DNA of 64,000 nt from Candidatus Nomurabacteria bacterium (GTDB lineage Bacteria > Patescibacteriota > Saccharimonadia > Saccharimonadales > JAGQNJ01). Shown one piece after another: positions 1-64,000 of the stretch. The translations under genes and the position numbers were made by a program. Position 1 is the first letter of the stretch; each line of letters opens with the position of its first letter. The notes under the pieces are model-generated. The model searched no databases. It had not been told where the DNA came from and was given only the letters and a program-made list of their open reading frames with translations. The stretch covers positions 148,258 to 212,257 of the forward strand of contig CP060231.1 of NCBI GenBank assembly GCA_023898625.1, read 5' to 3'.

Positions 1-802
1 TTAATACTTTCTTTATTGCGTCAGTTGCAATGTAAAACTTTTTATCACCATATTGCACAAGCGAATATTCAATTGCCGAATTAACGGCAATCGCTACGTT
101 AGCTGGCAAAGTCCAGGGCGTGGTTGTCCAGGCAAGCAAATATTCATCGGTATCTTCTATCTGAAAGTACACAAATACACTTGGGTCTGTATCTACTTGG
201 TAGCTATTTTCCATTGCTACTTCGCTTTTACTAATTGGCGTGGCGTCTTTGGTGCAGTAAATTAGAATTTTCTCACCCTCATAAATCTTGCCCTTTTCAT
301 AAAGCTCTTTAAATGCCCACCAAACCGATTCCATGTATTCGTTATCCATAGTTTTATAGGCACCCTTAAACTCTACCCACCTGCCGATCCGGTCAATCGT
401 GTCTTCCCACTCGGTACCGGTTTTTACCATCGCCGTTCGGCAAGCTTGCACATAATCGGCAATACTAATCTTGGTGCCGATTTCTTTTTTGTTTTTAATG
501 CCTAGTTGGTTTTCTACAAACACTTCGGCTGGCAAACCATGACAGTCCCAACCCCAAACTCGCTCTACACGGTGACCTTGCATAGTTTGGTATCGTGCAA
601 CTGTGTCTTTTATGGCAGAAACCAATAAATGTCCGTGATGAGGCGTGCCAGTCAAAAACGGAGGGCCGTCATAAAACACCCACCGCTTATTCTCTGGCCT
701 TTGCTCAACCGATTTTTCAAAAGTTTTATTCTGCTTCCACTGCTTAATGATATCTTTTTCGTATTCAATTGGCTTGCGTCGTGTGCCTGATTTAAATTTC
801 AT
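1..802 (-). CDS. ileS: Isoleucyl-tRNA synthetase, N-terminal part (gene runs off the left edge of the window)
   Basis: Own translation of the minus strand from ATG at 802-800: MKFKSGTRRKPIEYEKDII...FYDGPPFLTGTPHHGHLL (HIGH motif)...GWDCHGLPAE...TTTPWTLPANVA. This is the class I aaRS core with IleRS-type blocks. AAGGA Shine-Dalgarno lies just upstream. It is absent from the ORF track because it is open at the window edge. Confidence 0.9.
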   Translation of the reverse strand, partial: MKFKSGTRRKPIEYEKDIIKQWKQNKTFEKSVEQRPENKRWVFYDGPPFLTGTPHHGHLLVSAIKDTVARYQTMQGHRVERVWGWDCHGLPAEVFVENQLGIKNKKEIGTKISIADYVQACRTAMVKTGTEWEDTIDRIGRWVEFKGAYKTMDNEYMESVWWAFKELYEKGKIYEGEKILIYCTKDATPISKSEVAMENSYQVDTDPSVFVYFQIEDTDEYLLAWTTTPWTLPANVAIAVNSAIEYSLVQYGDKKFYIATDAIKKVL

Positions 803-961
803 CTCATTCCTTTTCGTTGATTATATTTTATGGCTATGTTATAATTGAAGTATTCAATATTGAAAATACCTCGCTCGTGCGCGTCCTTGCGGGGTTTTTT
901 CATTGCTTGCCTTCCAATTTACGTTGTACTTTAGTTCGTATTTCATCCATAAATAAAATCT

Positions 962-985
962 TACTGCCTGCTGCCTTACGCAGTA
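962..985 (-). terminator. Stem-loop downstream of the MTase/nuclease operon
   Basis: TACTGC (962-967) pairs with GCAGTA (980-985). On the minus strand it is followed by a T-rich tract (AGATTTTATTT) and lies about 60 nt after the stop of the 1042..2148 gene. Confidence 0.35.
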
Positions 986-1041
986 GGCTTGATGAGTATT
1001 TAAGATTCGGCGTTATAACCATTTTAAATTTCATTTTGTTC

Positions 1042-2148
1042 CTATCTATCACTCTTTCTGCGATTATCCTCTTTACATATCATTTGACAGTTTTCACTTA
1101 CGGTTTTGCCGCCTTCACTCCACGGCGTAATATGATCGGCCTCCATTTCGCCGATCTCCCAATGCTTGCCACCACACACTGCGCCTCTAGCTACACAGTC
1201 TCCCTTTTGCCTTTCGTAAGCTTCACGCTTCATCCGATCAGAGAAACTACGCACCGAGAGATATTTCTCATGACCCGTCAAAAGATAAGAATATATCCCC
1301 GACTTGCTAGTAACATCATCATCTTGCATCAGCCGAGAAACTTCCCGCTCTAGCTCGTCGGCATTCAAATCATCGTCTTTATGCTCATTATAAAGCTCGC
1401 CCCACGGCACATTTTTCATCTCACCCCGATAATTTGGGAATATCCGCCGTGCCCACGCTATCACGTCCTGAAAATATCGCCATAATTCATCGGCGTTTTT
1501 GTCGTGTTGATGACGAGCCATGTAGTCACGGATTTCGCCCTTATTTATCCAAGATAAAGCTTTTTCTAGGATTTCCTGACGCAAAGGTGCTCCCGCCACC
1601 AATTGCCCACCATCGCTAGCCAGCAGATACGCTACGCAGTTACTTTTACTAAACTTCAGCTTGGCGTCCGATAGCCATGTCCCAGTATAAACAGCGTTTC
1701 GAATTTCCTGCGGAGTTAGTTTTTCGCCAGCGATATTAATGACCTCAAACCATTTTAATCGCTCGCTATCTGTCCCTTCGCAAAAATAAATCATCAATTC
1801 GTATTCAAGTATTGCCTCTTGCTCCTCGGCAGTTAGATTATGAAAAAATAAATCATCAACCGAAAAATCACCGTTAATATATTGTCCGATGCTAATCGTT
1901 CGTTGCTGCCCATCAAGCACCTCATAACCGCCGTCGCCACGCACCATCCAATACATGACATTGAGCGGGAAGTTTTGGCGAACTGTGCGAATTACTTCAT
2001 CACGCTGTTTGCCACTATAAACAAACTCTCGCTGATATTTTGGGCGAACATCAAGTTCACCATTATATGCAACTACGCCGTGTTCGGCATTGTCCTGAAA
2101 GCCAGCAAGGGCGACACGGATTTTGATACGATGTAAATCAATTTTCAT
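1042..2148 (-). CDS. DUF262 (ParB/GmrSD-like, DGQQR motif) N-terminal domain fused to a C-terminal HNH endonuclease; putative restriction nuclease
   Basis: 368-aa ORF. LDGQQRT motif typical of DUF262. The C-terminus ...EADHITPWSEGGKTVSENCQMICKEDNRRKSDR matches the HNH (H-N-N/H) finger. Start is 5 nt after the stop of the upstream MTase. Confidence 0.75.
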   Translation of the reverse strand: MKIDLHRIKIRVALAGFQDNAEHGVVAYNGELDVRPKYQREFVYSGKQRDEVIRTVRQNFPLNVMYWMVRGDGGYEVLDGQQRTISIGQYINGDFSVDDLFFHNLTAEEQEAILEYELMIYFCEGTDSERLKWFEVINIAGEKLTPQEIRNAVYTGTWLSDAKLKFSKSNCVAYLLASDGGQLVAGAPLRQEILEKALSWINKGEIRDYMARHQHDKNADELWRYFQDVIAWARRIFPNYRGEMKNVPWGELYNEHKDDDLNADELEREVSRLMQDDDVTSKSGIYSYLLTGHEKYLSVRSFSDRMKREAYERQKGDCVARGAVCGGKHWEIGEMEADHITPWSEGGKTVSENCQMICKEDNRRKSDR

Positions 2149-2153
2149 AATAC

Positions 2154-3218
2154 TTATTTCTCTACTTTCTTGTTTTTAATTAAAATACGTGCATAAATTT
2201 TCTTTCCATTTAAGTATGGATATCCGAAGTTAAAATCATCAATTTTTGTTGTTACCATCTGTCCCAAAAGTTTAAATTGACTGGGATTAAATTTATCCAA
2301 AAAAGTTATCGGTACGCCCATCACTCCTGTATAATCTTTGGGTATATCAGCCACTACATTAACATTTATTGCATCATAGTTGTCATAGTGCGGGTACAAT
2401 TCTGGGGTATAGCTACGATACATCTCAAACTCTTCATGTCGTTTGGTTGTGTCTAGATTAGTAAACCAACAGGCCATAATGTGCTTTACTTTTTTGCCGT
2501 CAACCATCTTTTCATAAGCTTGATCCTCCGGTACTTCAAACCACATATCACTATTGATATTACGATAGCCCAACCACAGTTTATTATCTTTTATCAAACT
2601 GAAAGTTTCTTTATAGGTAATCGCATTTTTATTGCCAATTATCAAAAACTTTTTATCGTGCTCCACCAGCTGTGCGATATATTCGCGGAAAAGACTAAAT
2701 GGTGGATTCGTCACCACGATATCTGCTTTTTCTAGTAGCGCTACGCATTCTTTACTGCGAAAATCGCCGGCTGGATAATCTTTGTCACCTTTAAGTGTCA
2801 CCCATTCGTTGTTTTTGTTTATCTGAAGTTGCTTGGCAACATCGGCTAGATTGTATGCTCCATCGCCATCAATATCACCAACATCATTGATAACAAATCG
2901 TTTTGCTTTAACTTTTGGACGACCTTTTTGTTTAGGCATTTTTGGCTCTTCTATCCCCAAAGATAGTGTTAGTTGCACTTCATCTATCGGCGACGGCTTA
3001 TAGCTGGTCGTAATCAGTGATTTTAGCTCTAACTGCTTAAAGTTTAATACAAAGTAACGAAAAAAATTGCTCTCATATGGGTCATCGCAGTTACAATAAA
3101 CAGTTTTACCCTTAAATTGAGCTTTATAATATCGCAACTCGTCTTCAATGTCTTTTGACTGAGTATAAAACTCATCTTTTTTTGACTGTTTAGCTTTTTG
3201 CAGAACTTTTTGAGCCAT
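2154..3218 (-). CDS. N6-adenine DNA methyltransferase, EcoRI-methylase-like family
   Basis: 354-aa ORF. N-terminal KKDEFYT motif and catalytic VVTNPPFS (NPPF) motif. First gene of a two-gene operon with the DUF262-HNH nuclease. Confidence 0.75.
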   Translation of the reverse strand: MAQKVLQKAKQSKKDEFYTQSKDIEDELRYYKAQFKGKTVYCNCDDPYESNFFRYFVLNFKQLELKSLITTSYKPSPIDEVQLTLSLGIEEPKMPKQKGRPKVKAKRFVINDVGDIDGDGAYNLADVAKQLQINKNNEWVTLKGDKDYPAGDFRSKECVALLEKADIVVTNPPFSLFREYIAQLVEHDKKFLIIGNKNAITYKETFSLIKDNKLWLGYRNINSDMWFEVPEDQAYEKMVDGKKVKHIMACWFTNLDTTKRHEEFEMYRSYTPELYPHYDNYDAINVNVVADIPKDYTGVMGVPITFLDKFNPSQFKLLGQMVTTKIDDFNFGYPYLNGKKIYARILIKNKKVEK

Positions 3219-3254
3219 ATATTCGACCTTTCTAAAATTAAAAACACTCCTTTT

Positions 3255-3410
3255 AGCTATCGGAATCCCAGCGTACTAGGACGGTACCATCCGATTTCTA
3301 AAAGAAGTGCTTATCACTTTTTTAGCTCTTATTTAACGGCTGTTACGGGCTTACCCGGCGAGGTCTACTTGTCTAACGACTTTCTTCTTGCTACTTCGTG
3401 GTTGATAGCC
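3255..3410. ncRNA. Candidate structured RNA of unknown class in a 257-nt intergenic gap
   Basis: GC looks higher than the flanks. Closing helix GCTATC (3256-3261) / GATAGC (3404-3409). Internal hairpins: CGGG-loop-CCCG, AAGTG-loop-CACTT and GGATG-GTAC-CGTCC. The only ORF here (3198..3464) has no convincing coding features. Strand undetermined. Confidence 0.25.
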
Positions 3411-3475
3411 ACTCATCCAAACTGGAACGTATTTACACAATCAGTTTACAATAAACAGAGGTAATTAACAAGTTT

Positions 3476-3742
3476 TTACTTAACTTCACCATATGCTGAA
3501 AGTTCATTAATTAACGGTAATGGATTTCCACTCCATTTCTGCAACAAAGACCCACCGTTATCTAATGCCAAAAAAATTGGATGATCTAACACATCGTATA
3601 GCTTCATTTTTGAGATTCCATCTGGAGTATCAATATTTAACAACTCGATATCTTTGCCTGTACGATCGTGAAACTCGCGTACATACTGTTCAACTCCTCG
3701 AGCAAATTCTGAATTTGGTCGATAAAGCACAATCAGTTTCAT
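3476..3742 (-). CDS. Small hypothetical protein downstream of nrdJ (no cysteines)
   Basis: 88-aa ORF, same strand as nrdJ and 88 nt downstream of it. No CxxC motif, so it is not a redoxin. No recognisable motif. Confidence 0.5.
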   Translation of the reverse strand: MKLIVLYRPNSEFARGVEQYVREFHDRTGKDIELLNIDTPDGISKMKLYDVLDHPIFLALDNGGSLLQKWSGNPLPLINELSAYGEVK

Positions 3743-3829
3743 ACAGTTTAGTGTACCACAGATAACTGTAATTATCTGTAAGGTTCGGTGCGACTTTACC
3801 TAAGCACCGAACCTTACTATTTATGTCTT

Positions 3830-6601
3830 CTAGCTACATCCTGTGGTGCTACCACAACTGGTGCACACGTAACAGCTACCTGAACGCTGAGTTTGGTTGC
3901 CACAATTAAAACAAAGTGGAGCATTATCATCCTTGATAGATGCTTGCTTATTACTAGCTTTTGCCTGTTTTACCATTTCGATTGGTAAGCTTATCGTTTC
4001 CGTAGCAACTTCTTTTGAATCTACTGTATCAACTTCTGGTTCGTCAATCAGCGAAGTTTGCTCTTCTGGCATATCATCAATTGACGCTAATCCAAGCTCT
4101 AAGCGATCATCAAATGGCAGATAATCAAGAGCTAATCTTCTAACTATATAATCTGTTATAGAAGTAGCTGTTCGAATATCCACATCATCCGTAATTCCTG
4201 CTGGCGCAAAACTAGTGCCACGCAAAGTCTTAACATAACTCTTTAGTGGAACCCCATACTGCAACCCGTGACTCATAGATATGGCAAACGAATCCATTAA
4301 TCCAGACAGGGTTGAGCCTTGCTTTGAAATGTTCACAAATACTTCACCTGGTGTACCATCGTCGTATTCCCCAACAGTAAAGTATCCGTCCAGGTCGGCA
4401 ATTTCAAAGTGATAGGTCTTACTGGCGCGTACTCGTGGTAGCTTTCGTCTTACGGCACCCTTAACTACAATCTTATCTTCGTTTGACTGAACAGGTGCAG
4501 ATTCTGTTTTTTCGGATCCTTCTTTCTTGGCCATAGATAACGGCTGGGCTACTTTACAGTTATCTCGATAGATTGCCACCGCCTTTAATCCAAGCTTCCA
4601 TGACTCTATATGTAATTGCTCAACATCTTCGACGCTAACATCTTCAGGCATATTTACTGTCTTGCTAATCGCCCCAGACAAGAATGGCTGAACGGCGCCC
4701 ATCATCTTTACATGACCCATATAATGAATAGCATTATCACCCATTGAACAAGCAAAAACAGCCAGGTGCTCCTTCTTGATGTGTGGCGCACCGATAATAG
4801 TTTTTTCGGTATCTATATAGTCGATAATTGCGTCAATTTGCGACTTATTATAGCCTAGTGTTTTTAGTGCTCGCGGAACTGTTTGGTTAACAATATGCAT
4901 GGTACCACCGCCGACTAGCTTCTTGACTTTCACAAGACCTAGGTCTGGTTCGATACCTGTTGTGTCGCAGTCCATCATCAGACCAATGGTTCCTGTTGGA
5001 GCCAAAACGCTAGCCTGCGAATTGCGCACGCCAAACATATTCCCCAGCTCAACTGCATCATCCCATGACTCTGTTGCGGCACTCAAAAGATCTTCAGACA
5101 CTAAACCAGCGTCAATATTTGAAACTTCTGCGCGATGCATCTTAAGGACTTTCAGCATTGCCTCGCGATCTTTATGGAACCCACTGAATGGTCCGACTCT
5201 TCTGGCGATCCTAGCACTCGTTGCATATGCATGACCCGTCATCAGCGCAGTAATTGTTGCAGCCTGAGCACGACCTTCATCAGAGTCATAAGGCAAGCCC
5301 TGTGCCATCAATAATGCCCCAAGATTTGCATAACCTAAGCCAAGTTCTCTGTAGGCACGTGCATTTTTTCCTATACCTTCTGTTGGATATTCCGAATAAC
5401 CAACTAGTATTTCCTGTGACGTAAACATCACCTCTACGGTATGCTTAAAGGCTTCTATATCAAACGTACCGTCTTTATTTAAATATTTAAGCAAGTTAAT
5501 GGAGGCAAGATTACATGCAGAATTATCAAGGTGCATATATTCACTACATGGGTTTGAAGCATTAATGCGCCCGGCGTTTGGTGCAGTGTGCCATTTATTG
5601 ATAGTTGTGTCGAACTGCATACCCGGATCTGCACACTCCCAAGCCGCCTCAGCAAATTGGCGCATCAATTTACGAGCCTTTATCGTTTTAACTGTTTTAC
5701 CAGTTGTAACCGCTTTTAGGTCCCAGTCTGCATCGTCAACCACTGCTTGCATAAATTCATCTGTTACGCGAACAGAATTGTTGGCATTCTGATATTGCAC
5801 AGAAAATGCATCTTTACCATCCAAGCTCATATCAAATCCAGATTCTTGCAGTACCCTAGCTTTCCGCTCTTCAATTGCCTTTGCCCAGATAAATTCTTCT
5901 ACATCTGGATGATCGGCGTTTAAAATAACCATCTTGGCTGCACGTCGTGTTTTGCCACCACTTTTAATAGCTCCAGCAGAAGCATCTGCGCCACGCATAA
6001 AACTCAATGGACCACTAGCCGTACCAGCGCTCTTGCCTAGCTTCTCTGCAGATGATCGAATTGGACTCAGGTTAACACCAGAACCAGACCCACCCTTAAA
6101 GATCATTCCCTCTTCTTTATACCAATTTAAAATTGCTGGCATTGTATCCTCAATACCCAAAATAAAACAAGCACTAGCCTGTTGAGATCTATCCGTAGCG
6201 CCAATATTAAACCAAACTGGTGAGTTAAAAGATGCTCTTTGGGTTGCCAAAATATACTTTAACTCTTGCTTAAAATCTTCTGCTTCCTCTTTAGATTCAA
6301 AGTAATCTTCTTGCAATCCTTGTCTAACTATCGTGTCGGCCACCCGGTTAATCAAATCACGCAGGCTATTTTCGCGCTCATCAGTACCCGGGGTTCCAGA
6401 AAAATACTTTTGCGCAACAATATTTATTGCGTTAACCGACCATCCATCCGGAAATTCAACGCCTCTTTGTTCAAAAACATTGACGTTTGTTATCGGATTA
6501 TTAATAATCGAGTCTCTTTTTACCCATTTTAATTGATCGTATGCTTTAGTTTTGGGCTTCGTAAAGAAGCGACCAACACCCAGTGTAGTTGTTTGTCCCA
6601 T
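3830..6601 (-). CDS. nrdJ: Class II (adenosylcobalamin-dependent) ribonucleotide reductase
   Basis: 923-aa ORF. Blocks NPCSEY, TGTIGLMMDCDTTGIEP and AVAIYRD. Cys-rich C-terminal tail CFNCGNQTQRSGSCYVCTSCGSTTGCS typical of monomeric NrdJ. Confidence 0.95.
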   Translation of the reverse strand: MGQTTTLGVGRFFTKPKTKAYDQLKWVKRDSIINNPITNVNVFEQRGVEFPDGWSVNAINIVAQKYFSGTPGTDERENSLRDLINRVADTIVRQGLQEDYFESKEEAEDFKQELKYILATQRASFNSPVWFNIGATDRSQQASACFILGIEDTMPAILNWYKEEGMIFKGGSGSGVNLSPIRSSAEKLGKSAGTASGPLSFMRGADASAGAIKSGGKTRRAAKMVILNADHPDVEEFIWAKAIEERKARVLQESGFDMSLDGKDAFSVQYQNANNSVRVTDEFMQAVVDDADWDLKAVTTGKTVKTIKARKLMRQFAEAAWECADPGMQFDTTINKWHTAPNAGRINASNPCSEYMHLDNSACNLASINLLKYLNKDGTFDIEAFKHTVEVMFTSQEILVGYSEYPTEGIGKNARAYRELGLGYANLGALLMAQGLPYDSDEGRAQAATITALMTGHAYATSARIARRVGPFSGFHKDREAMLKVLKMHRAEVSNIDAGLVSEDLLSAATESWDDAVELGNMFGVRNSQASVLAPTGTIGLMMDCDTTGIEPDLGLVKVKKLVGGGTMHIVNQTVPRALKTLGYNKSQIDAIIDYIDTEKTIIGAPHIKKEHLAVFACSMGDNAIHYMGHVKMMGAVQPFLSGAISKTVNMPEDVSVEDVEQLHIESWKLGLKAVAIYRDNCKVAQPLSMAKKEGSEKTESAPVQSNEDKIVVKGAVRRKLPRVRASKTYHFEIADLDGYFTVGEYDDGTPGEVFVNISKQGSTLSGLMDSFAISMSHGLQYGVPLKSYVKTLRGTSFAPAGITDDVDIRTATSITDYIVRRLALDYLPFDDRLELGLASIDDMPEEQTSLIDEPEVDTVDSKEVATETISLPIEMVKQAKASNKQASIKDDNAPLCFNCGNQTQRSGSCYVCTSCGSTTGCS

Positions 6602-6682
6602 AATACCCTCACTTTATATTGTTATTTTGTTTTTATTTAGAGTCCTCATCATATCACTTATCGACCAATGATAGATGTTTGA

Positions 6683-6724
6683 GCTCCTCACAATTCTCAA
6701 CTCATATTAAGAGCTGTGAGGAGC
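6683..6724 (-). promoter_or_regulatory. Intercistronic stem-loop between nrdR and nrdJ
   Basis: Perfect 10-bp inverted repeat GCTCCTCACA (6683-6692) / TGTGAGGAGC (6715-6724) with a 22-nt loop. No U-run follows on the minus strand, so it is not a canonical terminator. Confidence 0.35.
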
Positions 6725-6743
6725 CAGAAAAACTACAGTATTT

Positions 6744-7220
6744 CTATGCAGATTTTTCTTGCTCTGTTTGATGTTGACGTATTTGCGATAATTCTTGCTC
6801 AAAACTAGCTATATCTTTGAAGCGTCGATACACACTAGCAAATCGAACGTATGCAACTTCATTAACGTTTGCTAGGTTATCCATAACAAGCTCGCCTATC
6901 TTAGATGAAGAGACATCGGGTTCGCCACAACTATATAACTTTTGTTCTACATTCGAAACAATTTTCTCAATTTGTACACTAGTTATAGTTGTTTTTTCGC
7001 ATGCTCTATGCAACCCACTTAACAACTTATCTCGATTAAAAAGCTCCCGCGTACCATTGTGTTTGATTACTACTAGTTGAGGATACTCAATACGTTCATA
7101 AGTCGTAAATCGATTATTGCATTTCTGACAAGAGCGACGACGACGAATAGATTCACCTTCAGCAACGTCACGCGACTCAATCACCTTTGTGTCGGCGTTT
7201 TGACATTGATTACATCGCAT
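6744..7220 (-). CDS. nrdR: Transcriptional repressor NrdR (zinc ribbon + ATP-cone)
   Basis: 158-aa ORF. MRCNQCQNADTKVIESRDVAEGESIRRRRSCQKCNNRFTTYERIE is the NrdR zinc ribbon, followed by an ATP-cone. Sits directly upstream of nrdJ. Confidence 0.95.
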   Translation of the reverse strand: MRCNQCQNADTKVIESRDVAEGESIRRRRSCQKCNNRFTTYERIEYPQLVVIKHNGTRELFNRDKLLSGLHRACEKTTITSVQIEKIVSNVEQKLYSCGEPDVSSSKIGELVMDNLANVNEVAYVRFASVYRRFKDIASFEQELSQIRQHQTEQEKSA

Positions 7221-7262
7221 TATTTACTCCTATTTCGCAATTTTATGTTTAATAATGTACGA

Positions 7263-7284
7263 ACACTTAATCTATATATAGTGT
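7263..7284 (-). promoter_or_regulatory. NrdR-box-like palindrome in the nrdR-nrdJ promoter region
   Basis: Minus strand reads ACACTATATATAGATTAAGTGT. The first 16 nt match the published NrdR-box consensus acaCwAtATaTwGtgt at about 14/16. Lies about 45-65 nt upstream of the nrdR start and overlaps TATA-rich -10-like sequence. Confidence 0.5.
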
Positions 7285-7362
7285 CTATGCTTACAAGCAT
7301 ACCCCTACAAGTAGCGTAATTCAAGTATTTTCTGCTGTATTATTTATTACGTTAGACTAAGT

Positions 7363-8646
7363 TTACTCAGGGTGCTTATCTGATGATTTTTGGTTGTTCC
7401 GTTTTCTAAATCTGCGTAAAAATGAGGGCTTTTCTAACTCATCATCAATATGCTCTGCCTCGTTTTCGGATGGCTGATTTTGTGTTGCCTCATTGTCGTT
7501 CTCGTGATCTATCGCCCAAATATTTGGCATAGGCGTATCATTATGAAAATCCGATACATCGTGCGTATTTTCAGATTTGTCCTCTAAGTCCATATTTATA
7601 CTCGATATATCCTCATCTTCTTTGGGGCTACTCGACTTATTCGCTTTGGTTGGCTTTTCTTCAATATTTGCCGTTTTTCGGTTAGCAAAATACGAGCTAT
7701 CAAAACCCGTTGCCACAACCGTAATAATAATCTCATCGCCTAAATCTGGACTTATTGTTGCTCCAAATATAATATTTGCGTCTCCGTCAGCTGCATTTGT
7801 GATGGTTTCAGCTGCGGTATTAATCTCGTGCATAGTCATATCATTGCCACCAATAACATTGAACAAAACACCACGAGCGCCATCAATCGAGACTTCTAAC
7901 AATGGAGACTCTATGGCCTGTTGAGCTGCCTTTACGGCTCTGTCTTCGCCACTAGCTCTACCAATACCCATTAATGCCGAGCCAGCATTGCTCATAACCG
8001 CCTTAACATCTGCAAAGTCAAGGTTAATAAGCCCGTGTACGGTTATTAGGTCAGATATCCCTTGAACACCTTGCCTCAAAACATCATCTGCAACCTTGAA
8101 AGCCTCCATTAATGGGGTTTGCCTATCGATTGTTTGTAATAATCTGTCGTTAGGAATAATAATTAGCGTATCTACTGCACTGCGCAAGTTATCGATTGCA
8201 GATTCCGCATTTTTTCGGCGTTTTTCACCTTCAAAAGCAAATGGTTTGGTAGCAAAGCCTACAACCAAAGCATTTTCTTCTTTAGCCACCTTCGCAACAA
8301 TATGTCCCGCTCCACTACCAGTGCCCCCACCGGCGCCAATCGTAACAAATACCATATCAGCACCATGAATTGCTTTTTGAATTTCATCTATTGATTCTTG
8401 AGCGGCGCGCTCACCCACAGAAGGATCTGCGCCGGCGCCTAGTCCTCTAGTAGCATCTTTGCCAATATGAATTTTTTTTGTAGCCTTAGAGTGATGTAAT
8501 GCCTGCGCATCGGTATTGATTGCAATAAACTCCACACCATCAACACCTGACTCTACCATACGGTTAATGGCTGCTCCCCCAGCACCACCAACTCCTACTA
8601 CTTTAATGCTTGCGAATGTTTCAATAGCTGGTTCAACTTGTGGCAT
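7363..8646 (-). CDS. ftsZ: Cell division protein FtsZ
   Basis: 427-aa [16 protein letters not shown] and the tubulin signature GGGTGSGAG. Acidic, disordered C-terminal tail. Confidence 0.97.
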
Positions 8647-8763
8647 TTAATATTTCCTATTCATTATTCTTGCTTACGTAAATTTAGTATACGCGAGTGA
8701 TTGAACAACTGCAATGCTACACACGAATTTTTTGTTTTTTCCTGTGAATAAGTTATGTGTTTA

Positions 8764-10002
8764 TTATTTATTTTTCTTAATTTTGTGCCAAACACCACCT
8801 AAGACACCGAATACATTTCCGTTGTCATGACCACTTCCTGATCTTTGCGAACTTGCTGGTAGTAGTAAGATATCTAATATCATTAATCCTATACTAGTAG
8901 CAAACGCAGGATCGTTAACTGTATCTATTAACCCCCCTATGGGCTGAGCTTTGCCAATACGTGCTGCAAGTTGTAACTTTTCGCGCGCAAAGTCTGCTAT
9001 ACCGGGCATTTTAGCCATACCACCAACAATTACTACGCCACCAGGTAGCTTTTGTGATTTATGAATTCTTTTCAATTCTTTACTAATCAGCTCGAATAAT
9101 TCTTCAACTCTAGCTTCAGTAATCATTGCAACTTCATCTGCATCAAAACTATAATTCTTTTTCTGAATACTAACACTTATAGTACCTATCTTAGCCTGGT
9201 CGCCAAGCCCTGCATGCTGAACTTTAACTGCTTCGGCAATATCTAGGTCGGTTTTTAATCCGATAGCCAAATCGTTAGTAAGATGGATTCCTCCGACTGG
9301 AATAACCCCTACATATTGAACCTCTCCATCCTCCACAACAACCATATTGGTGGTTCCAGCGCCTATATCAATAAGTAATGTTCCCGATTCTTTTTGCTGC
9401 CTAGATAGCACTGCCTCGGCTGATGCCAAGCTAGAAACAGTATAGTTAGTTGGCCTGACATGTGCTTTTTCAAGAACGAGATCAACATTTTTTAAATTAG
9501 AACTTAAAGCCGTAACTATGTGCGTATCTACCTCAAGTCGAATCCCCTGCATCCCTACTGGATCTTTAATGTTATCCTGGCCATCAATCCTATAGTTTTT
9601 CGCGAAAACTTGTATTATTTCCCGATTTGGGGGTAACTTTATAACAGTTGCTGCTTCTTCTACCCTAGAAACGTCTGAAGTTGTTATTTCCTTATTAGCT
9701 GTGCTTATTGCAACTACACCCCTAGAATTTAATCCAGCTATATGTGACCCATTAATATTTACTGTTGCGCTTTGAATGTGTACACCAGATACCTGCTCAG
9801 CCTGATTAATTGCTTTGATTATGGCATCGGTAACATCGTCAATATGAGCAATAACACCTTTACGCATACCAAGGTTTGTAGATAAACCATGACCAATAAT
9901 TGACACTTTACTTTGATCTTGTTGGTCGATAACACCAACAATACACCGCACTGAGCTGGTACCAATATCTATTCCTACATAATGTTGTGGCTGTTCACGC
10001 AT
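8764..10002 (-). CDS. ftsA: Cell division protein FtsA
   Basis: 412-aa ORF. Actin-fold N-terminus VGIDIGTSSVRCIVG and LIDIGAGTTN. Immediately upstream of ftsZ. Confidence 0.9.
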   Translation of the reverse strand: MREQPQHYVGIDIGTSSVRCIVGVIDQQDQSKVSIIGHGLSTNLGMRKGVIAHIDDVTDAIIKAINQAEQVSGVHIQSATVNINGSHIAGLNSRGVVAISTANKEITTSDVSRVEEAATVIKLPPNREIIQVFAKNYRIDGQDNIKDPVGMQGIRLEVDTHIVTALSSNLKNVDLVLEKAHVRPTNYTVSSLASAEAVLSRQQKESGTLLIDIGAGTTNMVVVEDGEVQYVGVIPVGGIHLTNDLAIGLKTDLDIAEAVKVQHAGLGDQAKIGTISVSIQKKNYSFDADEVAMITEARVEELFELISKELKRIHKSQKLPGGVVIVGGMAKMPGIADFAREKLQLAARIGKAQPIGGLIDTVNDPAFATSIGLMILDILLLPASSQRSGSGHDNGNVFGVLGGVWHKIKKNK

Positions 10003-10051
10003 GCAAGCAGTATAACGCTTATACTCTATTTACATCAAGTTATTAAATTAT

Positions 10052-10813
10052 TTATTCAGTAGATCTGGTTAGTATTTCAAATCCATCGTCAGTCACAAGA
10101 ACTGTATCTTCAAAATGCGCAGACAATGAGCCATCACTTGTTGATACAGTCCATCCATCATTTTCAACATAGACTTTTTCATTTCCAAGCATTGCCATTG
10201 GCTCAATAGCTATAGTCATTCCTGAAAGTAGTTCTGGGCCAGTATTCTTTACCCCATAATTTGGGATATTTGGGTTTTCGTGCAATTTATGACCAACGCC
10301 GTGCCCCACATATTCTCTTACTATTCCTAGCTTTGCATCGTCGAGAACATTTTGTATTGCTGAAGATATTGTACCAACTCGAACAGTATTTTTAACAACT
10401 GATATTCCTGATAATAATGCTTGTTCAGTTTTTTCTAATAGAAGTCGCTTTGATGAATTTGTATTTCCTACAACGAAAGTTCTAGCTGCATCAGTAATCA
10501 TGCCCTTGTAATTCACCCCAAAATCAACACTAACAACATCGCCATCATGAAGTATCTTGTTGGGTTTCGGTATACCATGAATTACTTGGTCGTTTACTGA
10601 AACACACATAACGTGCGGAAAGCCATGGTAGTTTAAAAACACAGGTTTTGCATGCTGATGTTCGTTTAGTTTTGATAATGATAAATCAGCAAGATCTTTT
10701 GTCGACATACCGGGTTTTGTGTACTGAACAACAAATTGTATCACATGCTCAAGAATACTACCACTACGTCTAATATTTGAAATCTCTTTAGGTGTTTTAA
10801 TTTTATTATGCAT
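10052..10813 (-). CDS. map: Methionine aminopeptidase type I
   Basis: 253-aa ORF. Metal-ligand blocks DGDVVSVDFG, ITDAARTF, YVGHGVGHKLHE and MTIAIEPM. Confidence 0.95.
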   Translation of the reverse strand: MHNKIKTPKEISNIRRSGSILEHVIQFVVQYTKPGMSTKDLADLSLSKLNEHQHAKPVFLNYHGFPHVMCVSVNDQVIHGIPKPNKILHDGDVVSVDFGVNYKGMITDAARTFVVGNTNSSKRLLLEKTEQALLSGISVVKNTVRVGTISSAIQNVLDDAKLGIVREYVGHGVGHKLHENPNIPNYGVKNTGPELLSGMTIAIEPMAMLGNEKVYVENDGWTVSTSDGSLSAHFEDTVLVTDDGFEILTRSTE

Positions 10814-10819
10814 AAAAAA

Positions 10820-11353
10820 CTAAACCTTTAGTTGCTTGCGAATAGACCGTTGAACAATATCCACCTCTTGATCTGCGGTTATATCATGTATCGGAACACC
10901 TGCATCTTTAAAATGCTCTAAGATAGGTAATATTGAGTTGTTATACTCTTTGAATCGCTCTTCAATTGCAGATTCGGTGTCATCTTGTCGACCTCGCGCC
11001 AGCAAGCGTTTTCGAACAGCTTTTTTATCCGCTTTCAGATTTACGACTGCCGTCAATTTCAGTTGACCATGTTTTGCTTGATTCAACAACCAATCTGCCT
11101 GTGCCACAGTACGCGGAAAGCCATCTAGTATAAACTCATTCTTTGTGTCTACAACATTAAATATTTTTTGAACCAACGAGATTATCTCTTTATCTTCAAT
11201 CAGCTTTCCGGCAAGCATGTCTTTTCGGCGTTCCCCAGAAATAAGCATTCTCAGGAACTCCCCGGTTGAAAGCCAAGGCAAACCTAAATAATCTGCTAGC
11301 ATTTTACCCTGAACACTTTTGCCAGAACCCGCAACTCCGGTAAATATTATCAA
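10820..11353 (-). CDS. adk: Adenylate kinase (short form)
   Basis: 177-aa ORF. P-loop GVAGSGKS, LSTGEFLR and ILDGFPRT motifs. Confidence 0.85.
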   Translation of the reverse strand: MIIFTGVAGSGKSVQGKMLADYLGLPWLSTGEFLRMLISGERRKDMLAGKLIEDKEIISLVQKIFNVVDTKNEFILDGFPRTVAQADWLLNQAKHGQLKLTAVVNLKADKKAVRKRLLARGRQDDTESAIEERFKEYNNSILPILEHFKDAGVPIHDITADQEVDIVQRSIRKQLKV

Positions 11354-11366
11354 AAAACTACCTCCA

Positions 11367-11828
11367 TTATTTGCTACTCAACTGATCTTTAACGATACTA
11401 GCAATCCTTGCGCCATCCGCTCGTCCATCGCTAGATTCTTTAACACTTTTTATAATAACGCCCATATCTTGTATTGAAGCACTGCCATGTTTAGATATTA
11501 TGTTTCTAGTTAATTCGATAAGCTCAGAATCGCTCATCATTTCAGGAAGATATGCTTCAATAACCTTCTTTTCGTCCAACTCTTTTTTTGACCGCTCGAC
11601 AGAGCCTGCCTTAATATATAGATCGGAGGCTTCTTGACGCTTTTTTGCTTCTTTTTGTAAACAGGCAATTACTTCTTGATCGTCTAGCCCAGAATCACGT
11701 TTATTTTGTGCAATCTCTTGATTTAGAATAACGCTCTTTATCATTCGAAGTGTGTCGGCCTTCAGCCGATCACCGGCTAAAAGAGCCTCTTTTAAGTCTT
11801 GATCAATTACCTGTTTCAGGCTCATCAA
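11367..11828 (-). CDS. GatB/YqeY domain protein
   Basis: 153-aa ORF. DLKEALLAGDRLKADTLRMIKS... and ...AYLPEMMSDSELIEL are typical of the YqeY family. Confidence 0.85.
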   Translation of the reverse strand: MMSLKQVIDQDLKEALLAGDRLKADTLRMIKSVILNQEIAQNKRDSGLDDQEVIACLQKEAKKRQEASDLYIKAGSVERSKKELDEKKVIEAYLPEMMSDSELIELTRNIISKHGSASIQDMGVIIKSVKESSDGRADGARIASIVKDQLSSK

Positions 11829-11831
11829 AAA

Positions 11832-12047
11832 CTAACCTAATCTAGTTCGCTTACTGCTACCCTTAATATTTTTACGTTCATTACGAATAATAGCCCTCTG
11901 ACGTCTATCTCGTTTGCTCATTGGTTTTTCAAAATATTGGTTTTGTTTAGCAACAGCTAAAACACCTGATTGCTGTACTTTACGAGTAAACCGGCGCAGT
12001 AAATTTTCGGTCGACTCTTTTGGATCTTTACGTGTTACTTGAATCAT
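11832..12047 (-). CDS. rpsU: 30S ribosomal protein S21
   Basis: 71-aa basic ORF. ...ENLLRRFTRKVQQSGVL...YFEKPMSKRDRRQRAI... matches the S21 pattern. Confidence 0.9.
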   Translation of the reverse strand: MIQVTRKDPKESTENLLRRFTRKVQQSGVLAVAKQNQYFEKPMSKRDRRQRAIIRNERKNIKGSSKRTRLG

Positions 12048-12080
12048 ATCGATGTATTGTACATTAACAGAGTGGAATTA

Positions 12081-12374
12081 TCAAGAATTACTTTTCTTTC
12101 TTGCCTGACTGGCTCTTTGAGACTTCAAAACTATACTCTGAAGCTCTTTAAAAATAATAAAATGCTTATTTGTATAGTAAACTTTTGTGTTACCCTGTTT
12201 CTCGGATATTAGAAAGCCAATTTTCTCTAGTTTTTTCAGCTCTCTCTGAATATTGCCAGCGTCCTCTTTGATTAGCTTTGCAAGCCCACGGACATGAGTT
12301 TTAAAGTCGGGGTACTTGGCGTACACGACTACAATCTTCCTTCTAACTCGTGATGTTATAAACGTATCTAGCAT
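12081..12374 (-). CDS. Small winged-helix (ArsR/MarR-like) DNA-binding protein
   Basis: 97-aa ORF. ...HVRGLAKLIKEDAGNIQRELKKLEKIGFLISEKQGNTKVY... is an HTH-plus-wing pattern. Confidence 0.6.
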   Translation of the reverse strand: MLDTFITSRVRRKIVVVYAKYPDFKTHVRGLAKLIKEDAGNIQRELKKLEKIGFLISEKQGNTKVYYTNKHFIIFKELQSIVLKSQRASQARKKSNS

Positions 12375-12480
12375 AAGCTTCTATATTGTCATTAGAACAA
12401 CGTCGTATACTAGTATATCTAGTTCGTAAAGAATTTCAAGTCTTTATTTGTTTTCTTTATTATCTTCTATAATATTTAGT

Positions 12481-14427
12481 ATGTACTGTTATGAAATATG
12501 GGTTCGAAGCAATAAATACCACAGTAGTCTCCCGTTAACATATACCTCTCCTGTAAAATTATCTGCAGGCACAATAGTTAAGATTGATCTACGCAATCAA
12601 AGTTGCGTGGGCATAATTCGACGTGCGGCACCTGCCCCAAAAGGCGTCGCAATGAAACCCATATCAGACACACTTCTTGATGGCAGTCATCACTTGCCAA
12701 TAGAAAGCCTTAAGTTGCTGAGTTGGCTTCTATTCTATTACCCTTCTGGAAGTGGCCAAATAACTCAACTATTCCTACCGCCCTCGTGGCCCAGAACAGA
12801 AGATATTTACTCTACAAACCCTAAAGAAAATAACCACAAACTAGCCACCCCACCCATCCTAACATCTGAGCAAACAAATATTCTGCAATCAATCCAAACA
12901 AATCCTGGTAGTTTTATTCTCCACGGTGACACTGGAACTGGCAAGACCAGGGTTTACTTAGAGCTAATAAGTAAAACTATCTCTTCGGGTAGATCCTGTA
13001 TGATTTTAGTACCAGAAATTGGTCTTGCTCCGCATTTATACTCAAATTTGGCTCCATACTTAGATACAAATATTCAGATATTACATTCTGGGTTATTGCA
13101 AACCGAGAGACGCAAAACCTGGACCCAAACATTAACAAACCCGAATCCTCAGATTATTATCGGAACACGTTCTGCTTTATTTGCTCCTATGATAAATATT
13201 GGATTGATAGTTGTTGACGAATGTCATGATGACGGATATAAGCAAGAAAATACTCCAAGGTATCACGGACTAAGAGTCGCTTCGAGACTAGCTCAGCTTC
13301 ATGACTCCACTTTAATATTCGGTTCGGCAACTCCTTCAATAAGTGATCTGTATATTGCCCAAGAAAAGAAGATACCGATACTTAGGATGACAAAATTAGC
13401 CAAAAAAAATAATAAAAACAGTAGACTTTTATTAATTAACAGGCGAGATAATAAAGAGTTTACCCAATCGAATTTTTTAAGCAATACATTAATTAATGAA
13501 CTACACAAACAACTTAAAACGGGTCGCCAATCACTACTATTTCTGAATAGAAGAGGTAGCGCCAAAATAGTTGCTTGTACGGAATGTGGATGGAGAAACC
13601 TTTGCTCTTCTTGTGAGTTGCCGTTAACTTTTCATGAAGATAAGTTTATTTTGCGCTGTCATACTTGTGGAAGATCCGAAAAAACACCAACCAGCTGTCC
13701 TGATTGCAACAACACAAATATTATCTACTCAGGCCCCGGCACTAAGAAGGTTGAAAATGAAATACAAAAACTCTTTCCTGGTGCAGTAATTGCTCGCTTC
13801 GACAAAGACAACCTTACTCAAGATAGACTAGATAAAAAGCTGGCACATATACAAAACAATCAAATTGACATCATAATTGGTACCCAGATTCTCATAAAGG
13901 GGTTCGACATACCAAATCTGGGATTAGTCGGAATATTAGATGCAGATAGCTCGCTCTCTTTCCCGGATTTTACAACGGACGAAAAAACCTACCAAATTCT
14001 TACACAAACTATTGGTAGAGTTGGTCGTGGTCATACTGATAGCGTAGCGGTAATCCAAACACTTCAACCCGAAAGTAAACTCTTAGCTCAAGTAATGACA
14101 AAAAACTGGGAACAATTCTACAATCAACAAATTAAAGTTCGGCAAGAGCACAAGTTTCCACCATTTACTTTTCTATTAAAACTTGAATATAGCAAAAAGA
14201 AGTATGAAAACGTCATTAAATCAACCGAAAAACTCAAGACATTACTACTTGATAAATACCCTGGAATAACACTGCTAGGCCCTTCACCAGCTTTTAAAGA
14301 AAAAAGAGGTGGCACATATACCTGGCAATTGATCGTCAAATCATCCCGTCGCTCTATACTTCTACAGATTGTAAAAAGACTACCGAGTGGATGGAAGTAT
14401 GATATCGATCCAACACATTTGTTATAA
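12481..14427 (+). CDS. priA: Primosomal protein N' (replication restart helicase PriA)
   Basis: Walker A GDTGTGKT, DECHD box and Cys-rich zinc insertion CTECGW...CSSCELPL...CHTCG...CPDC. Start moved to the internal ATG (MYCYEIWV...) of ORF 12448..14427. Confidence 0.9.
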   Translation: MYCYEIWVRSNKYHSSLPLTYTSPVKLSAGTIVKIDLRNQSCVGIIRRAAPAPKGVAMKPISDTLLDGSHHLPIESLKLLSWLLFYYPSGSGQITQLFLPPSWPRTEDIYSTNPKENNHKLATPPILTSEQTNILQSIQTNPGSFILHGDTGTGKTRVYLELISKTISSGRSCMILVPEIGLAPHLYSNLAPYLDTNIQILHSGLLQTERRKTWTQTLTNPNPQIIIGTRSALFAPMINIGLIVVDECHDDGYKQENTPRYHGLRVASRLAQLHDSTLIFGSATPSISDLYIAQEKKIPILRMTKLAKKNNKNSRLLLINRRDNKEFTQSNFLSNTLINELHKQLKTGRQSLLFLNRRGSAKIVACTECGWRNLCSSCELPLTFHEDKFILRCHTCGRSEKTPTSCPDCNNTNIIYSGPGTKKVENEIQKLFPGAVIARFDKDNLTQDRLDKKLAHIQNNQIDIIIGTQILIKGFDIPNLGLVGILDADSSLSFPDFTTDEKTYQILTQTIGRVGRGHTDSVAVIQTLQPESKLLAQVMTKNWEQFYNQQIKVRQEHKFPPFTFLLKLEYSKKKYENVIKSTEKLKTLLLDKYPGITLLGPSPAFKEKRGGTYTWQLIVKSSRRSILLQIVKRLPSGWKYDIDPTHLL

Positions 14428-14456
14428 ATTAGACTTCTAAGATATAATTTACAGAT

Positions 14457-15026
14457 ATGAGCAGTAAGTTAATTACATTACCGAATAAACATCTCAGGCA
14501 GAGGTCAAAAAAAGTAGGCATTATTGATGATTCAATAAAACAGATTATTGAAGACATGAAGAAAGCTACCCTAGATTGGGAAGATTCACGCGAGCACGAG
14601 GTTGGTGTTGCACTTGCGGGAGTTCAGATAGACCAATTATTACGAATTGTGATCATACGAGAGAATATTGATCAAAAACAAAACAAGAATTTTATTGTAT
14701 TCATTAACCCTGAAATAACTAAATATGAAGGTGAAATACTTGAAGACTATGAAGGTTGCCTGAGTATTAAAGATATTTACGGTAAAGTACCAAGATATAG
14801 CAAAGTAAAAGTTAAAGCACTCGACCAAAATGGAAAGCAATTTAGAGTTACGGCTGAAGGTTTCTTGGCACGAATTTTTCAGCATGAGATTGATCACACC
14901 AAAGGTATAGTCTTTATCGATCATATTAAGGACGATCCAGATGCATTCTATCGACTTGAAAATAATGGCAACTTAAAACAACTTAACTACACAAATGAAA
15001 TCCAGTCCAATAGTATTCTTTGGTAG
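14457..15026 (+). CDS. def: Peptide deformylase
   Basis: 189-aa ORF with GVALAGVQI, EGCLS and QHEIDH motifs. Confidence 0.93.
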   Translation: MSSKLITLPNKHLRQRSKKVGIIDDSIKQIIEDMKKATLDWEDSREHEVGVALAGVQIDQLLRIVIIRENIDQKQNKNFIVFINPEITKYEGEILEDYEGCLSIKDIYGKVPRYSKVKVKALDQNGKQFRVTAEGFLARIFQHEIDHTKGIVFIDHIKDDPDAFYRLENNGNLKQLNYTNEIQSNSILW

Positions 15027-15915
15027 TGGGCCTGTTGCGGGCAAGTCTTTGGAGTTCCTTGCTAATCATTTCAATATACACACTGTTATAACTAAACCCA
15101 GGCCCCCCCATCATAAAGGGGACGTTCCAGTTATTAGAATAGCTGAGTCCAAAAAAATACCAATAATTACCGTTAATAATCGGCAGGATTTAGATCTGCT
15201 AATCAAACAAAAATTAATCCCGAATGAGTTAGGAATACTGATAGATTTTGGTATTATTATTTCCCAAGAAGTAATCAGTTATTTTCATAAAGGAATTGTT
15301 AACAGCCACTTCTCTCTTTTGCCTGAATGGCGAGGTGCTGACCCAATTTCTTTTGCTATATTAAATGGCGACAAGAAAACAGGTGTAAGCCTTATGTTAA
15401 TTGATGAAGGAATGGATACGGGCAAACTATTGACTCAAAGGACATTCCATATACCTCCAAACATGACTACACCAGAATTAACGGAAAGCCTTATCGAGCT
15501 CAGTAATGAACTTCTTCTCCAGGCAATTCCAAAATACCTCATGAATCTGATAACCCCCAAGCGACAACCCCATCCAGACAGAGCCACATACTCACGAAAA
15601 CTTAGTAAAAACGACAGTATTATTGACTGGAATAAATCAGCAAACGCACTACATAATGAGATAAGAGCGTATTCAGGCTGGCCTGGTAGTAAGACCACTA
15701 TATTTAACAAAGATGTAATCCTTATCAAGACAAATATAATTCAAAAAGTATCGGATCAGCCAGGAACAATAAAGGTCGACAAGAAACAAGGTCAACTTAT
15801 GGTTCATACTGGTCATAATATTCTTGATATCTTATATCTAAAACCAGTTGGCAAACGTACAATGACTGCAAAAGAATTCATTGCGGGCTACTATACTAAA
15901 AAAATGACATCGTAG
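14995..15915 (+). CDS. fmt: Methionyl-tRNA formyltransferase
   Basis: 306-aa ORF. ...NSHFSLLPEWRGADPI... is the formyltransferase core. Overlaps def by 32 nt. Confidence 0.93.
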   Translation: MKSSPIVFFGSGPVAGKSLEFLANHFNIHTVITKPRPPHHKGDVPVIRIAESKKIPIITVNNRQDLDLLIKQKLIPNELGILIDFGIIISQEVISYFHKGIVNSHFSLLPEWRGADPISFAILNGDKKTGVSLMLIDEGMDTGKLLTQRTFHIPPNMTTPELTESLIELSNELLLQAIPKYLMNLITPKRQPHPDRATYSRKLSKNDSIIDWNKSANALHNEIRAYSGWPGSKTTIFNKDVILIKTNIIQKVSDQPGTIKVDKKQGQLMVHTGHNILDILYLKPVGKRTMTAKEFIAGYYTKKMTS

Positions 15916-15918
15916 TAA

Positions 15919-16278
15919 TTACTGAATTTGCGTTGTATTATCCTGACTAGCAGATAGTATTTGAGGAGCTGCTTGTTTAATCTCGTTTTTTAGACCTTCT
16001 AACTCATCCGCCACAACTTGTTTATAGTTAGGAAAGTTTGTTTCAAGCCAAGAAAATGCACTTCTTTCTTTATTCTGCTTTTCTTCTGTCGAATCTTCTT
16101 GACGTGGCATAAGTTGCTCAAACTCTGCTAGCTGATCGCTACTCATACGTTCAGCAAGCTTCATGCCAACCCTCAACTCTAACGTTTCATAAATATGATG
16201 TAGCATCATGTTTTTTTCAGCAACTGGCAATGTCCCCAAACCCAGTTCTTCAAGAAGTTGATTATTTAATTTAAACAT
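15919..16278 (-). CDS. Hypothetical small acidic protein
   Basis: 119-aa ORF with good codon continuity and no motif I can name. Confidence 0.5.
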   Translation of the reverse strand: MFKLNNQLLEELGLGTLPVAEKNMMLHHIYETLELRVGMKLAERMSSDQLAEFEQLMPRQEDSTEEKQNKERSAFSWLETNFPNYKQVVADELEGLKNEIKQAAPQILSASQDNTTQIQ

Positions 16279-16316
16279 ATCTCCTCATTTCTATCCTTAT
16301 TGTATCAATAATATTA

Positions 16317-17918
16317 CTAATTTAACAAACTCCAAATAAACGCAACAAGTCCTAACGATACTAGCATTATAATACCAGTATTGATGCCGGTTTTGATCGC
16401 CTTTCTATATTCATCTGTAGCATTTCGAGATTCTTGATGGCGACGTTCAAGTAAAGAAATCTTATTATCTAAACTCTTAATTTTTGTTACTTGATGATGA
16501 TGATCATCACCGTAACTACTTGATTTTGATCCTTCTAAACCGATCCCAGGCTCGTCGTGAGTCTTTATATGCATTACTGTCTGAAATTTTTCATCGCTAT
16601 CTTTAGCTTCTATTTTTCTATGTAACATACTGTCGCTATCCATCGCTTCATTTGACACCAAATACTCACTGAGATTCTGGTAGGTAGTTGGCGTATTTAT
16701 CGCTATTTCAGGCTTGTTTTCATTATTTATCCTTTTATACCGATCATTGTACCTCTGCTCTCTTTCTGAGTATCTACTATCATTACCTACTGTTTGTCTG
16801 TCATGAGCTCGTTTGCCATACACTTCATCTTTCGCTTCTTTGTATATATTTGACCCATCAGGACTTTGTGAGCCTATATTGTATTTAGTTGCAAAAATTG
16901 CGCCAGATTTTTCTGAATTGTTTTTGTTATTGATTTTTTGTGGTACTTCTCTTGGCGAATAAAGCTCTCTCTTTCCCATAGCCAATAATTCAGCATCCTG
17001 GCTTATTTCTTGTTTTTGTAAATTTTCTAATTTTTTTTGATGAGATTCCTGTTTTGAATGCAAATCATCAATGCGCTTTCTTAGCTTTCGTGTCTGCCTT
17101 TTTAATCTTCTTCTACTCTCTCGTTCTTTTTGCAGTGAGTCCTTATCGGCATAGTCTTTATTATGCGCTACACCTCTAGAAATAGGCTCCTCTCTTGTAC
17201 TATTTTTTTCATATCCGGTGTGATGTATATCCTGAGGAACTTGTTGGTCATCCATGACATCTCTTGTAGTATCGTATAAACTAACCTCTTCTTGATTATG
17301 TTGAGTATGTATTTCGTCATCCGTCACCCTTAATGCTGTTGGGCGTGGTTCATAGGCATCTAGGTCAGATAATTGCGATACATCGGCAATATTGTCAAAA
17401 TCACTTTGTCCTTCAACAAAAACATCGTTCGAGTCGCGAGATCTAACGTCGGGTATTGTTGTTTGATCTAAAACTTTATCATGTAGCTCTAGTACCGTGC
17501 CTACTTCGTCTTTTTCTGTGCCGTATTCTCTTCTCGGGTCATCTTCTGTTCCTGTGTAGTTACCACCATTAATTACTGTATCGTCGACATTAACTACCTC
17601 TGTAGTATTAACAAGCGGGATATTGAATGAATTAACGTGTGTTTCTTCAGCGTATTCTTGACTCCCCTTCTCGCCTTCATTACTGTCTCTATCGACCCCA
17701 ATTAACCTACCAAATAGAGAGCTAAATGATTCGACAAAACTTTTTTGATTTTCGTCAGGCTCATCAGATTCACGACTAAATAGCTTCTTCCATATTTCAC
17801 TAACTTTACTTTTTTTCTTTTTATCAGAAGATATCTCTAGGTCTGATTCATTAGTTGAATCGTAACCTTGTTCATCAAACTCTGATTCCGCTACTCCGAA
17901 TGGTGATTTGTTCTCCAT
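16317..17918 (-). CDS. Hypothetical highly charged, low-complexity protein with a single C-terminal transmembrane helix
   Basis: 533-aa ORF rich in D/E/K/S/N, with a coiled-coil-like RRRLKRQTRKLRKRIDDLHSKQESHQKKLENLQKQE segment. Ends GINTGIIMLVSLGLVAFIWSLLN (tail anchor). Confidence 0.55.
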   Translation of the reverse strand: MENKSPFGVAESEFDEQGYDSTNESDLEISSDKKKKSKVSEIWKKLFSRESDEPDENQKSFVESFSSLFGRLIGVDRDSNEGEKGSQEYAEETHVNSFNIPLVNTTEVVNVDDTVINGGNYTGTEDDPRREYGTEKDEVGTVLELHDKVLDQTTIPDVRSRDSNDVFVEGQSDFDNIADVSQLSDLDAYEPRPTALRVTDDEIHTQHNQEEVSLYDTTRDVMDDQQVPQDIHHTGYEKNSTREEPISRGVAHNKDYADKDSLQKERESRRRLKRQTRKLRKRIDDLHSKQESHQKKLENLQKQEISQDAELLAMGKRELYSPREVPQKINNKNNSEKSGAIFATKYNIGSQSPDGSNIYKEAKDEVYGKRAHDRQTVGNDSRYSEREQRYNDRYKRINNENKPEIAINTPTTYQNLSEYLVSNEAMDSDSMLHRKIEAKDSDEKFQTVMHIKTHDEPGIGLEGSKSSSYGDDHHHQVTKIKSLDNKISLLERRHQESRNATDEYRKAIKTGINTGIIMLVSLGLVAFIWSLLN

Positions 17919-17948
17919 AACAATAACACCTTCTGTCCTCTAACCCAC

Positions 17949-19718
17949 CTAGAGCGAACGAGCCACCTCTTCTCTTGTATAAACTTCAATCCGGTCGCCT
18001 TCCTTGATGTCAATTTTTGATGATATCTGAAGATGGACGCCACACATTTCGCCTTCTTGAACCTCTTTCGTATCAGTGGGTCCACGTTTTAGCCCAATAA
18101 CTGTCGCATCTGCAAACTTCTCCCCATCTCTGATAATCCTAGCTAAAGCTGGAGCAACCAACTTACCTTTTGTAACTTCACCCCCCACAATGAGATCACT
18201 TTTTGTAGTCTTAAATATACCCTTAACAACTAATCTACCCATGTCGGTTTCTTTCACTTCCGGAGCAAGACGCAACGTTAGCTCATGCTTTACGTCATCA
18301 AGCAGTTCATAAATCACCTTATAAATACGAACATCGACTTTATCTCTAATAGCGACCTGTCGTAAACCCTTAGAAAGCTCGATATTAAAACCGTAAATAA
18401 CAGCATTACTGGTCATTGCTAGCTGTAAATCGTTCTCAAAAATATTGCCAACACCACTGCCAACAATCCGTACTCCAACTTCTTCATTGTTTAATGTCTT
18501 GAGACTGTCAATGACCGAAGTTAACGATCCTTGTACGTCGGCTTTAACAATGACATTAAATTCTGATAGTTCTGTATTCCGATTAATTATGTGCAATAAC
18601 TGACTACTTGTTGTGATATTCGATTTGGAAGTATTTGTTGATTGCCTAATTCTAGCCTCGACGATTTTCTTCGCCTCTTTGTCATTTGCCACAGCCATAA
18701 ACTCTTGTCCAAACTCTGGTAATTCTCTAAATCCGGTTAATATTACGGGTGTTGATGGACCAGCTTCGGTGATAGGTGAGCCGAGTGTAGTTTCAAGATT
18801 TCGAATTTTTCCATATGTTTGACCCACAACAACCACTGAACCGTTCTTGAGTGTGCCTGTTTCTACCAAGGCAATAGCCACCGCACCCCTACCTTTCTCC
18901 ATGTGAGATTCAATAATTAAACCCTTGGCGGGTGTATCTACATCGGCCTTAAGCTCTTCGACATCAGCAACTAATAATGTCATGTCTAATAATTCCTTAA
19001 CTCCTTGCTGAGTTTTAGCCGAAACTGGAAGAATAATAGCATCACCACCCCAATCTTCTGGTATGATATTTTGTTCTGCTAACTGTTGCTTTACTCGATC
19101 TATATTTGCTTCAGGCTTGTCGGCTTTATTAATGGCAAAGATCATTTTAACGTTAGCTTTATTGGCAAATCTAATAGCTTCCAAGGTTTGTGGTTTTATT
19201 CCATCATCAGCGGCCACCACAATAATAGCCAAATCTGTAAGTTGTGCGCCATGCTCCCTAAGAGCCGTAAACGCTTCGTGCCCAGGTGTATCCAAAAAGG
19301 TTATTTTACGATCGCCATGAGATATTTGATATGCAGATATGTGCTGTGTTATTCCTCCTGCTTCTTGCTTGGCAACACCCGCACCACGTATTGCATCCAA
19401 TAACGATGTCTTTCCATGATCAACATGACCCATAACCGCAACCACAGGAGCTCTCAGAGATGCGTTATCACTTATTTCATGCTGTCTCTTTTTAGGTACA
19501 GTAGTTGACTCGTCTTGTTTTCTGACCAACTCAATATCTGTTAGCTTTAATTCTTCAGTAATTATTTGAGCCGTATCAAAGTCAATACGCTCATTAACGG
19601 TCACCATAATACCGTTCTTCATGAGTTCGCCAATCAATTTCGTGACTGGAATCATAAGCTTATCGGCAAGATCGCCAACTGTAACCATGCCTTCTATTTC
19701 AATCTTCGCACGTGGCAT
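17949..19718 (-). CDS. infB: Translation initiation factor IF-2 (short N-terminus)
   Basis: 589-aa ORF. GTPase motifs GHVDHGKTSLLD, DTPGH and NKAD. C-terminal IF2 domains. Confidence 0.95.
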   Translation of the reverse strand: MPRAKIEIEGMVTVGDLADKLMIPVTKLIGELMKNGIMVTVNERIDFDTAQIITEELKLTDIELVRKQDESTTVPKKRQHEISDNASLRAPVVAVMGHVDHGKTSLLDAIRGAGVAKQEAGGITQHISAYQISHGDRKITFLDTPGHEAFTALREHGAQLTDLAIIVVAADDGIKPQTLEAIRFANKANVKMIFAINKADKPEANIDRVKQQLAEQNIIPEDWGGDAIILPVSAKTQQGVKELLDMTLLVADVEELKADVDTPAKGLIIESHMEKGRGAVAIALVETGTLKNGSVVVVGQTYGKIRNLETTLGSPITEAGPSTPVILTGFRELPEFGQEFMAVANDKEAKKIVEARIRQSTNTSKSNITTSSQLLHIINRNTELSEFNVIVKADVQGSLTSVIDSLKTLNNEEVGVRIVGSGVGNIFENDLQLAMTSNAVIYGFNIELSKGLRQVAIRDKVDVRIYKVIYELLDDVKHELTLRLAPEVKETDMGRLVVKGIFKTTKSDLIVGGEVTKGKLVAPALARIIRDGEKFADATVIGLKRGPTDTKEVQEGEMCGVHLQISSKIDIKEGDRIEVYTREEVARSL

Positions 19719-19751
19719 ACTTGCTCCTTTCTTACGATTAATCTACATGTT

Positions 19752-20825
19752 TTATTTAGATGATTTTTTACTATCTTTTAAGCTCAAAGCAATCTTACGT
19801 CCTTCTGTATCAACATCAATTACTTTAAATTGCTTCTTTTCGTTTAACTGGAATAACTTCTCTGGATCAATACTGTCGTCATCTCCCATTTCTGAGACAT
19901 GAACAAGTGCCTCAACAGATGGGCTTAATTGCACAAAAGCACCAAATGGTGTTATTCGGGTAATCTTACCTTCTACTACATCATTCTTCTTGAATGTTTT
20001 AACTTCCTTTAACCAAGGATCTTCAGTAGTCTGCTTAAGACTTAGACTTAGCCTATCCTTATCGATACCAATTATTTTAGCAGTGATCACTTGTCCAGTT
20101 TTCACATAATCTTTCGGATTCTCGACCCGTTCCCAAGAAATCTCTGAAATATGGATCAATCCTTCTATGCCGTCAACGTTAACAAAGGCCCCGAAATCAA
20201 TGACCCCCGTAATGACACCTTCTATTGTGTCTCCAACCTTGAGTTTAGAAAACCTATTCTGAAGCTCATCGCGTACCGCCTCTTTCTCGGAAACGATCAA
20301 TTTATTATCTTTCTTGCTGACATCTAGTACTCGAACTTTTATAGGCTTGTCCTTTAACGAATTAAGCTTCTGTAAAATCTCATCTTTATCAGCACCCGAA
20401 ACACGAGGATAATGGCCAGCGGCTAATTGACTTACGGGCAAGAAACCTCGAATGCCTTCTACCTCGATCAGTAGACCTCCCCGATTCGCATCATATGGAT
20501 AAACATCGATTATCTCTTGTGATTCTTGTAGACGCTTTAGTTCATCCCAGCCTCTGTCTTTAGCTGCGCGTCGCATACTTAACAAAACATAGCCTTCATC
20601 AAGCTCTGGCTCTAATACACTAACCGTAACCTTGCTACCGACCTCGAGCTTTTGGGCGCCACTTATCTCGCGACGAAAGACGACACCCACACCATTAGCG
20701 CCAAGATCTATCCAGACCTCTTGCTTCTTGATATCGGTTACTACGCCGTCTATGACGTCACCTGTTTTTAATTGTTTGATTGTTGATGACTCTAATAGTT
20801 CATCCATTGTTATGGCTTTAGACAC
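19752..20825 (-). CDS. rpsA: 30S ribosomal protein S1 (four S1 domains)
   Basis: 357-aa ORF with repeated S1-domain pattern (G.V..G.V..I...GAFV.L....G..H.SE). Confidence 0.9.
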   Translation of the reverse strand: MSKAITMDELLESSTIKQLKTGDVIDGVVTDIKKQEVWIDLGANGVGVVFRREISGAQKLEVGSKVTVSVLEPELDEGYVLLSMRRAAKDRGWDELKRLQESQEIIDVYPYDANRGGLLIEVEGIRGFLPVSQLAAGHYPRVSGADKDEILQKLNSLKDKPIKVRVLDVSKKDNKLIVSEKEAVRDELQNRFSKLKVGDTIEGVITGVIDFGAFVNVDGIEGLIHISEISWERVENPKDYVKTGQVITAKIIGIDKDRLSLSLKQTTEDPWLKEVKTFKKNDVVEGKITRITPFGAFVQLSPSVEALVHVSEMGDDDSIDPEKLFQLNEKKQFKVIDVDTEGRKIALSLKDSKKSSK

Positions 20826-21022
20826 GTCTAAAAACCTCCTTATAATGTATTTTCTTGTCAGGAATACTTAAACACAAACTTATTGTTGCGTATACCTGGA
20901 AGATTACCGTAATTATATCTGTTAACTAACAAAAAGTAAAGTATTCTAATTCATGCGCTATGCATTTTTATGATAGTATATACGTATTAAGGTTTAAAAC
21001 TGTTGAGGGGAATTTCTTAGGA

Positions 21023-21844
21023 ATGTTTTTAGCGATTGATGTTGGGGGCACAAAAACATTAGTAGCAGTCTTCACTAATGATGGAAAACTTAAACAGACC
21101 ATAAAGCTCAAAACACCTAAAGATTATGCTAAGTTTATTGGGGCAGTTCATGCTACAGTTAGTCGTCTTGATAACTATAAGTTTCAACAAGCATGCGTAG
21201 CCATACCAGGAAAAATAGATCGAAACTCTGGTGTAGGATTAGCATTCGGTAATCTAGATTGGAAAAATGTAAATATTAAACAGGACTTAAAGAAGTTTAT
21301 CTCTTGCCCAATAGTAATTGAGAATGACGCAAACTTAGCTGGTTTATACGAAGCAAGAAACATCAAAAATGATTATAATCGTGTATTATTTTTGACTGTA
21401 AGTACTGGTATTGGGTCAGGTATTATCATAGACGATATTATTGATTCAGATTTTCAAGATAGTGAAGCTGGTCATATGATGGTCCAGTTTGGTGACAACA
21501 TGATTCCATGGGAAGATGTAGCATCTGGTAGTGCAATCAAAGCTAAGTATAATAAAATGGCTAAAGATATCACCGACCGTCAAATCTGGAAGGATATCAG
21601 TTTTCGTTTGGCTATAGGGATCATGAATCTCATTGCCACAATACAGCCGGAAGTAATCGTGATTGGTGGTGGTGTTGGAACTCATTTTAATAAATTCAAA
21701 ACACCACTCAATCAAGCCTTAAAGAAAATGAGCACTCCTCTCACCCCTATTCCTCCAATAATTCAAGCCAATAAACCCGAGGAAGCTGTTATTTATGGAT
21801 GCTACGAGATGGCGAAAGATACTTATGGTCAAGCTAATAAATAA
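21023..21844 (+). CDS. ROK-family sugar kinase (glucokinase-like)
   Basis: MFLAIDVGGTKT N-terminus, IENDANLAG and GSGIIID blocks. Start trimmed to the internal ATG of ORF 20960..21844. Confidence 0.8.
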   Translation: MFLAIDVGGTKTLVAVFTNDGKLKQTIKLKTPKDYAKFIGAVHATVSRLDNYKFQQACVAIPGKIDRNSGVGLAFGNLDWKNVNIKQDLKKFISCPIVIENDANLAGLYEARNIKNDYNRVLFLTVSTGIGSGIIIDDIIDSDFQDSEAGHMMVQFGDNMIPWEDVASGSAIKAKYNKMAKDITDRQIWKDISFRLAIGIMNLIATIQPEVIVIGGGVGTHFNKFKTPLNQALKKMSTPLTPIPPIIQANKPEEAVIYGCYEMAKDTYGQANK

Positions 21845-22295
21845 GCTATCTAAAGATTTCCCGGATATTCGTTTTATTAGAGGAACTACGTTTATGTGGT
21901 CGCCCTCAAAGAATGCCGTTTATTATCAAGAACAAGGCATTTCCAGAAGCACAGGAATATGGACATTGCTTCATGAACTTGGTCATGCACTAAATAAACA
22001 TAAGAAATACACCTACGATATAGAGCTGATTGAAATGGAAGCTGAAGCTTGGCAAACTGCCCAATATTTATCAAATAAATACAACCAACAAATCAACTAC
22101 AACCATATACAGAACTGTTTGGATACTTATAGAGACTGGGTTCACCTTCGTAGTACCTGCCCTATGTGCGATTCGGTATGTGCGCAAAACACTAAAACCG
22201 AATATTCCTGTCACAACTGTGGACATAGATGGATGGTCTCAAGTGTAAAATTTTGTAGACCCTACCGTCTATCATTGAATTCAACTATTGAATAA
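21825..22295 (+). CDS. Putative zinc metallopeptidase-like protein (HExxH) with C-terminal Cys4 zinc ribbon
   Basis: LLHELGHAL (HExxH) plus CPMCDSVC...CHNCGH. The start is uncertain; the ORF opens at 21795 and overlaps the preceding gene. Confidence 0.5.
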   Translation: MVKLINKLSKDFPDIRFIRGTTFMWSPSKNAVYYQEQGISRSTGIWTLLHELGHALNKHKKYTYDIELIEMEAEAWQTAQYLSNKYNQQINYNHIQNCLDTYRDWVHLRSTCPMCDSVCAQNTKTEYSCHNCGHRWMVSSVKFCRPYRLSLNSTIE

Positions 22296-22356
22296 TTAAT
22301 ATCAAAAATCCACCCACATAAAGTGAATGGATTTTAGATTATTAGCTTATCTTTTT

Positions 22357-22551
22357 CTAAGCTTTTTTTGTACGACGGCTAATGCGTCCACCTTTTGCGC
22401 CTGCAATACGTGCTAGCTCTCGGTTGGCAAAGAACCCGCCAGTGCGACCTTTTTTACCACCAACAGCACCAATCTTTGCATAAAAATCAGAGCCGTATTT
22501 AGCTTTGTTTGTTGCAGCGGCAGCCTTACCGCCAGCTTTTGTTCCAGCCAT
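22357..22551 (-). CDS. KGG-repeat general stress protein
   Basis: Small basic Gly/Ala/Lys-rich ORF with AGGKAAA, GGKKGRTGGF and GAKGGR repeats, like stress-induced KGG-repeat proteins. Start set at the second Met. Confidence 0.7.
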   Translation of the reverse strand: MAGTKAGGKAAAATNKAKYGSDFYAKIGAVGGKKGRTGGFFANRELARIAGAKGGRISRRTKKA

Positions 22552-22734
22552 ATAATGACCTCCCACTTTGATAAATTATTTAGTCTCTCCCACCATTTTT
22601 ACCCTAAAGAAACAAAAAAGTCCCACAAAATGGAACCCTCGTTTCTTTCGAATATGCTTATGATATCACTTCATCTAGTTAATGTCAATAGCTCCAATAA
22701 CTTCATGGTGTTTTGTACATATTAAATTGATAAT

Positions 22735-24765
22735 TTGTTTAACGGTTTACATAATGATAGAATTAATCTGAGTCGTAAAAACAAAAACATTATTAAATCT
22801 ATGGTTACTATACCAACCCCAATAACACCCGTATCGGCAAGTTCGTCGGGCGTTATTCTACACAACAAACGCAAGGCATTTATCAAAACATTGATTATTG
22901 CCGTCTTTATTGTTGTAGGAATAATAACGTTAGCATACAACGCCAGTCTTGTCTTACCTAGGTCAATCAATTTTGCTTTTTCAGAAACAACATGCTTTTT
23001 TCAGCCTATTGCTCTCCCTAACGTCTTCGGTGCGCAATCAAATGACTTTAACATAGAGTTCTCAGACGGCATTAGTATCAGTAATAAAGATATTTTTACA
23101 ACAAAAGTATGTGCGTCTCCAAAAAATGCCCCTCAAGAAAACTCAAAGTCAACTGTAACTATAGCCCTTTTTAACTTAGTACCTATAAAAAAGATAACTA
23201 TTAACTCTGGTAAATATCCTTCAATCGACACCAGTGCGCTTAATTCACCAATAGCAACCACAAAGCCAATTCAACTGAGCACCAACAAAGAAACTTCCAT
23301 ATTTTCATACCAATTAGTTTCCGAGAGTAACAGAACTAACTGCTCCATACAACAGCTAACCATTCTGTGTCCGTTGCAAGAGTTAAGCCTAACCCCTGGA
23401 TCAAAACCTACTTTGAAAATCAACCGAACCTATAGTGGAAATCTTGTTGATTCTGTATTCAACAATCAGATACAAACTCTAGACCCAATTAACATTGTTG
23501 GTGGCAATATACTCAATAATTCAACAATTTATGATAAAGCAGAGACTCTAGAAATAGCATTTGATAAACCCCTAAGCAAAGTAGATAAGCCACTACTATC
23601 GCTTATAGATAAAAACTCAACAACTCCACTAGAGACATCATACACCATCAATAATAATAAGCTTATTATTAAGCCGAAAGACCCTTTAAAACGTCGTAGC
23701 AAATATTCATTCAAACTAGACCAAGCCATTTCAACAACCGATAACACCTTGCTTTCTGCTTACAGTTCTGAATTTAATGTTTCAGGTGGTCCAAGCGTTA
23801 TCGGCAACAATACAGGATCCTATGGGTTTAACCCATCAAGTAATATTACTATTAAATTCAATCAAAATATAAATTCATCTACCAAACTAACTGATGTAAT
23901 CGATGTATCTGGCGTTAATCAAGCTCTACTAAAAATTTCTGCTACAAACAATATGATCACCATTAATCCCACTACTAATTTACCAAGTTGTACGAGTATA
24001 AATATAAAAATAAATGGATCAATTCAAAACCAATACGGTGTAGATGGCGACTCCGCCTGGAATCACACCTTCCGAACTTTATGTAGAAGAACCAGTCAAA
24101 TTGGTACCAGCGCTCAAGGTAGAGCAATACTTGCACACTGGTATGGTTCAGGATCCAGTATGGTTATGTTTGTTGGTGGAATTCACGGAAATGAAAAAAG
24201 CTCAACGCTAACTATGGAGTCTTGGCTCGATGAACTTGAGAGATATGCCGACCGAATACCCGCAAACAGAACAATAGTCGTAATTACTAATGCCAATCCC
24301 GATGGATACGCCGGTAATTCTCGATTTAACGCCAACGGAGTAGATCTAAACAGGAATTTCCCTTCAGATAACTGGAGTGCAAATGTTACTGGCCCAGGAT
24401 ACACAAATAAGATTAACGGGGGTGGAACATCTCCGCTATCTGAACCAGAATCTTCATCTCTGGCAAATTTCGTTAATCAATACCGCCCCAGAGCAGTATT
24501 GTCTTTTCATGCTGTGGCATCCATAGTTAGTCCAAATGGAACAGCCGACTCCACTGCCATTGCCCAACTTTACACCTCAAAAGCACCTTACAGATATGCA
24601 GACGCATCTCAAACAGACGCAACTCTAGGTTACACAACTACTGGTGATTTTGAATTTTGGCTACGAGACAAAGGTATACCAAATATTTTGATTGAACAGT
24701 CGACTTTTGCTAAAAATGAATTTTCTAAAAATCGCGACGCACTTTGGCTTATGGTTAGATTGTAA
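22735..24765 (+). CDS. Membrane-anchored protein with Ig-like repeats and a C-terminal M14 zinc carboxypeptidase domain
   Basis: 676-aa ORF. N-terminal TM helix IIAVFIVVGIITLAY. C-terminal GGIHGNEKSS...NANPDGY...VDLNRNF...LSFHA motifs of the M14 family. An alternative start at 22801 is possible. Confidence 0.75.
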   Translation: MFNGLHNDRINLSRKNKNIIKSMVTIPTPITPVSASSSGVILHNKRKAFIKTLIIAVFIVVGIITLAYNASLVLPRSINFAFSETTCFFQPIALPNVFGAQSNDFNIEFSDGISISNKDIFTTKVCASPKNAPQENSKSTVTIALFNLVPIKKITINSGKYPSIDTSALNSPIATTKPIQLSTNKETSIFSYQLVSESNRTNCSIQQLTILCPLQELSLTPGSKPTLKINRTYSGNLVDSVFNNQIQTLDPINIVGGNILNNSTIYDKAETLEIAFDKPLSKVDKPLLSLIDKNSTTPLETSYTINNNKLIIKPKDPLKRRSKYSFKLDQAISTTDNTLLSAYSSEFNVSGGPSVIGNNTGSYGFNPSSNITIKFNQNINSSTKLTDVIDVSGVNQALLKISATNNMITINPTTNLPSCTSINIKINGSIQNQYGVDGDSAWNHTFRTLCRRTSQIGTSAQGRAILAHWYGSGSSMVMFVGGIHGNEKSSTLTMESWLDELERYADRIPANRTIVVITNANPDGYAGNSRFNANGVDLNRNFPSDNWSANVTGPGYTNKINGGGTSPLSEPESSSLANFVNQYRPRAVLSFHAVASIVSPNGTADSTAIAQLYTSKAPYRYADASQTDATLGYTTTGDFEFWLRDKGIPNILIEQSTFAKNEFSKNRDALWLMVRL

Positions 24766-24779
24766 TAAAATCTGGCCGA

Positions 24780-25151
24780 TTATTGCGGTATTGAGTTCCA
24801 AAAACACAGCTTATATCCATCAGGGTCTTTTAAGATAAACTCTCTGTTTCCCCATTCCCAGTTACGAGGTTTTGTGGCTGGTTTTAGCCCAATTTTTTCC
24901 TGACGATTATATTCGGCATCAACATCATCTACTTTAATATAAACATACATCCCCTTACCTTTAATGCCCGATAGAGAATCTCCATTAAACTCATCTTCAT
25001 CACGCATATTTACAAGTGTTATACTGAACTCCCCTAGCTGTATCTCGGAATATGTATCCGTTGATACTAAAACTTCAAACCCGAGCTTTTTATAAAACTT
25101 CTCTGATATTTTATTCTCTTGAACCCACAATAATATATTCGTAAATCTCAT
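24780..25151 (-). CDS. VOC/glyoxalase-bleomycin resistance family protein
   Basis: 123-aa ORF. ...FYKKLGFEV... and ...FILKDPDGYKLCF... are typical VOC fold ends. Confidence 0.8.
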   Translation of the reverse strand: MRFTNILLWVQENKISEKFYKKLGFEVLVSTDTYSEIQLGEFSITLVNMRDEDEFNGDSLSGIKGKGMYVYIKVDDVDAEYNRQEKIGLKPATKPRNWEWGNREFILKDPDGYKLCFWNSIPQ

Positions 25152-25609
25152 TGGTTTTCTCCTATGAACCCACCTACATATTTAAAAAAATACACCTTTT
25201 CATTATTGACATAAATTTCTTCTGTTCCGGAGAGCTTATCAAGTGTACCGTTAGCATCGCAAATATACATAAAATTGCCGTAATCTTTTTCAACATGATT
25301 ATAAATTCGAGTAGTTTCCCATAAATCAATCAGTGCTTTTCTAAGCATCGTGTCAGTCTGCTCCTCTGTCATCCCTGAAAAATCCCCAAAATATGACATT
25401 GACCATACTGGTCTACTTTTATAAAACACCGTTTCTAACCCCGGAAATATGCCATTGCCTATATAATAGATATCCTGATAGGAATAATCCCCCTCTTGGA
25501 ATTCATACTGAACGGAATCAGGCAAAAGTGGTTTTGATGTGCCCGTGCCTGTGGCATACGTCTTGGTTCTTGCCTTCAGCAAGAACTTCTCTAGTTCTCG
25601 TTTATTCAT
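25148..25609 (-). CDS. Hypothetical protein
   Basis: ORF 25148..25645 trimmed to MNKRELEKFLLKARTKTYATGTG.... ATGA stop/start overlap with the VOC gene. Confidence 0.55.
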   Translation of the reverse strand: MNKRELEKFLLKARTKTYATGTGTSKPLLPDSVQYEFQEGDYSYQDIYYIGNGIFPGLETVFYKSRPVWSMSYFGDFSGMTEEQTDTMLRKALIDLWETTRIYNHVEKDYGNFMYICDANGTLDKLSGTEEIYVNNEKVYFFKYVGGFIGENQ

Positions 25610-25688
25610 GACCCCTATTCTGATAAACTTCAGTAACCATTTCACTGTCTCTTTAACAACACATGTATTTGTCTGTTATGATATGTAT

Positions 25689-26081
25689 ATGAAGAATCAG
25701 GTCATATCAAGCAAGGCGCCTCAAGCTCCAAATATTTTGTCTCAAGCCATTGAGTCTAATGGATTAATTTTTGTTTCTGGTCAGATTCATAATACTCATA
25801 CCGGGACTCTTATAGAAGGCTCGGTTAACAAGAAAATGGAGCAGATATTTCAGAATATTAAAGAAATTCTTTCTGAAGCTAATTCAAACCTAAACAACAT
25901 TGTAAAGGTTACTATTTATGTAACAGAAATGTCGCAAATGGAAGAAATCAATGATATATACCCAACCTTTTTTACTGAGCCATACCCCGCAAGAGAAGCA
26001 ATTTGTGTTAAAGAATTACCCCTGAATGCAACGATTGAGATTAGTGTAATTGCGACTACCCCGTTTAATCCCCACGGGTAA
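25689..26081 (+). CDS. ridA: RidA/YjgF family reactive-intermediate deaminase
   Basis: MKNQVISSKAPQAPNILSQAIESNGLIFVSGQI...PAREAICVKELPLNATIEI is the YjgF signature. The N-terminal extension of ORF 25539..26081 overlaps the divergent gene and was trimmed. Confidence 0.9.
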   Translation: MKNQVISSKAPQAPNILSQAIESNGLIFVSGQIHNTHTGTLIEGSVNKKMEQIFQNIKEILSEANSNLNNIVKVTIYVTEMSQMEEINDIYPTFFTEPYPAREAICVKELPLNATIEISVIATTPFNPHG

Positions 26082-26103
26082 AAATAAAATCTGCAAAAAG
26101 AAA

Positions 26104-26124
26104 AACCACCCTTTAAGGGTGGTT
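26104..26124 (-). terminator. Rho-independent terminator of the 23S-5S unit (also follows ridA on the other strand)
   Basis: AACCACCC / GGGTGGTT stem with a TTTAA loop. On the minus strand it is followed by TTTTTCTTTTT. Confidence 0.7.
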
Positions 26125-26134
26125 ATTTCTATAA

Positions 26135-26251
26135 TTCGGCACCGTGCTATTTTCCCAGGGCTTGATGACCCAAGTATTGTAACCGCAGAGAGGCTTAACT
26201 GCTGTGTTCGGCATGGGAACAGGTGTTTCCCTCTCGCTATGGGCACCGACC
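26135..26251 (-). rRNA. rrf: 5S ribosomal RNA
   Basis: Reverse complement reads TCGGTGCCCATAGCGAGAGGGAAACACCTGTTCCCATGCCGAACACAGCAGTTAAGCCTCTCTGCGGT...GCACGGTGCCGAA. It carries the CCCATGCCGAACACAG and GTTAAGC 5S blocks, and the terminal helix pairs. Confidence 0.9.
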
Positions 26252-26756
26252 TGGTATTTTGTACCGTTTATATCTGTTTCCAGCAAAGCTAAAACTCTGA
26301 TATAAGCTCTGAGTAAATCGCTTCATCAGTAACGCTCGTCACTCGCTTCTCGCTACTTCCTTGCGCTTCATCTCAGTACAAAAATCCAGGACTGATGTCC
26401 AAATTACATTTTGCATGATAGATTGTTAACAAACACGGATATGTACACGTTGTGTGATACACACCAATAACTAGCCAATTGTCCATATTTTCTAAAGTCA
26501 CACCTCTGTTAAATTACTTTAACATTGATTGTGGCTTTAGTTCATAAAAAGTCGATGGATCTATTAGTACGCTTTGGCTGAATGTATTGCTACACGTACA
26601 CCTTGCGCCTATCAACCTGATCGTCTTTCAGGGATCTCCATAGGGAAATGCAATCTTGGGATTAGTTTCGCGCTTAATATGCTTTCAGCGCTTATCTAGA
26701 CCGCACTTAGCTACCCAGCAATGCCTGTAGGTCAGACAACTGGTACACCAGCGGTG

Positions 26757-26789
<33 letters not shown>

Positions 26790-26825
26790 TTCCCTCACAT
26801 TTCCTATTGTCCACATCGGATATAA

Positions 26826-26859
<34 letters not shown>

Positions 26860-26887
26860 ACGTACCTCTTTAACCGGCGAACAGCCG

Positions 26888-26918
<31 letters not shown>

Positions 26919-26977
26919 AGATGAGCCGACATCGAGGTGCCAAACAGCGCCGTCTATGTGAACTATTGGGCGCTATA

Positions 26978-27010
<33 letters not shown>

Positions 27011-27688
27011 TGCGTTGCCGATTCCACACTCATATACATAATGTATGGACAACGGGTCACTTACTCCCACTTTCGTGCCTGCTTGGCTTGTAGGCCTCAC
27101 AGTCAAGCTGGCTTATGCGTATGCACTATCACTACGATTTCCATCCGTAGCTAGCCAACCTTTGAACGCCTCCGCTACTCTTTAGGAGGCAACCGCCCCA
27201 GTTAAACTACCCACCAGACACTGTCCTCGAACCGGATAACGGTCCAAGTAAGAACAAAGTAACAACAAGGGTGGTATTTCACTGAAGACTCCACCATCGC
27301 TAGCGCGTTGGCTTCATAGTCTCCCACCTATGCTACACATGTTGTCACCCAGCTCAATGTCAAGCTGTAGTAAAGCTCCACGGGGTCTTTTCGTCCTGAT
27401 GCGGACAGACGGCATCTTTACCGCCAATGCACTTTCACCGAGTCCCTTCTTGAGACAGTACCCATATCATTACTCCATTCGTGCGGGTCAGAACTTACCT
27501 GACAAGGAATTTCGCTACCTTAGGACGGTTATAGTTACCGCCGCCGTTCACTGGGGCTTCAGTTCGCACCGTGAAGCGCTCCCCTTAACCTTCCAGCACC
27601 GGGCAGGAGTCAGCCCCTATACATCCACTTTCGTGTTAGCAGAGACCTGTGTTTTTGGTAAACAGTTGCTTGGGTTCTTTCGCTGCGG

Positions 27689-27835
27689 CCCCGTCACCAT
27701 ACTTACAAGTCGGTTAACGAAGCACAAGCTTCCAGAATTAATTTGTTTTGTCTCGATTTATCTCGATAGAATCATATATTTTAACTCTATTAATCTTGAA
27801 AACTTGGCTAGTCACTTATAAACATAGTGACGGGG
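27689..27835 (-). other. 23S insertion/expansion at the helix-63-equivalent site (about 147 nt, AT-rich)
   Basis: Bounded by CCCCGTCACCATA / TATGGTGACGGGG-type pairing (rc: GCCCCGTCACTATG...TATGGTGACGGGGC). Located between the conserved CCGTAACTT...AGG and CAACTGTTTACCAAAAACACAG blocks, where E. coli has about 50 nt. Confidence 0.8.
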
Positions 27836-28848
27836 CAGACCTTATCCCTAAGTTACGGTCGCTGTATTGCCGAGTTCCTTGACGAAGAATCACTCGTACA
27901 CCTTGGTCTTCTCGACCTGAGCACCTGTGTCGGTTTGCGGTACGGGCGGCCATAGACACACGCTTGGAAGCTTTTCTAGTCAGTACTTTCACAAGAATCA
28001 AGCCCGTAAGGGCCCTTTCATTCCCACTTATTAAGGTGGTTAGACGGGTATAACCATGAACCCGCTCTTACTAATATACCGCGCACTCCAAGCAATCTAT
28101 AACCGGTACAGGAATATTAACCTGTTGTCCATCGCCTACGCTACGCGCCTCGGCTTAGGCCCGACTAACCCTGGGACGATTACCGTGGCCCAGGAAACCT
28201 CGCTCTTTCGGTGGGCAGGATTCTCACCTGCCTTATGGTTACTCATTCCAGCATTCTCACTTGATACCACTCCACCAGACCTCGCAGTCTGACTTCAGCG
28301 CTGATATCAACGCTCCTCTACCACTGTACAAAGTACAGTCCACAGCTTCGGTAATACACTTAGCCCCGTTACATTTTCCGCGCGGGATCTCTTGACGAGT
28401 GAGCTGTTACGCACTCTTTAAATGAATGGCTGCTTCTAAGCCAACATCCTCGTTGTCCAAGAAATCCTACCTCGTTTCCCACTTAGTGTATATTTAGGGA
28501 CCTTAGCTGGTGGTCTGGGCTGTTTCCCTTTTGAGCGTGGAGCTTAGCCCCCACGTTCTAACTGCCGTAGTTCCACATTCCGTATTCGTAGTTTGTCAAG
28601 GGTGGGTAATCTTGCGACCCCCAGTCCGAAACAGAGCTCTACCCCAGAATGCTACCGTACGACGCTAGCCCTAAAGCTATTTCGAGGAGAACCAGCTATC
28701 TCCAGGTTCGATTGGCATTTCACCGCTAACCACAGGTCATCCGGGCGTGTTGCAACTCGCTACGGTTCGGTCCTCCACGCAGTTTTACCTGCGCTTCAAC
28801 CTGCCCATGGTTAGGTCACCTGGTTTCGGGTCTACTCCTATATACTCT

Positions 28849-29010
28849 AGGCATATCCTCGCTGGACAAAATATGTCTGTGAGCACAGATCACAAGGTTT
28901 TGACTTTGTAAAAGTTTTTTAACGTATTGACTTATACGTTTCAAAAATTTTACTTTGTCAAAATCAGTGTTATGCGTTCACAGGCTGTTTTGCTCAGTGA
29001 GGATATGCCT
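28849..29010 (-). other. 23S intervening-sequence-like insertion at the helix-25 site (about 160 nt)
   Basis: Inserted between GAATAGGGCG and AGTAGACCCGAAACC. Closed by AGGCATATCCTC...GAGGATATGCCT. An internal long hairpin is GACTTTGTAAAAGTTTTTT...AAAAATTTTACTTTGTC. Confidence 0.8.
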
Positions 29011-29439
29011 TCGCCCTATTCAGGCTCGCTTTCACTACGCCTCCGCCAAATGGCTTAAGCTCGCATATAAGAATAACTCGCTGGATCGTTCTACAAAAAG
29101 CACGCCATCACCCCGAAGGGCTCTGACTCCTTGTACGCACATAATTTCAGGTTCTATTTCACTCCCCTCCCGGGGTTCTTTTCGCCTTTCCCTCACGGTA
29201 CTTGTTCACTATCGATCATAAGATATATTTAGCCTTGGAACGTGGTCGTCCCAGATTCAAACAGGGTTTCTCGTGTCCCGTTCTACTCGACAATAATAAA
29301 TATAAGGTTGCGAATACTTAACATACCGGGCTATCACCGTCTTTGGCTAGTCTTTCCAGACTATTCTGCTCGCTTCGCAATTTCTGACCTTATGCAAGTT
29401 CGTGGTAGCACTTGCTTCCACTACGGATTTCCTAAATAA

Positions 29440-29640
29440 TTTAGGCTCTCCGTAGTAGTTGTTTACTATGTCACAACCCCTGTAATACATTCGTCTACCA
29501 ACTTATCGGATATAAGACAAAACCTACGGTTTTTTCTTATCGCGCCAGGCAAAAAATGCGATTTTTGCTTGGGCTTATCTTATTCCCTATAACAGGACCA
29601 TAAGCTTAATCCCATATCCGAAGTATTAAAGGTTTGGGCT
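29440..29640 (-). other. 23S domain I insertion (about 170 nt extra)
   Basis: Lies between GTAGTGGCGAGCGAAACTGGAATAGCCCAAACC and TCTGGAAAGACTAGCCAAAGACGGTGATAGCCCGGTA (rc). E. coli has about 80 nt here, this gene about 250. Confidence 0.75.
29513..29578 (-). repeat. Two-hairpin module, copy inside the 23S domain I insertion
   Basis: Plus strand TAAGACAAAACCTACGGTTTTTTCTTATCGCGCCAGGCAAAAAATGCGATTTTTGCTTGGGCTTATC aligns with 34232-34295. Confidence 0.7.
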
Positions 29641-30122
29641 ATTCCAGTTTCGCTCGCCACTACTCCCAGAATCATTGGTTATTTTCTCTTCCTCGAGGTA
29701 CTAAGATGTTTCAGTTCCCCCGGTTCCCTCTTCTTACCCTATGTGTTCAGATAAGAGTTACTAGGCATGACCCCAGTAGGGTTTCCCCATTCGGAAATCT
29801 TCGGTTCAAAGCTTGTTTGACAGCTCCCCGAAGCTTATCGCAGTCTACTACGTCCTTCATCGGTATCTTATGTCAAGGCATCCATTGTGTGCGCTTGAGT
29901 AACTTTTTATGAATATATGTATGCATTTGGCTAGTTATTGGTTAGTACCAATAAATGCCGTGCTTGTCTTTACATCTATCTCTAAATCTCTAAAATCTTG
30001 ATTGTTAAGTTTCTAAACTCACGCTAATCATACCCATACAATAATGATTATGATCGTTTCTTGAGTTTACATTTGAAGTCGATTCCTCTAGACCTCTGAT
30101 CTAAACTCAAGATAGCTATACA

Positions 30123-30151
30123 AGTTTATCAACTAAAACAGAGGTAGTCAA
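30123..30151 (-). promoter_or_regulatory. Sigma-70-like promoter candidate for the 23S-5S unit
   Basis: Minus strand TTGACT (30151-30146), 17-nt spacer, TAAACT (30128-30123), about 180 nt upstream of the 23S processing stem. Confidence 0.4.
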
Positions 30152-30220
30152 CCATATTTTAATGTAATCATTACCACACTATAACTACTGTTAATTACTT
30201 TTCTAGCACGACTCCTGGAA

Positions 30221-31378
30221 TTATTGCTCCCAACAAGCCCAAAGTATTTTTTCTGTAACTGCATAGTTTTCAGGCTTCTTCATTGCCATTCTACCCTTAC
30301 TCTTAGCATCCGGACAAGCACCAGTTGCATTACCTCTGTATTCTACCTGACCAACCCACAATCCTTTGTTCGTGGCTGGATTCAAATCATCGCATTCACC
30401 GTATTGCTGACATTCTTCATTAAGAATCCCGTCTGGCACACACAGACCTGGTTTACAATAGACAATACCAGTAGGTTCTGTCACCTGTTGGTCTGTTAAT
30501 TCCACGCCATTCTTGCTAATGGCAGTTAACCCTCTTTGGTGAGCTTGATAATAATACTCACGATACAGTCGTAATGAATGAGCTTCAGTAATATTAAAGG
30601 TTTTATCGTTTCCGTAACTATTAATCTGATCGCCCTCAACACCATCACAGCCAATTTTTTTTGCTACATCAAGACGAGCCCACATAATCGGTGCCCAATA
30701 TTGCCAAGAATTTTCTTTAATATCCATCCAATACTCACCCTCAAAAGTACCGCCGGCTGAATCTTCTGATGTTCCACCAATAACATCTACATTTGCATAT
30801 GATGCTGGCCCATTGTATGGAATACTCCCCCGGCTATTATTTCCTGAGCCCCACTTTCCAGGAAATAGCGAAGCATCTGGCTCATATGTCTCATAAGCCC
30901 CTATATCCATATAACAAATAACCTTTTTTCCAGATGACTTAAGAGCTGTAAATGCATCTGCATTCTTGCCTTTTGGCCAAGTTACTGTTCTTGTCTCTCC
31001 ATTAGCCCAAGTTACCGTTTGGGTAGTATTGCCTGGGATTGCATCAGTAAGATCAATATCCCACATATCGAAGCGATTAAGATTAGCTGCATCTACGGTA
31101 ATACCACCTTCAAGAACCCACTGCCAGCGGGTATTTTGAGCTGGTTTCCACCAAGAGCTTTGAGATGCTTGTCCAAATTTTATAGCTTTTCCGCCAGAAG
31201 CAGACGAATCTGCAATTACTAATTTACTGTCAGCCCCTTTTTCTGCTTCAATTTCAATCGAATATGTTCCAGCTTTAGCGACTAAAATGGCAATAAATCC
31301 AATTATGGCAATGAATAATATTACAAAAATCTTCTTATTTTCTATTAATTTTCTAAGGCTAATTTTAACTTTTTTCAT
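30221..31378 (-). CDS. Secreted/membrane-anchored glycoside hydrolase family 114 (endo-alpha-1,4-polygalactosaminidase-like)
   Basis: 385-aa ORF with N-terminal TM helix. GH114 blocks RWQWVL, MWDIDL, KKVICYMDIGAYETYEPD, GEYWMDIK and GCDGVEGDQINSY. Confidence 0.78.
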   Translation of the reverse strand: MKKVKISLRKLIENKKIFVILFIAIIGFIAILVAKAGTYSIEIEAEKGADSKLVIADSSASGGKAIKFGQASQSSWWKPAQNTRWQWVLEGGITVDAANLNRFDMWDIDLTDAIPGNTTQTVTWANGETRTVTWPKGKNADAFTALKSSGKKVICYMDIGAYETYEPDASLFPGKWGSGNNSRGSIPYNGPASYANVDVIGGTSEDSAGGTFEGEYWMDIKENSWQYWAPIMWARLDVAKKIGCDGVEGDQINSYGNDKTFNITEAHSLRLYREYYYQAHQRGLTAISKNGVELTDQQVTEPTGIVYCKPGLCVPDGILNEECQQYGECDDLNPATNKGLWVGQVEYRGNATGACPDAKSKGRMAMKKPENYAVTEKILWACWEQ

Positions 31379-31505
31379 AATCTCTATGACTAGCTTTATT
31401 ACCGAAATTTATTTATCGTATAATAATATAGTATCACGCTCAAGCTAAAATAGTCACTACTATTGTTTTAGTGGTCAAATTGATGTAAAATTACTCGAGT
31501 AATTT

Positions 31506-31582
31506 GGGGCGTTAGCTCAGTTGGCTAGAGCACCTGCTTTGCAAGCAGGGGGTCCGGGGTTCGAGTCCCCGACGCTCCACCA
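31506..31582 (+). tRNA. tRNA-Ala (anticodon UGC), CCA encoded
   Basis: GGGGCGTTAGCTCAGTTGGCTAGAGCACCTGCTTTGCAAGCAGGGGGTCCGGGGTTCGAGTCCCCGACGCTCCACCA. Cloverleaf folds, with the G3:U70 Ala identity pair. Confidence 0.95.
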
Positions 31583-31601
31583 AATTACTATTTATGATTT
31601 A

Positions 31602-31678
31602 GGGCGATTAGCTCAGCTGGTTAGAGCGCGTCACTGATAATGACGAGGTCGGAGGTTCAAGTCCCTCATCGCCCACCA
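31602..31678 (+). tRNA. tRNA-Ile (anticodon GAU), CCA encoded
   Basis: GGGCGATTAGCTCAGCTGGTTAGAGCGCGTCACTGATAATGACGAGGTCGGAGGTTCAAGTCCCTCATCGCCCACCA. Cloverleaf folds with one A-C mismatch in the T stem. Confidence 0.92.
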
Positions 31679-31687
31679 TTTAAAGAA

Positions 31688-31708
31688 GCCACCCTAGGGT
31701 GGTTTTTT
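31688..31708 (+). terminator. Rho-independent terminator after tRNA-Ile
   Basis: GCCACC-CTAG-GGTGGT hairpin followed by TTTTTT. Confidence 0.7.
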
Positions 31709-31710
31709 AA

Positions 31711-31862
31711 ATGGTCGGTGCTGTGGCTTGAATATTCGACACTTGAGGTCGGAGGGGAGAACTGCCTGTGGCAGTTTGGACGGCAATCTTCTCTTGAAAA
31801 CTTGTTTTCAAAGATGAAGTTGTGGGGTCGCCAGAGGTGACCGAGTCCCTCATCGCCCACCA
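31711..31862 (+). ncRNA. tRNA-Ile-derived pseudo-tRNA carrying a conserved ~95-nt three-hairpin module (copy 1)
   Basis: GAGGTCGGAGG (identical to the tRNA-Ile variable/T-stem region), then the module, then GTCCCTCATCGCCCACCA (identical to the tRNA-Ile 3' end). The module aligns with the reverse complement of 54569-54700. A plus-strand terminator follows at 31885-31908. Confidence 0.45.
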
Positions 31863-31884
31863 TCAAATGGATTTTTTAAGAATT

Positions 31885-31908
31885 GTCGCTTTCACGAGCG
31901 ATTTTTTT
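31885..31908 (+). terminator. Rho-independent terminator downstream of the tRNA-like element
   Basis: GTCGCT-TTCACG-AGCGAT hairpin followed by TTTTTTT. Confidence 0.6.
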
Positions 31909-31947
31909 CTTTTGAATTTAGAAGTAGCCTGATCGGGTCACCTAGAC

Positions 31948-33045
31948 TTACAGCCCAAAGCATTCCATTGACTGTGCCAAATGGGTTTTGCCAGTTTCAA
32001 TTTTCTCACGCATAAAGTCGGTAGGTTCCCAAGAATAACGACGCAAACGCAGTGTCATTTTTGACACAACATAGCGCAAGCGCAGTAACTCAAACTTGTC
32101 ATCAAAGTCGTTAGACTTTTGGACAACCGAAAAATAACCGTCCAAGAAACCTTTTAGACGCTCAGGTTCAAAAAAGGTACTCCAACAAGCAATGTCACTC
32201 TCTGGTATTCCGCCAACACACTCGTCCCAATCCAAAATACCCGTAATACCCTGCCCATCAGTCAATAAGTTCCAGTCAGCAAAATCATTGTGTACCAAAA
32301 TCGCTTCGTTCGAGTCTAGTAAAGGATTGCTATCAAATAATTTTGCTATTGCTTCGGCTTGTTGCTCGGTCAATATGCCGTATTGCTTCAATACATCAAT
32401 ATTAAATGGCAAACCTGCGCGGACGGCTTCGCCAAAAGTCTGGTGTAAACCAACCAATTCGCCATTTTTGGCTTTTTCATTATCAAATGCACCAAAACCA
32501 CTAACTTTTATTTGATGTAGTCGTGCCATCTCCTTGCCAATTTCTGGCAATAGTTTGGCCTCGTCGTCAGGATGTGTTTCCAACCATTTTTTAATTGCGT
32601 ACCCAGGCAATTTATCTATCACTTGAAAAGCAAAATCATCTCCGCCTTCATAATCGTGAATAGCGAGCGTGTCATAACTAGGCGAACCTGCTTCTTTGGC
32701 TTTTCGTGCGGCGACCGCTTCGGCATGGAAGTAGCCGTTTTTGACACCTCTAGGGTGGCAACGGATCACTACTTCTTTGCCAGTCGCCAAGCGACCAACT
32801 CGCACAGAATTTACATTGCCCAGATTTGTTTGTGCATCTAGGTCTAGTGGTTCAATATCGGTCAAACCGTCACGCCCGAGCACTCCATTTACTTTATTGA
32901 GCAGTTCATCATCTGTAAAATATCGATGACGGTCTGCCCAGATATGTCCAGCCTGTTCAGGCTCAATAGCTCGGTCAGTCTGCCAGTAAAAGACATCGTG
33001 CCTGTCGGCAATTTGGGCGTTTATTTTATCCATATCAAGATTCAT
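31948..33045 (-). CDS. Aminoglycoside/choline-kinase-type phosphotransferase (APH family) protein
   Basis: 365-aa ORF. The catalytic loop LVHNDFADWNLL and GILDWDE are the Brenner / DxD motifs of APH-like kinases. GC looks higher than neighbouring genes. Confidence 0.75.
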   Translation of the reverse strand: MNLDMDKINAQIADRHDVFYWQTDRAIEPEQAGHIWADRHRYFTDDELLNKVNGVLGRDGLTDIEPLDLDAQTNLGNVNSVRVGRLATGKEVVIRCHPRGVKNGYFHAEAVAARKAKEAGSPSYDTLAIHDYEGGDDFAFQVIDKLPGYAIKKWLETHPDDEAKLLPEIGKEMARLHQIKVSGFGAFDNEKAKNGELVGLHQTFGEAVRAGLPFNIDVLKQYGILTEQQAEAIAKLFDSNPLLDSNEAILVHNDFADWNLLTDGQGITGILDWDECVGGIPESDIACWSTFFEPERLKGFLDGYFSVVQKSNDFDDKFELLRLRYVVSKMTLRLRRYSWEPTDFMREKIETGKTHLAQSMECFGL

Positions 33046-33054
33046 ATTTACAAC

Positions 33055-33855
33055 TCATTTCAAAGTAAACCCGCCGTCAACAGCAAGAATTTGCCCAGTT
33101 ATAAAAGAAGCATCGTCTGATAGTAGAAAAGCAACAGCGGAAGCTATTTCTTCGGGCTTTCCCATGCGTTTAATGATAGAAAGGTCTGTTGTCCAGCTAG
33201 GGTCTTCGCCTGTGCTTTTGGTCAGGGGAGTATCGACCAAACCGGGGGCAACCGCATTGACACGAACAAGCGGCTCATTGTACTTGCGAGCAAACGATTT
33301 TGTAAGTGAGATAATACCCGCTTTGGTAGACGAGTAAATTACTCCGTAAGGCTCGCCAATTATGCCGTCAACTGATGTTAGCGCAACAATAGCACCGTCT
33401 TTAGATGTTTCTTTGATTAGCGCACCAAGTAGCTTTAAGGTGCTGAAAGTACCTTTCAGATTTACATCTATAGTGCGACTTATATTTTCGTCTGTAATGT
33501 CGTCAATTCCAGCGGGGAGTGGTAGTACCCCCGCATTTGCTACAAGCAAATCAAGATGACCAAACTCATCTTTTATATGTTGCCTCACTCGTTCCAGCTC
33601 AGCTTTATTGGAGATGTCGGCAGCAACGAAGCGGACTCTTGCTAAGTCATTAAATTGCTCCAAAACCGATTTATCTGATTCACTTGGCGAATTCAGAATT
33701 ACGGTAGCACCGTCATTAAAAAGTCTGTGTGCTATCGCTAAGCCGATGCCTTGTGTTGAACCTGTTACTAACGCTACTTTATTTAGAAAACTCACATCCC
33801 AATTATAACACATTTCAACCCTGTTATAATTCACAAACATAATCATGAGAGCCAT
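33055..33855 (-). CDS. Short-chain dehydrogenase/reductase (FabG-like SDR)
   Basis: VALVTGSTQGIGLAIA (TGxxxGxG), NAG and the YSSTKAG catalytic motif. The true start is probably the internal Met near 33813. Confidence 0.85.
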   Translation of the reverse strand: MALMIMFVNYNRVEMCYNWDVSFLNKVALVTGSTQGIGLAIAHRLFNDGATVILNSPSESDKSVLEQFNDLARVRFVAADISNKAELERVRQHIKDEFGHLDLLVANAGVLPLPAGIDDITDENISRTIDVNLKGTFSTLKLLGALIKETSKDGAIVALTSVDGIIGEPYGVIYSSTKAGIISLTKSFARKYNEPLVRVNAVAPGLVDTPLTKSTGEDPSWTTDLSIIKRMGKPEEIASAVAFLLSDDASFITGQILAVDGGFTLK

Positions 33856-34231
33856 CTACAAAATAATCAACCTCAGAAAACCATCTATAACTAAAAGGAA
33901 TTCGGCGAAAAAGGATCTAAAAGATACAAAAAAGACTTATTCAGAAAGGCTTGTGTTTTTTTAGTTATTCTACATATTGAATTTGTACAACGTTATAAAA
34001 TCTACCAAATCCTCATAATAATCTGTCTGAATACCTTTAACTTTAAGAATACTTGATTTTAAAAAAGAGCCCTCTCGCAAATGGGCTCTTTTTAGTTATT
34101 TAAAAACTGGGTAGTGCAATTATCAACGCAAGATCTGGTTAGCACTGCGGATCGTCCTGCTTGCAGGAAAATACATTGTCAGTACTGATCACAATGTATC
34201 GATATCGACCTAGCTATCACGCTTCGCTAAT

Positions 34232-34295
34232 GAAACAAACCTACGGTTTTTCTCATCACGCCGGCAAAATGGTTCACATTTTGTCGGGTTGCTCT
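34232..34295 (-). repeat. Two-hairpin module, copy in the 16S 3' trailer
   Basis: Plus strand GAAACAAACCTACGGTTTTTCTCATCACGCCGGCAAAATGGTTCACATTTTGTCGGGTTGCTC aligns with 29513-29578. Both hairpins are retained with compensatory changes. Confidence 0.7.
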
Positions 34296-34338
34296 TTCCC
34301 CTTTTAAAAGGAACAAAACGGATGCTAGAAACTCCCTA

Positions 34339-35837
<1,499 letters not shown>

Positions 35838-35925
35838 AATTTGAAGCAAATCACTGACTTAAAATGAACCTAAAATAAACGCTGACGGCGACGCCGTACT
35901 ACGATTACCATGCCTTCGACATGAG

Positions 35926-35963
35926 GTTCATCCTGAGCCAGGATCAAACTCTCCAAAAAAATT
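35926..35963 (-). repeat. Perfect 38-nt duplicate of the 16S 5' terminus, located in the leader
   Basis: GTTCATCCTGAGCCAGGATCAAACTCTCCAAAAAAATT occurs at 35804-35841 (the true 5' end) and again at 35926-35963. Confidence 0.95.
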
Positions 35964-36171
35964 CATAAATTAATATGAGAATTGACCTGATACTGTTTTA
36001 TTAAAGTAAAACATTCAGTCAAAATGAACTGACGTTGATAATACAATCCACGAGATTAAAAATCTATGAATTATATCGTGTCCCCATAAGGGGACAAAAA
36101 TTGCACTACTCAACTTTTAAAGTTCGTTTTTTAAAGACACTATAATACAAGAATCCTCAAAAGCTCGTATA

Positions 36172-36200
36172 ATCTTATCCGTTAAATGAATCTATGTCAA
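36172..36200 (-). promoter_or_regulatory. Sigma-70-like promoter candidate for the 16S gene
   Basis: Minus strand TTGACA (36200-36195), 17-nt spacer, TAAGAT (36177-36172), upstream of the 16S processing stem. Confidence 0.45.
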
Positions 36201-36273
36201 GATAATATATACATATTTTGATGTGATTTAATCTACGTTATTATTTATGCAAGATCTATTTCTTTGATTAATC

Positions 36274-38774
36274 TTATTCGGACTGCTTATCATCTTCAGG
36301 CTTATCAACCAAAGCTAGCGAGGCGACAGTGTCACCGTCATTTAAGCGCATAATGCGCACGCCCTGTGTAGCGCGACCAAGTTGAGGAATATCCTTTAGG
36401 CCCAAGCGTATGGTCTGTCCTTGAATCGATATGATAATCACCTCTTTCTCTCCATTTGTTAGAGACTTAACCCCCATTAGATCACCGGTCTTGGTATTTA
36501 CTACCGCCGAGCGAATCCCAACGCCACCTCTTGCGTGTGCAGTAAACTGATCAACTTTAGTACGCTTTCCATAACCCTGTTCGCTGATAACAAAAATACT
36601 ACTTCCCTCTTCAACAATATCCATGCCAATAACCTGATCATTAGTTCTTAATCTAATTCCTCTGACTCCCCTGGCTGTTCTTCCCATTGGACGAACATCT
36701 TTTTCGTCAAATCTAATAGCCTGCCCTTTAGAAGTAGATATTAAAACTTCGTTGCTACCGTTGGTCATCTTAACCCACTTAAGTTCATCTCCGTCATCCA
36801 GATTGATAGCAATAAGTCCGGTACTTCTGACATTCTTGTATTGCTCGAAAGGAGTCTTCTTAACAACACCCTTGATTGTACACATAAATAAATTACCAAC
36901 ATTATTTGTTTTCGAAATATTTATTACTGAGCTAACTTTTTCTTCGGGCTGAAGTTGTAACAGATTTACAATTGCTACGCCTTTAGCAGTAAGGCTAGCA
37001 GAAGGAACTTCATATGTTTTTATTCTAAACACTCTACCCTTATTTGTGAAGAATAGTAAGTAATCGTGTGTTGAGGCATTAACAACGTGTTCAATCACAT
37101 CTTCTTCTCGTGTTGTCATGCCGCGCCGACCTTTACCGCCACGCCCTTGCCTCTTGTATTCACCTACTTGGCTTCGTTTGATATAGTTCGCTGATGTTAG
37201 GGTTACTACAACTTGTTCATCAGGAACAAGATCTTCGTCACTCATTTTTCCTAATTCTTGGGGTACAATTTTTGTTCGTCTTACATCACCAAATTGTTTT
37301 TTGATTTCTTTAAGTTCGTCCTTAATAATCTTCAGGATTCTCTTTTCATCTGCCAAAATAGCCTCAAGTTCAGCAATTAATTTCAATAGTTCCGCTAACT
37401 CATCTTCGATTTTCTTTCTTTCCAAACCTGCTAATGTTCGAAGTTGCATAGCTAATATCGCCTTAGCTTGAATCTCGCTAAGATTAAATTTTGCCATTAG
37501 ATTTATTTGGGCTTCATCGGTAGTTTGACTAGCACGAATAATAGCTATGACTTCGTCTATATTATCAAGTGCGATTTTAAGTCCTTCTAATATGTGGGCG
37601 CGTTCTTTAGCCTTCTTTAGTTCAATCTCGGTTCTTCTACGAACAACTGATTGACGATGTTTGATATATTCACTCAATATATCTTGCAATCCCAAAACTC
37701 TTGGCTGTATTCCATCAATCAGGGCCAACATATTATAATGAAAACTACTCTGCAAAGGTGTAAGCTTATAAAGCTGATTCAAGATCTTCTTAGGATAAGC
37801 ATCTTTCTTGAGATCGATAACGAAATTCTGACCGTTCCTCTAGCGCTTTCATCACGAAGATCAGCAATACCAACTATCTTCTTCTCTTTAACCAGATCAG
37901 CAATCTTTTCTATTAAACTTGCCTTATTTGAAGGCGTATGGTATTTCAGAAATGACGATAGAATGCCTACCCTTCTTATTTTCGACAATATCAGCGAGCA
38001 GCACGTATAACAATTCCACCTCTTCCAGAAGAATATGCTGACCTGATGGATTCTTTTCCAAAACTATACCACCTGGGAAAGTCTGGACCCTTGACATAAT
38101 TCCAACAGATCATCTGTTGTGGATTCTGGGTGATCAATCAAGTGCGTAGTTGCATCAACTAATTCGCCAAGATTATGGGGTGGAATATTTGTTGCCATAC
38201 CAACTGCAATACCCATCTGACCATTAAGTAATAGGTTTGGTAACTTTGCCGGCAAAACTGTAGGCTCTTTTCTTGTTCCATCGTAGTTATCCCGAAAATC
38301 AACGGTTTCCTTTTCAATATCATCAAGCAAAGCTTCTGCAGACTTAGCCATCTTAGCCTCTGTATATCTATGAGCGGCTGGCGGATCACCATCCATAGAG
38401 CCAAAGTTACCCTGACCTTGTACTAATTCATATCGCATTGACCAATCTTGAGCCATACGTACCATAGAATCATAAATCGCACCGTCGCCATGTGGGTGAT
38501 ACTTACCCATAACTTCACCGACAATTTGAGCGCTCTTTACGGTCTTGCCACCCGAACGAATACCCATTCTGTCCATTACGTAAAGAATACGCCTATGTAC
38601 CGGTTTCAAGCCATCTCTAACATCAGGTAATGCCCTGGCAATGATCACGCTCATTGAGTACCTTAAGTAACTGTCTTCCATTACATTCTCAACAGTACGA
38701 TTTTCTATCATACGTGAATGATTCTGTTCTTGCACAACAGCTATTTCTTCTTGATTATCTATATCTTTATTCAT
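36274..38774 (-). pseudogene. gyrA: DNA gyrase subunit A with its reading frame broken by at least 4 frameshifts between ~37.82 and ~38.10 kb
   Basis: Three track ORFs are pieces of one GyrA: 38064..38774 (N-terminus with RRILY..., HPHGD and [10 protein letters not shown] catalytic Tyr), 37779..37988 (...[31 protein letters not shown]...) and 36274..37782 (C-terminal beta-pinwheel). My manual translation recovers [26 protein letters not shown] and [10 protein letters not shown] only by switching frames. Confidence 0.85.
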
Positions 38775-38777
38775 AAT

Positions 38778-40760
<1,983 letters not shown>

Positions 40761-40906
40761 TTAAAATATACATCTATAAATCATCCCTCATCTTTTTGAT
40801 ACTCTATATTGTATCTGAAAATGTGGTGTTAGACAAATAATAACCTTGTAAGCATTAGTGCTTATGTGTTTAAATAAGTCTGGTTATTAAATAAATACAA
40901 AATAAA

Positions 40907-42565
40907 ATGTTCAAAAAACTCCTTTCAAACTTGCCATTTAATCCAAGCTTAATCACAGAAGTATCCTTTTATGCAAAAAGATTAAATAGAGAGTCCAGTA
41001 TACGTAGGATTGGATTTGTATTTGTCGCGTTGACGCTAGTAGTTCAGGTTTTTGCTGTCATATCCCCCGCAGAAGCCAGTAATCAGTGTAGTAGTAATGA
41101 CATTATACGGTGTGGATTTAAATCAAAATCTGAGGCAGTACAAAGGTGTAACAATAACACTCAAGGATTTCGAACAATCGTTGAACACTACGGAATAAAT
41201 TGCACTACTCTGGCGAACTCTGGGGTTCAAACTATAAATTCTCGCGCCTATAATAATCAGCTTTATTCAATGGGTCGTAACCCTTATCAAAAACCCGGAG
41301 AATACCCAGTCAACATACAAGGAGCCGGAACATTTTACTTGAGACCACTATCGAGTTGGGGCAATACATCATATAAGATGCTCGTAACGAAAACCCCAGA
41401 TGGTATGCCATTCATGGTTATGTATGATTGTGGAAATATCGTTATACAAAATGGCTATAAACCACCCGCACCTAAACCTGAACCTCCAGCTGTATTAAAA
41501 GTTGCTAAAGTGAATGAACCTACCGGCAGCGTAAAGCCTGGCGATACAATTAAGTACACAATTGCCTTCTCTAACACTGGAGGCACAGCGGCATTCTTCT
41601 CAGTAAATGATAGATTAGATCCTGAGCTTGAGTATGTTAGCTCACAATATAATGGGTGGATATTTACCAATAACGGCCAAAGCCTTAAATGGTCAAATAA
41701 TACACCTCCATTCTATACTTTCGGAAATACCGATGTATTTGGTACACCTGGATTCATAACAATCACCGCCAAAGTAAGAGAAGGTACACCATCGGGTAAA
41801 AGTGTATGTAATACGGCCTGGCTAGAAGATGTAGATATTCCAACCAAACAAGTAAGAAAAACAAACGAATCAACAGTATGTAATAAAATTATTGTTGATT
41901 GCCCACCAAATACGATAGCTCAACCCAATGGCGATTGCAAAACTCCTCCACCTGTTAAAACAGAGGATAAAAAACCAATACTAGCAATTGAAAAGAAAGC
42001 TAAAAACGTAACAAAGAACATTGATGATGCAAACGGCACAACCGCATCTGCTGGTGATATTATCGAATACTCACTAACGACTAAAAATTATGGTGATGGC
42101 GAGTCAAAAGACACTATTCTTAAGCAAGAAGAATTGGCTGATGTGTTGGAATATGCAGATCTAGACTTCAACTCGCTTGACGGCGCTGTTTTTGATCAAG
42201 ACACTCAAACCTTAGCATGGAATAAGCCTATATCTATTAAGCCGGACCAATCAGTTACTAAGACTTTTAGGGTGAAAATAAAAAACCCTGTACCACAAAC
42301 CCCTACACCGTCAGGAAATCCAGGATCATTTGACTTATTGCTTACAAACGTCTACGGAAACACCATACAGATCAAACTCCCGGGTGGTGTACCAAAACAA
42401 ACCGAAAAAGTCATTACCCAGACACTACCTAATACTGGACCGGGCGAGGCACTAATTATTGGCGGGATATTGACTACTTTCGTAGGTTACTTCTTTACCC
42501 GAACACGACTTATGGCTAAAGAATTAGAATTAGTAAAACAAGAATACTCTTCAGGAGGCCAGTAG
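40907..42565 (+). CDS. Cell-surface protein with DUF11-type repeat domains and an LPXTG sortase anchor
   Basis: 552-aa ORF with N-terminal signal/TM. Two segments fit the conserved-repeat-domain pattern (GDTIKYTIAFSNTGG; GDIIEYSLTTKNYG). C-terminal LPNTG, a hydrophobic helix, then RTR. Confidence 0.75.
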   Translation: MFKKLLSNLPFNPSLITEVSFYAKRLNRESSIRRIGFVFVALTLVVQVFAVISPAEASNQCSSNDIIRCGFKSKSEAVQRCNNNTQGFRTIVEHYGINCTTLANSGVQTINSRAYNNQLYSMGRNPYQKPGEYPVNIQGAGTFYLRPLSSWGNTSYKMLVTKTPDGMPFMVMYDCGNIVIQNGYKPPAPKPEPPAVLKVAKVNEPTGSVKPGDTIKYTIAFSNTGGTAAFFSVNDRLDPELEYVSSQYNGWIFTNNGQSLKWSNNTPPFYTFGNTDVFGTPGFITITAKVREGTPSGKSVCNTAWLEDVDIPTKQVRKTNESTVCNKIIVDCPPNTIAQPNGDCKTPPPVKTEDKKPILAIEKKAKNVTKNIDDANGTTASAGDIIEYSLTTKNYGDGESKDTILKQEELADVLEYADLDFNSLDGAVFDQDTQTLAWNKPISIKPDQSVTKTFRVKIKNPVPQTPTPSGNPGSFDLLLTNVYGNTIQIKLPGGVPKQTEKVITQTLPNTGPGEALIIGGILTTFVGYFFTRTRLMAKELELVKQEYSSGGQ

Positions 42566-42571
42566 TATACT

Positions 42572-43138
42572 ATGAGTGAAAAATTACATAACCAATCACA
42601 AGAACATATTAAGTCTCACGAGGCTCATAGCAGTGACCATGAAAAAAAACACCTAAAAGATTTGCACGAGAAAGCAAAGAACGCTCATGAAATATCTCAA
42701 GATTCTATTGACGCCATAAAAGACAGTATCGATAGAACGGCCCTAAAAAGTGAAGATTACCAGTTAGCAGAAAAGGAAACAAAACAACCACACTCAGTAA
42801 CAATAACTAAACATATTAAGCATGATGCCTATAAAAAAGTTCTTAGAAAAACTCAAAAACAACTAAGCACCACTGACAGGGCTTTCAGTAAAATTATTCA
42901 TCGTCCAGCTATCGAAAAAGCTAGTGATATCGGCTCAAAAACTGTAGCAAGACCTAGTGGCATATTATTTGGAGGAGTTGGAGCATTTATTGGTAGTTTA
43001 GTTGTCTTCATTATCAGTAAACGAAGTGGATTCACCTACAACTATATACTTTTTGTGCTGATTTTCATCTGCGGATACATGATGGGTTTATTGATAGAAT
43101 TGGTCTACAGATTGCTGACTATCAAAAAGAATAATTAA
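42572..43138 (+). CDS. Hypothetical membrane protein (charged His/Lys-rich N-terminus, two C-terminal TM helices)
   Basis: 188-aa ORF starting 6 nt after the LPXTG gene. The hydrophobic segments are GILFGGVGAFIGSLVVFII and YILFVLIFICGYMMGLLIELV. Confidence 0.5.
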   Translation: MSEKLHNQSQEHIKSHEAHSSDHEKKHLKDLHEKAKNAHEISQDSIDAIKDSIDRTALKSEDYQLAEKETKQPHSVTITKHIKHDAYKKVLRKTQKQLSTTDRAFSKIIHRPAIEKASDIGSKTVARPSGILFGGVGAFIGSLVVFIISKRSGFTYNYILFVLIFICGYMMGLLIELVYRLLTIKKNN

Positions 43139-46100
43139 CCCTGCTTGTTTGAGATATTGCCATCATTATCGATAGTTATCTCGTCATTTCCCAGTTTACT
43201 TAAGTCGATCTCTCCTGTTCCCTTGTCGACATCTTTAGCGTCCTCTTCGCCCTGAGTATTTGAAATACCTGGATTTGTTGTCAACCTAGATTTATCCTCG
43301 ATACCTACTTCATCCTTTCTTGGTTGAATAGGTGTAAATACCTGACCTGCACTAGTTGGTGGTTTGGATAATAATGAATCCTGTTGAGGTTGAGGTTGAG
43401 GTTGAGGTTGAGGTTGAGGTTGAGGTTGAGGTTGAGGTTGAGGTTGAGGTTGAGGTTGAGGTTGAGGTTGAGGTTGAGGTTGAGGTTGAGGTTGAGGTTG
43501 AGGTTGAGGTTGAGGTTGAGGTTGAGGTTGAGGTTGAGGTTGAGGTTGAGGTGCGACCTTCTTCTTGGCCAACCATTCATCAAGGAATGACTTCGGTTGT
43601 ACTGCTTTAGGAGCTGTAGCTTGCTGAGGTGATGCCATCTGATTATTCGAACCAAATTGACCACCTACCCCAGATGCTGGCCTTGATCTAGGTATGCTAG
43701 ATGACGATCCGAACGCTGTTTTGGGAGGTTCCTTGGTGGATAATCGTGCAAAGATCTCCTCTTCTACTTTTGCTTTTGGACGCCCGTATTTAGCCGCTGA
43801 CAACTGTTTTAAGGCGCTTGATAGCTTTTCATTAGGTTTTCCTAGTGTTGGCAGTGTAGCCATACTAAACGGTTGTGTAGGTACTCCGCTGATCAATGTT
43901 CTAACAATGGTATTGAAATTTGGGACACGTAGCAAATCATCACCATCAAATAATGGCTGAAAGTATCTAGACAGCGTATCTACGTCATTCTGACCAATCC
44001 TAAACGAAACAATTGTACCAATATTACCAAAAACTGCTTCTCGAATCTCATCTGTTAATTGGGTTGTAAACTGGTTGGCAACAACCAAATTAAGGTGATA
44101 CTTTCGCGCCTCTGACATAATTGTAGCAAATGAGTCTGTTGAGAAGTTCTGAAACTCATCTACATACAAACAAAAATCTTGTCGTTGATCTTCAAGAATA
44201 TTAGCTCTACTCATAGCTGCTGCCTGAAATTTCATAACAAAAATCATACCTAACAACCTAGAGTTTAATTCACCTGTCTTTCCTTTACTGAGATTAACTA
44301 ATAGAATCTTTTTGTTGTCCATAATATCCCGTAAATCAAACGAGCTTTTAGTCTGACCAATGATATTTCGCATCATTTCATTACTTAAGAACGCTCCGAA
44401 CTTGCTGACAACCCAAGCAATGACTTCGCCTGAATCATTTGATCTCTGTGAATTAGGCCATTCTTTGGTCCAAAAATCGATAACATTTTGATCTTCAACA
44501 TACTGAAGTTTCTCCTTCATGAATGGAGGGTCAATTAACAATTTAGGAATATCTACAAAAGTACCACCTTTAGGGTCAGACATAAGTAGTAGCGCCGCAT
44601 TGGTATATATCCTCTCAAAGCGTGGCCCAACAATACCTTGTCGTTGTGGGTCATACAACTTATATAGCATATTCAATGTCTCTTGAACTAGGAAATCCTT
44701 CTGTTCAGGAGTATAGAATTCAAATAGATTTAGGCCCATAGGGTACTCCATATCTGATGGACAAAAATACATAATGTCTTCGGTCCTCTCCTTTGGAACC
44801 ATTGACAGTAACTTCTCTGCTGTATCGCCATGAGGATCAACAAAAGCAAAGCCATCACCATTTAACATGTCTTGTAATGCTAGATTTTCGAGAAATGTTG
44901 ATTTACCAGTACCTGTTTGTCCAACAACATACATATGTCTTTGTCGGTCACTCAAACTTAACCTAATCGGCTTTTTGGCGCCCCTAAACAAGTTGTATCC
45001 TAGCAATAAGCCATCATCAGGCATATTCCTTGGCGCATCAACCTGCTTCGATGCTTGTCTCTCTAGCTGTGAAGTTGGGATGTTTTTTTGATCTGGGAAG
45101 TGAAAGATACCAGCAAGCTCTACTGAGTTTAAAATATTCTTAGTCATTGATGGAGGAAAAAATCTGAGTATGTACGATGTTACAAAACTATCAATATCTT
45201 TTGCTTGCGTAAATTTAAATCCATTCCTGCCTGGTGCATCATACAATGAGAATGATGCTACGACATGATTCAAGATTGTCTGTGACTTCTGCGAGACATT
45301 AGATGATGCTACGATACGAATAAGAGTTTCATATCCAGGATGCCTAGTCTTATCATCAATGGCATCAAGTACAGACTGCTCCATGTTTGATAGATCAGGT
45401 TTGTCAGATCCACTATCTTTATTACCTTTATCTTCTGGTGGCTTCCATAAGGCAACAAATATTTGCTTAATCCACCAAAAAGCTTCTTCTTTTGGCTTGT
45501 TGCCTCCCTTACCCTTTCTTTTTGAGCTGGCAATTTCAGATGCTTGTTTACGCCAATTTGGGTTTGCTGGCCTCATTAATATCTGTATTCCTACGCCATC
45601 TTCATTATCCAATTCAGCTAAAGCATTTAGTAATGACTGAATGGGGTCTCTTTTTATATCTTGATAGGTTGCTATCGGATAAGCAAATGACTCTTTAAGC
45701 GTTAATTCACCTCCAGTTGTAGCAGCAATTTTTCCAACCGGGCTAAATATATTATGTTCCTCCACCTCTTCTAATCGCGCTGTAGGATACGAGCTAATTA
45801 CAGCCTGCTTAACTACATCAACTAAAGCAACCGGAACAGCGGCATAAAAATTAACGAAACCCTTAACCCCAATAATTTCGAAAGCAAAGTGTCTCTGTCC
45901 ATAGAATTTTGATTTCAACCCCTTTTTCATGGTACTTGCAATAATTCCGTACATAATCTGAGCTTTTGATATATTCTCATCAATAACTTCTCGATCATCA
46001 CGCCCACCCGAATCTTTGTCGTCGCTGGATGGAGGAAGATGGATTAGTAACGGGACCATTTTGAGTCCACGCTCATAATTCTTTTGTTCACGCAATAAAT

Positions 46101-46182
46101 TTCGCGAATGAACAAAGACAATAGGAACCACAATAACGACAATGGCAACCAATACCGCTATAATAAACAAAAAACCACTCAT
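43135..46182 (-). CDS. Membrane-anchored VirD4/TraG/TrwB-like (type IV secretion coupling-protein-like) P-loop ATPase with a C-terminal (PQ)28 tract
   Basis: 1015-aa ORF with N-terminal TM helix. Walker A VVGQTGTGKST, FVDPHGD and Walker B CLYVDEFQNF, then LNLVVANQF. The architecture resembles T4SS coupling / DUF87-type ATPases. Confidence 0.65.
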   Translation of the reverse strand: MSGFLFIIAVLVAIVVIVVPIVFVHSRNLLREQKNYERGLKMVPLLIHLPPSSDDKDSGGRDDREVIDENISKAQIMYGIIASTMKKGLKSKFYGQRHFAFEIIGVKGFVNFYAAVPVALVDVVKQAVISSYPTARLEEVEEHNIFSPVGKIAATTGGELTLKESFAYPIATYQDIKRDPIQSLLNALAELDNEDGVGIQILMRPANPNWRKQASEIASSKRKGKGGNKPKEEAFWWIKQIFVALWKPPEDKGNKDSGSDKPDLSNMEQSVLDAIDDKTRHPGYETLIRIVASSNVSQKSQTILNHVVASFSLYDAPGRNGFKFTQAKDIDSFVTSYILRFFPPSMTKNILNSVELAGIFHFPDQKNIPTSQLERQASKQVDAPRNMPDDGLLLGYNLFRGAKKPIRLSLSDRQRHMYVVGQTGTGKSTFLENLALQDMLNGDGFAFVDPHGDTAEKLLSMVPKERTEDIMYFCPSDMEYPMGLNLFEFYTPEQKDFLVQETLNMLYKLYDPQRQGIVGPRFERIYTNAALLLMSDPKGGTFVDIPKLLIDPPFMKEKLQYVEDQNVIDFWTKEWPNSQRSNDSGEVIAWVVSKFGAFLSNEMMRNIIGQTKSSFDLRDIMDNKKILLVNLSKGKTGELNSRLLGMIFVMKFQAAAMSRANILEDQRQDFCLYVDEFQNFSTDSFATIMSEARKYHLNLVVANQFTTQLTDEIREAVFGNIGTIVSFRIGQNDVDTLSRYFQPLFDGDDLLRVPNFNTIVRTLISGVPTQPFSMATLPTLGKPNEKLSSALKQLSAAKYGRPKAKVEEEIFARLSTKEPPKTAFGSSSSIPRSRPASGVGGQFGSNNQMASPQQATAPKAVQPKSFLDEWLAKKKVAPQPQPQPQPQPQPQPQPQPQPQPQPQPQPQPQPQPQPQPQPQPQPQPQPQPQPQPQQDSLLSKPPTSAGQVFTPIQPRKDEVGIEDKSRLTTNPGISNTQGEEDAKDVDKGTGEIDLSKLGNDEITIDNDGNISNKQG
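43384..43551. repeat. Perfect hexanucleotide microsatellite (TTGAGG)28, i.e. (CCTCAA)28 on the coding strand
   Basis: 168 bp with no interruption, counted directly from the sequence. It encodes (Pro-Gln)28 in the ATPase. Confidence 0.99.
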
Positions 46183-46604
46183 TATTCACTCTTTGATAAA
46201 TCTTTATTATATCTCTTCTTGATATAATCAGTCTTTATTTCACTTATTGCTTTATTCTGAAGGTATGGATTATCTTTGGTCTTGTTGACAATCTCCTTAG
46301 CCTTTTCTACCCACTCCTTTTCAATAAGATCAACATCGTCAGCTATCATTGGAGAATTAGTTGTCGAACTTACTGAAGAACTTGAAGCCACGCCAGTCTG
46401 ATTTTCCAGACTTGCTGTATTTGAGCGATCATTCAGGGTTATTGATTTGTCATCACTATCTGTAGCTTGTGTTGTAATTGCCGGCATAGCTGTCGTAGGG
46501 GCTTTTCTATCTTCATTATTAACAACACCACCAGAATTACTGGATTCTGGTTTTACGTCTGGAAGCTCTAGGTTATTTGGGGTTTGTGTTCCATCCTGAT
46601 TCAT
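46182..46604 (-). CDS. Hypothetical protein (Ser/Thr/Asn-rich N-terminal half, conserved-looking basic C-terminus)
   Basis: 140-aa ORF. Its stop overlaps the start of the ATPase gene (ATGA), implying translational coupling. Confidence 0.5.
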   Translation of the reverse strand: MNQDGTQTPNNLELPDVKPESSNSGGVVNNEDRKAPTTAMPAITTQATDSDDKSITLNDRSNTASLENQTGVASSSSVSSTTNSPMIADDVDLIEKEWVEKAKEIVNKTKDNPYLQNKAISEIKTDYIKKRYNKDLSKSE

Positions 46605-46668
46605 TAAAACAATTATACCAATAACTTATTGTTTACTCTAGATAAAATATACAAAAGCCAGACATCCT

Positions 46669-47028
46669 CTATTTATCTGATGACGTTTTAGATGTGTACC
46701 AAAGAATTATTATCGTAATTAACACACACAAGATGATGTCTCGAATTGTTAATTGTGTGATAGATTGAATTAATAGTAAAACAACAGGCATAACGCTTGT
46801 GGTTAAAGATATTATTCGCTTCTTTGACTTAGACAAGGTAAAAAATGCTTCCAAGAACATATCAATAGTCAAAAAAAACGCCATAAAAATCAGTAAAAAC
46901 GGTGCTAATACGACAATTAATGGCAACCTTTCGGGATTTGTAAACAGTAAGAGAACCACGATTAAGGAATATAGCAATACAACTACAGTAAGTTTTTTTC
47001 GAGATTTATTCACATAACAATTATACAA
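46669..47028 (-). CDS. Hypothetical small integral membrane protein (3-4 TM helices)
   Basis: 119-aa ORF made almost entirely of hydrophobic segments. Confidence 0.5.
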   Translation of the reverse strand: MYNCYVNKSRKKLTVVVLLYSLIVVLLLFTNPERLPLIVVLAPFLLIFMAFFLTIDMFLEAFFTLSKSKKRIISLTTSVMPVVLLLIQSITQLTIRDIILCVLITIIILWYTSKTSSDK

Positions 47029-48271
47029 GTAAAAACGTAAACAACTAAAAAGCTGGACGACAAATCCGCTCTATTTTTATGACTTATTTAGCGCTTGCCG
47101 TCCTTAGCTATGACTGACCGCTCATGTTTGTGATAAACAAACAGTGAGCGCCGACACACATGTTTTGTTTTTACTCCACTGTCTTTAATGCTACACCATT
47201 TTGTAGTAATAGTCAATACTTTTCGTTGTAAATATGATTTTTTTATCTTAGAATATTGATTTGATATTCATATTTGTTGTTATATATATGTTGTGAATAT
47301 AATTACGTTTGCTATAAATATTCTCTATTTTTTAATCAAATATTTTGTTCATAAGAAAATATTCATAGATCTAATAGCTTTTCATGATCATGTATTCAGA
47401 GTTAAGCTCAATACTTCAGCAAAACATATCTCAAAGCCTATATAGACATAACCATTGTTTCAATAAGCAATAACGTACTTGGTAATGTTCTTGTTACACA
47501 GTGTTCACTAAAGTACTTAACGTAGAGTCATATTCGAAACCACAACATTCTATCTCAAAAAAAGATGAATATATATAATTCTAAGCATGTCTCAAGTTTC
47601 ACTAAAAAAATTACTCTGCAAAGAATTAAGCCAGAGTAACACTACTTGGCTAAAATCACTTATTAGACTTCATAATTGATTACCTCACTAAAACAACAAA
47701 CTAATAACATTACTTAAAACATGAACAACAAAACTACTAGTCCAGTATATATAATACCCCGATTAACTTTATGCAGAATATATAGATTGTTGCAATAACT
47801 AAACATAAACTTATATCATGAGAATCTTATAGGCACAGATTTGAAAACACACAAGGAATGCGGGATTCACGTTGACTATGAGGTCTTTATGTTTACCGTA
47901 ATTTACTCAATTTTCACAGACTTATATGCTTTTATCTAATTGATGTGATACTTATTCAAGAGCCTTGTATGATTTTTATAATACTCCATAGATTACTGAA
48001 TCTAGTACTATAAGGCTAGTAGCTCGTTAGTCATAAAAAACATACTATACGCAAATTACATATCGCTCTCCATGAGTTAACCCCCAGCATTAAATCGCCA
48101 CATAAGAATTTTGTTGAAGTAACTATACAATCTCACAAATTCGTCCAAAAATTTATCATTAATAAACATTTAAACTGCCCATATTGCAACAAACAACAGG
48201 TTTTTTAGTAATGATCTGTATACTCAAAAAAAAGTTATACACAGCTTTGTTCAATTTAAAGCATATTCTTG

Positions 48272-48300
48272 TTGACATGTATTTTAGTAATTTATAAGAT
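48272..48300 (+). promoter_or_regulatory. Sigma-70-like promoter candidate
   Basis: TTGACA (48272-48277), 17-nt spacer, TAAGAT (48295-48300). This is the same -35/-10 pair as the 16S promoter candidate. Confidence 0.4.
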
Positions 48301-48306
48301 GTATTT

Positions 48307-48475
48307 AGCACTTGAATAAAAAAAGTGCTCAAAAACAAAAACGACTCAACAACAACGGCTTCTCGCAAGCCGTTGTTCCAATAAGAATAATAAACACTCA
48401 AAACCTTAACAAACACAACCTTCCAATAACTAACAACCCATCAAAAAGTTTTTGATGGGTTGTTGCTTTTGTTTA
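48307..48475 (+). ncRNA. Candidate ~170-nt sRNA or attenuator-type leader upstream of comM
   Basis: Three hairpins: AGCACTT...AAGTGCT (48308-48330), AACAACGGCTT-CTCG-AAGCCGTTGTT (~48349-48375) and the terminator AACAACCCATCAAAAA-GT-TTTTTGATGGGTTGTT followed by GCTTTTGTTT (48436-48475). CA-rich single-stranded linkers. Confidence 0.35.
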
Positions 48476-48488
48476 ACTCAAACTCAGT

Positions 48489-50036
48489 ATGTACAATCAG
48501 AATATTATTATGAAAAATGTCATCCACAGTGTTTTAGATCTTGGGTATGATGGAATACTTTTAGATATCGAGTGCCAGCTTTCGAACGGACTTCCAAACA
48601 TAGTTATTGTTGGGCACGTAGGTAGGCCCATAGACGAATCAAAAGAACGCATACGCAGTGCATTCGCCAACAATTCAATCCACCTACCCAGAAAACGAAT
48701 CACGATCAATATAGCACCTGCTGATACTCCGAAAGTAGAAACTAGCCTAGATTTAGCAATTGTTGCTTCAATAATGACTGCAAGCAAGCTAGTTAATGCA
48801 CCACAAAACCCCTCTGTATTTATGGGCGAAATTGGTCTTGATGGTTCGGTTAGACCAATTAGAGGTATTATTGGAAAAATCTTAATTGCTAAAAAATCTA
48901 AAAATATTTTAGATTATTATATCCCCAGAGAAAACCTAAGACAGGCCGAGTTGCTGGAAGGAATCAATATCTACCCTATCTCTTCTATTAAGGAACTTTA
49001 CCTCCATTTATCTGGTCATAAATTGATACAAAAACACAAGGGTATGCCTAGCCTCTCACAAACACACCCAAAACAAAATGATTCTTATTCTTATACTTTT
49101 GAATATATTGCTGGACAAAAAGTTGCGAAAAGAGGTTTAGAAATTTCTGCGGCTGGAGGTCACAACATACTACTAAATGGGCCTCCCGGAACTGGCAAAA
49201 GTATGCTTGCGAAAGCTATGATTAGCATTCTTCCGAATCTAACTATAGATGAGTCACTTGAAGTAACTCATCTGCACAGCCTAATAAGCCACGACTTTGA
49301 CGACATAGTTACAAGCAGACCATTTAGATCCCCTCACCACACTGCAAGTAATACAGCAATAATTGGCGGAGGAAACTATCCAATGCCAGGAGAGATTAGT
49401 CTTAGCCATAAAGGAGTTCTGTTCTTTGATGAGTTGCCTGAATTCAAGCGATCATCACTAGAGGCGCTCCGCCAACCTCTTGAGGATAATATGATTACCG
49501 TAACTCGCACCAAAGGAACTGCTACTTACCCAGCAAACTTTATTTTGGTTGCGACCTCCAACCCTTGCCCATGTGGGTACTATAATACACACCAGGAATG
49601 CCATTGTAGCCCTCAACAGATAGCTAAATACCAACAAAAAATGTCTGGACCAATACTGGACAGAATAGACATATTTTCAAATGTAGACAATATAGAGCAC
49701 AAAAGTTTACTCGCTGGCAAAAGCACAGAAGAATCGAGTGCAGTAATTGCTAAAAGAGTTGCCGACGCAAGACTAATTCAAAAAGTACGCTTTGCGAAAA
49801 CCAAGACAAATAGCGAAATGAATAATCAGGATATCAAAGATACTGCTTGTCTGTCGCCAAGCGCCAAATCTCTTCTCGATAGTGCTTCAAAAAAGCTTCA
49901 TATTTCACCGAGAAGTTACATGAGAACAATAAAGGTAGCGAGGACCATTGCCGACCTAGATCAATCAAAGAGCATTGAACCAATGCATATTGCCGAATCA
50001 TTACAATTCAGACCAAAGTTATCCCATCAACTCTAA
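48489..50036 (+). CDS. comM: YifB/ComM-family Mg-chelatase-like AAA+ ATPase
   Basis: 515-aa ORF. Lon-like N-terminal domain, Walker A GPPGTGKSMLA, LFFDELPEF, and a Cys cluster NPCPCGYY...CHCS. Confidence 0.9.
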   Translation: MYNQNIIMKNVIHSVLDLGYDGILLDIECQLSNGLPNIVIVGHVGRPIDESKERIRSAFANNSIHLPRKRITINIAPADTPKVETSLDLAIVASIMTASKLVNAPQNPSVFMGEIGLDGSVRPIRGIIGKILIAKKSKNILDYYIPRENLRQAELLEGINIYPISSIKELYLHLSGHKLIQKHKGMPSLSQTHPKQNDSYSYTFEYIAGQKVAKRGLEISAAGGHNILLNGPPGTGKSMLAKAMISILPNLTIDESLEVTHLHSLISHDFDDIVTSRPFRSPHHTASNTAIIGGGNYPMPGEISLSHKGVLFFDELPEFKRSSLEALRQPLEDNMITVTRTKGTATYPANFILVATSNPCPCGYYNTHQECHCSPQQIAKYQQKMSGPILDRIDIFSNVDNIEHKSLLAGKSTEESSAVIAKRVADARLIQKVRFAKTKTNSEMNNQDIKDTACLSPSAKSLLDSASKKLHISPRSYMRTIKVARTIADLDQSKSIEPMHIAESLQFRPKLSHQL

Positions 50037-50102
50037 GCAAAAGCTTGACCCCTGTTTTAATATCTGTTAAAATTCTCCAGAGTATTAATTTATTAAAAGG
50101 AG

Positions 50103-50639
50103 TTGAGTATTAGCAAAGAAACCCGCCTGAACGAGTCGATTCGGGCACCACAGCTTCGAGTCATAACCGAGGACGGAAGACAGCTGGGTATCATGAGTCG
50201 AGTTGAGGCTCTGAACGTTGCAAGAAATGAAGGACTTGACCTAGTTGAGTTGTCTCCAAATGCAAACCCTCCCGTAGCGAAGATAATTGATTGGGGTAAA
50301 TACAACTACCAAAAGACCAAACAATTACAAAAAAATAAGCGCAACGCCAAAGCATTGGATGTTAAACAAATCAGATTGGGGCTTAAGATAGGACAGCACG
50401 ACTTAGAGGTTAAACTTAAGAAAGTATTTACATTTCTTTCAGAAGGACATAAAGTAAAGTTTGCGATCTTCTATAGGGGGCGCGAACTAGCGCATAAAGA
50501 TCTCGGCTTCAAACTTGCAGAAAAAATCATCGAAGCACTTGGTGAACAAGCAATAATTGACCAAAAGCCTCAATTCAGCGGAAAACAACTAATATTCACA
50601 ATAAGGAGTAATACAAATGCCAAAGTTAAAGACGCATAG
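50103..50639 (+). CDS. infC: Translation initiation factor IF-3 (TTG start)
   Basis: 178-aa ORF. ...RLNESIRAPQLRVITEDGRQLGIMSRVEALNVARNEGLDLVE... Non-ATG start, as is common for infC. Confidence 0.93.
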   Translation: MSISKETRLNESIRAPQLRVITEDGRQLGIMSRVEALNVARNEGLDLVELSPNANPPVAKIIDWGKYNYQKTKQLQKNKRNAKALDVKQIRLGLKIGQHDLEVKLKKVFTFLSEGHKVKFAIFYRGRELAHKDLGFKLAEKIIEALGEQAIIDQKPQFSGKQLIFTIRSNTNAKVKDA

Positions 50640-50811
50640 CGGTACAAAAGATCGTTTTAAAGTAACAAAGAGTGGCAAGGTTATGCATGGACATTCATTC
50701 AAAGGACATAACCTTTCAAAGAAAGGTGCTGCTCGTAAACGTAACTTCGCCGTGCCACAAACAGCATCAGGCAAGTCAGTTAAATCAATTAAGAGAAACT
50801 TAGGAGTGTAG
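50617..50811 (+). CDS. rpmI: 50S ribosomal protein L35
   Basis: MPKLKTHSGTKDRFKVTKSGKVMH.... Overlaps the infC 3' end by 23 nt. Confidence 0.93.
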   Translation: MPKLKTHSGTKDRFKVTKSGKVMHGHSFKGHNLSKKGAARKRNFAVPQTASGKSVKSIKRNLGV

Positions 50812-50816
50812 ATATT

Positions 50817-51170
50817 ATGCGCGTAAAAAGAGGAACCGCATCCAGGCAAAAACATAACAAGATTCGTAAATCGACTCGTGGCATGACTCATGGCAATAGA
50901 GTAAGTATTAAGAGAGGTAAACAAGCGATAGTACGATCCTTGCAAAATGCCACCCGTGACCGCAAAAACAGAAAACGAACTTTTAGGCAGCTTTGGAATA
51001 CTCGAATTAATGCAGGAGCACGCTTAAACGGTACGACTTATAGTAAGCTCATAGCAAACCTAAAAACTGCTAATATCAGCCTTGACCGCAAGATACTGGC
51101 AGAGCTTGCCGTTAATGAACCTGTGGCCTTTAGCGAAGTTGCAAAGATAGTATCAAAAAACGGCAAGTAA
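50817..51170 (+). CDS. rplT: 50S ribosomal protein L20
   Basis: MRVKRGTASRQKHNKIRKSTRG...FRQLWNTRINAGAR.... Confidence 0.95.
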   Translation: MRVKRGTASRQKHNKIRKSTRGMTHGNRVSIKRGKQAIVRSLQNATRDRKNRKRTFRQLWNTRINAGARLNGTTYSKLIANLKTANISLDRKILAELAVNEPVAFSEVAKIVSKNGK

Positions 51171-51203
51171 TCTTCAGACAATTAGGGGTTGGGTTAAACT
51201 TAC

Positions 51204-51230
51204 AAAATCACACTTAATAAGTGTGATTTT
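51204..51230. terminator. Bidirectional hairpin terminator between rplT and rnpB
   Basis: AAAATCACAC-TTAATAA-GTGTGATTTT. Confidence 0.65.
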
Positions 51231-51232
51231 GT

Positions 51233-51672
51233 ATGCCAGCCTATCTATAAGCCGGGTTCTGTTATTACTAGTCATCTATCTAGTCTACAAATTGCTTTGC
51301 AGATCAAGCGGGTTTCACGCGCATATCTAGCAGGATACTAATGTACAAAACGCACAATATGATACGCTACCTTGCAACAGACAGGGTTTACCTTTTGGTT
51401 ATGTCGCCATAATCAACTGTAGGCTCTTACCCTACTCTTTTCAACTTTACCTCGTATCCATTACTGGTATTCTACTCAATATATAACCGATATCAGCAAA
51501 GGATACGAGGCCGTCTTGTTTCTGTGGCACTTTCCCTAGAGTTACCTCTGGTTGCTGTTAGCAACTGCCCTTCCTTATGTTGCCCGGACTTTCCTCTCTG
51601 TACTTATGACCATCAAGCTAATTCCATCATTAATAGCCTTAAGTACAGAGCGACTAGTCGATAACCTGGCAG
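51233..51672 (-). ncRNA. rnpB: RNase P RNA (bacterial type A)
   Basis: Reverse complement contains CAGAGAGGAAAGTCCGGGCAACA (P4 5' strand), GGGAAAGTGCCACAGAAA, GGGTAAGAGCC and ACAGAACCCGGCTTATAGATAGGCTGGC (P4 3' strand plus P1 pairing with the 5' GCCAGGTTATC). Confidence 0.9.
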
Positions 51673-51678
51673 TGATGA

Positions 51679-52482
51679 TTATACCAGATTTTGATTAGCA
51701 TCTAGTATTCGATTTACTTCTGCATCTGCCAATTTATTATATTCTCGAGGTACGTGGGTAAAATCAACACTACGGAATTTATAGGTAAGCTCTTTAACAG
51801 CTCTATAAACCCCAAGAAGATCTTTGTTTTTTACTTTAAAGATACCTTTCATTTGGTTTATAACTAGCATACTATCCATATAAACATGAACAATTTCAGC
51901 CCCTAATTGATGAGCTCTCTCCAACCCCAATCGCAGAGAATGATATTCTGCTTGATTGTTGGTAGTTATATTTAAAAACTCTCCGTTTGTTTCAATCACA
52001 TGATTGTTCATATCGATTATCACGTATCCACTAGCTGAAGGACCTGGATTACCTCTAGAGCCACCATCCCCAAAAAGCTGTATTTCGACATATTTCGTTG
52101 TAGCATTGTCATCATTAGATTTTGCATTAATCTGCACATTTCTTGGCGTGAAGTCGAATTCAATTACCTTTACATGAGTATCCTCGTTTACGATATCACC
52201 GTAAAATAATGCCATTTGTTCATATAGCTCGGAAGTAGAGCCAAATTTTTCAAAATTTCCTTGTTCAAGATCCAGGTCGCCAATCCTTTGCAATGATACC
52301 TTATTAACACTGGCTACTCCTATATCAATCCATGTCTCTGGTTGATCTTCTCGTACTTTATCAATTACAACTATTTTGTCATCGACAGTTATACTTTTAT
52401 CGTCATCTATTCTTAGTGTAGCTGTCTGAATTCCATTTTTAATATTATCCGCTTCAATATGATTAAACTTTAGGCTTTTCAT
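51679..52482 (-). CDS. ASCH-like N-terminal domain fused to an RNase H (RNase HI-type) domain
   Basis: 267-aa ORF. The C-terminal half GDGGSRGNPGPSASGYVI...NNQAEYHSLRLGLE...VYMDSMLVINQM...REYNKLADAEVN has the DEDD RNase H pattern. Confidence 0.7.
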   Translation of the reverse strand: MKSLKFNHIEADNIKNGIQTATLRIDDDKSITVDDKIVVIDKVREDQPETWIDIGVASVNKVSLQRIGDLDLEQGNFEKFGSTSELYEQMALFYGDIVNEDTHVKVIEFDFTPRNVQINAKSNDDNATTKYVEIQLFGDGGSRGNPGPSASGYVIIDMNNHVIETNGEFLNITTNNQAEYHSLRLGLERAHQLGAEIVHVYMDSMLVINQMKGIFKVKNKDLLGVYRAVKELTYKFRSVDFTHVPREYNKLADAEVNRILDANQNLV

Positions 52483-52512
52483 TATTATCTATTCTACCTT
52501 AGAATACCATCT

Positions 52513-53535
52513 ATGCATATCAACGATTTTACTTATACATTGCCTAACAAACAAATAGCGATCCATCCACCATTAATACGTGGTAATAGTAAATTACTTA
52601 TTCTAAATAAGAATGATGGAAGTATTGAGCACAGCGAATATAGCAACTTTGATCAATGCATCAATCCAGGAGATGTTATAGTCGTAAATGATACTAGGGT
52701 GATTAAAGCAAGAATTATAGCAAAATGTGGTGCTAAGACGAGAGAATTTGTATTACTTGAGAGGCACTCTAATGCTATTGATGTACACAAATGGAAAGCA
52801 CTACACAAAGGAAAAGTACACGAAGGCGAAATATATCAACTTGGTGATAGTTATATAAAAATAGAACAAGTTCACGACAATGGAATTGCAGACATTAGTT
52901 GCGACGATGACATTATTACAATTTGTAGTAACTATGGCAACGTTCCTCTGCCGCCATACATGCATAGGTCATCCAACAAACAAGATATTGAAAGATATCA
53001 AACAGAGTTTGCAAAGACAGATGGGTCCGTTGCCGCACCAACTGCATCACTAAACTTAACAAATCACCTTATTAGAAGAATAACATCCAAAGGTGGTGTT
53101 GTTGCTTTTATAACGTTACATGTTGGTTTGGGTACCTTTTTGCCTATCAGAACAGAGGTAATAGAACAGCATGAAATGCATAGTGAGTACTTTGAAGTCC
53201 CTTCTAAAACAATTAAATCGATTAATGAAGCAAAAACCCGTAACAACCGAATTTTTGCTGTTGGCACAACTGTAACTAGAACATTAGAATACTTGTATAA
53301 AACGGAGACGCCGAAAGAAAAAGATTATTCTGGAGAAGCAGATATCTTTATATACCCTGGGTACAAATTTGGGGTTGTAGATGCAATGATTACCAATTTT
53401 CATGCACCTAAATCAACGGTTCTGATGATGGCCTCAGCCTTTGCAGGATGGAATAATCTAATGCACGCTTATGAAGTAGCGCTAGCAAACGACTACAAAT
53501 TTTTAAGTTATGGAGACTCGATGTTAATCATCTGA
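52513..53535 (+). CDS. queA: S-adenosylmethionine:tRNA ribosyltransferase-isomerase
   Basis: 340-aa ORF. DFTYTLPNKQIAIHP, VPLPPYM, AAPTASLN, AVGTTVTRTLE and FHAPKSTVLMM blocks. Confidence 0.93.
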   Translation: MHINDFTYTLPNKQIAIHPPLIRGNSKLLILNKNDGSIEHSEYSNFDQCINPGDVIVVNDTRVIKARIIAKCGAKTREFVLLERHSNAIDVHKWKALHKGKVHEGEIYQLGDSYIKIEQVHDNGIADISCDDDIITICSNYGNVPLPPYMHRSSNKQDIERYQTEFAKTDGSVAAPTASLNLTNHLIRRITSKGGVVAFITLHVGLGTFLPIRTEVIEQHEMHSEYFEVPSKTIKSINEAKTRNNRIFAVGTTVTRTLEYLYKTETPKEKDYSGEADIFIYPGYKFGVVDAMITNFHAPKSTVLMMASAFAGWNNLMHAYEVALANDYKFLSYGDSMLII

Positions 53536-53580
53536 CAACTATATAATGCCCAGTCTATAACTCTGTTATTTTGATGTAAC

Positions 53581-54369
53581 TTATGCTCTTTGTCTTCTAG
53601 TTGCGTGTTTGGCTAAAACCACTGCTAAACGACCCAGGGTATATATACCCTGGCCAGAAATGACAGAAACATATTCGCCAGTTTTTGGGTCAAATATTTT
53701 GGGAACTTTTCCCTCACGCTTTCCGTATCTAGTTGTACCGAAAAACGGCGTTGCAACTTCGTTGGCATTTTTTTGTAAAGTACGCGATAGCCCAGAAAGT
53801 TTTGTTGCATCAACAATCTCTCTTACATAGGATTCTGTGCTTTTGTCCTCATCTTTATAGATTCTTAGAGAGTTGCCAGATTTTATTGACAAAAAATGAT
53901 TTTTGCCAACAATTGGACCTACTGATATCTGACCACCCGGTTTTGTGACCATGACCATAGCCTCTGCTACTCGTTCAGCAGGTTCAACATTGTCCAATGA
54001 TAGGTGTGGCATTAACCAATAAGAAAAAACGATATTAAAACTCTCTGCCCCGAATACCTCATCTAGTCTAGTAGCATCTCCAAAAATACACTCTACATTA
54101 TCTGGCGCACCCTGTTCTGCCTCTTTTAGAATATCTGGATCTTGATAGCTAAAATCGAAATTAACCCAACTTATATCAGGCCGTAATTTTGCGACTTCCT
54201 TGCCAAAAGGTGAAGCACCTGCACCGACATCAAGTACTCTTGCGCCCTCTGGGAGCTCTTCTGCAAGCTGGGCGATACTATCATATCCATGCTTACGAGC
54301 CAGCAATTCTGCAGACCTATCGGTAGTAATTGCTTTTTCATATATGTTGCTATTTTTATTATCAATCAT
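53581..54369 (-). CDS. Class I SAM-dependent methyltransferase
   Basis: VLDVGAGASPFG (motif I). ORF 53581..54537 trimmed to MIDNKNSNIYEK because the upstream extension runs through a terminator. Confidence 0.75.
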   Translation of the reverse strand: MIDNKNSNIYEKAITTDRSAELLARKHGYDSIAQLAEELPEGARVLDVGAGASPFGKEVAKLRPDISWVNFDFSYQDPDILKEAEQGAPDNVECIFGDATRLDEVFGAESFNIVFSYWLMPHLSLDNVEPAERVAEAMVMVTKPGGQISVGPIVGKNHFLSIKSGNSLRIYKDEDKSTESYVREIVDATKLSGLSRTLQKNANEVATPFFGTTRYGKREGKVPKIFDPKTGEYVSVISGQGIYTLGRLAVVLAKHATRRQRA

Positions 54370-54521
54370 TATTTTATAATTAAGTTTTACAGTAGTTAAG
54401 CTTATGGCATAGTATAGCTCAACCAGACTCTTTATGCAACCAGATGAACCAATAAATATACAGACCCCTACACTGTTTCTCCCTCCCCCAAGAATATTTG
54501 GTCGGCACACCGTGCCGCCAA

Positions 54522-54546
54522 AGAAAAAACGGCGCATTTGCGCCGC
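54522..54546 (-). terminator. Rho-independent terminator of the tRNA-Pro transcription unit
   Basis: GGCGCA-TT-TGCGCC hairpin (54531-54544), followed on the minus strand by GTTTTTTCTTT. Confidence 0.7.
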
Positions 54547-54568
54547 AATTCTGAAATGAGTCCATTTT

Positions 54569-54717
54569 TGGTCAGGGTAAGAGGACTTGAACCTGCGACC
54601 TCACGGTCACCTCCGGCGACCCCGAAACTTCTGCCTTGACAGCATAGCTGTCAGGTGAAGATTTCCTTGCAAACTGCCACTGGCAGTTCTCACCCCAGCC
54701 GTAAAAGGGGTCCCTAT
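54569..54717 (-). ncRNA. Degenerate tRNA-Pro-like gene carrying the ~95-nt three-hairpin module in its anticodon loop (copy 2)
   Basis: Reverse complement: TAGGGACCCCTTTTACGGCTGGGG-[module]-CCGTGAGGTCGCAGGTTCAAGTCCTCTTACCCTGACCA. The last 26 nt are identical to tRNA-Pro. No D-arm. There is no terminator between it and tRNA-Pro. Confidence 0.45.
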
Positions 54718-54730
54718 GAAAATTTATAAA

Positions 54731-54807
54731 TGGTCAGGGTAAGAGGACTTGAACCTCCGATCTCCGGACCCCCAGCCCGGCGCTTTAGCCAACTAAGCTA
54801 TACCCTG
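54731..54807 (-). tRNA. tRNA-Pro (anticodon GGG), CCA encoded
   Basis: Reverse complement CAGGGTATAGCTTAGTTGGCTAAAGCGCCGGGCTGGGGGTCCGGAGATCGGAGGTTCAAGTCCTCTTACCCTGACCA. Cloverleaf folds, with the C1:G72 pair and G37 typical of tRNA-Pro. Confidence 0.9.
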
Positions 54808-54823
54808 TTATCCATTTATAAAT

Positions 54824-54866
54824 CTTCATGGGATGAATGCGTGCTAGCCAACTGCGCCACACCCTG
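54824..54866 (-). pseudogene. Orphan tRNA 5' fragment (acceptor 5' strand + D-arm + short hairpin)
   Basis: Reverse complement CAGGGTGTGGCGCAGTTGGCTAGCACGCATTCATCCCATGAAG. The acceptor strand could pair with the TACCCTG at 54573-54579. No T-arm or 3' acceptor strand follows. Confidence 0.5.
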
Positions 54867-55038
54867 ATAAGACAAAAGTCAAGCTATCACCCTTGATTAA
54901 TCTGATTTATCTAGGTGGGTCTTCGCACACATAAACCACGATTTATATGATATAAAAATCCCTATCAGATGGTGTTAGATAATCATAGACGGATGATAAC
55001 CTGACAAACAATATTATACCCCTATACCAGCATCCTTT

Positions 55039-55665
55039 CTATAGTAATACTTGAAAGAAAAAATTGTTTAAGTAGTTCACGACTGGAACAAGTAAAGGAA
55101 ATAGCACAAACATGAAGATAAAAATACCAATTAAACCAAAAGATTCAATCTGTTGCATTACCTTTCTTAGTGGATCTGGAGCAAACGCATACAGAACACG
55201 AGATCCATCAAGTGGCGGAAAAGGAATCATATTGAACACAAAAACTGCAATATTTAGCTGAATAAACATACTGCAAAATTGATAAATTGTTGTACCTACT
55301 GCAACACCCGAAAGGCGTATTATAGACACACCAACAATAGCAAGCAAAAAGTTACTTAACGGACCAGCCAGCCCTACAAGTGCCGCCCCGTAGTCACCAT
55401 ACTTAACTCTATACGGATTGAATGGCACTGGTTTTGCGATTAAGAATGGTGGCATTCCGAGCAATAATAAAACTAAAGGTAATATTATTGTTGTAAATGG
55501 ATCTACGTGCTTTAATGGATTTAACGTTAGCCTACCCAAATCTTTTGCTGTTGTATCGCCTAGCCAATGAGAAGCAAAGGCGTGCATTGCTTCATGAAAA
55601 CTCAGAGAAATTATAAGCATGAGCAAGAAAATTAGTATTCCGGATAAACCAAGTTCTGTAAGCAT
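55039..55665 (-). CDS. Site-2 protease family (M50) membrane metalloprotease
   Basis: 208-aa polytopic ORF with HEAMHAFASHWLGD (HExxH within a TM helix) and PLDGSRV. Confidence 0.8.
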   Translation of the reverse strand: MLTELGLSGILIFLLMLIISLSFHEAMHAFASHWLGDTTAKDLGRLTLNPLKHVDPFTTIILPLVLLLLGMPPFLIAKPVPFNPYRVKYGDYGAALVGLAGPLSNFLLAIVGVSIIRLSGVAVGTTIYQFCSMFIQLNIAVFVFNMIPFPPLDGSRVLYAFAPDPLRKVMQQIESFGLIGIFIFMFVLFPLLVPVVNYLNNFFFQVLL

Positions 55666-55704
55666 TATAGATAGAGTATATCAGTTATTCTTCATGAACA
55701 ACAG

Positions 55705-55733
55705 TTGACTTGTAAACAATCATTGTGTACAAT
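55705..55733 (+). promoter_or_regulatory. Sigma-70-like promoter candidate for rpmB
   Basis: TTGACT (55705-55710), 17-nt spacer, TACAAT (55728-55733), 12 nt before the rpmB start. Confidence 0.45.
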
Positions 55734-55744
55734 ATACCCCTGTT

Positions 55745-55963
55745 ATGCAAAAATGTGAATTAACTGGTAAAGGAAAGCAATTTGGAAGCAATATTAGCTT
55801 TTCTCAACGCCATACAAAAAAGGTATGGAAACCCAACCTTCAGACCAAAACATTAATAATTGACGGTAAAAAAGTACGAATGAAACTAAGCACTCAAGCA
55901 ATTAGAACTCTAAAGAAAAAAGGTGTTATTACCAATAGGCACCTGAACCAAGAAGCCAAATAA
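55745..55963 (+). CDS. rpmB: 50S ribosomal protein L28
   Basis: MQKCELTGKGKQFGSNISFSQRHTKKVWKPNLQ.... Confidence 0.93.
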   Translation: MQKCELTGKGKQFGSNISFSQRHTKKVWKPNLQTKTLIIDGKKVRMKLSTQAIRTLKKKGVITNRHLNQEAK

Positions 55964-56025
55964 GATATTCTCGTATAACTCCTTTACTTGTATGCAATTT
56001 GCTTAGTGTATGTATGTAAGAATTA

Positions 56026-56652
56026 TCATTGCCTTTCAAGTATAACTACTTGAGTGCCCTCAAATAAATCACTACCCTTTATCTTGAGTTTTGAGACTGA
56101 CTCTTTAGCCTCCATACCCATGGACTGTAAAACCACACTTAGCTCTTGCTGAGCTACGGGATACTTGATTTGGTCGTCAGCATAATGCACTGGCAATATT
56201 AGCTTTGGTTCTATACTCTTGATAATCTTCAGGGCGCCAACTCCATCCAACGTAAAGCCGTTCCCGCCCACTGGAACAACCATCACATCTATTAAACCTA
56301 TTGATTCGAGTTGATCATCTGACAGTTCCGGGTAAATATGTCCTGTAATCAAAACCCTTATGTCGTCTGCAACTAACTTAAACATGGTTGCAGTTTTTTG
56401 ATTTTCTTCATCCATGTGTGCCCTAGCAGAAATACCCATTATTGATATTTTTGACACCTCGAACTCTCCTGGTTGGTCAATTGTTATCTTCGTATCAACA
56501 TGTGTATCTGCATGAGCACCCGTAAAGATTGCTATATCTCCTGATTTTGTTTGGCTTTTTTTACCAAGCTCTGACAAATTATCATCTACTATTACAACTG
56601 CATCTTTTGTTGATATTCGAACACAATTGCCACCAAAATACTGAAATTCCAT
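56026..56652 (-). CDS. MBL-fold metallo-hydrolase-like protein
   Basis: 208-aa ORF. N-terminal FGGNCVRIS...VVIVDD and later ILPVHY resemble UPF0173-type MBL-fold proteins. The metal motif is degenerate. Confidence 0.6.
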   Translation of the reverse strand: MEFQYFGGNCVRISTKDAVVIVDDNLSELGKKSQTKSGDIAIFTGAHADTHVDTKITIDQPGEFEVSKISIMGISARAHMDEENQKTATMFKLVADDIRVLITGHIYPELSDDQLESIGLIDVMVVPVGGNGFTLDGVGALKIIKSIEPKLILPVHYADDQIKYPVAQQELSVVLQSMGMEAKESVSKLKIKGSDLFEGTQVVILERQ

Positions 56653-56656
56653 TATA

Positions 56657-57262
56657 TTACCTTTCTCTTTTGTTAAAACGGCTATTCTTATCTATTAAAA
56701 TTTGGTTCTTTGACGCCAATAAACTATTTAGAAATCTATCGTTGATCTGTTGCCTGTATTCGAATTCACTCGGCGAAAAAACGGCGTATCTGATATCCTT
56801 GCCTTCTTTGGCTTCTAGCTGAGCTATGTATTTATTAAGCTTCGCCTGACTAACATCACCCACAACCAACATATCAATACCAGAAGATTCGTCTCTGGTA
56901 AATTGACCTGTCAAAATCGCTACTTCTATATTTCCCGTCTTCTTTAATTCTGCAATATCATCGCCACCATGCTCTACTACGTCATCTCTTGATAACTGTA
57001 CCACTGAACCCTTGCCAAAAATACTAGAAAGAGCCCGATAATGCTCATACTTCTGGTTTACCTCGTAATATAAACGATTATTGTTATTATCCGAGGAAAT
57101 TATACCTATACTTAGTAAGTTTGCTAGTTCTCTGCGTACTGAATTTATTTGCTCATCTATCTTTCTAGTTATTTCTCTGACATAGAATGACCTATTCGGG
57201 TTAGATAAAAATAGCTGTAATAGCTTTACTCTAGTTTTAGACCCAAACAATTGTTCAACCAT
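56657..57262 (-). CDS. Winged-helix DNA-binding protein with an uncharacterised C-terminal domain
   Basis: 201-aa ORF. KTRVKLLQLFLSNPNRSFYVREITRKIDEQINSVRRELANLLSIGII is an HTH pattern. Confidence 0.55.
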   Translation of the reverse strand: MVEQLFGSKTRVKLLQLFLSNPNRSFYVREITRKIDEQINSVRRELANLLSIGIISSDNNNNRLYYEVNQKYEHYRALSSIFGKGSVVQLSRDDVVEHGGDDIAELKKTGNIEVAILTGQFTRDESSGIDMLVVGDVSQAKLNKYIAQLEAKEGKDIRYAVFSPSEFEYRQQINDRFLNSLLASKNQILIDKNSRFNKRER

Positions 57263-57291
57263 ATATTAATTGTATCAGAAAAGCATTCAAA

Positions 57292-58071
57292 TTAACGTAA
57301 TAGCGTTGTTACAAGCTCAACAGCCTCACTTTGAGTTTTTATCCAGTGAATACTTTTGTTGCGCTTAAACCAAGTGCGTTGTCTCTTTGCTAGATACATA
57401 TCACCTCTAATATATTCCTCTCTTAGCCTATCGATATCTATTTCTCCATTAATGTATCTCACAAACGTCTTGTAACCAATCCCTGACAAAACATCATTAT
57501 CCGATCCGTACCTATTTAATAGTTCAGAAACCTCATCTATAACACCTCCGTCAAGCATTTCTTCAAACCGTTGAGCTATCCTAGATTTCAACTCTTCTTT
57601 GGATCTAGAAATTCCAATAATTAATGTGTTGTCTCTAATTTCATTTATACAGTCCACCTTGTTATCCGTCTGAGCGTGACGTGGATTAACTAAGCTACGT
57701 ATGTCTGGATTACTATCGAATTGATAGTCAAATACTACCGCATCAATATACAACCCCGAGCCCCCGACCATAATTGGCAATTTACCCCTGTTCGTAATAT
57801 CATTAATTATTTCTTTGGCATCATTCTTAAATCTTAATACTGAATATTTTTCGCCTGGATTGATGATATCAATCAAATGATGCTTTATTTTTTCTTGGTC
57901 TTGCTTAGATGGTTTTGCTGTACCGATATCCATGCCCCTATAGATTGCACGTGAATCAGCCGAAATAATCTCGCCCTTAAATTGTTGTGCTAATGACATC
58001 GCTAAGTCACTTTTACCACTGGCTGTTTCACCAACAATAACAACCAGAGGGCTTAATGTTTTGGCCACCAA
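57292..58071 (-). CDS. miaA: tRNA dimethylallyltransferase
   Basis: 259-aa ORF. P-loop GETASGKS, SADSRAIYRGMDIGTAKP and ...AKRQRTWFK. Confidence 0.9.
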   Translation of the reverse strand: MVAKTLSPLVVIVGETASGKSDLAMSLAQQFKGEIISADSRAIYRGMDIGTAKPSKQDQEKIKHHLIDIINPGEKYSVLRFKNDAKEIINDITNRGKLPIMVGGSGLYIDAVVFDYQFDSNPDIRSLVNPRHAQTDNKVDCINEIRDNTLIIGISRSKEELKSRIAQRFEEMLDGGVIDEVSELLNRYGSDNDVLSGIGYKTFVRYINGEIDIDRLREEYIRGDMYLAKRQRTWFKRNKSIHWIKTQSEAVELVTTLLR

Positions 58072-58367
58072 ATTATCCTTTCAATATCAACCATATAGTT
58101 GTTAACACCATATCCATCCCGCTCAAGTACTTGCTTATGACCAGCCTTACCACCTGGATAACCAGACGCTAAACCACCATTTTTGTTTACTACTCGGTGC
58201 CACGGTAGTGCTGGGTCGCCAAAATGAGCAATTCCACCAACAATTCTTGCGGATCTAGGATTGCCACAGAGACTGGCAATTTGACCATATGTCATAGCTC
58301 TGCCTTTTGGGATTTGAGACACTAGAGATTCTACTTTTTGCCTAAAACTTATTTCTTCAGACATCAA
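58053..58367 (-). CDS. Alkyltransferase-like (ATL/MGMT-family DNA-binding) protein lacking the acceptor cysteine
   Basis: 104-aa ORF. IPKGRAMTYGQIA...LPWHRVVN has PWHR in place of the PCHR active site. Confidence 0.8.
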   Translation of the reverse strand: MMSEEISFRQKVESLVSQIPKGRAMTYGQIASLCGNPRSARIVGGIAHFGDPALPWHRVVNKNGGLASGYPGGKAGHKQVLERDGYGVNNYMVDIERIIWWPKH

Positions 58368-58947
58368 AGTGCCTCAAGACTCCGCCCCAGTTAGAATACC
58401 GAATTACGCCATCTGGCAACGAATTAACCCTATTCCATGGATAGTCACCAAATAATATTCCAGTAATTCCAACCTCAACACATTCTGATACGTGTTTGGT
58501 TGAATCATCAATCAGAGCAATAGCACCAACCTCAAGGCAAACTTCTGCTTTAGTTCTAACCTGGTTCATTGTTGCCTCTGTGCCTACTAATGTTATCTCT
58601 ACAATATTATTAGTAAAATAACGTAACAAATAGTCACGAGTAACCCCTTCAAACTGGGGATGTCTAGCTGTTATTGCCTTAAGGCTATACTCACCACTAA
58701 GCTTAGAAATGGCCGACATAGAATACTCCAAGGGCTCAACACCTCGAAGAACATGATCCATAGACAGAAATTGATGAACTCGATGTACGGTCTCTGGAAC
58801 CGAAACACCTAAAGTATCGTTAAACTCATAACTATTAAAATCATTCCTACTCAAGTTGGTCCCGTATTCTTGATTGTGCCACCTAGAAAACTCATCAACA
58901 AATGGAAACAGTACCTCGTCTATATCAACAGCAATAACTTCTTTCAT
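58357..58947 (-). CDS. HAD-superfamily 5'(3')-deoxyribonucleotidase-like phosphatase
   Basis: 196-aa ORF. IAVDIDEVL (DxDxV/T motif I) and ...ALIDDS... (motif IV). Confidence 0.7.
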   Translation of the reverse strand: MKEVIAVDIDEVLFPFVDEFSRWHNQEYGTNLSRNDFNSYEFNDTLGVSVPETVHRVHQFLSMDHVLRGVEPLEYSMSAISKLSGEYSLKAITARHPQFEGVTRDYLLRYFTNNIVEITLVGTEATMNQVRTKAEVCLEVGAIALIDDSTKHVSECVEVGITGILFGDYPWNRVNSLPDGVIRYSNWGGVLRHFDV

Positions 58948-58992
58948 TATCTGCTAATTATATCAAATAGATTAGCTATTGGGTTTACCTAC

Positions 58993-59283
58993 TTACACTA
59001 ACTTTTGCTTATGTTGCTTATTTTTCTTGTCTATACTTTTTGGTTTTGATTTGTTCCCGATAACCAACAATACAACGCCAACTACAGGCAAAATTGCAAC
59101 TAAACAAAGCATTGTATTGATTATTAACACCTTAACTTCAAAAAATCTAACAACTTGCTGGCCACCTACCGTATTGTTGCCGACCAGCCCATAAATCTGT
59201 ATTAATATTATTGGGATGCCTACAAACAACAATATAGCCATTAACACAAAACAAATTATCCCCAATTTTGTAAATTTATTCAT
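58993..59283 (-). CDS. Hypothetical small membrane protein
   Basis: 96-aa ORF with 2-3 hydrophobic helices. Stop/start is adjacent to thrS. Confidence 0.45.
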   Translation of the reverse strand: MNKFTKLGIICFVLMAILLFVGIPIILIQIYGLVGNNTVGGQQVVRFFEVKVLIINTMLCLVAILPVVGVVLLVIGNKSKPKSIDKKNKQHKQKLV

Positions 59284-59284
59284 T

Positions 59285-61105
59285 CTAGTGCTTGTTTATT
59301 GAATCTTCAACAATACAGTTAAGTAACTCGTTTGTATTTATTGAACTATTATACCTACCTGAAGCTCCCAAATCTTGTCGCACCCTAGGAGTTACTTCGC
59401 CTGAATCTATCTCTTTTTGACCTATCACAATAGATAGTGGAACCTTCTGTAACTCTGACTGACGAATTTTCTTGCCAACAGATTCATTATCGTTATCCAA
59501 ATAAACTCTAACGCCCAATTCTTTAGCTTTATTAACAATGCTCTCAGCAAAATCTACTGTTTCTTTTTCTTGATTAACTGTGATTATTCTAAGCTGTTCA
59601 GGCGCAAGCCAAATAGGAAATCTACCAGCTGTATGCTCAATAAGAATCCCCATAAATCGCTCTAGCGATCCGTAAATAACTCTATGTATGGCTATGGGGG
59701 TTTTTTCTTCTCCGTTATTATTTACATAACTCAAATCAAAACGAATAGGCTGTTGGAAATCTAGTTGTATTGTACCCATTTGCCAAGAACGACCAAGTAC
59801 ATCTTTCATATAAATATCGACTTTTGGACCATAAAATGCACCGTCACCCTCCTCGATACTATATTTCCTACCACTTTCGCTAAGTATTTCTTTAAGAGTA
59901 TTCTCTGCGCTATCCCAAAGCTTTTTCTCTCCCATGTACTTGTCGGGCCTTGTCGCTAGTACAAACGAGTAATCCATGCCAAAAATAGAATAAAATCTTT
60001 CGGTTATTTCAAAAATCCGCTCATATTCTGCTTTTATTTGGTGTTCTTCGACAAAGATATGAGCATCGTCCTGCCTGAATTCACGAACCCGTAGTAAGCC
60101 ATTCAAACTACCTGATAGTTCATTCCGATGCAAAGTATCTGTATCACTTAACCTTAAAGGTAGGTCCCTGTATGAGCGTGGCTTATGTTTATATACCAAC
60201 ATGGCGTTTGGGCAGTTCATTGCTTTGACCCCATATTCGTCATCGCCATCCGATTTTGTTACGAACATATCATCCCAATAATGATCAAAGTGCCCGGAAG
60301 TAACATACAAATCCTTACGGTTCAACAAGGGTGATACTATTTCATTATAATCCCTAACCCTATGTTCTTCCCTCCACCAATTAATCAATTCATTATAAAT
60401 AATCACCCCTTTGGGTAGCCAATATGGCATTCCGGGTGCAGTCTCATGAAAAAAGAACAAATCCAGTTCTTGACCCAATTTACGATGATCGCGCTTTTTA
60501 GCTTCCTCAAGCATATTCAAGTATGTCCTAAGTTCTTTGTCTGTCTTGAATGCAACGCCATAGATACGTTGCATTTGAGGATTATCTTCTTTGCCACGCC
60601 AATATGCACCACTAACACGCATCAATTTAAATGCGCCCACCTTGCCAGTACTGGCTACATGAGGCCCTCGACATAAATCAGTAAAGTCACCATTCCTGTA
60701 AAAAGAGACGCTGTCTATGACAGAATCTTCTCCGGCAATTGTTCCTAGCTCATCTTTATTCAACTCTTTTGCAACTGTGGTTCCGGAACGCTTTAAGTCA
60801 TTCAATAATTCTTGCTTATAAGGTTGCTTGTTATCCTTTGCCCAATCAATTGCTTTATCTACCGGCAATTCGAATTTTTCGAAAGTATCGTTAGCTTCGA
60901 CTATTTTGTGCATTTCTTTTTCTAATGTCGCAAAATCTTCATCAGAGATCTTTATGTTACCCAGGTCAACATCATAGTAAAACCCATTTTCTACAACTGG
61001 GCCTACACCGAATTTGGCATCTGGCCACTTGCCTTTTATCGCTGTAGCCATAATATGCGCTAATGAGTGCCTCATCGCGTATAGTTCGTCTATTTTATCC
61101 TTCAT
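59285..61105 (-). CDS. thrS: Threonyl-tRNA synthetase (no N-terminal TGS domain)
   Basis: Editing-domain MRHSLAHIMA, class II motifs FRNELSGSLNGLLRVREFRQDDAHIF and GAFYGPK. The ATG at 61105 is preferred over the TTG at 61111. Confidence 0.95.
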   Translation of the reverse strand: MKDKIDELYAMRHSLAHIMATAIKGKWPDAKFGVGPVVENGFYYDVDLGNIKISDEDFATLEKEMHKIVEANDTFEKFELPVDKAIDWAKDNKQPYKQELLNDLKRSGTTVAKELNKDELGTIAGEDSVIDSVSFYRNGDFTDLCRGPHVASTGKVGAFKLMRVSGAYWRGKEDNPQMQRIYGVAFKTDKELRTYLNMLEEAKKRDHRKLGQELDLFFFHETAPGMPYWLPKGVIIYNELINWWREEHRVRDYNEIVSPLLNRKDLYVTSGHFDHYWDDMFVTKSDGDDEYGVKAMNCPNAMLVYKHKPRSYRDLPLRLSDTDTLHRNELSGSLNGLLRVREFRQDDAHIFVEEHQIKAEYERIFEITERFYSIFGMDYSFVLATRPDKYMGEKKLWDSAENTLKEILSESGRKYSIEEGDGAFYGPKVDIYMKDVLGRSWQMGTIQLDFQQPIRFDLSYVNNNGEEKTPIAIHRVIYGSLERFMGILIEHTAGRFPIWLAPEQLRIITVNQEKETVDFAESIVNKAKELGVRVYLDNDNESVGKKIRQSELQKVPLSIVIGQKEIDSGEVTPRVRQDLGASGRYNSSINTNELLNCIVEDSINKH

Positions 61106-61437
61106 AATCAATATAATACACCATATTCAACAGAGGTGGAAATAAAAAGTACCGCTTTAATGTTCTCGCAAATACATTCAAACGGTACTAATAAGTGTGT
61201 TTTTTATAACACACCTCGGCAAAAAGCCACCTTACAAATAGATAGTATACATAAGCTAGTATTAAAATGCTAGTACTTTATTATTGTTATAATAACACCG
61301 GGTTTGCATCTGTTTTTTGAACTGTTTGGCGATAAATATGCACGCAACATCAACACTTAATCAGTAAGCTGTAGTGCTTTTGATGGACAGTTTTGCAATT
61401 CCAGACATAGTTGATATATGTTCATCGTTATATTAAA

Positions 61438-61467
61438 ACCAGTCGCCTATCAACTCCGGCGACTGGT
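61438..61467 (-). terminator. Hairpin terminator after tRNA-Val
   Basis: ACCAGTCGCC / GGCGACTGGT 10-bp stem, followed on the minus strand by TTTTAATAT. Confidence 0.6.
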
Positions 61468-61484
61468 TGATGAATTTTCGCAAT

Positions 61485-61561
61485 TGGTGGGCGGTACAGG
61501 ATTCGAACCTGTCACCTCAACAACGTCAATGTTGCGCTCTAGCCAAATGAGCTAACCGCCC
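61485..61561 (-). tRNA. tRNA-Val (anticodon GAC), CCA encoded
   Basis: Reverse complement GGGCGGTTAGCTCATTTGGCTAGAGCGCAACATTGACGTTGTTGAGGTGACAGGTTCGAATCCTGTACCGCCCACCA. Cloverleaf folds. Confidence 0.93.
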
Positions 61562-61575
61562 CACTACTAACTAAC

Positions 61576-61601
61576 AGATGTAATTTTACAGAATTACATC
61601 T
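61576..61601 (-). terminator. Hairpin downstream of the NUDIX gene
   Basis: AGATGTAATT-TTACAG-AATTACATCT 10-bp stem. Confidence 0.5.
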
Positions 61602-61607
61602 AGTTAT

Positions 61608-62180
61608 TCAATTGTAATTATTGATCTTAAAATTCTGGCTTTCCAAAAAATTGTTGAGTTTCTGAATAGCTAAACGAGCGCCTGGTTCAAAAACTTCCGG
61701 TTGTTGCTCGCTCAATTCTATAACATCGTTGGGGCACATCCAGGTAACTTCTTGAACTTCATCATTTGGCTTAACCTCACCGTCTGTTTTTTCATCGTAT
61801 GGAGCAATATAAAGCTTTGTCCACTCAGGAATTTCAACAGCACCCCTCAATAGATAATGGCCAATAACCTGCAATTTTTCACCTACCTCAATACCGAGCT
61901 CTTCTTGTGTTTCACGTCTTGCGGCAACCAAATAGTCACCAACTTCGCCTTCTTCTGATAAATCAGTTGTATCAACCCAGCCATCCGCACTACAATCAAT
62001 TAACCCAGGATTATTCACACTTCCGCTACGCTTTTGTAACAGTATCTCACCATCGTCATTAAGCATGAATACTCTGGCAACTCGTGCTGGCAGTTCTAGT
62101 TCTCTAATAACACTCAGTTGTGCCTCTCCAACAACTTTATCGCTCCAAGTAATAAGAGGCACATCTGGGTATTTACTCAT
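61608..62180 (-). CDS. NUDIX hydrolase
   Basis: 190-aa ORF. The Nudix box is visible around ...AARRETQEELGIE.... Confidence 0.85.
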   Translation of the reverse strand: MSKYPDVPLITWSDKVVGEAQLSVIRELELPARVARVFMLNDDGEILLQKRSGSVNNPGLIDCSADGWVDTTDLSEEGEVGDYLVAARRETQEELGIEVGEKLQVIGHYLLRGAVEIPEWTKLYIAPYDEKTDGEVKPNDEVQEVTWMCPNDVIELSEQQPEVFEPGARLAIQKLNNFLESQNFKINNYN

Positions 62181-62198
62181 GAACTTTATAATAACATA

Positions 62199-63332
62199 CT
62201 ATGGGCATTTATACAAGTTTTGTTTATTAATTCCTCTAATAACCCGGTATTCTTCACAAATACGCTGGAGATAACGAATATTATGGATTGACGCTAAGGT
62301 ACCGGCTAAAGGCTCACCAGATTTAAATTGATGTCGTAAAAAGCCCTTACTAAACCCTTGTTTACAAGTGTAACAATCGCAAGCATCATCAACGACTGAA
62401 TCATCATTATTGAATTTTTTATTTGTTAAATGAATACGCTGATCGCCCGTAACCCAAACAGTTGCATGACGAGCATTTCTGGTTGGCAACACACAATCAA
62501 ACATATCAATTCCATGCTCAATACCATACCTAACATCAATAGGATCGCCTACACCCAGTAAGAATCTTGGCCTAGGTGAGTTGTCGTATAGAGTTGATAG
62601 GTATGAAATCATACTATGCATCTCTTCGCGCGACTCCCCTACCGATAAACCACCTATGGCTATTCCGTCAACTTCACTTGCTTGAATTAGCTCCAGGCTT
62701 TTCTTGCGCAAATCTTTATTTAATCCACCCTGAACAACACCGAACAACAAAGGCTTTTCTTGAGGACTCATATCTTTAGTAAGTTTCTTGAATTCAGCAA
62801 TATTTCTTTCTAACCACCGATGAGTACGTTCAAAAGCTTCTAGAGTTCTATCTCTGCCCTTATCATCAAGAGCGGTAACATCATCAAACACCACCATCAT
62901 ATCAGCCCCTAATTTAAGCTGTATTTGAATAGACTTTTCTGGCGACAAAAATATTGTATCTCCCGTTTTGGGATCTTTGAAAGTTACGCCTTCCTCTGTA
63001 ATCTTGTTTATATGAGCCAAAGAAAAAACCTGAAACCCACCAGAATCAGTAAGTAGTGGTAGTGATTGATTTGTAAAACTATGCAAGCCCCCCAGGCGCT
63101 CAATGGTGTCCTCACCAGGCTGTAAATGAAGATGGTACGTATTGGCTAGAACGGCTTGCACCCCTGTAGACTGTACCATTTCTGGAGTTAAACTTTTAAC
63201 TGCACCACGAGTTCCGTCTGGCATAAAAGTTGGCGTAAGAATATCTCCAGCGCGGGTAGATAAAACACCAGATCTTATACCATTTATGGTATTTGTTACT
63301 TTAAATACTCTGTTTGTTGTGGTGGGTTTCAT
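62199..63332 (-). CDS. tgt: Queuine tRNA-ribosyltransferase (tRNA-guanine transglycosylase)
   Basis: 377-aa ORF. TPTFMPDGT, LTDSGGFQVFSL, FGVVQGG and the zinc site CDCYTC...H. Confidence 0.95.
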   Translation of the reverse strand: MKPTTTNRVFKVTNTINGIRSGVLSTRAGDILTPTFMPDGTRGAVKSLTPEMVQSTGVQAVLANTYHLHLQPGEDTIERLGGLHSFTNQSLPLLTDSGGFQVFSLAHINKITEEGVTFKDPKTGDTIFLSPEKSIQIQLKLGADMMVVFDDVTALDDKGRDRTLEAFERTHRWLERNIAEFKKLTKDMSPQEKPLLFGVVQGGLNKDLRKKSLELIQASEVDGIAIGGLSVGESREEMHSMISYLSTLYDNSPRPRFLLGVGDPIDVRYGIEHGIDMFDCVLPTRNARHATVWVTGDQRIHLTNKKFNNDDSVVDDACDCYTCKQGFSKGFLRHQFKSGEPLAGTLASIHNIRYLQRICEEYRVIRGINKQNLYKCP

Positions 63333-63365
63333 TAATCAAATTATATCATTTTTTACCCACAATTG

Positions 63366-63394
63366 TTGACAGTTTGTGGGTAGCCTGATAAACT
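63366..63394 (+). promoter_or_regulatory. Sigma-70-like promoter candidate (divergent from tgt)
   Basis: TTGACA (63366-63371), 17-nt spacer, TAAACT (63389-63394). Confidence 0.4.
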
Positions 63395-63399
63395 ATTTA

Positions 63400-63632
63400 G
63401 GTTAAACGAGGCACTCTATTTTGAGTAGCAATAAGCAAAAGTCCCCGTTAGAGGACTTTAAGCTGTTCTACGAGGAGCTCGTATTTATAACAGGTCGAAA
63501 GTCTGTTAATCGCATACAGCGACCCCGTTTAGCAGTGGCTGACTCGAAGTAACAACGAAGTTAGCTAATAAAGACCCTTTTGTGAGTTTTGAGAGACCCC
63601 ACAAGAGGGTTTTTTGTTTGCCCACAGAAATT
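63400..63632 (+). ncRNA. Candidate ~230-nt structured RNA, or riboswitch-like leader of the NrdR-like gene; class unknown
   Basis: Hairpins AAGTCC...GGACTT, TACGAG-GAG-CTCGTA and AACAGGT-CGAAA-GTCTGTT, enclosed by GCTGT...ACAGC. A further GCTGACT...AGTTAGC helix. Terminator ACCCTTTTGTG...CACAAGAGGGT followed by TTTTTT (63583-63630). Confidence 0.35.
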
Positions 63633-63737
63633 TTGGAGTTTTCCACTAGACTTTTTATAAGCGTTATGACAATATGTTGTTATGGTTGGGACTTATGTAC
63701 AAATAATTAAACAAAATATGGTAGGGAGCGAGCTAAG

Positions 63738-64000
63738 ATGAAATGTCTCTATTGCAAAGGGACTACTCGGGTAACAAACAGTCGCTCTCAAAAACGCTCT
63801 AACACCATCTGGAGGCGCAGGAAGTGCCTGCAATGCGGTAATGTTATTTCTACCATTGAATCAATAAACTATGAATCTACGCTTCGTGTGAAGCTCACAG
63901 ATGGTAAATTTACTGTGTTCGACCCCAATATTTTGATGATAAGTATCTATGAGTCTGTTAGGCATCGCTCAAACCCTATAAAAGATGCCTCTGAACTGAC
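63738..64000 (+). CDS. Second NrdR-like protein (zinc ribbon + start of ATP-cone), truncated by the window edge
   Basis: Own translation from ATG 63738: MKCLYCKGTTRVTNSRSQKRSNTIWRRRKCLQCGNVISTIESINYESTLRVKLTDGKFTVFDPN.... It has the same CxxC...RRRxCxxC architecture as nrdR at 6744..7220. Confidence 0.75.
   Translation, partial: MKCLYCKGTTRVTNSRSQKRSNTIWRRRKCLQCGNVISTIESINYESTLRVKLTDGKFTVFDPNILMISIYESVRHRSNPIKDASEL

Follow-up and report, generated by a model that had tools for sequence, protein, structure and literature searches.

Group I introns occur in the anticodon loops of bacterial tRNAs, in cyanobacteria and proteobacteria, and are about 200 nt long or more. Integrative elements that target tRNA genes reportedly leave partial direct repeats of the tRNA (attL/attR), and the anticodon and T loops are said to be the classical crossover sites of the integrases of such elements. 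Rickettsia palindromic elements, Correia elements, and BOX elements contain terminal inverted repeats or palindromes together with target-site duplications and do not depend on tRNA loops. Ribosomal RNAs have flanking processing stalks and intervening sequences that are cut by RNase III; a processing stalk of this type is not known for tRNAs. In Archaea, mobile tRNA introns as well as split and tri-split tRNA genes are described for Thermoproteales, Caldivirga, and Nanoarchaeum (Fujishima et al., 2009, 2010, as reported in PMC10714607).

The DNA analyzed in this study, herein referred to as the window, is a stretch of 64,000 nucleotides from a member of Saccharibacteria. At positions 54529-55041 of the minus strand, it contains a rearranged region of 6S-like RNA and tRNA-Pro. 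We interpret this locus, with a probability of roughly 0.6, as a rearranged 6S-tRNA-Pro operon, in which the resident tRNA-Pro gene (type A) was broken twice and is replaced by a nested tRNA-Pro (type B).

Two insertions in a resident tRNA-Pro gene

The ORFs neighboring the locus are an M50-type peptidase gene (herein M50) and a 318-aa ORF, which was taken to be a methyltransferase as judged from its own sequence. A promoter-like site, TAGAAA-17-TATAAT (55013-55041, minus strand), recognized by 10 of 12 matches to the consensus, is the probable start of the whole transcript. The site precedes a conserved 6S-like RNA gene with approximate ends at 54875-55010 (minus strand). The Rfam 6S model RF00013 weakly matches positions 54894-54985 (22.2 bits, E = 0.008, model positions 33-154), below its gathering score of 46.4, and it has no match in the related locus L009 at E ≤ 5. 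The 6S-like block is conserved in nearly all inspected loci, and in most loci of Saccharibacteria tRNA-Pro follows immediately after it. The sole intrinsic terminator found in the locus lies at 54529-54546 (minus strand). The upstream promoter-like site and the single downstream predicted terminator suggest one RNA of about 480 nt transcribed from the 6S promoter.

An intact tRNA-Pro(GGG) was found at 54731-54807 (minus strand), as the first-pass annotation of this DNA had reported. ARAGORN and Rfam agree on this gene, for which the Rfam tRNA model, with its gathering score of 29, gives 63.4 bits, corresponding to a canonical cloverleaf. The identity elements for prolyl-tRNA synthetase of Escherichia coli are A73, C1-G72, G35, and G36. 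All of them can be read from the sequence of the nested gene (CAGGGTA...CTGGGGG...TACCCTG-A-CCA), which is considered to be the working one. This gene is part of a 136-bp segment, herein referred to as insert 1 (54704-54839, minus strand), located between tRNA positions 26 and 27 of another tRNA-Pro gene and consisting of a 32-nt left flank, the complete B-type tRNA-Pro, and a 27-nt right flank. No target-site duplication was found at the 26/27 site, where the junctions ...GCACG|CATTCAT and CCCCTTT|TACGG contain zero duplicated bases.

The nearest relatives, L001 and L023, have M50 genes with 95% and 88% identity, respectively, and contain a single uninterrupted A-type tRNA-Pro(GGG) in the same place, right after the 6S-like RNA gene. 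The downstream tail of L023 is 94.5% identical to that of the window, and the terminator tail is common to both. In this comparison of empty and occupied sites, the only one for the tRNA-Pro locus, both relatives lack insert 1 and also an 87-nt module found further downstream in the interrupted gene. In total, 54 tRNA-Pro genes were found in 80 loci of other species. The A type (97-100% identical) was found in all six loci that have M50 identity of at least 69% and a detected tRNA-Pro, and it is conserved at 100% across loci spanning 51-95% M50 identity. The B type is limited to loci with M50 identity of 62% or less, that is, to distant species. The nested tRNA-Pro has 90-95% identity with tRNA-Pro of distant Saccharibacteria versus 77% with that of the close relatives. 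By this sequence comparison, it is a foreign-type allele in the lineage.

The resident A-type gene is present in parts, all on the minus strand. The first is an orphan 5' piece of 27 nt (54840-54866; positions 1-26, including the acceptor 5' strand and the D arm). It matches the 5' part of the intact L001 and L023 genes at 25 of 27 positions, adjoins the same upstream flank, and carries the substitutions G2>A and G24>A. A 5' fragment of 43 nt had been proposed previously; the piece is genuine, and its tRNA homology covers only 27 nt (54866-54840). The second piece, TACGGCTGGGG (54693-54703), represents the A-type anticodon stem 5' strand and loop, positions 27-37. The 3' remainder (54569-54605) includes positions 39-76 and CCA. 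It is of the A type until the T loop, after which the T-stem 3' strand and the acceptor strand are B-like. The 3' remainder and the 3' end of the nested B-type gene form a 34-nt direct repeat, 94% identical and 162 nt apart, with no ORF between the two copies.

After in silico removal of both inserts and restoration of 2 nt, a 77-nt tRNA-Pro(GGG) is called by ARAGORN, with 72 of 77 positions identical to L001 and L023. Together with the empty sites, this healed gene bears out the earlier suggestion of one tRNA-Pro-like gene split by a segment with a functional tRNA-Pro inside. The five substitutions in the outer gene include mismatches in the D stem (C11-A24) and the T stem (C50-C64). The outer acceptor strands CAGGGTG and TACCCTG pair at 7 of 7 positions with one G-U, so that the pairing previously noted between the 5' fragment and the downstream TACCCTG is real; in the predicted minimum-energy fold, these strands are left unpaired. 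The outer acceptor has an intact A2-U71 pair versus G2-C71 in the closest relatives. This pair could reflect selection on a functional outer RNA; A2-U71 is also a natural A-type variant, as found in L032, and the outer 3' strand may be no more than a product of conversion from the nested B-type gene. No tmRNA was called at the locus by ARAGORN or Rfam, and the acceptor has G3-C70, not the alanine pair G3-U70.

The mixture of A and B types, including the switch within the T arm, might be ascribed to an assembly artefact, either a chimera of A-type and B-type strains or collapsed tandem tRNA genes, and many of the related records are metagenome-assembled genomes. Such an artefact would nevertheless require switching several times over a distance of tens of bases, at repeats no longer than 34 nt, and both outer flanks are collinear with those of the relatives. 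Moreover, the same nested layout was found independently at tRNA-Leu in L102, and units with the 87-nt module are present in more than 100 independent assemblies. We therefore regard an artefact as extremely improbable.

The inverted repeat around the nested tRNA-Pro

The nested tRNA-Pro is bracketed by an inverted repeat. The downstream arm (54712-54733, or 54713-54733 in the ungapped repeat search, minus strand) is formed by the CCA of the tRNA and its trailer, and the upstream arm in transcript sense (54812-54832, minus strand) is an inverted copy of the CCA and 18 nt of trailer. In the ungapped search, the arms 54713-54733 and 54812-54832 are 21 nt long and 90% complementary, with 78 nt between them. 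In the minus (transcript) sense, they form 21 pairs including one G-U, given one bulged A. A search allowing 3 mismatches found only the two arms in the 64 kb, with 0.00 matches expected from 100 shuffles. The flank-repeat score of the nested tRNA-Pro, 16.5, is the highest among 210 scored tRNAs (mean 5.65, sd 1.85). Thus, the 21/22-nt inverted repeat noted in the first-pass annotation is real, unique, and far beyond chance. It had been described as enclosing exactly the tRNA-Pro gene. The bracketing stands and is almost exact, since the downstream arm overlaps the CCA and the upstream arm stops 4 nt short of the tRNA 5' end. The upstream arm also holds TATAAA, similar to a -10 box.

The same annotation suggested transposon-type ends and MITE-like behavior, i.e., a cassette with inverted-repeat ends and tRNA-Pro as cargo that jumped into a tRNA-Pro gene. 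The bracketing by a 21-nt repeat and the lack of the cassette in close relatives are as such a cassette would predict. Neither suggestion survived the comparison, in which neither the rest of the window nor 200 related loci contained a further copy of the repeat. Because one arm begins with the tRNA's own CCA, the "terminal repeat" is a part of the gene plus its trailer, and the other arm is its inverted copy. In addition, insert 1 runs 7 nt and 8 nt past the two arms, and its junctions have no target-site duplication. The repeats that bracket tRNAs in L102, L195, and L186 have unrelated sequences derived from the flanks of their own tRNAs. A MITE-type origin is thus very improbable.

Repeats of other sequence bracket tRNAs near modules in L102, L195, L186, and L091. 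The tRNA-Leu(CAA) locus of L102 has the same nested order as the window: an orphan 5' piece, a repeat, an intact tRNA, a repeat, and a module-bearing 3' part. At the matching tRNA-Leu locus of L195, the bracketing repeat has another sequence. In the predicted minimum-energy fold of the window locus, both arms pair around a cloverleaf. A helix around tRNA-Pro in the precursor, the other possibility raised previously, is compatible with this predicted fold and with the analogous repeats at other module-adjacent tRNAs. We propose that the nested tRNA would be cut from the RNA of about 480 nt by RNase P and 3' nucleases, and that the arms would form a 21-bp stem at its base. Such a stem would shield the nested tRNA from the pseudo-tRNA halves, which might compete for its acceptor strand, and may also guide processing.

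A family of 87-nt modules in tRNA genes

The second insertion in the resident gene is a three-hairpin module of 87 nt, TGAG...GTGAC (54606-54692, minus strand), identified by a covariance model herein referred to as R1. In comparison with L023, it swaps out 2 nt, GC at positions 38-39 of the anticodon loop; the nested tRNA-Pro lies 38 nt upstream. The first-pass annotation mentioned a "module-bearing pseudo-tRNA". The module is indeed present, and what had been missed is that it represents a second, independent, and recurrent insertion.

In the window, the two R1 matches are 54605-54694 (96.5 bits, E = 3e-20) and 31754-31842 (87.2 bits), and the score of the match that follows is 11 bits; both modules are included in the R1 training alignment, so these scores are circular. 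Independent support for the family is provided by pattern matches in metagenomes and by a divergent copy in L045 (51.3 bits with R1). At least 130 copies were found in all, and at least 120 metagenome stretches were matched. At the tRNA-Pro locus, the module has a patchy distribution, being present in 6 of 80 loci, each from a different species; in the window, it occurs twice. The second unit (31711-31862, plus strand) is located downstream of tRNA-Ile(GAT). It contains, in this order, the tRNA 3' half as a degenerate antisense copy, positions 44-53 in sense orientation, the module (31756-31841), which sits in the T loop, and positions 56-76 in sense orientation with CCA.

The module structure includes 34 base pairs, 23 of them with compensatory changes. 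G-U pairs are far more frequent than A-C, a strand-specific excess, and the module folds in the tRNA-sense strand. In 59 of 62 mappable cases, exactly 2 nt are replaced in a tRNA loop or junction. Among the 132 module matches listed, 96 have an intact tRNA on the same strand at a distance of up to about 260 nt, and about 15 amino-acid identities are represented. Almost always, the tRNA copy that holds the module is partial and has an intact tRNA with the same identity next to it; the units are approximately 175-190 nt long. The module persists structurally while the flanking tRNA-derived parts decay; in some copies, the tRNA 5' part is all that is retained, and in others the 3' part. Antisense foldback copies and duplications of the 5' side also occur. 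Antisense "clamp" segments that pair with both module flanks are recurrent (16 G-U versus 6 A-C). The pairwise scan yielded 13 clear clamps, too few for a firm test, and an alignment of clamps by MAFFT and RNAalifold recovered the T-stem closure alone.

No Rfam family matches the module, the repeat, or the pseudo-tRNA, either in the window at gathering score or in positions 54400-55080 and L009 at E ≤ 10. These negative results exclude a group I intron, tmRNA, known self-cleaving ribozymes, T-box, ROOL, and GOLLD. In particular, Intron_gpI has no match at gathering score or at E ≤ 10, and the module ends with ...GTGAC, not with a terminal G. An intron was also rejected on other grounds. After in silico removal, with 56 boundary combinations per match, ARAGORN detects a tRNA in only 4 of 132 matches, and an intact tRNA is adjacent in the 96 matches given above. 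For the window unit, 2 nt need to be added again and the second insert needs to be removed. No conserved reading frame for a tag peptide was found in the module by manual reading, and a full-text literature search found no description of the element. The family is widespread in Saccharibacteria and apparently new to both the literature and Rfam.

When the ORFs within 3 kb of 120 modules were clustered, no family was shared by more than 9 loci. Genes for a transposase, integrase, or reverse transcriptase are not consistently located near the modules. A serine recombinase was found in 4 of the 120 loci. These genes, together with the 34-nt direct repeat of the tRNA 3' end and the breaks in the anticodon and T loops, the sites reportedly used by tRNA-targeting integrases, would suit a remnant of an integrative element. 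Such an element would have entered tRNA-Pro site-specifically and then been mostly deleted, leaving the intact tRNA as attL and the displaced 3' fragment as attR. A remnant of this kind does not account for a structured 87-nt insert in the loop between both stem strands, nor for the orphan 5' stub or the layouts with a duplicated tRNA 5' part. The ORFs of the tRNA-Pro locus include no integrase gene, and the strict module pattern has 0 matches in viral contigs, on which basis a phage origin was rejected. We consider an integrative remnant quite improbable. Integration of a circle of roughly 180 bp in the Campbell manner, reverse transcription by snap-back, and template switching during replication can each explain some of the module layouts, and none of them explains all.

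Origin of the locus and comparison with known systems

In the preferred reading, the 136-bp segment at 26/27 would have introduced a complete B-type tRNA-Pro(GGG), which would now be the functional gene. The 87-nt element, taking the place of 2 nt in the anticodon loop, represents the other break, and the resident A-type gene is left as a decaying pseudogene in two pieces, the 27-nt 5' stub and the 3' remainder. Most likely, the module is an insertion element that targets tRNA genes, with a spare tRNA copy making up for the damage. Its insertions would survive only where a spare or replacement copy arises or is acquired, and this need would lead to nested layouts such as that of the tRNA-Pro locus. 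Very small genomes of Saccharibacteria are expected to have few spare tRNA copies.

The persistence of the module amid decaying tRNA parts agrees with a useful RNA no less than with a purely selfish element. One alternative is that the outer parts constitute a functional tRNA-like RNA in two pieces, with the module, e.g., a protein- or ligand-binding or catalytic RNA, as the active domain on a tRNA scaffold. The nested tRNA would be excised, with the repeat stem perhaps cut by RNase III, and the halves would be held together by the acceptor and the leftover repeat stem. The conservation of the module with its 23 covarying pairs and strand-specific G-U excess, its integrity beside decaying tRNA parts, the 7/7 acceptor pairing including A2-U71, the single terminator for the entire unit, and the recurrent clamps are in line with such an RNA. 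On the other side, the outer D and T stems have acquired mismatches, the acceptor strands remain unpaired in the predicted fold, and module removal seldom restores a tRNA (4/132). In addition, the module is present in only 6 of 80 species at this locus, and copies with only a 5' or only a 3' part imply that a complete tRNA body is not required. On balance, we find a two-piece RNA rather unlikely.

A further and tentative idea, less likely than not, is that the module represents a new class of RNA-level mobile element, possibly catalytic, which enters exposed tRNA positions (54-55, 38-39, 25-26, and 18-19), swaps exactly 2 nt, and becomes fixed through copying and recombination in the genome. 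Such fixation would leave partial tRNA duplications and sense-antisense-sense scars. The nested tRNA-Pro would then be the outcome of a conflict between a parasite of tRNA genes and the need for tRNA in a minimal genome.

If the preferred reading is true, an element that repeatedly breaks tRNA genes and is tolerated only via duplicated or imported copies would make genomes unstable in a new way, and it would also give tRNA alleles of the Candidate Phyla Radiation a new path of horizontal replacement. Being well defined, strongly covarying, and without an Rfam family, the module is a ready candidate for biochemistry (cleavage, ligation, and protein binding). The 6S-tRNA-Pro unit and the predicted tRNA-bracketing stems also suggest possible processing strategies. 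For genome annotation, tRNA finders report the intact copy only, and pseudo-tRNA pieces and modules are left unannotated or could be misread as introns or split tRNAs.

The module resembles the archaeal mobile tRNA introns, as reported in PMC10714607, in that related short inserts occupy the D arm, anticodon loop, and T loop of many tRNAs. As in the archaeal systems, tRNA genes are found in pieces and the inserts behave as transposable elements. The archaeal inserts are true introns in the sole gene copy, with a bulge-helix-bulge motif and a splicing endonuclease. In contrast, the module is bacterial, 2 nt are missing, its removal rarely restores a tRNA (4/132), and the host copy is usually truncated with an intact copy alongside.

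With tRNA-targeting integrative elements, the module units share an intact tRNA beside a displaced partial copy, breaks in the anticodon or T loop, and a foreign-type segment that restores function. They differ from these elements by having no integrase and no element body, by their length of only about 175-190 nt, by a conserved insert within the loop, and by their antisense foldback copies and 5'-side duplications. Like the Rickettsia palindromic, Correia, and BOX elements, the module is short, non-coding, multi-copy, patchy, foldable, and sometimes located within RNA genes; unlike them, it lacks terminal repeats, has a strand-specific three-hairpin fold, and replaces exactly 2 nt. Group I introns are likewise inserted in bacterial tRNA anticodon loops, whereas the module has only 87 nt, ends with C instead of G, does not match Intron_gpI, and usually has an incomplete host tRNA. 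Finally, the predicted stem of the inverted repeat is similar to the rRNA stalks, with the flanks of a stable RNA pairing into a base stem of about 20 bp and flanking RNA that can persist as pieces. Unlike those stalks, it is a local inverted copy of the CCA and trailer of the tRNA.

Structure of the tRNA-Pro locus and its relatives

The tRNA-Pro locus lies on the minus strand of the window. In transcript order, sequence reading placed a conserved RNA block at its head, followed by an orphan tRNA 5' fragment (CAGGGTGTGGCGCAGTTGGCTAGCACG, 54866-54840), a 32-nt spacer, an intact tRNA-Pro(GGG) (54807-54731; ARAGORN; Rfam, 63.4 bits), a 27-nt spacer, the short piece TACGGCTGGGG (54703-54693), an 87-nt segment (54692-54606), hereafter the module, a 3' fragment (CGTGAGGTCGCAGGTTCAAGTCCTCTTACCCTGACCA, 54605-54569), and a terminator (54546-54529).

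With the neighboring M50-type peptidase gene as a query, 80 species-level loci (L001-L080) were retrieved, nearly all titled Saccharibacteria. In most of these, tRNA-Pro(GGG) is located just downstream of the M50 gene, on either strand. A single unbroken tRNA-Pro was found at the corresponding position in the closest relatives, L001 (95% M50 identity) and L023 (88%). In the alignment to L023, the upstream region and 5' fragment of the window form one block and the 3' fragment and tail form a second, the two being separated solely by anticodon-loop bases. The window differs by two insertions: 136 nt between tRNA positions 26 and 27, holding the intact tRNA-Pro and both arms of an inverted repeat, and 87 nt in place of GC at positions 38-39. 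Deletion of both in silico and restoration of GC gave a 77-nt sequence called by ARAGORN as tRNA-Pro(GGG) and identical to the relatives' gene at 72 of 77 positions. Thus, the first-pass annotation was correct in proposing that one tRNA-Pro-like gene had been divided into 5' and 3' portions; the single cassette it assumed gives way to two inserts, and the 5' fragment, described there as 43 nt, is 27 nt by comparison.

The tRNA-Pro(GGG) genes of the 80 loci fall into two types. Type A (CGGGGTGTGGCGC...) is 97-100% identical at the loci with 95, 88, 85, 84, 74, and 69% M50 identity where tRNA-Pro was found, and is also present in many distant loci. Type B (CAGGGTGTAGCTTAG...) was found only at loci with M50 identity of 62% or less. 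The split gene belongs to type A and the nested intact gene to type B (95% identity to L055, 77% to L023); the tRNA at work in this lineage is thus a foreign allele, and it is the resident gene that is broken. Decay of the broken gene is seen in five substitutions in an otherwise invariant type, two of them giving mismatches (C11-A24 in the D stem and C50-C64 in the T stem). Its last 16 nt are now B-like, and the simplest explanation is that the nested gene converted them across a 34-nt direct repeat. The acceptor strands of the outer gene still pair (A2-U71); since A2-U71 is seen in L032 as a natural A-type variant, this pair counts for little as an indication of function.

A conserved RNA of about 150 nt was found between the M50 gene and tRNA-Pro in most of the 80 loci. 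In the window, this block (~54875-55010, minus strand) is a candidate 6S-like RNA, on the basis of conservation and a weak Rfam 6S match (22.2 bits, E = 0.008, below the gathering score). In most same-strand loci, the tRNA follows the 6S-like RNA by 15-30 nt. The 6S-like RNA frequently runs straight into tRNA-Pro with no terminator between them and has its own terminator in other lineages; the terminator-less junction suggests a 6S-tRNA-Pro co-transcript. In the window, a promoter-like site upstream (55041-55013) and the single terminator at the far end suggest one transcript from the 6S-like RNA through 54529.

The orientation of tRNA-Pro relative to the 6S-like RNA and the M50 gene varies even among close relatives with 84-95% M50 identity (L003:4339-4414, L004:3838-3914, and other loci), and in L004 the inversion also takes in part of the tail. 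The tRNA-Pro locus is a rearrangement hot spot.

Inverted repeat around the nested tRNA-Pro

The inverted repeat reported by the first-pass annotation is real, with arms (54713-54733 and 54812-54832) of 21 nt that are 90% complementary. The predicted fold pairs both arms around the cloverleaf (z = -6.1 for the whole 321 nt), and the flank-repeat score of the nested tRNA-Pro, 16.5, is the highest of 210 tRNAs (mean 5.65, SD 1.85). No further copies were found within the 64 kb (0.00 expected by chance). The suggested MITE-like behavior, with the same terminal repeats around other cargo, was not seen: the repeat sequence occurs neither elsewhere in the window nor in any of the 200 fetched loci, and there is no target-site duplication. 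The repeat was therefore ruled out as the end of a repeated element. The first bases of the downstream arm are the CCA of the tRNA itself, so the upstream arm amounts to an inverted copy of CCA and 18 nt of trailer.

Ranks 2-5 of the flank-repeat score (L186, L102, L195, and L091) are all occupied by module-adjacent tRNAs, each with an upstream flank that is an inverted copy of its own tRNA's 3' end and trailer. The tRNA-Leu(CAA) of L102 has the full layout of the window: native upstream flank, decayed orphan 5' piece, repeat arm, intact tRNA, other arm, positions 33-53, module, and 3' end. At the corresponding tRNA-Leu(CAA) locus of L195, the bracketing repeat differs in sequence and the orphan piece is absent. 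This recurrence with unrelated sequences points either to the same rearrangement mechanism each time or to selection for a tRNA-closing stem. We favor selection, in which the stem would shut the functional tRNA off from competing pseudo-tRNA halves; repeated origin by one common rearrangement mechanism is less favored.

The 87-nt module and its hosts

The recurrent element of the locus is the module, which folds into three hairpins. Among 121 non-identical copies, 23 of the 34 predicted pairs show compensatory changes; several invariant positions are uninformative because the search pattern fixed them. G-U pairs (113, plus one invariant G-U) are far above A-C pairs (36), which assigns the fold to the tRNA-sense strand. 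A pattern scan of metagenomes found at least 120 stretches with the module, whereas viral contigs gave no match to this pattern. With the covariance model, exactly two copies were found in the window, at the tRNA-Pro locus and at 31754-31842 beside tRNA-Ile, and six in the 80 species loci; module presence is thus patchy. No Rfam family matches the module, and no description was found in the literature searched.

The second module unit (31711-31862, plus strand) is located ~70 nt downstream of tRNA-Ile(GAT), past a terminator. A degenerate antisense copy of the tRNA-Ile 3' half is followed by positions 44-53 in sense orientation; the module then takes the place of TT in the T loop (positions 54-55), and positions 56-76 with CCA, again in sense orientation, lead to a terminator belonging to the unit. 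Both module-bearing pseudo-tRNAs are followed by tails (54520-54569, minus strand; 31863-31915, plus strand) with a common layout of AAATGGA, AGAATTG, and a terminator, the terminator stems differing in a compensatory way. The intact tRNA-Pro of L023 is trailed by the same tail, which is therefore not module-specific.

This tRNA-Ile and a tRNA-Ala lie between the 16S (34340-35837) and 23S (26543-29909) rRNA genes, on the strand opposite to them. The rRNA genes, both on the minus strand, are unlinked (26134-35837), being 4.4 kb apart with protein-coding genes between. Compared with the bacterial model, the 23S gene has large insertions, including 137 nt and about 70 nt. The class A RNase P RNA (51232-51669, minus strand, 247.9 bits) spans 438 nt, compared with 367 positions in the model, and carries several insertions specific to the lineage.

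Among the matches listed, the module stands in for exactly 2 nt of tRNA sequence in 59 of the 62 cases that could be mapped, mostly at T-loop positions 54-55 and also at 25-26, 38-39, and 18-19. Nearly all hosts are partial tRNA copies, and removal of the module in silico restores a tRNA in only 4 of the 132 matches listed. An intact tRNA of the same identity is present nearby on the same strand for 96 of these 132, representing about 15 amino-acid identities and located for the most part either 30-90 nt before the module or 25-95 nt after it. On the short-copy side, the sequence folds back into an antisense copy crossing the insertion point; in the tRNA-Ile unit this copy covers the whole 3' half, giving a sense-antisense-sense order. 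In L065 and L053, the module-bearing copy is upstream, immediately following the 6S-like RNA, with the intact copy downstream, behind sequence resembling a -10 promoter box. Because the module-bearing copy holds the native position, the disrupted copy is the old one there too. Module units are also arrayed in tandem, repeating every 175-186 nt (L175:1534-1810, L168:1614-1888, and L169). No protein family was consistently adjacent to modules among the matches listed.

Two modules in one tRNA-like host were found in L155, L149, L121, and L147, and the L186 host copy has an additional, different 37-nt hairpin insertion in the anticodon loop. Truncated tRNA copies with a module, of three identities (Pro, Ser, and Gly), share an upstream leader of ~130 nt made up of a hairpin, AATTTGAGAGGAG, another hairpin, and ...GACGAG (L005:3770-3880, L009:3730-3836, L156:~440-585, L184:~1340-1490); Rfam gave no match to this leader in L009. 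In a few loci (L084, L111), the upstream flank of the module is antisense to the 3' end of a tRNA-Phe on the opposite strand, and in L085, L110, L125, and L134 the flanks are not obviously tRNA-derived.

Possible origin and comparison with known systems

In the best-supported account, the module would be an insertion element that strongly prefers exposed tRNA positions. Its insertions would persist only when accompanied by a spare or replacement tRNA copy, since very few spare copies are expected in these genomes. The tRNA-Pro of the window would be such a case, in which a foreign B-type replacement sits inside the old gene, sealed off by a local inverted duplication. Insertion could proceed by Campbell-type recombination of a ~180-nt unit, by template switching during replication or reverse transcription, or at the RNA level; each explains some features, but no one of the three accounts for all. 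Module structure is maintained while the neighboring tRNA-derived sequence decays, which fits in-place selection or frequent conversion among copies. The module may be purely selfish or useful to the cell, with neither preferred. That the family is a new kind of element is a real, if unlikely, possibility.

Three kinds of system are the closest parallels. The first is the archaeal mobile tRNA introns and split tRNAs (Fujishima et al., 2009, 2010, cited in PMC10714607), but the module does not behave as a removable intron. A second is the integrative elements that leave behind partial tRNA repeats, but here there is no integrase and no element body. Structured bacterial repeat elements are a third; unlike these, the module has no terminal repeats and no target duplications. 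Since the comparison with each of the three fails on at least one defining feature, the finding was classed as tRNA-gene disruption by a mobile insertion.
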